Source of the DNA: Acidobacteriota bacterium
GTDB taxonomy: Bacteria; Desulfobacterota; Desulfovibrionia; Desulfovibrionales; Desulfovibrionaceae
Length of the DNA stretch: 37,287 bases
Direction of reading: 5' to 3'
Assembly: GCA_046567015.1 (NCBI GenBank)
Contig: JBKICS010000402.1
Span: 5,641-42,927 of the forward strand
Part shown: positions 1 through 37,287 of the stretch, piece by piece
Position numbering within the stretch: the first letter of the stretch is position 1
How the letters are laid out: each line of letters begins with the position of its first letter
Program-made: the position numbers and the translations under genes
The notes under the pieces: generated by a model
Database searches by the model: none
The model's input: the letters and a program-made list of their open reading frames with translations, nothing else
What the model was told of the DNA's origin: nothing

Positions 1-1
1 G

Positions 2-169
2 GTCAAGGTGAGCGGCGCCTGGGCCGAGTTCGACGGCCAGGATGTGCTGCTTGCCGTGAAGGTGAAAAAAGGGGAAGATGTCCAGCTCAAGGTCCGTCGC
101 ACCAAGGACGGTTTCCCGTTCTGGAATATGACTCCCGAGGAACGCCAGCGCGAATCCGGCACGGAGTAG
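2..169 (+). CDS. 3' end of a hypothetical protein (possible small OB-fold, MamS/MamX-domain-like tail)
   Basis: Frame open from the window edge: VKVSGAWAEFDGQDVLLAVKVKKGEDVQLKVRRTKDGFPFWNMTPEERQRESGTE*, TAG at 167-169, with host-like GC3-rich codons. The family guess is weak. Confidence 0.7.
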   Translation, partial: VKVSGAWAEFDGQDVLLAVKVKKGEDVQLKVRRTKDGFPFWNMTPEERQRESGTE

Positions 170-283
170 GTTTTTCGTCGCTGCCCCGGGCCTGCCGCGC
201 GGGTGTCCGGCGAGGCGCGTCGTTTTTTTCGCCGAGCAGCGTGCCGCCCAGGCGCGGCCATACCATACATGGGAGCTTGCCGC

Positions 284-760
284 ATGGAGGAGACCCTCAA
301 GAAACAGGATGCCGAACTGCTCCAACTCGTCACGTTCAGTATTGGCGAGGAAGAGTTCGGCGTCGATATCCTCAGCGTGCAGGAGATCATCCGCATGATG
401 GATATTACCAAGGTTCCGCGCGCCCCTGATTTCGTCGAGGGCGTCATCAATTTGCGGGGCAAGGTCATTCCCATCATCGATCTTCGGCGTCGCTTTGGCC
501 TGTCCACCCGGGACCACGACAAGCACACTCGCATCATCGTCATCGAGATCAACAACATGATCGTGGGTTTTGTGGTCGATTCCGTTTCCGAGGTGCTGCG
601 CATACCCGCCAGCACGGTCGAGCCGCCGCCACCGGTGGTTTCCGGTCTGGAATCGGAGTACATCAGCGGCGTGGGCAAGCTCGAGGACCGGTTGCTGATC
701 CTGCTCGATCTCAACAAGCTGCTTTCCGGCGAAGAACGCGACATGCTTGGGTCCTTCTAG
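284..760 (+). CDS. cheW: Chemotaxis coupling protein CheW
   Basis: LVTFSIGEEEFGVDILSVQEII, TKVPRAPDFVEGVINLRGKVIPIIDLRRRF, GFVVDSVSEV motifs; ATG 284 with GGGAG upstream. Confidence 0.95.
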   Translation: MEETLKKQDAELLQLVTFSIGEEEFGVDILSVQEIIRMMDITKVPRAPDFVEGVINLRGKVIPIIDLRRRFGLSTRDHDKHTRIIVIEINNMIVGFVVDSVSEVLRIPASTVEPPPPVVSGLESEYISGVGKLEDRLLILLDLNKLLSGEERDMLGSF

Positions 761-924
761 GCCGGACCAACACCAGCTCGGATTTTGGCCGAAACGGCGT
801 CAGGGCGCATCCAGGCGGCCGCGCGTTTCGGCCGGGCGCGGCCGGCCGTCCGGGCCGACGCCGCAGCGATTTGATTTCACGGCCGCCGTCGCCTGTCGCG
901 ACGGCGGCCATCCCGTATTCCCCC

Positions 925-3900
925 ATGAGGCCTGTCTTGTCCCGCACCCCCGCACCCCTTGCCGATCTTCTGGCCGGAGCCGATTCCGCTTCGGTCTATA
1001 AAAGCGGTCCGGCCACCTTGGCCTTCCTGGCCGTGGAAGCCCTGTCTCGCGGCCAGTCCGCCGTGGTGGTGGCCCCGGGCCTAAACGAGCTGACCCGCAT
1101 CGCCTCCCTGCTCGAACTGCTGGCCCCGCCCTCGCCCGGCACTCTGTGGGGCGCGACCTGCGCCACCTTGCCTTCCTACGCCCCGGGCCGGCCGAGCGGG
1201 GCGTTCTGGGCGCGGCGCATGGCCTTTCTGGCCTTTGCCGCCATGGGGCGCGGGCCTCGGGTGCTCCTGGTCACGGCCGACAACCTGCTCCCCAAGTGGC
1301 CGCCGCCGCGCGCCCTGGAAGGCAACATCTTAAATGTAGCCCTGGGCGAGGAACTGCCCCGGGATCTCATTGCCGAACAGGCCGTGCTCTGGGGCTACAA
1401 GCGCTCGCCCATGGTCACGAACCCTGGCGAGTTCGCCCTTCGCGGCGACATCCTGGACATCTTTCCCCCGGGCTACGACAGTCCGCTGCGCCTGGAATTT
1501 TTCGGCGACACGGTGGAGGCCATCCGCCGCTTCGACGCCGGCACCCAGCGCTCCCTGGCCGAACTGACCGAGGCCGCCTTGCTGCCCGCCGCCCCGGCCG
1601 TGCTCTCCGACACCTTCATGGACGAGGCCCGGGCCCTGTGGACCACCATCGCCGGCACGGGCGAACTGCACCGGGCCGCCAAGCAGCATCTGGAAACCTG
1701 CCTGGAAATCCGCGACGGCGGCATCTGGCCCGGCCTGTTCTACGAAAAGCCGGTGGAACTGGCCGCCTGGTTCCCCGAGGACGCCGCCTATCTCGTGTGC
1801 GATCCCACCAAGGTCAAGGAACGCCTGGAAGAGGCCGAACACGCCTGGCGGCGCTTTTTCGAGGCCGAAACCAAGGAACGCGGCCACCCCTGGCCGACCG
1901 CCCGGGTCTTGTGGCCCGAGAACATGGCCCGAAAGTCCCTGGTGGCCGGCCGGCGCATCCTCTTTGAAGACCTGGTCATGGGCCGGGGCCGGCACGGGCC
2001 GGACCTGCCGGAAAAGGCCGTGGAACATTTCGGCGACATCTTCTGGAAGCCCGGCTCCGACAAGCGCCCCTGGACCACCTTGGTCGCTTCGCTTAAGGAG
2101 TGGAACCGGCAGGGCCAGACCATCCTGTCCTTCCACGGCGAACGCTCGCGCAAGAAATTCCTCCAAATGATCGAGCCCGAGGGGCTGACCTTTCGCACCA
2201 GCTACGTTCCGGGCGAGACCGGGCTTTTCGCCTTGGTCTCGGGGCTGCGCCACGGCATGGAGCTCACCTGGCGCGACACCCGCATCCTGGCCGAGGACAT
2301 CCTGCACCCCGAAACGGCCAAGGCCGGGGGCGACCGGGGCCGCGACAAGGATTTCAAGGGGCTGGCCTCCTTTGACGACATCCGTCCGGGCGATCTGATC
2401 GTCCACCGCGATTACGGCGTGGCCAGCTTCGAGGGCCTGACCCGCATGACGGTCGACGCCACCGGCGGCGATTACCTGCTGCTGGTCTTTGCCGACGACG
2501 ACAAGCTGTATCTCCCCGCCGACCGGCTCGGGCTGCTCCAGCGCTACAAGGGCCCGGAAGGCATCTCGCCGCCGCTCGACCGTCTGGGCGGGGCACGCTG
2601 GAAGTCCATCCGCGAGCGGGCGAAAAAGGCCATCGAGCGCATCGCCGCCGATCTGGTCGAGATGTACGCCTACCGGCAGGTGGCCAAGGGCTATGCCTAC
2701 GGCCCGACCAACGAACTCTATCTGGAATTCGAGGCCACCTTCGGTTTCGAGGAAACCCCGGACCAGGAACGGGCCATCAACGAAGTCTTGGCCGACATGG
2801 AACGACCCGAACCCATGGACCGGCTGGTGTGCGGCGACGTGGGCTTCGGCAAGACCGAGGTGGCCCTTCGCGCCGCATTTCGGGCCGTGCTCGACGGCAA
2901 GCAGGTGGCCATGCTCTGCCCGACCACCGTTTTGGCCGAGCAGCACTACCAGAATTTCGCCGCCCGCCTGGAAGGCTTCCCGGTGCGGGTGGAGATGCTC
3001 TCGCGCTTTGTCTCGCCCAAACGGCGCAAGGTGGTGCTGGAGTCCGTGGCCCGGGGTCAGGTGGACATCCTGATCGGCACCCACCGTATCCTGTCCTCGG
3101 ACGTGACCATCCCCAACATCGGCCTGCTCATCCTCGACGAGGAGCAGCGCTTTGGCGTCAAGCACAAGGAACGCCTCAAGGCTTTCAAGAAAAACATCGA
3201 TGCCCTGACCCTGACCGCCACGCCCATTCCGCGCACCCTGCAACTGTCCCTGTCCGGAGTGCGCGGCCTGTCCGTCATCGAGACGCCGCCGGTGGACCGC
3301 AAGACCGTGGAAACCGCCCTGGTCGAGCGCGACGAGGGCTTCCTGCGCGAGGTCATCCGGCGCGAGCTCGACCGCCAGGGCCAGGTGTTCTGGGTGCATA
3401 ACCGCGTCCAGGGCCTCGAGGATGTGACGGCCTACGTCAAGACCCTGGCCCCCCGGGCCAAGGTGGCCATGGCCCACGGCCAGATGTCGGAAACCGCCCT
3501 GGAAGAGGCCATGCACGGCTTCTGGCACGGCGAGACGGACATCCTGGTGTGCACCTCCATCATCGAATCCGGTCTGGATTTTCCCCGGGCCAATACCCTT
3601 ATCGTGGACAACGCCCACATGTTTGGCCTGGGGCAGCTCTACCAGTTGCGCGGTCGGGTCGGGCGCTCGCCGCGCCAGGCCTTCGCCTATTTCGTGGTGC
3701 CGAGCATCGAAAAGGTGCCGGAGCTGGCGAGAAAACGCCTGCGCGTGATCCTCGACATGGACTATCTCGGGGCCGGCTTCCAGGTGGCCATGGAGGACCT
3801 GCGTCTGCGCGGGGCCGGCAACATCCTGGGCGAGGCCCAGTCCGGCCACATCGCCCGCATCGGGCTCGACATGTTCCTGGAGATGCTCTCGGAAGAGGTG

Positions 3901-4386
3901 CGGCGGCTCAAGGGCGAGCCCATCAAGGAGAGCACCGAACCGGAGCTGACCCTGGGTGTTGCGGCCCGCATCCCCGAGCGCTACGTGCCCGAGGCTTCCG
4001 ACCGCCTGCGCCTCTATAAGGCCTTGTCCACGGCCCGCACCGAGGAAGGCTTGGCTGAGCTGGCGGCCGAGATGCGCGACCGATTCGGCCCGCCGCCGCC
4101 GGAGGTGGACAATTTCCGGGCCGTCTTGGGCTTAAAGCAGGTGCTGGGCCGGTTGGGCGTGGCCCGGGCCGAGATTGCCCCGACCAAGCTCACCGTGTCC
4201 TTCGAGGGGGAAGGCGCGGCGGTCGAGCCCCAGCGACTGGTGGATTTTGTGGGCGAACATCCAGGCGTGCGCCTGCTGCCGCCCGGCAAGATCGTCCTGC
4301 CCCTGGACCAGTCCCTGCCCCTGCCCGAGGCCGTGTCCGCCTGGGCTCGGGAACTGGCCGGGCTTGGCGAGGCTGGGGCCGCGTGA
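925..4386 (+). CDS. mfd: Transcription-repair coupling factor Mfd
   Basis: UvrB-like GEFALRGDILDIFP, RID region, helicase motifs GDVGFGKT, DEEQRFG, TATPIPRT, QLRGRVGRS, then TRCF C-terminus. Start is ATG 925 or TTG 937 (GAGG upstream of the latter). Confidence 0.96.
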   Translation: MRPVLSRTPAPLADLLAGADSASVYKSGPATLAFLAVEALSRGQSAVVVAPGLNELTRIASLLELLAPPSPGTLWGATCATLPSYAPGRPSGAFWARRMAFLAFAAMGRGPRVLLVTADNLLPKWPPPRALEGNILNVALGEELPRDLIAEQAVLWGYKRSPMVTNPGEFALRGDILDIFPPGYDSPLRLEFFGDTVEAIRRFDAGTQRSLAELTEAALLPAAPAVLSDTFMDEARALWTTIAGTGELHRAAKQHLETCLEIRDGGIWPGLFYEKPVELAAWFPEDAAYLVCDPTKVKERLEEAEHAWRRFFEAETKERGHPWPTARVLWPENMARKSLVAGRRILFEDLVMGRGRHGPDLPEKAVEHFGDIFWKPGSDKRPWTTLVASLKEWNRQGQTILSFHGERSRKKFLQMIEPEGLTFRTSYVPGETGLFALVSGLRHGMELTWRDTRILAEDILHPETAKAGGDRGRDKDFKGLASFDDIRPGDLIVHRDYGVASFEGLTRMTVDATGGDYLLLVFADDDKLYLPADRLGLLQRYKGPEGISPPLDRLGGARWKSIRERAKKAIERIAADLVEMYAYRQVAKGYAYGPTNELYLEFEATFGFEETPDQERAINEVLADMERPEPMDRLVCGDVGFGKTEVALRAAFRAVLDGKQVAMLCPTTVLAEQHYQNFAARLEGFPVRVEMLSRFVSPKRRKVVLESVARGQVDILIGTHRILSSDVTIPNIGLLILDEEQRFGVKHKERLKAFKKNIDALTLTATPIPRTLQLSLSGVRGLSVIETPPVDRKTVETALVERDEGFLREVIRRELDRQGQVFWVHNRVQGLEDVTAYVKTLAPRAKVAMAHGQMSETALEEAMHGFWHGETDILVCTSIIESGLDFPRANTLIVDNAHMFGLGQLYQLRGRVGRSPRQAFAYFVVPSIEKVPELARKRLRVILDMDYLGAGFQVAMEDLRLRGAGNILGEAQSGHIARIGLDMFLEMLSEEVRRLKGEPIKESTEPELTLGVAARIPERYVPEASDRLRLYKALSTARTEEGLAELAAEMRDRFGPPPPEVDNFRAVLGLKQVLGRLGVARAEIAPTKLTVSFEGEGAAVEPQRLVDFVGEHPGVRLLPPGKIVLPLDQSLPLPEAVSAWARELAGLGEAGAA

Positions 4387-6158
4387 AGGCTTTTACGGGC
4401 CGGATGCCGCAGGCCGGAGCAGGGATTTGCCTGCTCTTCGCCTGCCTGCTGGCCGGGTGCTTCTGGGACCGGCCCGACGCGACCGGGGTGGTGGCCGAGG
4501 TCAACGGCGCGCCCATCCGTTTGGCCGAGCTGGAGGCCCGCCACGACGCCGGGCGTCTGGGCATCCCTGTCCTGGAAAATCCGGCCGTGGAGGAACTGCG
4601 GACCGAATACGGCGCGGTTCTGGCCGATATGATCGTGACCCGCCTGATGGTCCAGGAGCTCGACCGGCTCAAGCTCTCCCCGTCCCCGGCGGATCTGGCC
4701 GAGGCCGAAGCGGTCGTGCGGGCGGATTATCCGGGCGACGCCTTCGAGCGCATGCTCCTTGAGGAGCATATCGATCTGACCGCCTGGCGGACCATGCTGG
4801 CTGAGCGGCTGGCCCTGGAGAAATTCAGCCGGGACGTGCTGCGCCCCACTGTCCGGGTGGGCGTCTCCGAGGCGGCCAGCTACTACAAGGACCATATCGA
4901 CGCCTTTGCCCGGCCGGCCTCGGTGCGGCTGCTGGTGGTTACCGGCCCCGACGCCGAGGCCGTCAAGGCCGCCTTGGCCGCGGCCCGCAAGTCCGGCCAG
5001 GGGGAGAGCGCCCCGGGCGTCGCCCAGGCCGTGCTGCCCGAGGCCGGACTGCCGGCTGGCTGGCGCGACGCCCTCAAGGGCCGCAAGCCCGGCGAGGCCA
5101 GCCAGCCGTTGCCGTCGGGCCGGGAATACGTCGGCCTGATCCTCCTCGAACGCTTGCCGGCCGCCGTCCTGGACCCGGCCAAGGCCTACGCCCGGGTGGA
5201 GGCCATGCTTGCGGCGGAAAAGCTGGACAAGGCCTTTGCCGCCTGGCTGGCCGAGACCCTGGGCGTAGCGCGGGTGCGCGTCAACCGCCAGCTCCTGGCC
5301 ACCGCCGGGCAACCGGACGGGCCGCAAGCCCCCCAGGCCGCCGTGGGGCCTGGACCGACGGAACTCGAAACGGCCCGGGCCGAGGACGCGGCCCGGACCT
5401 ATGTGCTGGATCAGGCCCGCAAGACCCTGGCCGACAAACGGGCCGCCGCCGGATCGCCAACAGAGGCCGGAGATCCCCCGAGTCCCGCGCCGGTGGATGT
5501 GCTTCCCGCGTCGGGCGTAGCCGAGGGGCAGCCTGCCGCGACACCGATCCAGGACGCGCCGTCCGCGCCGGCTCAGAACGTTGCCGAGACGACGGCCGGC
5601 CAGCCTGCTGCCGCACCGGCCCAGACCGTTGCCGCGTCGCCGCCCTCGGTCCCGGACCCGCCGTCGGCTCCGGTCGAACCCGCCCAGACCGGACCCGCCG
5701 CGCCCGAAGTGACGCCGGCCCCGACCCCGAACTTGGCCGAAGCCACGCCGCCTGTGGTCCGGGAGCGCGACAGTGCCCCGGCCGCGTCGTCGCCTGCCAC
5801 CGCCCCGGGCCAGCCCGGCGATCAGGCGGCCGCGTCAGCCCTTGCCCCACAACCGACCGCACCGGCTTACCCGCCAGCCGATGCCACCGATGGCTCGCCG
5901 ACCGCGCCGCTCCCGGCCCAAACCGGCCCGGGCGAGGTGGAATTCACGGCGGTCAAGGCCAGCTGGATTCTTTATACAGTGGACGAGAGCCACCAGGAGC
6001 GGGTCTATCTCAAGCCCGGCAAACCGCTGCGGTTGGCCTATGCCCGGCGGCTGGTCGTGCGCCTGGGCAGCCCAAGCGTGGTGACCTGCCGTGCGGGCGG
6101 CCGGGAAACCACCTTGGATGTCGGGCAAAAAGAGAGCCGGGTGCTTGAATTTCCCTGA
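4383..6158 (+). CDS. SurA/PrsA-like chaperone lipoprotein with Pro/Ala linker and C-terminal RodZ-type (DUF4115-like) domain
   Basis: GTGA overlap with mfd stop; lipobox LLAGC; VVAEVNGAPI SurA-N-like start; degenerate parvulin region; long P/A linker; C-terminus resembles the RodZ C-terminus at 8594-8824. Confidence 0.78.
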   Translation: MKAFTGRMPQAGAGICLLFACLLAGCFWDRPDATGVVAEVNGAPIRLAELEARHDAGRLGIPVLENPAVEELRTEYGAVLADMIVTRLMVQELDRLKLSPSPADLAEAEAVVRADYPGDAFERMLLEEHIDLTAWRTMLAERLALEKFSRDVLRPTVRVGVSEAASYYKDHIDAFARPASVRLLVVTGPDAEAVKAALAAARKSGQGESAPGVAQAVLPEAGLPAGWRDALKGRKPGEASQPLPSGREYVGLILLERLPAAVLDPAKAYARVEAMLAAEKLDKAFAAWLAETLGVARVRVNRQLLATAGQPDGPQAPQAAVGPGPTELETARAEDAARTYVLDQARKTLADKRAAAGSPTEAGDPPSPAPVDVLPASGVAEGQPAATPIQDAPSAPAQNVAETTAGQPAAAPAQTVAASPPSVPDPPSAPVEPAQTGPAAPEVTPAPTPNLAEATPPVVRERDSAPAASSPATAPGQPGDQAAASALAPQPTAPAYPPADATDGSPTAPLPAQTGPGEVEFTAVKASWILYTVDESHQERVYLKPGKPLRLAYARRLVVRLGSPSVVTCRAGGRETTLDVGQKESRVLEFP

Positions 6159-6343
6159 CCAGCGACGGCGGCGCGGCGGCCACGATTGCCTGGGGTGGCA
6201 AAAACGTTTATAGGCCCCGGAAGCGCGGTCGCGTCGGCCTGGGAGGAGGGCGTTGCGGCTTCGCTGACGTTCCCGGGGCATCGCCGGACGGGCTTGGTAT
6301 GTCCGTTTCATGCGACCTACGCAGCCCTACCATGGAGGATACT

Positions 6344-7336
6344 TTGCCTCGACTTCAAAAAATTCTCTGTATATTCGGATTGTTGGTTGCCATGGCCGCA
6401 TCGGCCGGAGCCGCCGAACTGGTGGATCGGGTCGTGGCGGTCGTCAACGGCAAACTCATCACCATGTTCGACGTCGACAACAGGGTCGTTGAAGTCGTGC
6501 AGCGTACCCAGGGTATTACGCTCAAACCGGGCGATCCCCGGCTCGACGAACTGCGACGCCAGATGCTCGAGAGCATGATCACCGAATTGCTCATCGAGCA
6601 GGAAGCGGCCAGGATGAAGATCAACGTCTCGGAGACGGAGATCGATTCCCAGATCGACGAACTCAAGAAGAAGAACAGCCTCACGCAGCAGCAGTTTGTC
6701 GCCGAGTTGGCCAAGGAAGGCCTGACGCTCAAGCAGTTTCGCCAGCGCATCCGGGATGACAGCATGCGCAAGCGTCTCCTTGGATTCATGGTCCATCGCA
6801 AGGTGCTTGTCACCGACGACGAGGTCCGTGATTACTACGAGAAGAACAAGGGCAATCTCCCTTCGACCAAGTCGATCCTCGGACCGAAAATGTCGGGCAA
6901 CATCGGCTTCATCATGGTTCCGTCCAAGAAACAGGCTGATGAGCTGCGGGCCAAGATCAATTCCGGCGCCATGAGTTTCGCCGATGCCGCCAAGAAATTT
7001 TCCATCGGTCCCGGCCGCGACCAGGGCGGCGATCTAGGAGACGTGCAGGCCAAGGATCTGGCCGCCCCCCTGCGCGATGCCCTCAAGGCCGCGCCGGCCG
7101 GGCAGGTCAGCGAACCGGTGATGCTCGACGGCAAGGCCGTGCTGCTCAAGCAGCGCACGGACAAGGGCGACCTGGCCCAGCCCGCGCCGGCTCCCGTCGC
7201 CGCCGCCTCCGGTTCTTCCTACGAGCAGGCCCGGGAGCAAATTCAGGAATTGCTGTACAAGCAGAAGTTCGACAAGATTTTTCAGGAATACATCGACAAT
7301 CTGCGGTCCAAGGCCGTGATCGAGGTCAAGCTGTAG
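6344..7336 (+). CDS. surA: SurA-family periplasmic chaperone / parvulin PPIase
   Basis: Signal peptide ending ASAGA, VDRVVAVVNGKLIT, parvulin motif FADAAKKFSIGPGRDQGGDLG, C-terminal LRSKAVIEVKL. TTG 6344 follows GGAGG; ATG 6332 is an alternative start. Confidence 0.85.
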   Translation: MPRLQKILCIFGLLVAMAASAGAAELVDRVVAVVNGKLITMFDVDNRVVEVVQRTQGITLKPGDPRLDELRRQMLESMITELLIEQEAARMKINVSETEIDSQIDELKKKNSLTQQQFVAELAKEGLTLKQFRQRIRDDSMRKRLLGFMVHRKVLVTDDEVRDYYEKNKGNLPSTKSILGPKMSGNIGFIMVPSKKQADELRAKINSGAMSFADAAKKFSIGPGRDQGGDLGDVQAKDLAAPLRDALKAAPAGQVSEPVMLDGKAVLLKQRTDKGDLAQPAPAPVAAASGSSYEQAREQIQELLYKQKFDKIFQEYIDNLRSKAVIEVKL

Positions 7337-7402
7337 CGCTTGCGATCCGGTCGTCCGGGGGTCCTCCCGCTCCCGGCGTGCGGGCACAGAGGAGTTTTTT
7401 CT

Positions 7403-8827
7403 ATGGATTTGCGTGAGATAGGAACGATACTGCGCGAGGAACGGGAGCGACAGGGCCTGTCCCTCGACACGGTGTCGGACAAGATCAAGGTATCGCGATC
7501 CTGTCTTGCGGCCATCGAGGACGGCAATGAAAAGACATTGCCCCATCCGGTGTATGCAAAGGGATTTATTAAAAATTACGCCAAGTTGCTTGGCTTTGAC
7601 CAAGCCGAGTTCACGGCCTGGCTGTCCACCGTCTACCAGACCGAGGAGACCCACTTTCGGGAAATTTCACTGATTACCGACATCCCGGAGGATGATTGCG
7701 GCTGCTCCGTGCCAACGCCCGCCCCGCGACCGCCTTTCAAGGCGATCGCCCTGGTCGGGATCGGCCTGCTGCTGGCGATCGGCCTTGGCTGGTTTGTCGT
7801 AAACCACTTTTTCCTGCGCCCCGAAGGGGAAACCCCGGCCGCGCCAACGGCGTCCTCCGGGGATGTCACCGTCGCCGACTCCAAGAAAACGGCCCTGCCG
7901 GCCGCGCCTGAACCAGAGGCTCCGGCTCCGGTCACCCCTGCCCCGGTGCCCCCGGCTCCTGCCCCGGTGGCTTCGACCCCGGCCCCGGCTCCGGTGGCCG
8001 TGATCCCGACGGTTCCCGTTCAGTCGCCGCCTCCGGTCGAACCGGCCAAGCCCGCCCAGGACGCGCTCCCGCGCGGCGGGCTTACCCCTGAGGACCGGGC
8101 CACCCAGGACATCGCCGTCAGCGGTCCGGCCGCGGCGGTTCCGGCCGTGCCGCCGGCTCCGGAAGCCGCCCCGGCCCCGGCCGCTCCCACGGCCAAAAGC
8201 TTTACCGTGGGCGATTCCGGCCCCCATACCGTCGTCATCGCGGCCAATGAGCGCTGCTGGCTCCAGGCCGGGGCCGACGGCGGCTCCATGCACGAATCCA
8301 TGTTGGAGAAGGGCGACACCTTCACCGGGCATTTCACCGACTATCTGCTGGTGCGCCTGGGCAATGCCGGCGCGGTGGAGATTCACTTCGACAACAAGCT
8401 CTATCCGCTCCAGGTCGGCAAGGGCGCGGTCAAAACGCTGAAGTTCGTGGCGAAAAAGACCGAGGGCGAGGCGGCCAAGCCGGTCGCGGGCGCGACCGCC
8501 GCGCCGACTCCGCCCCCTGCGCCGGCCGCGCCCGCGTCCGCGACGACGGCCCCGGCCGTCCCGGTCGCGCCGGCCGCCGCCGAGGCGACTCCGGGCGGCA
8601 AGGAAGTGGAAATCTACGGCCAGGACGGGAGCTGGGTTATTGTCAGCCCCGACAAAGGCCCAGCCAAGGAAATCTACGTCAAGAAGGGCCAGCGTATCAG
8701 CGTCCCGTTTGGCGAGAAGATCGAGATCAAGCTCGGCAATCCGAGCAACGTGGTCTTTCGCTACGACGGCAAGGAGACGCCGGTCAGCACCGAGAAGGGT
8801 GGCGTCAAGACCATTCGTTTCCCCTGA
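7403..8827 (+). CDS. rodZ: Cell-shape protein RodZ (HTH, TM, two DUF4115-like domains)
   Basis: HTH IGTILREERERQGLSL...PVYAKGFIKNYAKLLG, one TM helix, P/A linker, CWLQ...RLGNAGAV and SWVIV...KLGNPSNV domains; GAGGAG upstream of ATG 7403. Confidence 0.85.
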   Translation: MDLREIGTILREERERQGLSLDTVSDKIKVSRSCLAAIEDGNEKTLPHPVYAKGFIKNYAKLLGFDQAEFTAWLSTVYQTEETHFREISLITDIPEDDCGCSVPTPAPRPPFKAIALVGIGLLLAIGLGWFVVNHFFLRPEGETPAAPTASSGDVTVADSKKTALPAAPEPEAPAPVTPAPVPPAPAPVASTPAPAPVAVIPTVPVQSPPPVEPAKPAQDALPRGGLTPEDRATQDIAVSGPAAAVPAVPPAPEAAPAPAAPTAKSFTVGDSGPHTVVIAANERCWLQAGADGGSMHESMLEKGDTFTGHFTDYLLVRLGNAGAVEIHFDNKLYPLQVGKGAVKTLKFVAKKTEGEAAKPVAGATAAPTPPPAPAAPASATTAPAVPVAPAAAEATPGGKEVEIYGQDGSWVIVSPDKGPAKEIYVKKGQRISVPFGEKIEIKLGNPSNVVFRYDGKETPVSTEKGGVKTIRFP

Positions 8828-8898
8828 TGTGACACGGCGTTTGCGTTTTGCCCGGCGGGGACGCGCCGGCCGGCCAGGCGGCCGGTCAGGCGGCGGGC

Positions 8899-9070
8899 GT
8901 GACGCGGCTCAGCCAGGAGCTCGGCGGCGTTGCGGGAACGGCTAGGAGCGCTGGCCGCCTGGGCGACGGGCCGGCTAGGCAGCGCGTGTGACGCAGTCCG
9001 GCCAAGGGCCCGGCGACGGCGCCGGAACGGCCGAGGAGCACTTGCCGCCTGAGCGCTAGGCCGGCCGGCT
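8899..9070. repeat. Degenerate direct repeat, two units, period 89 bp
   Basis: Units start GTGACGC at 8899 and 8988 and share GGAACGGC, GGAGC, GCCGCCTG and GGCCGGC blocks in the same order. Confidence 0.6.
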
Positions 9071-9215
9071 TGGCCTGGCGGCGAACAGTGTTCAGGAAGG
9101 CCCAGGACGCCCGGGCGCGCCGGGCAACCGATGGACCCGGGACGGGTCGGGCCGTTTAGTCCTTCGTGCCTTCCGGCGCGAGGCGGCCGGACGCCTGGGA
9201 GGTGCGTGAGGCGGC

Positions 9216-9962
9216 ATGGAATTTTCCGAACAGGCACTCGTGCTTGCCGTACGCCGGTTTCGGGAGATCGATGCCTGGGTGCGGCTGCTCTCGCCAGTGC
9301 GCGGCGTGTATACCGCCTTTGCCTTCGGGGGCATGAAAAGCCGCCGCCGGTTCCTGGGCTGCCTCGATCCCCTCAACCATGTCCAGTTCAAGGTCCGCCG
9401 GACAGGCTACCGGGGCTACCACTGCCTGACCGAAGGCCGGCTCCTGGATTCCCCGAGGCAGTTGCGCACCCATCCAAATCGTCTGGGCATGGCGGTCAAC
9501 TGCTTGAAATTTTTTGAGGCTGTGCCTATCGGTCCCCAGAGCGCGGCCGAAGCGTACGCCTTGTTGCGCGAGATGCTGGCCGCCCTGGACGCGGCCGAGG
9601 CCCCGTCGCCGCTGTTTCCGCTGCTGTTTCGGGCCAGGATGACTTTCATGCACGGCCTGCTGCCCGTGTGCGGTCCCTGCGCCGTGTGCGGCCAGACCAT
9701 CGGCGAGCGCGGGGCCGTGTGCCATGTCGAGGAAGGCAAGATTGTGTGTCCGGCCTGTCGCGGCGCGGACGGCGGCGTGCGCCTGCCCCTTGGCGGCGAG
9801 GCGCTGTCGCTTTTGCGGGCGGCCGTGGGACAGGATCCGGTCTGCTGGGCGGACTGCCGGCCCGAGCCGGCGGCGGCCCGGGAGTTTTCCCGGGCCGTGG
9901 ACCTGCTGGTACGCTATCATATGGGATTGGCCTGGGAGCAGGGCGGGTTCGTGCGGGCCTGA
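9216..9962 (+). CDS. recO: DNA repair protein RecO
   Basis: [22 protein letters not shown]-fold start, KSRRRF motif, Zn-finger CAVC...CPAC; conserved recO-glyQ-glyS order. Confidence 0.92.
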
Positions 9963-10053
9963 CGCGCCGGACCGCGTCCGCCCCGGGGCGCGTCCCCCAA
10001 CGCCTCGCCGCGCCCGGCCCGGCTGGCGGCGAAACCTTGAAATCGGAGCGAGC

Positions 10054-10926
10054 ATGTATTTTCAGGATGTCATCTTGACGCTGCAAAACTTCTGGGCCAA
10101 ATCCGGCTGCCTCGTGGTCCAGCCCTACGACAGCGAAGTCGGCGCCGGCACGTTCAACCCGCACACCTTCTTCCGGGTCATCGGTCCCGAGCCCTGGAAC
10201 GCCGCCTACGTGCAGCCCTCGCGCCGCCCCACCGACGGTCGCTACGGCGAAAATCCCAATCGCTTGCAGCACTATTACCAGTTCCAGGTGATCCTCAAGC
10301 CCTCGCCGGACAACATCCAGGATCTCTACCTGCAAAGCCTGGCCGCGCTGGGGCTCTCCGCCTCGGACCACGACGTGCGCTTCGTCGAGGACGACTGGGA
10401 ATCCCCGACGTTGGGGGCCTGGGGCCTGGGCTGGGAAGTCTGGCTCGACGGCATGGAAGCCACCCAGTTCACCTACTTCCAGCAGGTGGGCGGCATCGAC
10501 CTTTCGCCGGTCTCCGTCGAGATCACCTACGGCCTTGAGCGCATCACCATGTATTTGCAGCAAAAAGATTCCGTCTACGACCTGGACTGGAACGAGCGCG
10601 TCACCTACGGACAAGTGCATCAGCGCGGCGAATACGAACATTCGCGCTACAATTTCGAGGAATCCGACGCGGCCATGCTGCTGGCCCATTTCAATGCCTG
10701 CGAAAAGGAATGCAAGCGGCTGTGCGAGCTGGGCCTGCCCTGGCCGGCCTATGACTACTGCCTCAAGTGTTCCCACGCCTTCAACATGCTTGAAGCCCGG
10801 GGGGCCATCTCCATTACCGAGCGTACCGGCTACATCGGCCGGGTGCGCAATCTGGCCTCCTCCCTGGCCCGGCTCTATGCCGCCCAGCGCACGGAACTCG
10901 GCTTTCCTCTTCTCAATAAAAGCTAA
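10054..10926 (+). CDS. glyQ: Glycine--tRNA ligase alpha subunit
   Basis: [67 protein letters not shown]. Confidence 0.97.
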
Positions 10927-10938
10927 AGGACGCATGCC

Positions 10939-13032
10939 ATGTCCCATTTTCTGTTCGAGATCGGATTCGAGGAAATGCCGGCCCGGTTTCTTTCGGGGCT
11001 CACCGAAGAGGTTCGCGGCCTTTTCGCCGATGCGCTGACCCAGGCCAAGGTGGATTGCGGTCCCGTGGCCGCGTTCGCCACGCCGCGCCGGCTGGTGGTC
11101 AGCATTCCCGACATCGCCGGACGCGCCCGCCAGGAAGAGGAAGTCGTCACCGGCCCGCCCGAGCGCGTGGGCTACGACGCCGCCGGCAATCCGACACCGG
11201 CCGCCGTGGGCTTTGCCAAGGGGCAGGGCTGCGACGTGTCCGACGTCTACGTCATGGAGACGGGCAAGGGCCGGTATCTGGCCCTGCGCAAGAATACCGG
11301 CGGCGAGGCGACCGCCGAGCTGCTGCCCGGCATCTGCCTGGAGACGGTCAAAAAGCTGTCCTTTCCCAAACGCATGCGCTGGGGCAGCCGGGAGTTCGCC
11401 TTCGGCCGGCCGGTGCACTGGTTCGTGGCCCTTTTTGATGACATGGTGATCCCCTTCGAGCTCGACGGCATCGCCTCCGGCCGCCAGACCCGGGGCCAGC
11501 GCATCATGGGCCCGGGCCCCTTTGACGTGCCGAGGGCCGCCGAGTATTTCGCCGTCATTCGCGATCAGGGCAAGGTGGTCCTGGACGCCCGGGAACGCGA
11601 GAGCATCGTGCGCTCCCAGGCCGAGGCCCTGGCCAAGGAAGCCGGAGGCGCAGCGGTGATCAATCCGTCGCTTTTGGCCGAAGTCACGGGCTTAACCGAG
11701 CATCCGGTGGTGCTCATGGGCCACATCGACCCGAAATTTCTGGAAGTTCCCCGGGAAGTACTCATCACCAGCATGGAGAGCCATCAGAAGAGCTTTGCCG
11801 TGGAAGACGGCAAGGGCGGTTTGCTCCCCGTGTTTCTGACCACGCTCGGGTTGGTTCCGGGCAATGTCGAGCTGGTGCGCCGGGGCTGGCAGCGGGTGCT
11901 CACCGCCCGGCTGGAAGACGCCCGGTTTTTCTGGGAAGCCGATCTGGCCACCGACCTGGAGACCTGGCAGAAAAAGCTTGAAAGCGTGGTCTTTCTGGCT
12001 GGCCTTGGGTCCGTGCGCGACAAGGCCCGTCGCCTGGAGCGGCTGTGCGGGCTTATCGCCGAGCAGGCCGGCAAGCCCGAGATCATGCTCGAGGCCTCCC
12101 AGGCCGGCGGGCTGGCCAAGGTGGACCTAGTGTCCGACATGGTGGGCGAATTCGCCGAACTGCAAGGCCTCATGGGCGGCATCTACGTGCGCCGCAAGGG
12201 CCAGTCCAAGACCGTTTCCCGGGCCATTGCCGAGCAGTATCTGCCGGCCGGGCCGGAGAGCCCGGTGCCGGCAAGCCTAGCCGGAGCCATCCTGTCCATC
12301 GCGGACAAGGCCGACACCCTGGCCGGCTGCTTCGGCCTGGACATGGCCCCAACCGGCGCGGCCGACCCCTACGCCCTGCGCCGGGCCGCCCTTGGCATCT
12401 GCCGCATCGTCATCGAGCACGGACTGCGCCTGGACCTCATGGAACTGCTCCAGGCGGCCATCGACGGCTACGGCGACGCCAAGTTCAAGGTGGACCGCAC
12501 CCATGTGCTGGCCAAGCTGCTGGACTTTTTCGGCCAGCGTCTCAAGGCCTATTTCATTGGCCAGGGCTACGACACCCTGGTGGTGGAGGCCGGCATCGGC
12601 GCGTCCTTTACCGATATCGCCGCCCTGGCTGCCCGCATGACCGCCTTGGCCGCCTTTGCCGCCAAGCCGGACTTCGGCCAGGCGGTGCTGACCTTTAAGC
12701 GCGCGGCCAACATCATCCGCAAGCAGGGGGTCGGGGCCGGGGTGCCGCTGACCGGCTCGGTCAAGGCCGCGCTGCTGGAAGAGCAGGCGGAAAAGGATCT
12801 GGCGGCCGTGTGCGTCGACGTCTTCCCGCGCTTCGATGCGCTCTTTGACGGCGGCGACTACGGGGCGGTGCTCGAACTGCTCTACGAGTTGCGCCCGTCG
12901 GTGGACGCCTTTTTCGATAATACCATGGTGATGTGCGACGACATGGACATGCGGCTTAATCGCCTCAATCTGCTCAAGTCGCTGGTGGACCGTCTGGGCC
13001 GGGTGGCGGATTTCGCCGCCTTGCAGGTCTAG
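10939..13032 (+). CDS. glyS: Glycine--tRNA ligase beta subunit
   Basis: FLFEIGFEEMPA, TPRRL, MRWG, ARLEDARFF, EFAELQGLMG, DPYALRR; directly follows glyQ. Confidence 0.97.
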   Translation: MSHFLFEIGFEEMPARFLSGLTEEVRGLFADALTQAKVDCGPVAAFATPRRLVVSIPDIAGRARQEEEVVTGPPERVGYDAAGNPTPAAVGFAKGQGCDVSDVYVMETGKGRYLALRKNTGGEATAELLPGICLETVKKLSFPKRMRWGSREFAFGRPVHWFVALFDDMVIPFELDGIASGRQTRGQRIMGPGPFDVPRAAEYFAVIRDQGKVVLDARERESIVRSQAEALAKEAGGAAVINPSLLAEVTGLTEHPVVLMGHIDPKFLEVPREVLITSMESHQKSFAVEDGKGGLLPVFLTTLGLVPGNVELVRRGWQRVLTARLEDARFFWEADLATDLETWQKKLESVVFLAGLGSVRDKARRLERLCGLIAEQAGKPEIMLEASQAGGLAKVDLVSDMVGEFAELQGLMGGIYVRRKGQSKTVSRAIAEQYLPAGPESPVPASLAGAILSIADKADTLAGCFGLDMAPTGAADPYALRRAALGICRIVIEHGLRLDLMELLQAAIDGYGDAKFKVDRTHVLAKLLDFFGQRLKAYFIGQGYDTLVVEAGIGASFTDIAALAARMTALAAFAAKPDFGQAVLTFKRAANIIRKQGVGAGVPLTGSVKAALLEEQAEKDLAAVCVDVFPRFDALFDGGDYGAVLELLYELRPSVDAFFDNTMVMCDDMDMRLNRLNLLKSLVDRLGRVADFAALQV

Positions 13033-13048
13033 GAATTCAATAAACTGC

Positions 13049-13077
13049 TTGACAGGAATGGGTGGTTGTTCTACCTA
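13049..13077 (+). promoter_or_regulatory. Putative sigma70 promoter of rpsT
   Basis: Perfect TTGACA at 13049-13054; weak -10 (TACCTA) after a 17-nt spacer. Confidence 0.45.
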
Positions 13078-13114
13078 GCCCTGCTTCAGCGAACATTTCA
13101 CGGAGGAACGATCC

Positions 13115-13384
13115 TTGGCCAATCATAAATCTGCCATCAAGCGGCACCGTCAAAGCCTTTTGGCCCGGGCTCGCAACCGGGCGGTCAAGACCCGCGTGCG
13201 TAACGTCATCAAGGCCGTGCGCTCCGCCCTGGTCGGCGGGGATGTCGCCGCTGCCGAAGCGGCCCTGCTTACCGCCACCAAGGTCCTGGACAAGGCCGCC
13301 ACCAAAAAGATCATCCACTGGAAGGCTGCGGCGCGCAACATTTCGCGTCTGACCACCGCCGTCAACAAGTCCAAGACGGCCTAG
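13115..13384 (+). CDS. rpsT: 30S ribosomal protein S20
   Basis: [14 protein letters not shown]...[14 protein letters not shown]...[22 protein letters not shown]; TTG start after GGAGG. Confidence 0.97.
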
Positions 13385-13405
13385 CTTTTCGGTTTCTTGG
13401 TTTTT

Positions 13406-13442
13406 CCAAAGCCCGCTGCGGTTGCCTGCAGCGGGCTTTTGG
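13406..13442 (+). terminator. Intrinsic terminator after rpsT
   Basis: AAAGCCCGCTGC / GCAGCGGGCTTT stem with T-run. Confidence 0.75.
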
Positions 13443-13561
13443 CGTTTGCCCGGCGTTTGCCCGGTGGCCGGCGCGGACCTGGCCGGGCTGGCTGCGGCTG
13501 ACAAGGCTGCGCGGCTGGGCTAGGCTGGCGTCCGCCGGGCCGGTTCCGGCAGGAGGTCTTC

Positions 13562-14314
13562 ATGCTGTCGGTACATTGGGGATGGCGCAGGCAGGCGCTC
13601 TGTTTGACGCTGGGGCTGTGGTTGCTGGCCGGCCTGCTCACCGCTTGGGCCGCGCCCGGGGCGTCGGTGTCGGGCGGATTTCACCGCGCGGTCACTCCAG
13701 CCGAAACGGCTTTGGACCGGGTGCTGCGCCTGTCGGAAAAAGACCCCAATCTGGTCGAATTCCTCCTGGCGACGCCGCAATACAAGGCCAAGGCCGACAA
13801 GGGCTACGCGCGACATCTCACGGCCCGTTTGCGCACGGATCTGGCCGCCCTGGAACGGACGGCTGTCACCGAGAATTGCCAAGGCAAGTACCTTGAGGGC
13901 GAGTTATGCGGGCTGGACTACAATCCGCTGACCTGCGCCCAGGATTTGTCCGACAAGGCGTATCTCTATCGGACGTCGTCATCCGATGATGCCCGGGCGG
14001 TCATCGACTACAAATGGCCGGGCACGGCCGATCCCTTGGCGAGCTTCGACATGATCCGCGAGGCAGGGGCCTGGAAGCTCGACGCCGTTCGGTGTCTGCC
14101 GTGCCCGGCAAAAGCGGGCGGGGGGAGCGACTGCTCGTCGCGGCCGATATTTACGGCATCACCCCGGCGCTTCGCGCCTTGGCGGCCGACCTTGGCGGCG
14201 AGGTCGAATTCCTCTCGCCCTGGCCGGGCGAAGGCAGCCCCCATGCCACGGAACAGGCCTCTCACGCCGCCTTCGTTGCCGGGCCGGGCCTTGAGGCCTA
14301 TGCCGAGCGGATAG
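13562..14314 (+). CDS. Exported DUF3828 (YbjP/YqhG)-like protein, probably with a read-through C-terminal tail
   Basis: GGAGG RBS; signal peptide; LDYNPLTCAQD and REAGAWKLDAV motifs. The domain appears to end near 14100; the rest overlaps the next gene. Confidence 0.6.
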   Translation: MLSVHWGWRRQALCLTLGLWLLAGLLTAWAAPGASVSGGFHRAVTPAETALDRVLRLSEKDPNLVEFLLATPQYKAKADKGYARHLTARLRTDLAALERTAVTENCQGKYLEGELCGLDYNPLTCAQDLSDKAYLYRTSSSDDARAVIDYKWPGTADPLASFDMIREAGAWKLDAVRCLPCPAKAGGGSDCSSRPIFTASPRRFAPWRPTLAARSNSSRPGRAKAAPMPRNRPLTPPSLPGRALRPMPSG

Positions 14315-14685
14315 CCCTGGCGGCGGGCGGGGAGGCGGTTACGCTGGTGGGATTTAGCGTCGGGGCCACGGCGGCCTGGCTTTTCGCCGCCGGGCAACAT
14401 TGCCATTCGGACAGCCGGCTCGTGCTGTTCTATGGCTCGCGCATCCGCAAATATCTGGACTTGCGGCCGCGTTGCCGGGTACAGGCGATATTCGCCGAGC
14501 ATGAAGCGGCATTCCACCCGAAAGACATTGCTGGGCGAATCGCTGCGGAGAACGTCGCCGTACATATCGAACCGGGCGCGGCCCATGGCTTCATAAACGC
14601 GCTTTCGCCGGGCTATGATGCGGCGTTGGAGAGGAAGTATCTCCATTTTTTGCTAAATTATTGCACGGAGGGTGTTCTTTCGTGA
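14101..14685 (+). CDS. Dienelactone hydrolase-family alpha/beta hydrolase
   Basis: LLVAADIYGIT, nucleophile elbow GFSVG, FYGSRIR, GAAHGF. Start uncertain (GTG 14092 or 14101). Confidence 0.75.
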   Translation: MPGKSGRGERLLVAADIYGITPALRALAADLGGEVEFLSPWPGEGSPHATEQASHAAFVAGPGLEAYAERIALAAGGEAVTLVGFSVGATAAWLFAAGQHCHSDSRLVLFYGSRIRKYLDLRPRCRVQAIFAEHEAAFHPKDIAGRIAAENVAVHIEPGAAHGFINALSPGYDAALERKYLHFLLNYCTEGVLS

Positions 14686-15281
14686 ACGCGCGTATTGTGT
14701 ATTTGTTGTGTTTTGGTGTTGGTCTTTTTGCAGCTATTGTTTTGGTGTATATATATTCTGTTTATGTAAATAATAAAGACGATAAATTGAAAGACATGCT
14801 TCGACGTGTTGCAAGCGTTGATGAGGATAAGCAAAAATCATGCTGTATTGTCTTGGAGAAAAGCGCAAGTCCCTTATTCTCAGCTTGTTTTGTGGGTTTT
14901 ATGACAGTTTGTTTGTTGGGGGCGCTTCTATTTGTAAATATTTGAACTGCAAAATATTTGCTTACTGTTTTTGTGTTTCTTGTGTCTGTACTATGTTCTT
15001 TGCTGTTTTTCGCTGATTATTTCCTTTCGAGGCTTGTTATTGTGGATGGTTTGATTTATATTAGATGTATGACAACATTGTTTCAATCATTCGTTGTTCT
15101 TTTTGATGGAAGTCAGACGTGTGAAAGGATTGGGACTGAGGAAATATCGTCACTGTCTGCACGTTATATGATTAACATTAAAATAAATAGAAAGTCATTT
15201 GTTATTATGAATGCAAAAAATAAAATGCGGATCATGCAAGTATTTGACAATATGAGAAACGTTACTGAGGTGGCTAGTTGA
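14682..15281 (+). pseudogene. AT-rich membrane-protein gene interrupted by an in-frame TGA at 14943-14945
   Basis: ORFs 14682-14945 and 14958-15281 share one frame (FVNI*TAKYLLTV). GTGA overlap with the upstream stop, GGAGG RBS, about three hydrophobic segments; one 60-nt line counted at 32% GC. Confidence 0.55.
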
Positions 15282-15413
15282 TAGTGTGGAGTTCGGATTG
15301 CAGAATATGGTAGTCTTAAATTGTCTCTTTGAGCAGGACTTTTTTGCTTAGAGAAACCAATACAATTGAACAAGTGTTGTCGTTAAGAGGCTGTCTGTTT
15401 AATGTAAAGTCTG

Positions 15414-16457
15414 TCAGCCAACCCGCAGCCGCGCCTTCCCGTCCTCTTCCGCGACGACCCGCCCAATGACCGCCGCCAGATCGCCGGCTTCCTCCAGCAT
15501 CTCTTGCGCCGCCGCAACCTTGCCCTCGGGCACGGCCAGCACCAGCCCGCCGGAAGTCTGGGCGTCGAACACCAGATCGTAGCGGATGGGGTCCAGCCCC
15601 GCCGCCACGGACACGGCCCCGGCGCAGAAGCGTTTGTTGGCGAAACTGCCCGCCGGCAGCAGGCCATAGCCGGCCAGTTCCACCGCCTCGGGCAGGAAGG
15701 GTATGTCGGCCAGCCGCAGCTCGACCGCCACCTTCGAGGCTGCCGCCATCTCCAGCACATGGCCGCCCAGGCCAAAGCCGGTCACGTCGGTTGCCGCCTT
15801 GAGGTTCAACTCCCGGATCACCCGGCCGCCGGTGGCATTCAAACGTCCGGCCCAGCGGTAGAGCAAGTTTTCCAGCGCGATCTTGTCGCCGAAATCGCCC
15901 TTGATGGCCGTGGAGATGACCCCGGTCCCCAGTGGCTTGGTCAAAAGAAGCACGTCGCCGGGCCGCAGTCCCGTATTGGAGGCGAAGCCGTCGGCATCGA
16001 CCAGCCCGGACACGGCCAGGCCGTACTTGATCTCCTTGTCCTCGACGCTGTGCCCGCCGGCCGGCACGGCCCCGGCTTCCAGCACCGCATCCAGCCCGCC
16101 GCGCAGGATCTCGCCCAAAATGGCGGTATCCATGGTCTTGGCCGGGAAACAGACAATGTTCATGGCGCAAAGCGGTGTGCCGCCCATGGCGTAGACGTCG
16201 GAGAGGGCATTGACCGCGGCGATGCGTCCGAACTTGTAGGGATCGTTGACGATGGGCGTGAAGAAGTCCACCGTCTGCACCAGCCCTTGGCCGCCGGGAA
16301 GCCGCACGATGGCGGCGTCCTCGTTGACTCCCTGGCCGGTGAGCAGACGCGGATCGGAAACAGGGGGCAGGCCCCGCAAGATGGCCTCCAGGTCCCCTGG
16401 GGCGATCTTGGCCGCTCAGCCGGCGGCGGTGACGGTCTTGACCAGTTCGATGGTCAT
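15414..16457 (-). CDS. selD: Selenide, water dikinase SelD (selenoprotein, Sec14), 347 aa
   Basis: ATG 16457 after GAGGAG gives MTIELVKTVTAAG-TGA(16418-16416)-AAKIAPGDL, the U/C-x-x-K active site; then EDAA, TVDFFTPIVNDP, NALSDVYAMGG, GGHS, TDVTGFGL, DAQTSGGL. Confidence 0.95.
16380..16407 (-). promoter_or_regulatory. Bacterial SECIS-like hairpin of selD
   Basis: mRNA GAU-C-GCC-CCAGG [GGA] CCUGG-A-GGC-C-AUC; the loop G lies 21 nt after UGA. Confidence 0.75.
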
Positions 16458-16678
16458 GTACGCTCCTCGTGTTCTTGCGGCAGCATGCGGGAAAGATCGG
16501 CCGCCAGCCGCTCCCCGTCAAGGCCGAATCGCGCCGCCAGCCCGGCCACGGTCTCGAAAAGCCCCTGGCAGAGCAGACAGCAGCCGGCCGCTTCGTCGTA
16601 GCGGCGAAAGACCGCCTCGGTGGCCGGATGGGCGGCGACGAGGTCCAGGACCGTGGTCGTTTCGGGATCAAAAGACAT
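16454..16678 (-). CDS. Small DUF1858-like Cys-containing protein, 74 aa
   Basis: MSFDPETTTVLDLVAAHPATEAVF...GCCLLCQGLFETVAGLAARFGLD; GGAGA RBS; stop overlaps selD start (ATGA). Confidence 0.75.
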   Translation of the reverse strand: MSFDPETTTVLDLVAAHPATEAVFRRYDEAAGCCLLCQGLFETVAGLAARFGLDGERLAADLSRMLPQEHEERT

Positions 16679-16722
16679 GGGGCCGTCTCCCGGTTCTGCG
16701 GCCGCCCGGGAAAGCGCGGCCA

Positions 16723-18516
16723 TTATCCCGTCTCGCCGCCGCTTTGCACCGCCCACATGCCGGCATAGACCCCGCCGGCGGCCAGCAGCGACTCGTGGTC
16801 GCCGCGCTCCACCACGCATCCTTCCACCACCACCAGGATCTGGGCGCATTGCCGCACCGTGGACAGGCGGTGGGCCACGGCCAGGGTGAGCCGGCCCTCC
16901 CGGAACTCGTGAAGGTTTTGCTGGATGATGGCCTCGGTGCGGGTGTCCACGGCCGAGGTGGCCTCGTCCAGCAGCAAAAGCGCCGGGTTGCGCAGGATGG
17001 CCCGGGCCAGGGAGACCCGCTGGCGCTCCCCACCCGAGAGCTTCATGCCGCGCTCGCCGATGATGGTGTCGTAACCGGCCGGCAGGCGCATGATGAAGTT
17101 GTCGGCCCCGGCCATGGCCGCTGCCCGGCGAACGGCCTGCAGATCGGCCTGCGGATCGCCGAGCAGGATGTTCTCCGCCACCGTGCCGTGGAACAAAAAA
17201 GCGTCCTGGGAGACATAGCCCAGGCTCTGGCGGTAGCTGGCCAGGGTGAAAGCGGCAAGCGGCGCGCCGTTGACCAGGATGTCGCCGCTGGTGGGCTCGA
17301 AATAGCGCAGCAGCAGCTTGACCAGAGTGGACTTGCCCGCTCCGGTTGGGCCGACAACACCCACGACCTCGCCCTGGCGCAGGGTGAAGCTTATGCCGTG
17401 GAGCACCGGCTCGCGGCCGGGGTAGGCAAAGCGCACCTCGCGAAAGGCGATCTCTGCCGGCCGCTGGGTCAGGGCCACGGCCTCGGGTCGGTCGACGATG
17501 CGCGGCTCGGTGGCCAGGAGCTCGGCGATGCGCACGGCAGCGGCCTCGGCCCGCTGGATCTGGTTGATCAGCATGCCGAAGACGAAAAGCGGCAGCACGA
17601 GCCGGGCGGCAAAAAGGGTAAAGGTGGTGTAGTCGCCGACCGTGGGGCCGGTGCCGCTGGCCACCAGCCAGCCGCCCCCGGCGAAAACGGCGGCAAAGGA
17701 CAGCCCGGCCACGGCGTACATGGCCGGCAGGAACCGGGCCCGTTCGGCCTCGGCGGCCACGGCCTCGTCGCGGTAGGCGGCCGAGCGCTCGCCGACCGTG
17801 GAAAGGAGCCTGGCCTCGGCGGTGTAGGCCTGGATGACGCCCATGCCGGCGATGTTGTTTTCGAGCAGGCTCGAAATGGCCCCGACAGCCTTGCGCGCCT
17901 CGCGGTAGCGCGGCTGGACCCGGGTGACGAAGCGGCGGATGGCGAAGACGGCCAGGGGCAGGGGAAAAAACAGGAGCAGGGCGAGGCGCCATTCCAGGAA
18001 AAAAAGATAACCGTAGATGCCAAGAAAGGTGACGATGACCCGGATGATCGAGGTGGTGGCGTCGGTGAGAAAACTCTCCAAGGTGTCCACGTCGCCGACT
18101 ACCACCGACATGATGTCGCCGGTTTGCCGGTCCTCGAAATAGGCCGGGTCCAGGGTCTGCAGACGGCTGTAGAGGGCGAGGCGGATGTCGTGGCGGGTGC
18201 GCTGGGCCATGGCCGCCAGGATATAGTCCGAGCCGCTCTGGAAAATCGCCAGGAAGACGAACGAGGCCAGCACGGCCAGGCCGAAGAGCACATAGGTGTG
18301 GGGGCTGGTGACGCCGTGGACGGCGGCGTCGATGACCTTGCCGGCCAGGGCCAAGGGCAGCAGATCGCAGGCCCGGGCCAGGACGTTTAAGCCCAGCCCC
18401 AGGCCGAACGACCGGCGGTAGGGGTGCAGGAACCGGAACAGCGTCCAGACGTGGCGGCCGAAAAAAGGGCTCTTGGGGTGCGCGGCCGAAGCCGCGGGCG
18501 GCATGGTGTTTTTCAT
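16723..18516 (-). CDS. ABC exporter, fused permease / ATP-binding protein
   Basis: TM domain followed by Walker A GPTGAGKST, signature LSGGERQR, Walker B LLLLDEATSAVD, AHRLST; start overlaps the upstream stop (ATGA). Confidence 0.93.
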   Translation of the reverse strand: MKNTMPPAASAAHPKSPFFGRHVWTLFRFLHPYRRSFGLGLGLNVLARACDLLPLALAGKVIDAAVHGVTSPHTYVLFGLAVLASFVFLAIFQSGSDYILAAMAQRTRHDIRLALYSRLQTLDPAYFEDRQTGDIMSVVVGDVDTLESFLTDATTSIIRVIVTFLGIYGYLFFLEWRLALLLFFPLPLAVFAIRRFVTRVQPRYREARKAVGAISSLLENNIAGMGVIQAYTAEARLLSTVGERSAAYRDEAVAAEAERARFLPAMYAVAGLSFAAVFAGGGWLVASGTGPTVGDYTTFTLFAARLVLPLFVFGMLINQIQRAEAAAVRIAELLATEPRIVDRPEAVALTQRPAEIAFREVRFAYPGREPVLHGISFTLRQGEVVGVVGPTGAGKSTLVKLLLRYFEPTSGDILVNGAPLAAFTLASYRQSLGYVSQDAFLFHGTVAENILLGDPQADLQAVRRAAAMAGADNFIMRLPAGYDTIIGERGMKLSGGERQRVSLARAILRNPALLLLDEATSAVDTRTEAIIQQNLHEFREGRLTLAVAHRLSTVRQCAQILVVVEGCVVERGDHESLLAAGGVYAGMWAVQSGGETG

Positions 18517-19238
18517 ACGATAAGGAGCAGAGCGGCGTAGCCCGCCGCGCCCAGGGTGAAGGCCGGGGCGTTGCCCGAGCCGTCCAGGGGAAGTTCGTCC
18601 TTCATGGTGTTCATGATCACGCCGCCGGCCAGGAAGGCGAAGAGAATGGCGAGCATGGCCTCGTGGACGCGGAAAAAGAAGCCAAAGGCCCAACCGGCCA
18701 GCACGGCCCCGGCCAGGACTAGGCGGCCGAGGCGGTGGTAGCTGTCGGTGAAGTGGCGGCGCAGGCCGTAGTCGTTGCCGGCCATGTGCAGGGCCATGGC
18801 CAGGAAATAGGTGACGAGGTTGGCCGGCCCGGGCACCGTGCGGTTGATCAGCAGATAGCCGATGAGGAAATTGTACAGGCCAAACGAGGCGAGGTGGAGC
18901 CAGAAGACGCCTTGGCTGGCGTCGATGGGCGGGGCGTCGCGGCCGCCGCGCGCGCCAAGAGCCGCCCGTTCCAGGACGTAAAAGACCAGCAGTCCGGAGA
19001 GGGCAATGAGAAACACATGGCGATCGAGCAGGGCGACCCAGGCCCAGCCGGCGTGCTGCAGCGCCTCCTGCCCGTCGCACAAGCCTGGGAATATGTGGAT
19101 GAAGACGTAGGCCGTGGCCGCACCGCCGGCCAGGGACAGCCAGGGGCGGCGCGGCGCGTCGAGGGCGGGACTGAGCAGGCGCACGAACAGATGGAGCAAC
19201 GCCAGACAGACGGCAAGCACGGCACTGAGCGCCGTCAT
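18513..19238 (-). CDS. ZIP-like multi-pass membrane protein (putative divalent-metal transporter)
   Basis: About 8 hydrophobic helices; LSLAGG...YVFIHIFP, AMALH, AFLAGGVIMNTMKDELP resemble ZIP-family helices. Confidence 0.65.
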   Translation of the reverse strand: MTALSAVLAVCLALLHLFVRLLSPALDAPRRPWLSLAGGAATAYVFIHIFPGLCDGQEALQHAGWAWVALLDRHVFLIALSGLLVFYVLERAALGARGGRDAPPIDASQGVFWLHLASFGLYNFLIGYLLINRTVPGPANLVTYFLAMALHMAGNDYGLRRHFTDSYHRLGRLVLAGAVLAGWAFGFFFRVHEAMLAILFAFLAGGVIMNTMKDELPLDGSGNAPAFTLGAAGYAALLLIV

Positions 19239-20428
19239 GAGGCCTCATTCCCGGCCAGGGCCGCGGCCCGGCGCAGCAGGGCGTCCTCGTCGAGCCACTC
19301 GGCCTTTTCCGCGTTCTTGATCAGGCGGCTGGCCCGGGTGAGTGCCTCGGGGGAAAGCGCGATGCCGAGCTCCGCCAGGCGCAGGGCCAGGGCGGCCTTG
19401 CCGGAGAGCGGCGAGAGCGGCAACCGGATGCCCTCGGCCCCGACCAGTTCCGGGCGAAAGGGCAGGTAGGTGTCGGGGTGCTTGAGCAGCCCGTCCTGGT
19501 GGACGCCGGCCGAGGTGGCGAAAATGTTGGCCCCGGTGACGGCCTTGTTGGCGGGAAGCGGGATGCCGGCCCGCTCGGCCACCAGCCGGCACAGCCCCGT
19601 AAGCTTTCGGGTATCGACATTGATGGCCCGGCGGTACTGCTTCTGGTGCAGGGTCAGGGCCATGACGGTTTCTTCCAGGGCGGCGTTGCCGGCCCGTTCG
19701 CCGATGCCGCAGACGGTCAGGTGCACGATGTCGGCCCCGGCGGCCACGGCGGCCAGGGTGTTGGCCGTGGCCAAGCCCAGGTCGTTGTGGAAATGCACCC
19801 GCACCTTGACCCCGCGCGGATGGGCCAGCCGGGCCAGCATGGCCACCCGGCGGCGGGCGACTTCCGGGGTGAGTACGCCCACGGTGTCGGGAAAGCCGAT
19901 ACCCGTGGCTCCGGCGTCCATGGCCGCGACATAGGCCTGGCGCAGGAAGCCCGGCTCGGTGCGGCTGCCGTCCTCGCAGCCAAACGTCACCCGGTCGAAC
20001 CGCTTGCGGGCGTAGGCCACGGCGCCGGCGATCATGTCCAGGCATTGGGCCTTGGTCTTGCCGAGCTTGTGGCGGCGGTGCAGGGGACTTGTGGCCAAAA
20101 AGACGCCGACTCCCCGGCGATCGGGGGCCGCCTCGGCCAAGGCGCTCCAGGCGGCGTCGATGTCGGCGGAAACGGCCCGGCACAGGGCCATGACGACCGG
20201 GCCTGAGGTTTCGGCGGCGATGCGGCGCACGGCCTCGACTTCATGGTCGGAACCGGCCGGAAAGCCGGCCTCGATGACATCGACCCCGGCCTCGGCCAGG
20301 GCCATGGCGATGGCCACCTTGTCGGCCACGGAAAAGCGCACCCCGGGCATTTGCGCCCCGTCGCGCAGGGTGGTGTCGGAAATGATGAGTGGGGAAAGCG
20401 GCGGCGTGACAGACAAACGCTTGGGCAT
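19235..20428 (-). CDS. LeuA/homocitrate synthase-family (DRE-TIM) acyltransferase without C-terminal regulatory domain
   Basis: DTTLRDGAQ, IEAGFP, PDTVG, HFHNDLGLATAN, GIGERAGNA, GVHQDG; only 397 aa. Confidence 0.85.
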   Translation of the reverse strand: MPKRLSVTPPLSPLIISDTTLRDGAQMPGVRFSVADKVAIAMALAEAGVDVIEAGFPAGSDHEVEAVRRIAAETSGPVVMALCRAVSADIDAAWSALAEAAPDRRGVGVFLATSPLHRRHKLGKTKAQCLDMIAGAVAYARKRFDRVTFGCEDGSRTEPGFLRQAYVAAMDAGATGIGFPDTVGVLTPEVARRRVAMLARLAHPRGVKVRVHFHNDLGLATANTLAAVAAGADIVHLTVCGIGERAGNAALEETVMALTLHQKQYRRAINVDTRKLTGLCRLVAERAGIPLPANKAVTGANIFATSAGVHQDGLLKHPDTYLPFRPELVGAEGIRLPLSPLSGKAALALRLAELGIALSPEALTRASRLIKNAEKAEWLDEDALLRRAAALAGNEAS

Positions 20429-20575
20429 GCGCTTTTATGCGCCGATTTTACGGCAAAGGCAACGCCTTGACGGCCGTAACGGTCCTAACGATTTGACGTA
20501 GCCCGAGGCTGAGGATAGATTTTGTGAAGGCCGGCCAGGCCGGCGACAGACAGACAACAAGCAGTGGGAGGGGGC

Positions 20576-21235
20576 ATGGCGACCATCGGCGTACTCCTGT
20601 CGGGTTGTGGCGTCCTGGATGGTTCGGAAATCCACGAAGCCACGCTGACCCTGTATTTCCTCAACAAGGCCGGGGCCAAGGTCGTGTGCCTGGCCCCGGA
20701 CATGACGGTCGAGGCCGTGGACCATGGGACGAAAAAACCCATGGGCCAGCAGCGCAATGTCCGGGTGGAGGCCGCCCGCATCGCCCGGGGGCCGGTGGCC
20801 GATACCACCATGGTCGCGGCGGCGGACCTGGACGCCCTGATCCTGCCCGGCGGCTTGGGCGCGGCCAAGAATCTGTGCGACTTCGCGGTCAGCGGGGCCA
20901 AGGGCGCGGTCGAGCCGTCGGTCGCGGCCCTGCTTCGCGCCATGCATGCCGCCAAAAAGCCCATCGGGGCCATCTGCATCGCCCCGGCCGTTGTGGCCCT
21001 GGCCTTGGCCGAGCATCACCCCGAATTGACCATCGGTAACGATTCCGGCACGGCCCAGGCCCTGGAAGCCGCCGGCGCGCGGCATGTGTCCTGTCCCGTG
21101 GACGCCGTCGTGGTGGACGCGGCCAACCGGCTGGTGACCACGCCGGCCTACATGCTGGGTCCAGGCATCGCCGACATAGCCCTTGGCATCGAAAAGCTCG
21201 TGGCCGCCGTGCTGGACATGGCCAAGGCGTCCTGA
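20576..21235 (+). CDS. elbB: Glyoxalase ElbB (DJ-1/PfpI family)
   Basis: VLLSGCGVLDGSEIHEA, RNVRVEAARIARG, PGGLGAAKNL, GAICIAP, TTPAYM. Confidence 0.92.
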   Translation: MATIGVLLSGCGVLDGSEIHEATLTLYFLNKAGAKVVCLAPDMTVEAVDHGTKKPMGQQRNVRVEAARIARGPVADTTMVAAADLDALILPGGLGAAKNLCDFAVSGAKGAVEPSVAALLRAMHAAKKPIGAICIAPAVVALALAEHHPELTIGNDSGTAQALEAAGARHVSCPVDAVVVDAANRLVTTPAYMLGPGIADIALGIEKLVAAVLDMAKAS

Positions 21236-21339
21236 CCCGATGGGCGCGCGCCGCGACGGGAGCGGCAGGACGGCCCTTTGGGACCGGCCGGGGCCGGCGG
21301 ACCGGCGAAAGGATTTTTCACCACTGCCAGGGAGGGCGG

Positions 21340-22116
21340 ATGCGGCGGCTGTTTGTCAATGCCGATGATTTTGGGCTGACCGAGGGCGTGACCGCCGGCA
21401 TCGCCGAGGCCATGGCCGCCGGCGTGGTGGGCGGGACCACGGCTATGGTCTGCGTGCCGGGCGCGGTGGAGCGGATTGCCCGACTTGGCCGGCCGTTTGC
21501 CGGCCGGGTGGGGCTGCACCTGCAGCTCACCGGCGGCAGGCCCTGTCTGCCGCCCGGGGCCGTGCCCAGCCTTACCACGGCCGAGGGGCTTTTTCCCCGC
21601 AAGAAGATCGGGGTGGCGGATGTGAACCCCGGCGAGGTGCGGCGGGAATGGCGGGCGCAATTGTCCCGTTTCCGGGAAACGGGCCTGACGCCGAGCCACC
21701 TCGATTCCCACCACCACATCCACAAGCGTCCCGAGGTATTCGGGGCGTTCGTGGAACTGGCCCGGGAACTGGGCGTGCCGGCCCGGGCGTTGTCCGACGA
21801 CATGCGCCGCGCCCTGGACGCCGCCGGCGTGCCCCATGCCGACGTCTGCGTCACGCGATTTTACGGGGAAGCGCTGAGCGTCTCCCATTTCCTGTCCCTG
21901 GTGGACGCGGCGTTCGCGGCCCTTGGCGGGGAGGGGACCGTGGAGGTCATGTGCCACCCCGGACGCAGCGACGCGGCCCTTGCCGCCATCAGCACCTATG
22001 CCGACGGCCGCGAGGAAGAATTGCGCGTGTTCACCGCGCCGGATGTGCCGGACCTTCTGGCCGGGCACGGGGTGACGGTGATTGATGCCGCGCGCCTGGC
22101 CATTGCGGCGGCGTAA
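21340..22116 (+). CDS. YdjC/ChbG/HpnK-family carbohydrate deacetylase
   Basis: VNADDFGL, GLHLQL, HLDSHHHIH, EVMCHPG. Confidence 0.9.
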   Translation: MRRLFVNADDFGLTEGVTAGIAEAMAAGVVGGTTAMVCVPGAVERIARLGRPFAGRVGLHLQLTGGRPCLPPGAVPSLTTAEGLFPRKKIGVADVNPGEVRREWRAQLSRFRETGLTPSHLDSHHHIHKRPEVFGAFVELARELGVPARALSDDMRRALDAAGVPHADVCVTRFYGEALSVSHFLSLVDAAFAALGGEGTVEVMCHPGRSDAALAAISTYADGREEELRVFTAPDVPDLLAGHGVTVIDAARLAIAAA

Positions 22117-22167
22117 CCAGTTTTGCAGAGCAGGCGGCCGGACGTCAGGCCGCCAAAGGATGGGCGC

Positions 22168-23349
22168 ATGCCCGAAAGACTCCTCCTGTCCATGCGCAAG
22201 TTCGTCGCGCCGGAGTTCGTGTTCGGCCGGGGTGCGCTGACCCTGGCCGGGCGGCAGGCGGCCGGGCTTGGGGTGCGCCGGGCGCTGTTGGTGGCCGATC
22301 CGGGCCTTACCGACTTTGGCTGGCCCGGGCGGGTCGAGGCCAGCCTCAACGAGGCCGGGGTGGTGACCGAGCGATTCGAGGCCCTGTCGCCCAATCCCCG
22401 GGATCAGGAGATCATGGCCGGGGTCGCGGCCTTTGCCGCCTGCTCCTGCGACGCCATCGTGGCCGTGGGCGGCGGTTCGGCCATGGACTGCGCCAAGGCC
22501 ATCGGCATCGCCTGGGCCAACAACCGCCACATCCTCGAATTCGAGGGCGTGGACAACGTCGAACGCCCGGGGCCGCCGCTTCTGTGCGTGCCGACCACCG
22601 CCGGCACCGGAGCCGAGGTTTCGCAGTTCGCCATCGTCACCGACACGGCCCGGCGACGCAAAATCGTCATCGCCAGCAAGACGCTCATACCCGACGCGGC
22701 CTTGCTTGATCCCGACGTCACCACCACCATGTCCGCCGCCCTGACCGCCCACACCGGGCTCGACGCCCTGACCCACGCCATGGAAGCCTATGTGTCCAAC
22801 GCCCAGGGTCCGGTCACTGATCTGTTCTCCCTGGAGGCAGTGCGCCGCATCGCCGCCAATCTGCCGCGCGTCGTTGACGATCCGAACGACATCGAGGCCC
22901 GGGGGGCCATGCTCCTGGCCAGCCTCTACGCCGGCCTGGCCTTTTCCAACGCCATCCTCGGCGCGGTCCACGCCATGGCCCACAGCCTCGGCGGCCGCTT
23001 CGACCTGCCCCATGGCCTGTGCAACGCCATCCTGCTCGACCATGTGGTCGCCTACAATTACGCCGCCGCCCCGGATCGCTACGCCGCCCTGGGCCGTTGT
23101 CTCGGAGCGAAATTTACCGAGGCCGCGCCGCCCGAGGAAAAAAAGGCGGCGGTCCTTGCGGCCATAGCCGCCTTCAAGCACCGCGTCGGCGTGTCCATGA
23201 GCCTGGCCGACCTCGGCGTCGACGCCGCGAGCTTCGGCGAACTGGCCTGCTCCGCCCTGGACGACCCTTGCCTCTTGACCAATCCCCGCCAGCCCGATCA
23301 GGCCGATCTGGAAGCCATCTATGCAAGCGCCAGCCGCCCCCGGTCCTAA
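22168..23349 (+). CDS. ercA: Iron-containing alcohol dehydrogenase-like protein, ErcA-like
   Basis: RKFVAPEFVFG N-terminus, GGGSAMD, PTTAGTG, DALTHAMEA, HAMAH, HGLCNA; overlaps a PAS kinase gene as in the ercA-ercS arrangement. Confidence 0.78.
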   Translation: MPERLLLSMRKFVAPEFVFGRGALTLAGRQAAGLGVRRALLVADPGLTDFGWPGRVEASLNEAGVVTERFEALSPNPRDQEIMAGVAAFAACSCDAIVAVGGGSAMDCAKAIGIAWANNRHILEFEGVDNVERPGPPLLCVPTTAGTGAEVSQFAIVTDTARRRKIVIASKTLIPDAALLDPDVTTTMSAALTAHTGLDALTHAMEAYVSNAQGPVTDLFSLEAVRRIAANLPRVVDDPNDIEARGAMLLASLYAGLAFSNAILGAVHAMAHSLGGRFDLPHGLCNAILLDHVVAYNYAAAPDRYAALGRCLGAKFTEAAPPEEKKAAVLAAIAAFKHRVGVSMSLADLGVDAASFGELACSALDDPCLLTNPRQPDQADLEAIYASASRPRS

Positions 23350-25039
23350 GAGCGACGATCGCCGGACCAGGCTGCTCGGGTTTGGCGAACACTCGGTCAG
23401 CAAGAGCTACTATCCGGAGTTGCGGCGACGGCTGGAGGAGCTCGAACGCTTTCGGTCCCTGCTGGACCAGACCGGCGACGCCATCTTTCTGGTGGATGTG
23501 GGCAGCGGTCGCATCACCGACGCAGCCGGGGCGGCCGGGGCCATGCTGCGCCTGGGCAGCCCGGCCCTGGTCGGCCGTTGCTTCGAGGAACTCCTGCCGG
23601 TGGACGCGGTCTGCCAGTTGCGGGGGCTTTTTTCCGGGGACTTCGCCGCCGGGCGCATTGAAACCACCCTGTCCCTGCCTGAGGCGGTCCCGGGGACCAG
23701 CCAGCCCGTGGAGATGACCTTTCGCCTTGCTGCCGGCGGCGATGGTCCCATCGCCGTCATCGTGGCCCGGGACGTCACCGAACGCAAAAAAAGCGAGGAG
23801 GCCCTGCGCCGGGCCGAGGAACGCTACCGGGGCATCGTCGAGAACGCCGCCGAGGGCATTTTTCAGAGCAACCTCGCCGGCCGGCTCATGAGCGTGAACC
23901 CGGCTCTGGCCGCCATCCTCGGCTATGAATCGACCTCGGATCTCTTGCGCCAGGTGAAAAGCGTGGTGGACGACGTGGTGGCCTCTCCCGAGGATCGTCA
24001 GCGCATCCGCAACGAGCTGGAGCGCTACGACCAGGTCAAGAATCTGGAAGTCCAGCTCCTCACCAAATCCGGCCAGCGTATCTGGGGACTCATCAATGCC
24101 CGGCGCATCCGGGACGGCGAGGGCCAGGCCGAGCGCTTCGACGGCTCGGTCCAGGACGTGTCCGTGCGCAAGCAGGCGGAACAGACGCTCATCCGCTACC
24201 ACGACGAACTGGAGCAGCGGGTGGCCGAGCGCACGGCGGAGCTGACCCGGGCCAACGAGCGCCTCATCCACGAAGTGACCATTCGCAAAAAGGCCGAGGA
24301 AGCGGCCGAGGCGGCCAACCGGGCCAAATCCGATTTCCTGTCCATGGTGTCCCATGAAATCCGCACGCCCCTGACCTCGGTCCTGGGCTTTGCCGTGCTG
24401 ATCCAAAAGCGGCTGCAACAGCTCCTGGCCCCCCTGGCCGGCGGTTCTCTCCAGCAGCGCCGCCAGGCCGAGCAGGTCCAGGAAAACCTCGGCATCATCG
24501 TGACCGAGGGCGAGCGGCTCAAGCATCTGATAAACGACGTCCTCGACCTGGCCAAGCTCGAAGCCGGCAAGATGGCCTTTCACAGGGAGCGCGTGGACCC
24601 GGCCGCCGTGATCCGCCATGTCATGAGCGCTTCGGTCGGGCTTTTGCAGGGCAACCGGGTCAACCTGACCACGAGCATCGAGGGGCGGTTGCCGGAAATC
24701 GTCGGCGACCGGGACAGGCTCATCCAGGTGCTGGTCAACCTGGTGTCCAATGCGCTTAAGTTCACCGAATCCGGCTCGGTCACCTGCCGGGCCCGGGCGC
24801 AGGGCCATTCCATCATCATTGAGGTGGAAGACACCGGCATCGGCATCCCCGAGGCCGAACAGCACAAGGTTTTCGAGAAGTTCAACCAGATTGGCGGCAC
24901 GCTCACCAACAAGCCCAAGGGCACCGGCCTTGGCTTGGCCATCTGCAAACATATCGTCGAGTCACACGGCGGTCGCATTTTTTTTGTATCCAAGCCCGGA
25001 ACCGGCAGCACATTTACCTTCACCCTGCCGATTGCCTAA
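23321..25039 (+). CDS. Cytoplasmic two-PAS sensor histidine kinase, ErcS-like
   Basis: N-terminal LLGFGEHSVSKSYYPEL, two PAS regions, H-box SHEIRTPL, N-box NLVSNALKFT, DTGIGI, GTGLGL; no TM segment or receiver domain. Confidence 0.9.
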   Translation: MQAPAAPGPKSDDRRTRLLGFGEHSVSKSYYPELRRRLEELERFRSLLDQTGDAIFLVDVGSGRITDAAGAAGAMLRLGSPALVGRCFEELLPVDAVCQLRGLFSGDFAAGRIETTLSLPEAVPGTSQPVEMTFRLAAGGDGPIAVIVARDVTERKKSEEALRRAEERYRGIVENAAEGIFQSNLAGRLMSVNPALAAILGYESTSDLLRQVKSVVDDVVASPEDRQRIRNELERYDQVKNLEVQLLTKSGQRIWGLINARRIRDGEGQAERFDGSVQDVSVRKQAEQTLIRYHDELEQRVAERTAELTRANERLIHEVTIRKKAEEAAEAANRAKSDFLSMVSHEIRTPLTSVLGFAVLIQKRLQQLLAPLAGGSLQQRRQAEQVQENLGIIVTEGERLKHLINDVLDLAKLEAGKMAFHRERVDPAAVIRHVMSASVGLLQGNRVNLTTSIEGRLPEIVGDRDRLIQVLVNLVSNALKFTESGSVTCRARAQGHSIIIEVEDTGIGIPEAEQHKVFEKFNQIGGTLTNKPKGTGLGLAICKHIVESHGGRIFFVSKPGTGSTFTFTLPIA

Positions 25040-25117
25040 GTCGGACCATTGCGGTATGTCCCCGTCCCCCGGCAGCGTCCCCGACGCCTGCCCCCAACGC
25101 CCTTCAAGGATTCCTGC

Positions 25118-26956
25118 ATGAAAAACGCGACCAGAAACGAAGCCCTGCGCAATATCGCCATCATCGCCCACGTCGACCACGGCAAAACCACCCTGGTTGA
25201 CCATATGTTCCGTCAAAGCGGTCTGTTCCGCCAGAACCAGGAAGTCACCGACCGCATCATGGACAGCATGGATCTCGAACGCGAACGCGGCATCACCATC
25301 GCCGCCAAGAATTGCGCCGTGATCTGGAACGGGGTGAAGATCAACATCATCGACACGCCGGGCCACGCCGATTTCGGCGGCGAAGTGGAACGGGCCCTGT
25401 CCATGGTCGATGGCGCGGTGCTTTTGGTCGATGCCTCCGAGGGGCCGCTGCCCCAGACCCGCTTCGTCCTCAAAAAGACCCTGGATCGGGGCCTGCCCGT
25501 CATCGTGGCCGTCAACAAGATCGACCGCAAGGACGCCCGGGTCGAGGAAGTCTTAAACGAAATTTACGACCTGTTCATCGACCTCGACGCCTCCGAGGAA
25601 CAACTCGAATTTCCGGTGCTCTACGCCATCGGCCGCGAAGGCATTGCCAAGCGCGGCCTGGACGACGAGGGTGCCGACCTCTCGCCCCTTTTCGAGACCA
25701 TCCTGTCCGAGATCAAGGGCCCGGTCCACGACGCCGCCGAGCCGTTTCGCATGCTGGTGTCCGATCTCGGCTATTCCGACTTTCTCGGCCGTCTGGCCGT
25801 TGGCCGCGTGGTCTCCGGCACGGCCCACATCAACCAGACCATGGTGTGCATCGACGCCGAGGGAACGACCAAACCGCTGCGCATTTCCAAATTGCAGGTC
25901 TACCAGGGCCCCAAGCTGACCGAGACCGAGGCGGCCGATCCCGGCGACATCCTCGTGCTTTCCGGCGTCGAGGACGTGACCATCGGCGACACCATCACCG
26001 TGGCCGATTCGCCCAAGGCCTTGCCGCGTATCAACGTGGACGAACCCACCGTGTCCATGCGCTTTGCCATCAACACCTCGCCCTTTGTCGGCCGCGAGGG
26101 CAAGTTCGTGCAGTCGGCCAAGCTGCGCGAGCGCCTTTACAAGGAAACGCTGCGCAACGTGGCCATCAAGGTCGAGGAGACCGATGACAAGGACGCCTTC
26201 ACGGTCAAGGGCCGGGGCGAGTTCCAGATGGCCATTATCGTCGAGACCATGCGCCGCGAGGGTTTCGAGATTTCCGTTGGACGCCCCGAGGTCATTTACA
26301 AGACCGAAGGCGGCGTGCGCAAGGAACCCATCGAACACCTGTTTATCGACACCGACGAAGCCTTTGTCGGCGTGATTACGGAGAAGCTGTCCGTGCGCAA
26401 GGGCCGCATGCTCAATCTGGTCAACCACGGCTCGGGCCGGGTGCGGTTGGAGTTCTCCATTCCGGCGCGCGGGCTCATCGGCTACCGCGACGAATTTCTC
26501 ACTGACACCAAGGGCACCGGCATCATGAACTCGTCGTTTTCCGGCTACGACGAATACCGGGGCGATTTCCCCAGCCGGTTCACCGGCTCCATCGTCAGCG
26601 ACCGCGAAGGGGTGGGCGTTCCCTATGCGCTGTTCAACCTCGAGCCGCGCGGCCGGCTGTTCATCACGGCGGGCGAGCCGGTTTACGAAGGCATGATCGT
26701 TGGCGAGCACAACCGTGACAACGACATCAACGTCAATCCATGCAAGGAAAAAAAGCTCACCAACATGCGGGCTTCCGGCAAGGATGAACATGTCATTCTC
26801 ACCCCGGTGCTGCCCATGACCTTGGAGCGGGCCCTGCACTTCGTGCGCGAGGACGAGATGGTGGAAGTCACGCCCCTGTCCATTCGTCTGCGCAAGAACG
26901 TGCTGCCGGCCAAGGATCGCCATACCCTGGACGGAGCCAAGAAAAAGGACAAATAG
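25118..26956 (+). CDS. typA: Translational GTPase TypA/BipA
   Basis: [54 protein letters not shown]. Confidence 0.97.
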
Positions 26957-26991
26957 TTCGCCGGGCGGTTGTTCCCGGGCTGCGTATAGTG

Positions 26992-27047
26992 GCGGCGACC
27001 CGCGCCTGGATGGTTCCACTGTCCGGGTGCGGGTCGCCGCTTGTTTT
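26992..27047 (+). terminator. Long hairpin with T-tract, probable typA terminator
   Basis: GCGGCGACCCGC / GCGGGTCGCCGC, extendable inward with G-U pairs, followed by TTGTTTT. Confidence 0.65.
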
Positions 27048-27178
27048 AAGACCGGTCGTCAGGCCTGCCCGACTGTTCGGGCAGGGTCCGTCTCCTGGCC
27101 CTTTCCTGCGATCGCGAAGACGCGAAAAGCGTGACTGCGATGCGTTCCCGGGCGTTGCCAGCCGCCGGTATATCGGGC

Positions 27179-28753
27179 ATGAGCAACGGTATGAACAGAC
27201 ACCTGCCCCTGCCCGGTCCCCTGGCTGTCGCCGTGCGTTATCTGGTCGTGGTTGTCCTGCTGACCGCCTACGGAGGGCAGGTCTGACCGTTCATGGAGGC
27301 CGTGCCCCCCGTGCGCCTGGGGGCCATGCTTGCCGTTTCCTTCGCCGTGGCCCTGCTCCTGCGGGGCTTGGCCACGCGTCCCGTCGTCCTGACCGTGCCG
27401 CCCGGAGACCAGCCCACCCGGCAGTTCCTGCTGGAGATGGGGGCCTGTCTCGTGGCTGGAACCTGTGCGGGCCTTCTCATGGAGGCCTCCATCGGCTTTC
27501 TTTGGGTGTCCGGCTGGAAGCTGGTGCTCGGGTCCATGGTCGCCGGATTCTATCTGGGCCTTGAGGGGGCACTGCTGCGACTTCGCGCCGTGGTGCTCGG
27601 GGCCGGGGAGGGCGGCGGCTTTCCCCTTGGCCGGCCGCTTCGCCTGCGCAGCCTGTCCCGGCGGTTTCTGCTCATGGCCGCCGCCGCCGCCTTTCTGCTC
27701 CTGGGGATTTTCGGCCTGATCTGGGCCGGCGACGTGTCCTGGCTGTCCTCCCTGGACCGGGAGCCGATGGTCTTGGCCGAGGCTAGGCGTTCCGTCATCC
27801 TGGAGATCGCCTTTGTCGTGGCCGTGCTGTTGGCCGGGCTGTCCCGGTTGATCCTGCTGTATGCCGCCAATCTGAAACTCCTGTTCGGCAGCATCACCCA
27901 GGGGCTGGCCCGGGTGCGCCAGGGCGACCTGACGGTGCGTCTGCCCGTGGCCACCTCCGACGAGTTCGGGCTCATCGCCGCCGAGGCCAACGCCATGATC
28001 GAGGGGTTGTCCCAGCGGGTGGCCTTGCTCGATGCGCTCAAAGTGGCCGAGGACGTGCAGCGCAATCTGCTGCCGTCCGCGCCGCCGCGCATCGCCGGCC
28101 TCGATATCGCCGCCTCGAGCGATTACTGCGACGAAACCGGCGGCGATTATTTCGATTTTATCCAGACCGGACCGTCCACCACCGTGGTGGTGGTGGGGGA
28201 TGTGGCCGGGCACGGCGTGGGGCCGGCGTTGCTTATGGCCTCGGCCCGGGCCACGGTGCGCATGGCCGCCGCCATGTACGCCGATCCCGGGGCCGTGGTC
28301 AGCGCCGTCAATTCCCGGGTGGCCGAGGACGTCTACGGCACCGGACGGTTCCTGACCTTTTTCTATCTGGAGATCGATGCCGCAGCCCGGCGGCTGCGCT
28401 GGGTCCGGGCCGGCCACGATCCGGCCATGGTGGTTCCGGCCGGCCAGGGCCTGACGTTCGAACTGGCCGGCGGCGGTCCGCCCCTAGGCGTCGTGGAGGG
28501 CTACCGCTATACGTCCAGTTCGCGCTCCTGGCCCGACGGCTGCCTGGTGTTCATCGGCACCGACGGCATCTGGGAGCGGCGGGGCGGCGACGACAGTATG
28601 TTCGGCAAGGGCCGGCTCCTCGACATCCTGCGCCGAAACGCCGCCCAACCGGCCGACCGGATCCTGGAGGCCGTGACCCGCGACCTGCAAGCCTTTGCCA
28701 AGGACCGTCCCCCGGAGGACGACGTCACCATGGTGGCCATCCGTTTTCCCTGA
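27179..28753 (+). CDS. Membrane HAMP + PP2C/SpoIIE (RsbU-like) phosphatase; candidate selenoprotein (in-frame TGA 27284-27286)
   Basis: PP2C motifs VQRNLLP, GGDYFD, GDVAGHG, RAGH, TDGIWE, DDVT; HAMP motif GDLTVRLPVATSDEFG; multiple TM helices. In-frame ATGs at 27179/27191 give RYLVVVVLLTAYGGQV*PFME. Conservative start is 27293. Confidence 0.8.
27301..27328 (+). promoter_or_regulatory. Candidate SECIS hairpin downstream of the phosphatase TGA
   Basis: CGUG-C-CCCCC [GUGCGCCU] GGGGG-C-CAUG; the loop starts with G 25 nt after UGA. Confidence 0.5.
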
Positions 28754-28807
28754 CCCGGCAGCGAAGGCCCCGGCCTTGCCCGCCGACCCGCCTTGGGCTA
28801 GGACAGA

Positions 28808-29746
28808 ATGATCAGGCCATCATCCATGAAATCCCGCATCGTCGACGTCGCCATCAATGTTTTCGGCAAGCCCGCCCAGACCGCCCTGGCCCTGGTCTCG
28901 CTGCTCGCCCACAGCGGCCGCTTCATCGACCGGATCTATTTCAACGAAGAGCCCGACTCGCTCAACGCGGTCTTTGCCCATGCCGACATCCTGGCCGCCC
29001 TGGGCGACCGGGTCGTCCACCACCGGCCGGCGTTCATGAACTGGCGCTACGCCGTTGACGAGTCGCGCCTGGGCGACCCGACCTACCGCCACGCCCTGCG
29101 CTACCAGTACGCCTTCGAGCGCACCGACAAGCGCTATCTGCTGCTGATCCACAACGACTGTGAATTTACCGGCGACGTGGTTGGCCTGCTCCTGGCCGGC
29201 CTCGGCAGCCAGGCCGGAGCCGGTGAGATCGGGCAGTGCTGGTTGTGCCCGGCCAAAATGCTCGGCCGCTGCGGACCGGGGCGCTACCAGGACTACCGGC
29301 CGGATTTCGCCGAGCTGGCCGCGCTCTATGCCGCCGTGGACCCGGCGGTCTATCGCCGCAGGTATTTGGACGAGCCGACCGAGGCCCTGCGCCGCCGGCC
29401 CTGGCCCCTGCCCGAATGCCGGCTCAACGAATTCTGCTGCCTGCTGCGCATGGACCTCGTGCGGCCGGCCACCTGCCCAATCGGCCCGGCCCGGCCGTTC
29501 GGGGCCTACGTCGACGTCGGCAACCCCGAAACCGGCAACGGCATCCTGGACATCGGCGTGGCCTGGTTTGGCGACATGGTCCACCTGGGGCATGGCTTCG
29601 CCCATGTGCCGCTTAACGCCTGCGTGCGCCACGTCGGGGGGCACAAGGCCCTTTTCGCCCCGGATACCTACGTCAGCCGTGAAGAAGAAGCCCTGACCAT
29701 CTTGCACGACAAGTACGGCGGACACATCCCGCGTCCGCCAGCCTGA
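28808..29746 (+). CDS. Hypothetical protein, possible divergent GT-A-fold glycosyltransferase
   Basis: VDVAINVFGKP...ALVSLL start and YLLLIHND strand resemble GT2 topology; Cys-rich segment CWLCPAKMLGRC; host-like codons. ATG 28826 is an alternative start. Confidence 0.6.
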   Translation: MIRPSSMKSRIVDVAINVFGKPAQTALALVSLLAHSGRFIDRIYFNEEPDSLNAVFAHADILAALGDRVVHHRPAFMNWRYAVDESRLGDPTYRHALRYQYAFERTDKRYLLLIHNDCEFTGDVVGLLLAGLGSQAGAGEIGQCWLCPAKMLGRCGPGRYQDYRPDFAELAALYAAVDPAVYRRRYLDEPTEALRRRPWPLPECRLNEFCCLLRMDLVRPATCPIGPARPFGAYVDVGNPETGNGILDIGVAWFGDMVHLGHGFAHVPLNACVRHVGGHKALFAPDTYVSREEEALTILHDKYGGHIPRPPA

Positions 29747-29755
29747 AGGAATCCC

Positions 29756-30577
29756 ATGGAACTGTTCACCGTCACTGACGGCTGCACTGGCTGCGGTCTG
29801 TGCGTTGCCGCCTGTCCGGCCAGTCTGGTGCGCCAGCGCAAACCCGGCGATGCCCCCCAAGCCCTGGCCGGCCGCGAGCCCCACTGCATCCGCTGCGGCC
29901 ATTGTGTCATCGCCTGTCCGACCAAGGCCTTTGTCCACGGCTGGCTGCCGCCGGAAGCTTTCGAGCCCATCCGGCGCAAGGAATTTCCCAGCCCCGCTTC
30001 CCTGCGCCATCTGTTCATGGCCCGGCGTTCGTGCCGGACCTACGCCCCGCAGCCCGTGCCCCGGCACGACATCGAGACCCTCATCGAAACCGTGCGCCAT
30101 GCCCCAACCGGCCACAACATGCGCCAAGTCGGCTATCTGGTGGTGGACGGCCCGCAGCGCATGGACGCGGCCCGAACGCTCGTGCTCGATTGGATCGCCC
30201 TGGAAGTGGCGGCGGATTCGCCCCGGGCGGCCGAACTGCACCTGGCCGGCGCGGCCCGGGCGGCGGCCAAGGGCAAGGACGTGATCTTTCGCGGCGCGCC
30301 TCACGTCATCGCGGCCTATGGGCCGGTTGAGGGCATCAGCCCCGACGTCGACGCGATCATCGCCGCTTCGTGGCTGGAGATCGCGGCGGCGGCCTCGGGC
30401 TACGGGGCCTGCTGGTGCGGTTATCTGATGTTCGCCATGGCGGCCCATCCGCCGATCAACGCGGCGCTCGGCATCCCGGACGGCCATCGCGGCTACGCCG
30501 CCTTGCTGTTCGGCCGCGCCGCCATGCGAGTGGGGTCGATACCGCCCCGGGACAGGCCGAAGGTGGTGTATTTCTGA
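29756..30577 (+). CDS. Nitroreductase-family protein with N-terminal 2x[4Fe-4S] ferredoxin domain
   Basis: CTGCGLCVAACP and CIRCGHCVIACP; RRSCRTY, APTGHN, GYGACWCG. Confidence 0.92.
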   Translation: MELFTVTDGCTGCGLCVAACPASLVRQRKPGDAPQALAGREPHCIRCGHCVIACPTKAFVHGWLPPEAFEPIRRKEFPSPASLRHLFMARRSCRTYAPQPVPRHDIETLIETVRHAPTGHNMRQVGYLVVDGPQRMDAARTLVLDWIALEVAADSPRAAELHLAGAARAAAKGKDVIFRGAPHVIAAYGPVEGISPDVDAIIAASWLEIAAAASGYGACWCGYLMFAMAAHPPINAALGIPDGHRGYAALLFGRAAMRVGSIPPRDRPKVVYF

Positions 30578-30669
30578 AAGCGTGTATAGGATTTTGTATT
30601 GACTCAAACTAATGATTATGTTTCTGAATGGGGAGGATGGCGCATGGTTGATATCTAAGGTTCCCGATT

Positions 30670-31191
30670 ATGTTAGAATTAAATGAATATACGGTGGAAG
30701 CAATAGCCGGTGTGGCACTATTTTTTTTCATAGCGGGTTTTTTGACGCAGAAAAAGAACAAGAAAATCGTACACCGCCTAAACTGGAATAAAGAAATCAT
30801 CTCCTGGTCGTCAGGTGTCATGGAGGAGATTGGAAGCGTTTTGTATATATTTGAGCAATTAAAATACGGGGCGTCGTTTGAAGACGTCTCGGATGATGTT
30901 ATTGTGTCGAAGCAGAATATGAGTGCGTTGCTTGACTTCGGACGTTTACTGATCGGAAATGTCAGGCAAGGAAAAAAAAGATTGGATGAAAACTGGAAAT
31001 ACGCTGAACAAAAACAACGTGCTTTAGAATCCATTCACGCCGTGCACGGTCGACTTTGTCTCATCGCCAGCGCAAGCGGCAACGTCGATGTTGACGAGAA
31101 TATCATGTATATTTCACAATGCAGGAAATCGTTTGCTACTGATATCCAGTTTGAAATTGAGTATCTGCCTGGCGAGCACAAGGGAGCTTAA
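30670..31191 (+). CDS. AT-rich hypothetical protein with N-terminal membrane anchor
   Basis: 173-aa ORF filling a low-GC islet; AIAGVALFFFIAGFL followed by QKKNKK; TAAGG upstream. Confidence 0.6.
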   Translation: MLELNEYTVEAIAGVALFFFIAGFLTQKKNKKIVHRLNWNKEIISWSSGVMEEIGSVLYIFEQLKYGASFEDVSDDVIVSKQNMSALLDFGRLLIGNVRQGKKRLDENWKYAEQKQRALESIHAVHGRLCLIASASGNVDVDENIMYISQCRKSFATDIQFEIEYLPGEHKGA

Positions 31192-31231
31192 GCCACCTTT
31201 GACACGTATCTCCGTTCTTCCCCGTGCCTGA

Positions 31232-31269
31232 AAAAAAGCCCCGGCCGAGGCATCGACCGGGGCTTTTTT
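31232..31269. terminator. Bidirectional intrinsic terminator
   Basis: AAAAAAGCCCCGG...CCGGGGCTTTTTT between convergent genes. Confidence 0.85.
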
Positions 31270-31287
31270 ATTGGTGAATGGACGCGG

Positions 31288-31950
31288 TTAGCCCAGGACG
31301 GCCTGTTTGATGGCCTCGATGCCCAGGCGTTCGACGAACCGGGCGGCGCGCTCGCGCTTCTTGGCGTTGGCGGCGTAGTAGCCGATGAGCTTTTCCGACA
31401 GCTCGATGACCTGCTCCCGGGTCAGATCCTCGGCCACCACGTCGCCGATGCGCGGCCGGGCCCCTGGATGGCCGCCAAAAATCACCGTCCAGCCGGACTT
31501 CTTGCCCAACACGCCCAGGTCGCGCACAAAGCTCTCCGAACAGCAAAACGGACAGCCCGACACCGACAGCTTGAACTTGCCCGGCAGGTCGCGCCCGACA
31601 AAGAGCTTCTCCATTTCCAGCCCAAGACCCAGGGAATCCTGGACGCCGAACTTGCACACGCTGGTGCCCGGGCAGGCCTGGACGAAATGCACGCACAGCT
31701 CCATGGCCTGGCCCACGTCGGTGCCGAGATCCTTCCAGATGGCGTCCACGTCCTCGGGCTTGATGCCGACCAGGGCCAGGCGCTGGCCCGAGGTGATCTT
31801 GACAATGGGCACGGCGTATTTCTTGACCACGAGGTTGAGGGCTTCGAGAACTTCCGGGGAAATAAGCCCCACAGGAGTGCGGGGGACGATGGCGTAGGTC
31901 TGCTGGTCACGCTGCAAGATGGCCCCGGTAGGGGCTTCGTTGACGCTCAT
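31288..31950 (-). CDS. Low-molecular-weight assimilatory-type sulfite/nitrite reductase (siroheme, [4Fe-4S])
   Basis: GAILQRD..TYAIVPRTP, KITSGQR, ACPGTSVC and SGCPFCC ligand sets; 220 aa; AGGAG RBS. Confidence 0.88.
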   Translation of the reverse strand: MSVNEAPTGAILQRDQQTYAIVPRTPVGLISPEVLEALNLVVKKYAVPIVKITSGQRLALVGIKPEDVDAIWKDLGTDVGQAMELCVHFVQACPGTSVCKFGVQDSLGLGLEMEKLFVGRDLPGKFKLSVSGCPFCCSESFVRDLGVLGKKSGWTVIFGGHPGARPRIGDVVAEDLTREQVIELSEKLIGYYAANAKKRERAARFVERLGIEAIKQAVLG

Positions 31951-32314
31951 GGCGGCTCCTTGATGGTAGAGTCGTGAATGGGAATATGGGCCTGCGCAGT
32001 ATGCGATGGTTGGCCGATCCGAGATCGAAGGGCGGTCCGGGCTTGTCGTTAACGGACGCCAAGGACCAGTCTCTACACATTGGGGGCGTTGTTGTCACCA
32101 ACGAAAAAAGTCCCAAGGATGCCGTGTTGTTTGCTTTGCTTGTTTCGTCCTTCGAGCGAAATGGAAGAAAGGCGGTCACCCACTGGCGCAACGCGTTTGA
32201 TCTGTTCGTTCCAGGGCGGATTTTTACTGCCCGCCAAATTTTTGTGTCCCGACCGGTCTTGAGGTCAGGAGCCGCCTGGGCTACACCCGGGCAAAACCCT
32301 TTCGGGAGGATGTC

Positions 32315-32839
32315 TTGGGCAAGCTCAACGCGGAAAAATTGTCCCCCAATCCGGATTTCGACCTGTTCCTCTATCTGCGGGTGACCGGAACCCCCAAAGT
32401 CGAACAACACCTCATCGACCTGTGCGAGGAGCATTGGGAATCCTTCAAGGAACACTTGAAGGGTTACCGCTTCGCCATGCCCGGCTCCAAACGCGGCGTG
32501 GTCCTGTTCTTCCTGGAACCGGCCGCCGAAGGTCTCGTCGAGGAAGCCTGGGCCCGCTCGCCCACGGAAGGCTTCGCCCTGCACAACCTGGCCGTGACCA
32601 TGGTCATGGCCGCCGCCGCCCAGCAAGTGCCCGAAATCGAAGCCGGAGCCTGCGCGCCGCTGCCCCCCCCGGACCGTGACCTCAAACGCCGCATGGAACG
32701 CCTGGGACTCGTCTGGAACGAAACCGGCAACGTCAGCGTGCAATTCGCCGTCATGACCCACGACCCCTACGCCGGCGGCTGCGCCGTCTGCCATTTGCGG
32801 GCGACCTGCCCGAAAAGCGACGTGCCCAAGGGACAATAA
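32315..32839 (+). CDS. Hypothetical protein, possibly methionine-synthase activation-domain-like, with C-terminal CxxCx5C
   Basis: TTG start after GGGAGG; host-like codons; ends GCAVCHLRATCPK. The family call is tentative. Confidence 0.65.
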   Translation: MGKLNAEKLSPNPDFDLFLYLRVTGTPKVEQHLIDLCEEHWESFKEHLKGYRFAMPGSKRGVVLFFLEPAAEGLVEEAWARSPTEGFALHNLAVTMVMAAAAQQVPEIEAGACAPLPPPDRDLKRRMERLGLVWNETGNVSVQFAVMTHDPYAGGCAVCHLRATCPKSDVPKGQ

Positions 32840-32880
32840 GAAAGCCGAAAGAGATAAGAAAAGAAGGGAAGAGGAGAGAA

Positions 32881-32930
32881 GTTCGGGCTCTGCCCGAACC
32901 CGCCGGGGGCCTCAGGCCCCCGGACCCCCG
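32881..32930 (-). repeat. REP-like hairpin pair preceded by a purine tract
   Basis: GTTCGGGC-TCT-GCCCGAAC and CCGGGGGCC-TCA-GGCCCCCGG-ACCCCC; reverse orientation of the units at 33240. Confidence 0.75.
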
Positions 32931-33063
32931 TCCGGTGGGAGGATGGCAAGCGTGTGGGGGAGACGTCGGTGGGCGGGAGCGTGTGAAGTTGGGGGCCGGA
33001 CAGTTCGGATTGGCCCGTTCATTTCAACGGTCGCATGCAGTGAATGCCTTTCCCGGGCGAACC

Positions 33064-33140
33064 GGGTCATTGGAAATACGGGGCCGTCGAGCTCCCGGCG
33101 CAAGCCGGGTGCATCGACGGCCCCGTATTTCCAACGACCC
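33064..33140. repeat. 77-nt near-perfect palindrome with GCAA tetraloop
   Basis: 33070-33090 pairs perfectly with 33114-33134 (21 bp); apex CCCGGC-GCAA-GCCGGG; base GGGTC/GACCC. Confidence 0.9.
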
Positions 33141-33239
33141 ATGCGGCAAAGCCGCCAAGCGCTTTAGCGCCCAAGCATCTTCCCGCCCTCTCACTCTCGC
33201 GACAGTGCCTTACCCCGTCCAGGCCATGCGCCCCTGTTC

Positions 33240-33391
33240 GGGGGTCCGGGGGGCCGTCGCCCCCCGGGGGGTCCAGGGCAAAGCCCTGGCAGGGTCCGGG
33301 GCGGAGCCCCGGCGGGTGCAGGGCAGCGCCCTGCCGGAGAGGTCCAGGAGAGGCAGCGCCTCTCCTGGTGGGGTCCGGGGCGGAGCCCCGG
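33240..33391 (+). repeat. Tandem array of six REP-like GGT-led hairpins
   Basis: Units include GGGTCCAGGGC-AAA-GCCCTGG, GGGTCCGGGGC-GGA-GCCCCGG (twice), GGGTGCAGGGC-AGC-GCCCTGC and GGTCCAGGAGAGGC-AGC-GCCTCTCCTGG. Confidence 0.85.
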
Positions 33392-33399
33392 CAGCGTTC

Positions 33400-34179
<780 letters not shown>

Positions 34180-34183
34180 GGTA

Positions 34184-34813
34184 TTAGGCCTCCCGGCAGT
34201 AGGCGGCGAAATTGCGGAGCAGGGCGAGTCCCGGACGGCCGCTTTTTTCCGGGTGGAACTGCACGGCCCACAGCCCTTTTCTGCCGTGGACCGAGCAGAA
34301 GTCGAGGCCGTAGTGGGTGACGCCGATCACGTATTCGGGGCTGGGCACCGGGTAGTAGCTGTGGACGAAATAGAATTCCGAAGCCGGGTCGATGCCGTCA
34401 AAGAGTTCGCAGTTCTTCTCCAGGCGCACCCGGTTCCAGCCCATGTGGGGGATGCGGATGGGGGCGTCGTCCTCGTCGGTCAGCGCGGCGTTGAACATGG
34501 CGCAGAGTCCGGGCACGATGCCGAGCGCCTGGGTGTCGTTTTCGGCGCTGTAGTCGAGCAGGATCTGGCAGCCCACGCAAATGCCGAGCAAGGGCTTTGC
34601 GGCGGCGACCTGCTCTGTTAAAAGCGCATCGAGTCCAGTGGTGGTCAATTCGCGCATGGCCTGTCCGGCGGCCCCGACGCCGGGGAAGATGATGCCCGAG
34701 GCGTCGGCGATGACGGCCGGATCGGCGGTGATGCGGCAGGGGATGCCGAGGTGGTCCAGGGCGCGGCGCACGCTGGTCTGGTTCCCGGCCTTGTAATCCA
34801 AAATGGCAAGCAT
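34184..34813 (-). CDS. hisH: Imidazole glycerol phosphate synthase glutaminase subunit
   Basis: [40 protein letters not shown]; ATG 34813 after AAGGAG. Confidence 0.96.
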
Positions 34814-34949
34814 GGCGTTCTCCTTCACCTGTGGACAGCGTCCCGGGAGCGGCCGGAGCCGGGGGACACGGCAAGGCGGCTTGGGGCCGCCGACGTTTCG
34901 CAGAAGCCGGTTGTGAACATTTTAGGCATTTTTGGCAAGGGAGGCGGAC

Positions 34950-35921
34950 ATGATCATCGTCACCGGCGGGGCCGGTTTTCTGGGCAGCGCCCTGGTGTGG
35001 GGACTCAATCTCGCCGGGCGTGACGACATTGTGGTCGTGGACAACCTGGGGCACGGCGAGAAATGGAAAAATTGCGTGAACCGCCGGTTTGCCGACTACC
35101 TGCACAAGGACGCCTTTCTGGCCGCCATTACCGGGGGCGGCGATCCTTTCGGGGCCGAGGCGGTGGTGCATCTCGGGGCCTGTTCCGCAACGACCGAGAC
35201 CGACGCCGAATATCTCATGCGCAACAACGTGGCCTATACCAAGGCCGTGGCCCGGTATGCCCTGGCTGCCGGGGCGCGGCTGATCGTTGCTTCCTCGGCC
35301 GCCACCTACGGCGACGGGGCCATGGGGTTTGACGACGACGTGGACGCCCTGGATACGCTTCGCCCACTTAACATGTACGGCTATTCCAAACACCTGTTCG
35401 ATCTGTGGGCGCGGCGCGAAGGCGTGCTGGGAAGGCTGGCCAGCCTCAAGTTTTTTAACGTCTACGGCCCCAACGAGTACCATAAGGGCGAGATGCGTTC
35501 GGTGGTCTGCAAGTCATACGCCCAGATCCGCAAGACCGGCCGCCTGTCCCTTTTCAAGTCGCACCGGGCCGATTATCCCGACGGCGGCCAGAAGCGGGAT
35601 TTCCTGTACGTCAAGGACGCGGTGGCGGTGATGCTGTGGCTGCTTGAGCATCCCGAAGCCAGCGGGCTTTTCAATATCGGCTGCGGCGCGGCCCGGACCT
35701 GGAACGATCTGGCGGCGGCGGTTTTTTCGGCCATGGAGCGGGCCTTGGCCGTGGACTACATCCCCATGCCCGAGGCCATACGCGAGAAGTACCAGTATTT
35801 CACCGAGGCGAAGATGGACCGGCTGCGGGCTGCCGGCTACGACCAGCCGTTCGCCACCCTGGAAGAGGGTGTTGCCGACTACGTGAAGGGCTATCTTTCC
35901 CAGCCTGACCACTATCTGTAA
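34950..35921 (+). CDS. hldD: ADP-L-glycero-D-manno-heptose 6-epimerase
   Basis: MIIVTGGAGFLGS, HLGACSATTE, ASSAATYG, PLNMYGYSK, FNVYGPNEYHKG, YQYFTEA. Confidence 0.94.
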   Translation: MIIVTGGAGFLGSALVWGLNLAGRDDIVVVDNLGHGEKWKNCVNRRFADYLHKDAFLAAITGGGDPFGAEAVVHLGACSATTETDAEYLMRNNVAYTKAVARYALAAGARLIVASSAATYGDGAMGFDDDVDALDTLRPLNMYGYSKHLFDLWARREGVLGRLASLKFFNVYGPNEYHKGEMRSVVCKSYAQIRKTGRLSLFKSHRADYPDGGQKRDFLYVKDAVAVMLWLLEHPEASGLFNIGCGAARTWNDLAAAVFSAMERALAVDYIPMPEAIREKYQYFTEAKMDRLRAAGYDQPFATLEEGVADYVKGYLSQPDHYL

Positions 35922-35998
35922 GGGGCCGGTCCGCCCGGACCACTCCGACCAGATCGCCTGCCAGCGCCCAGACCCCATTAACAAAATTCTCCCATCAA

Positions 35999-36058
35999 GG
36001 GGGTCCGGGGGGGATTATCCCCCCCGGCCGCCGGAGGCGCTCTTTCTCTTCTCTCTCG
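35999..36058 (+). repeat. REP-like element between convergent hldD and glpX
   Basis: GGGGGT-CCGGGGGGGA-TTA-TCCCCCCCGG followed by a pyrimidine tract; same architecture as the repeats at 32881-33391. Confidence 0.75.
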
Positions 36059-37042
36059 CTAATCGTACTTCACCGCACTGATTTCCATGAGCTTATCCAG
36101 CCGGATGCGCGTTTCGATGCGGCGCATGGTGCCGGTCTTGCCGCGCATGACCAGGGAGCGGGTGATGGCGTGGGTGCCGGTGAATTCGACGCCGTCGAGG
36201 AAGGTGCCGCCGGAGATGCCGGTGGCGGCGAAGTAGGTGTCGTCGCTGCGCACCAGCGTTTCCTCGGTAAATATCTGGGAGCAGTCGATGCCGGCTTCGG
36301 TGAGGGCTTGCGTTTCGGCTTCGGACTGGGGATCGAGCCGGGCCAAGAGGCGTCCGCCCAGGGCGCGGATGGCGCAGGCCGTGAGCACGCCTTCGGGCGT
36401 GCCGCCGGTGCCGAACATGACGTCCACGACGTTTTCCGGATCAACGGCCATGAGCGACCCGGCCACGTCGCCGTCGGTGTGGAGCTGGATACGCGCGCCG
36501 ACAGCCCGTATCTCGTTGATGAGCGTCTTGTGGCGGGGCTTGTCCAGGACAAAGACCACCAGATCGTCCACGTCCTTGCCCAGGGCCTTGGCGATTTTTT
36601 TGAGATTGTCGCCGACCGGCGCGTCGAGATCGGCCACGTCCTTGGCCTGGGACGGCACCACCAGCTTTTGCATGTAATAGCTGGGGCCGGGGTTGAACAT
36701 GGAGCCGCGCGGGGCGATGCCGACCACGGAGATGGCGTTGGGGCGGCCGTAGGCGAGCAGGTTGGTGCCCTCGACCGGATCGACGGCCACGTCCACGGCA
36801 TGGCCCTGGCCGCTGCCCACCCGCTCGCCGTTATAGAGCATGGGGGCTTCGTCTTTCTCGCCTTCGCCGATGATGATGACGCCGTCGATGGGCAGGGTAT
36901 TAAACGACAGGCGCATGGCGTCCACGGCGGCCTGATCGCCGGCGTTCTTGTCGCCCCGGCCCAGCCAGCGCGAGGAACTCAGCGCCGCCGCTTCGGTCAC
37001 CCGTACAAGATCCAGTCCGAGATTTCTGTCCGGTGCTTCCAT
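36059..37042 (-). CDS. glpX: Class II fructose-1,6-bisphosphatase
   Basis: LVRVTEAAAL, DQAAVDAMR, IGEGEKDEAPML, DPVEGT, DGDV, GGTPEGV; ATG 37042 after AGGAG. Confidence 0.96.
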   Translation of the reverse strand: MEAPDRNLGLDLVRVTEAAALSSSRWLGRGDKNAGDQAAVDAMRLSFNTLPIDGVIIIGEGEKDEAPMLYNGERVGSGQGHAVDVAVDPVEGTNLLAYGRPNAISVVGIAPRGSMFNPGPSYYMQKLVVPSQAKDVADLDAPVGDNLKKIAKALGKDVDDLVVFVLDKPRHKTLINEIRAVGARIQLHTDGDVAGSLMAVDPENVVDVMFGTGGTPEGVLTACAIRALGGRLLARLDPQSEAETQALTEAGIDCSQIFTEETLVRSDDTYFAATGISGGTFLDGVEFTGTHAITRSLVMRGKTGTMRRIETRIRLDKLMEISAVKYD

Positions 37043-37197
37043 GGCAGGCTCCTTTGGAAAGAGGGGATGGGGACGTAAGCCCTGTCGGACCGCGACGGCG
37101 GCCAAAGGATCGGGCCGTGATCCCGAGACGGCCCCGAAAGCCGAAGCTCGCGGGGCCGTGTTCTCGAGGGTCGGGCAGGGGCTCCCTGCCCGGATGG

Positions 37198-37287
37198 CTA
37201 TTTGTTGTCCCAGGCCTTCTGGATGGCCGCGGCCAGGGCCGGCGGGGTGAATCCGTAGGCTTCGGCCAGCTTTCCGGCCGGGGCCGA
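37198..37287 (-). CDS. tkt: 3' end of transketolase
   Basis: Minus-strand translation SAPAGKLAEAYGFTPPALAAAIQKAWDNK* matches the transketolase C-terminal SAP...YGFT motif; lies upstream of glpX. Not in the ORF track. Confidence 0.75.
   Translation of the reverse strand, partial: SAPAGKLAEAYGFTPPALAAAIQKAWDNK

What the first reader, a model, noticed from the sequence alone, without database searches (positions are those of the whole stretch)
27179..28753. Candidate new signalling selenoprotein: membrane HAMP-PP2C phosphatase with Sec in its sensor region
Seen: upstream of the tracked ORF (27293) the same frame is open back to ATG 27179/27191 except for one TGA (27284-27286), reading MNRHLPLPGPLAVAVRYLVVVVLLTAYGGQV-*-PFMEAV. 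The extension has host-like codons and encodes a clean TM helix with the TGA at its end. A hairpin follows (4 bp, C-C mismatch, 5 G-C pairs, 8-nt loop starting with G at +25), fitting bacterial SECIS geometry and echoing the selD hairpin here. The GGAGG near ATG 27293 is 16 nt away, a poor spacing. From recall, unverified: related membrane phosphatases/cyclases carry YGGxVCP with Cys at this spot. Inference: a Sec-based redox or metal sensor controlling an RsbU-like phosphatase, perhaps pairing with Cys in GACLVAGTC. Most known bacterial selenoproteins are redox enzymes, so a Sec-gated signalling phosphatase would be unusual.
Basis: partly seen in the sequence, partly recalled or inferred. Interest (0 to 1): 0.9.

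Follow-up and report, generated by a model that had tools for sequence, protein, structure and literature searches.

The report
Selenocysteine in a membrane sensor phosphatase
An apparent stop codon near the start of this membrane sensor gene is kept in over a hundred related genes exactly where other relatives have cysteine, so it is very likely read as the rare amino acid selenocysteine, which would put selenium in the sensing part of a signalling protein, likely to bind a metal ion or similar small signal.

Summary
Confirmed. The frame is open from ATG 27191 to 28753 except TGA 27284-27286. Read through, it gives a MASE10 (PF20970)-HAMP-PP2C protein; the MASE10 match spans the TGA. 11 of 12 full-length relatives keep the TGA and the twelfth has TGT. 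A GTDB pattern scan gave 119 loci, 111 confirmed as MASE10, with phosphatase or cyclase outputs. Cys fills the column in 112 of 115 database proteins that span it. Synonymous codons are frozen in the downstream hairpin, the genome has selA, selB, selD and tRNA-Sec, and ATG 27293 is kept in only 2 of 11 genus copies. Sec insertion is about 95% likely but not shown by experiment. Pairing with GACLVAGTC is not supported. The signal is unknown; I favour a selenolate metal-binding site over a redox switch. MASE10 is absent from the 119-family catalogue of May 2026, and RefSeq copies are annotated short. Five earlier notes of this scan report the same family.

The parts
27191..28753 (+). Full coding sequence, 520 aa with TGA read as Sec (MASE10-HAMP-PP2C); 524 aa if ATG 27179 is used
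   Evidence: ATG 27191 in 11 of 11 genus copies
27218..27283 (+). Predicted helix 1 (residues 10-31 from ATG 27191), missing from annotations that start after the TGA
   Evidence: AlphaFold2 model, mean pLDDT 92.7; coding signature
27284..27286 (+). In-frame TGA, likely Sec (YGGQV-U-PF), at the near-invariant Cys column of MASE10
27301..27328 (+). Bacterial SECIS-type hairpin; core stem 27306-27310 with 27319-27323, loop 27311-27318 starting with G
   Evidence: fits my coding of the published bSECIS constraints, -21.0 kcal/mol, 24-nt spacing; frozen codons; consensus fold
27239..27814 (+). MASE10 membrane sensor domain (Pfam PF20970, residues 21-212 from ATG 27179, model positions 2-186 of 186)
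   Evidence: E 1.5e-21, 77.6 bits, cut-off 27
27890..28012 (+). HAMP domain (PF00672)
   Evidence: E 4.1e-06; HAMP structures among VIA matches, Z about 8
28139..28750 (+). PP2C/SpoIIE phosphatase domain with GGDYFD (D323), GDVAGHG (D341), GTDG (D462) and EDDVT (D514/D515)
   Evidence: PF07228 E 8.2e-45; motif positions; PDB sequence matches 6k4e, 3ke6
26993..27047 (+). Terminator-like hairpin after typA, so the gene likely has its own promoter
   Evidence: 20 pairs, T-rich tail; typA
15414..16457 (-). selD with its own in-frame TGA (16418-16416) and SECIS-type hairpin; part of the Sec machinery, not of the sensor gene

Best explanation
This gene keeps a TGA at the one near-invariant cysteine column of a MASE10 sensor domain, followed by a conserved hairpin, and is very likely translated with selenocysteine there into a six-helix membrane receptor whose selenolate likely binds a metal ion or similar small signal at the outer membrane face and, through its HAMP domain, would switch a PP2C phosphatase. 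Shown: the TGA, its conservation, the Cys/TGA column, the domain order, intact PP2C motifs, Sec machinery in the genome. Inferred with high confidence: SelB/SECIS-directed Sec insertion, start at ATG 27191. Predicted: U36 ends helix 1; with six helices and a cytoplasmic HAMP it faces the periplasm; the dimer core is helices 5-6 plus HAMP. Inferred with modest confidence (about 0.45): U36 acts as an anionic ligand together with conserved D185 and E209 (W188, S111, K114 nearby), and binding shifts helices 5-6, HAMP and phosphatase activity on a STAS anti-sigma antagonist (partner switching, as for RsbU-type enzymes; established knowledge, target not identified).
For: TGA at the same codon in 11 of 12 full-length matches outside G000, TGT in the 12th. 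In a draw of 401 genomes of the phylum, 12 MASE10 matches: 8 TGA, 4 TGT/TGC, all at this codon. 111 of 119 pattern hits confirmed by a profile of the part downstream of the pattern; of 68 Sec rows aligned, 53 PP2C and 15 cyclase by motif. Among the best 150 database representatives 112 C, 2 S, 1 D, and 35 that begin after the site. SECIS model met by 98 of 120 TGA stretches against 523 of 1200 synonymous recodings. In the 85-member PPV group: CCC 61/62, CCC 81/82, GTG 74/74, GGG 80/83 against background 0.37, 0.37, 0.41, 0.23, while codons +2, +4, +5, +13..+18 vary freely. Three sequence groups use three different hairpins in the same window, one with pair changes on both sides. A clade with Asp (GAT) at the site, nearest to Sec rows on the tree, has lost the loop GTG in 4 of 4 distinct sequences. 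selA in 49 of 50 TGA genomes, and the one without has tRNA-Sec. TGA is the commonest stop here (261 of 627 long frames) and tRNA-Sec is the only UCA tRNA of 30 found. For the ligand idea: no conserved second Cys, D185 in 134 of 138 and E209 in 126 of 138 rows; Asp can replace Sec in intact genes. Dimer of a natural Cys paralogue (L028): score 0.61, best of 3 controls 0.00; the mark was reached by 20 of 30 proteins solved as pairs of one chain and 1 of 23 solved as single chains; runs agree in at least 84% of contacts, pLDDT at least 76; named interface is residues 137-269 (helices 5-6, HAMP); HAMP dimers are solved, so the pass may be from likeness. G000 has 5 STAS matches over the cut-off and 4 RsbW-like matches, three of them side by side.
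Against: No proteomic, 75Se or reporter data. The hairpin alone is not beyond chance, and 44% of recoded controls and 2 of 5 Cys genes also pass my SECIS filter; 22 of 120 TGA stretches fail it (the cyclase examples printed have a longer loop). selA is in 371 of 401 genomes of the phylum, so co-occurrence tests little; Cys forms also sit in selA genomes. Relatives are not independent, so the codon p-values overstate. 5 homologous TGA loci among the 114 have an early downstream stop (L060, L076, L099, L103, L120). ATG sits three codons after the TGA in 46 of 120, so a shorter product cannot be excluded there. No coordinates were available to me: the closeness of U36 to D185/E209 is inferred, not measured. 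No conserved neighbouring target gene within 2.5 kb.
Confidence: 0.9

Rival explanations
1. Same selenoprotein, but U36 is a redox or covalent switch: it is oxidised, persulfidated or joined to a periplasmic thiol protein or small thiol, and that change sets phosphatase activity.
For: [quoted passage not shown]
Against: No conserved CxxU/UxxC motif or second Cys; the window has Ser at that position; 24 of 70 Cys rows have no other Cys in the membrane region; an Asp clade keeps an intact gene. The Cys is not among the named dimer-interface residues, which the tool says is no evidence that it does not touch.
Confidence: 0.35
2. Sec is inserted but does no sensing of its own: it is a Cys equivalent with a structural or ligand-packing role, and the UGA mainly makes synthesis of the receptor depend on selenium supply.
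For: Cys, Sec, Asp and Ser forms all exist with the same architecture; at least 6 changes of state on the tree.
Against: Cys/Sec is held in 112 of 115 spanning proteins and the costly UGA plus hairpin is kept across several families and two phyla, which argues for chemistry at this atom.
Confidence: 0.15
3. The TGA is a true stop (pseudogene, or a short leader peptide plus a five-helix protein from ATG 27293), or is read as Cys/Trp without SelB.
For: Public annotations start after the TGA; ATG at +3 in 46 of 120 TGA genes; hairpin z-score not significant. SECIS-dependent Cys insertion by non-canonical tRNAs in some deltaproteobacteria is recalled, not checked.
Against: ATG at +3 in only 2 of 11 genus copies; Pfam MASE10 begins 15 residues before the TGA; the upstream helix is under purifying selection; the stop is always TGA, never TAA/TAG, in the family searches that did not require it; Cys, not Trp, fills the column; only tRNA-Sec reads UGA among 30 tRNAs found in a 67% complete genome.
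Confidence: 0.05

Closest known systems
MASE10 sensor proteins (Pfam PF20970; Galperin and Chou, bioRxiv 10.1101/2021.11.05.467447), e.g. Vibrio cholerae VC1295
   Same: Six-TM MASE10 followed by HAMP and an HD-GYP, cyclase or PP2C output; conserved Cys, Ser, Trp in periplasmic loops; ligand unknown (passages). VC1295 is an active c-di-GMP phosphodiesterase (passages of PMC4212101).
   Different: Here the conserved Cys codon is TGA with a SECIS-type hairpin.
Bacterial selenoproteins of the 2026 catalogue (PMC13188914, Table 1, 119 families)
   Same: UGA followed by a stem-loop with G at the loop start 16-37 nt away, Cys homologues, Sec machinery (section 5).
   Different: No MASE10, HAMP, PP2C, cyclase or other membrane signal-transduction family is listed (section 7 read whole); membrane entries are transporters.
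Peroxiredoxin-PP2C fusion from Global Ocean Sampling data (PMC2398784)
   Same: A selenoprotein domain joined to a PP2C-type phosphatase (passage).
   Different: There the selenoprotein part is a peroxiredoxin; here Sec lies in an integral membrane sensor that signals through HAMP and is also found with cyclases.
RsbU/SpoIIE-type HAMP-PP2C phosphatases such as SiaA
   Same: PP2C domain with intact motifs; best NCBIfam match SiaA, 47 bits; PDB matches 6k4e and 3ke6.
   Different: Far below the SiaA cut-off (700 bits) and only over the phosphatase; different sensor; no target gene beside it.
[quoted passage not shown]
   Same: Extracytoplasmic cysteine chemistry controls a cytoplasmic signalling enzyme across the membrane (abstract).
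   Different: CSS uses two Cys in a periplasmic domain and a disulfide; MASE10 has one Cys/Sec at a helix end and no conserved partner.

Membership tests
Bacterial selenoprotein | In-frame UGA aligned with Cys in homologues | tested here: met
   (112 C of 115 spanning proteins)
Bacterial selenoprotein | UGA conserved in other genomes | tested here: met
   (111 of 119 pattern hits confirmed)
Bacterial selenoprotein | bSECIS directly downstream | tested here: met
   my coding of the published constraints, not bSECISearch itself: window passes; 98 of 120 against 523 of 1200 controls; frozen codons. No Rfam family matches
Bacterial selenoprotein | selA, selB, selC, selD in the genome | tested here: met
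   selB is split over two contigs
Bacterial selenoprotein | Selenium shown in the protein | not testable with these tools
   needs MS or 75Se labelling
MASE10 (PF20970) | Profile match over the curated cut-off | tested here: met
   77.6 bits, cut-off 27, positions 2-186 of 186
MASE10 (PF20970) | Six membrane helices followed by HAMP | tested here: met
   model helices 10-31, 40-67, 71-101, 105-140, 155-187, 192-243 and HAMP; membrane position inferred from hydrophobicity
PP2C/SpoIIE phosphatase | Metal-binding Asp motifs present | tested here: met
   D323, D341, D462, D514/D515 in GGDYFD, GDVAGHG, GTDG, EDDVT; motif roles recalled
PP2C/SpoIIE phosphatase | Dephosphorylates a STAS anti-sigma antagonist | not testable with these tools
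   STAS and RsbW-like genes exist elsewhere in G000; target not identified
SiaA (NF038263) | Score over the NCBIfam cut-off | tested here: not met
   47.3 bits against 700
Thiol-disulfide redox selenoproteins (CxxU/UxxC) | Conserved second Cys near or paired with Sec | tested here: not met

The most novel reading that the evidence does not exclude
MASE10 receptors of sulfate-reducing bacteria form the first family of selenocysteine-gated transmembrane receptors: one selenolate at the outer end of helix 1 captures a soft metal or sulfur species and switches exchangeable outputs (PP2C phosphatase, adenylate/guanylate cyclase), and Sec arose or was lost several times with a different SECIS in each branch.
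Probability: 0.55. Interest if true: 0.88.

Novelty: new variant of a known kind. Interest (0 to 1): 0.72.

Why it matters
If right, it adds a signalling receptor class to a selenoprotein catalogue made of redox enzymes, transporters and metal-binding proteins, and it points to the sensing atom of MASE10, a domain whose ligand is unknown. The natural U, C, D and S series makes the chemistry directly testable. It also corrects annotation: RefSeq copies such as WP_327194906.1 and WP_328591080.1 (486 aa) have the length of a start just after the TGA and would lack helix 1 and the key residue; about 220 GTDB stretches hold the narrow TGA pattern by the tool's estimate. Within this scan the family has already been reported five times, so this locus is a further member, not a first sighting.

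Tried and rejected
Partner Cys in GACLVAGTC: rejected by conservation. Start at 27293: rejected for the genus. Whole-genome recoding of TGA: rejected. Lipoprotein signal (Cys after a hydrophobic helix): considered and dropped because GQV-C does not fit the lipobox consensus, which is recalled. Viral relatives: none. Fold search: no Foldseek match with E <= 0.001; VIA top Z 8.6 on generic helical bundles, only HAMP recognisable; this says nothing on fold novelty. Expression: no RNA holder listed. Longer fused forms: the search returned only unrelated cyclases. A cross-phylum test (Cys forms in genomes without Sec machinery) could not be built: the draw centred on G442 fell back into the same genomes as the window's phylum, and the phylum of G441 gave 1 of 17, a TGA form. 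G442 lacked selA but has selB and tRNA-Sec. Neighbourhood: no partner common to most of 92 loci. No sigma-70-type promoter match. One selD translation was in the wrong frame and was not used. Literature searches without a report of a Sec-MASE10 or Sec-HAMP receptor. Haft and Tolstoy 2025 (PMC12013261) is not held; only its families as listed in the review's table were seen. BSepDB's family list (Table S2) was cut from the stored supplement; its main text has no such term; deep-Sep text and supplements have none. Rows dropped: 5 chance pattern hits (L057, L058, L062, L066, L107); L086 left out of alignment A2; only 50 of the 114 homologous pattern loci were tested for selA and tRNA-Sec.

Full report
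Observation. The frame from ATG 27179 to 28753 has one internal stop, TGA 27284-27286. The hairpin alone is no more stable than shuffled sequence (z 0.28, -0.84, -0.83). Pfam gives MASE10 at residues 21-212 (E 1.5e-21, model positions 2-186 of 186), which spans the TGA at residue 36, then HAMP and SpoIIE. NCBIfam of June 2026 has no model over its cut-off. The closest named proteins are from Solidesulfovibrio.

The TGA is conserved. Of 40 relatives searched, 10 of 24 same-genus genomes and one genome of another family hold full-length matches, 12 in all outside the window's genome; 11 have TGA at this codon and one paralogue has TGT. In a draw of 401 genomes of the phylum the MASE10 profile, which does not ask for a stop, found 12 matches in 11 genomes: 8 with TGA and 4 with TGT/TGC at the same codon. 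A DNA pattern that requires the TGA gave 119 loci from 35 of 64 parts of GTDB, about 220 estimated in all. A profile of the part downstream of the pattern confirmed 111 of 119 at E < 1e-5; three more are plain homologues with short downstream frames and five are chance hits. This scan cannot give a TGA-to-Cys ratio. Of the 68 Sec rows aligned, 53 have PP2C and 15 cyclase outputs by motif. One TGA form lies in another phylum.

The column is Cys elsewhere. Among the best 150 of 489 database representatives, 115 span the site: 112 Cys, 2 Ser, 1 Asp; 35 begin after it. Named copies from Solidesulfovibrio in RefSeq and GenBank are 477-488 aa (15 of 35 members of the largest cluster were listed), the length expected for a start after the TGA. 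The upstream helix is coding (differences by codon position 27/26/105). ATG 27191 is kept in 11 of 11 genus copies and ATG 27293 in 2 of 11. Across 120 TGA genes the first in-frame ATG at least 15 codons upstream lies 21-22 codons before the TGA in 96, and codon +3 is ATG in 46.

The SECIS. I coded the published constraints (section 5 of PMC13188914). The window passes; 98 of 120 distinct TGA stretches pass, against 523 of 1200 synonymous recodings and 2 of 5 Cys genes, so the filter is loose. The sharper sign is codon freezing: in the 85-member group that holds the window, codons +7, +8, +9 and +12 are CCC 61/62, CCC 81/82, GTG 74/74 and GGG 80/83 (background 0.37, 0.37, 0.41, 0.23), while neighbouring codons vary (kin are not independent). 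Two other groups (11 and 24 members) freeze other codons and fold other hairpins in the same window; the 11-member group has a 7-pair stem kept in 11 of 11 with changed pair types. A small clade with GAT (Asp) at the site lies nearest to Sec rows and has lost the loop GTG in 4 of 4 distinct sequences; it is one lineage.

Machinery. The genome has selA, selB (split over two contigs), selD with its own TGA in this window, and tRNA-Sec. TGA ends 261 of 627 long coding-like frames, and tRNA-Sec is the only UCA tRNA among 30 found (the genome is 67% complete). Of 50 TGA genomes tested, 49 have selA and 37 tRNA-Sec; the one without selA has tRNA-Sec. As selA is in 371 of 401 genomes of the phylum, this is necessary but weak support.

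Anatomy and mechanism. AlphaFold2 on residues 1-287 from ATG 27191 (138 rows, Sec modelled as Cys) gives mean pLDDT 92.7, six long helices and HAMP, with the site at the end of helix 10-31. With HAMP in the cytoplasm and six crossings the site faces the periplasm (inference), in line with the conserved periplasmic-loop Cys named by Galperin and Chou. No solved fold matches the sensor clearly. A dimer model of the natural Cys paralogue L028 scored 0.61 against a best control of 0.00 (mark reached by 20 of 30 solved pairs and 1 of 23 single chains; contacts agree at least 84%, pLDDT at least 76; the pass may come from likeness to solved HAMP dimers); the named interface is helices 5-6 and HAMP. 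The conserved Asp, Trp and Glu of helices 5-6 are not named in it, which fits, but does not show, that they face the helix 1-4 bundle. No second Cys is conserved; C90 and C96 of GACLVAGTC are not. D185 (134 of 138) and E209 (126 of 138) are. I therefore favour a site in which the selenolate and carboxylates bind a metal or similar cation (about 0.45), over a redox or covalent switch (0.35) and a passive Cys equivalent (0.15). Asp in place of Sec keeps charge and metal binding but not redox chemistry, though that clade may sense something else. The PP2C motifs are intact, and STAS and RsbW-like genes lie elsewhere in the genome; no target is encoded next to the gene. The overall confidence of 0.9 is for the selenoprotein receptor; the ligand step is much less sure.

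What is known. MASE10 with HD-GYP, cyclase or PP2C outputs was defined in bioRxiv 10.1101/2021.11.05.467447 (passages seen; no 'selen' in the main text; supplements closed). The review PMC13188914 lists 119 prokaryotic selenoprotein families (sections 5 and 7 read whole); none is MASE10, HAMP, PP2C or cyclase. deep-Sep (PMC12013277; section 7, term searches of text and supplements) and BSepDB (PMC13326102; passages, supplement cut before the family list) show no such entry. Haft and Tolstoy 2025 could not be read. The nearest precedent is a peroxiredoxin-PP2C fusion (PMC2398784, passage). VC1295 activity is from passages of PMC4212101 and PMC11420891; CSS phosphodiesterases from an abstract. 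Eight searches found no report of a Sec-MASE10 receptor. Five earlier AI notes of this scan reach the same reading in other genomes; they are not independent evidence, and they make this a repeat within the scan.

Verdict. A real, conserved feature; very likely a selenoprotein; a new variant of the MASE10 receptor family that the catalogues I could read do not list. Signal unknown. Interest 0.72.

Noticed in passing
P0043, P0252; P0065, P0079: Cys-form MASE10 also occurs with histidine kinase domains (PF00512, PF02518), an output not among the three classes named in the MASE10 description I read; the 845-aa forms carry further domains that I did not identify.
   Followed up: partly
L171-L176; P0014, P0017, P0115: A clade with Asp (GAT) at the Sec site and loss of the following Pro, nearest to Sec rows, with a decayed SECIS: a natural Sec-to-Asp change.
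   Followed up: yes
window 27281-27283 and homologues: The Val codon just before the TGA is GTC in 81 of 85 and 20 of 24 genes (background 0.34), outside the hairpin; it is also GTC in 3 of 5 Cys genes. Unexplained; it may be a 5' context effect on read-through.
   Followed up: no
window 15414-16457 (-): selD is itself a selenoprotein gene (TGA 16418-16416, U-A-A-K) with a G-first-loop hairpin, about 11 kb from the sensor gene.
   Followed up: partly
window 28808-29746 (+): 312-aa ORF after the sensor gene, kept there in several genus copies; no Pfam or NCBIfam match; Atlas look-alikes are hypothetical proteins, and one cluster has Glycos_transf_2 on 41% of its members.
   Followed up: partly
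L060, L076, L099, L103, L120: Homologous TGA loci with an early stop downstream (frameshift, pseudogene or assembly error).
   Followed up: no
L146 / G442: The record title says Hyphomicrobiales, but its phylum draw returned the same genomes as the window's phylum; the label may be wrong or the bin mixed.
   Followed up: partly
loci L037-L183: Recurrent neighbours of Sec-MASE10 genes in subsets: one frame in 21 of 92 loci that looks like queA and an ABC-transporter-like frame in 19 of 92 (names recalled from the sequence, not from a call); typA in the window's genus.
   Followed up: no
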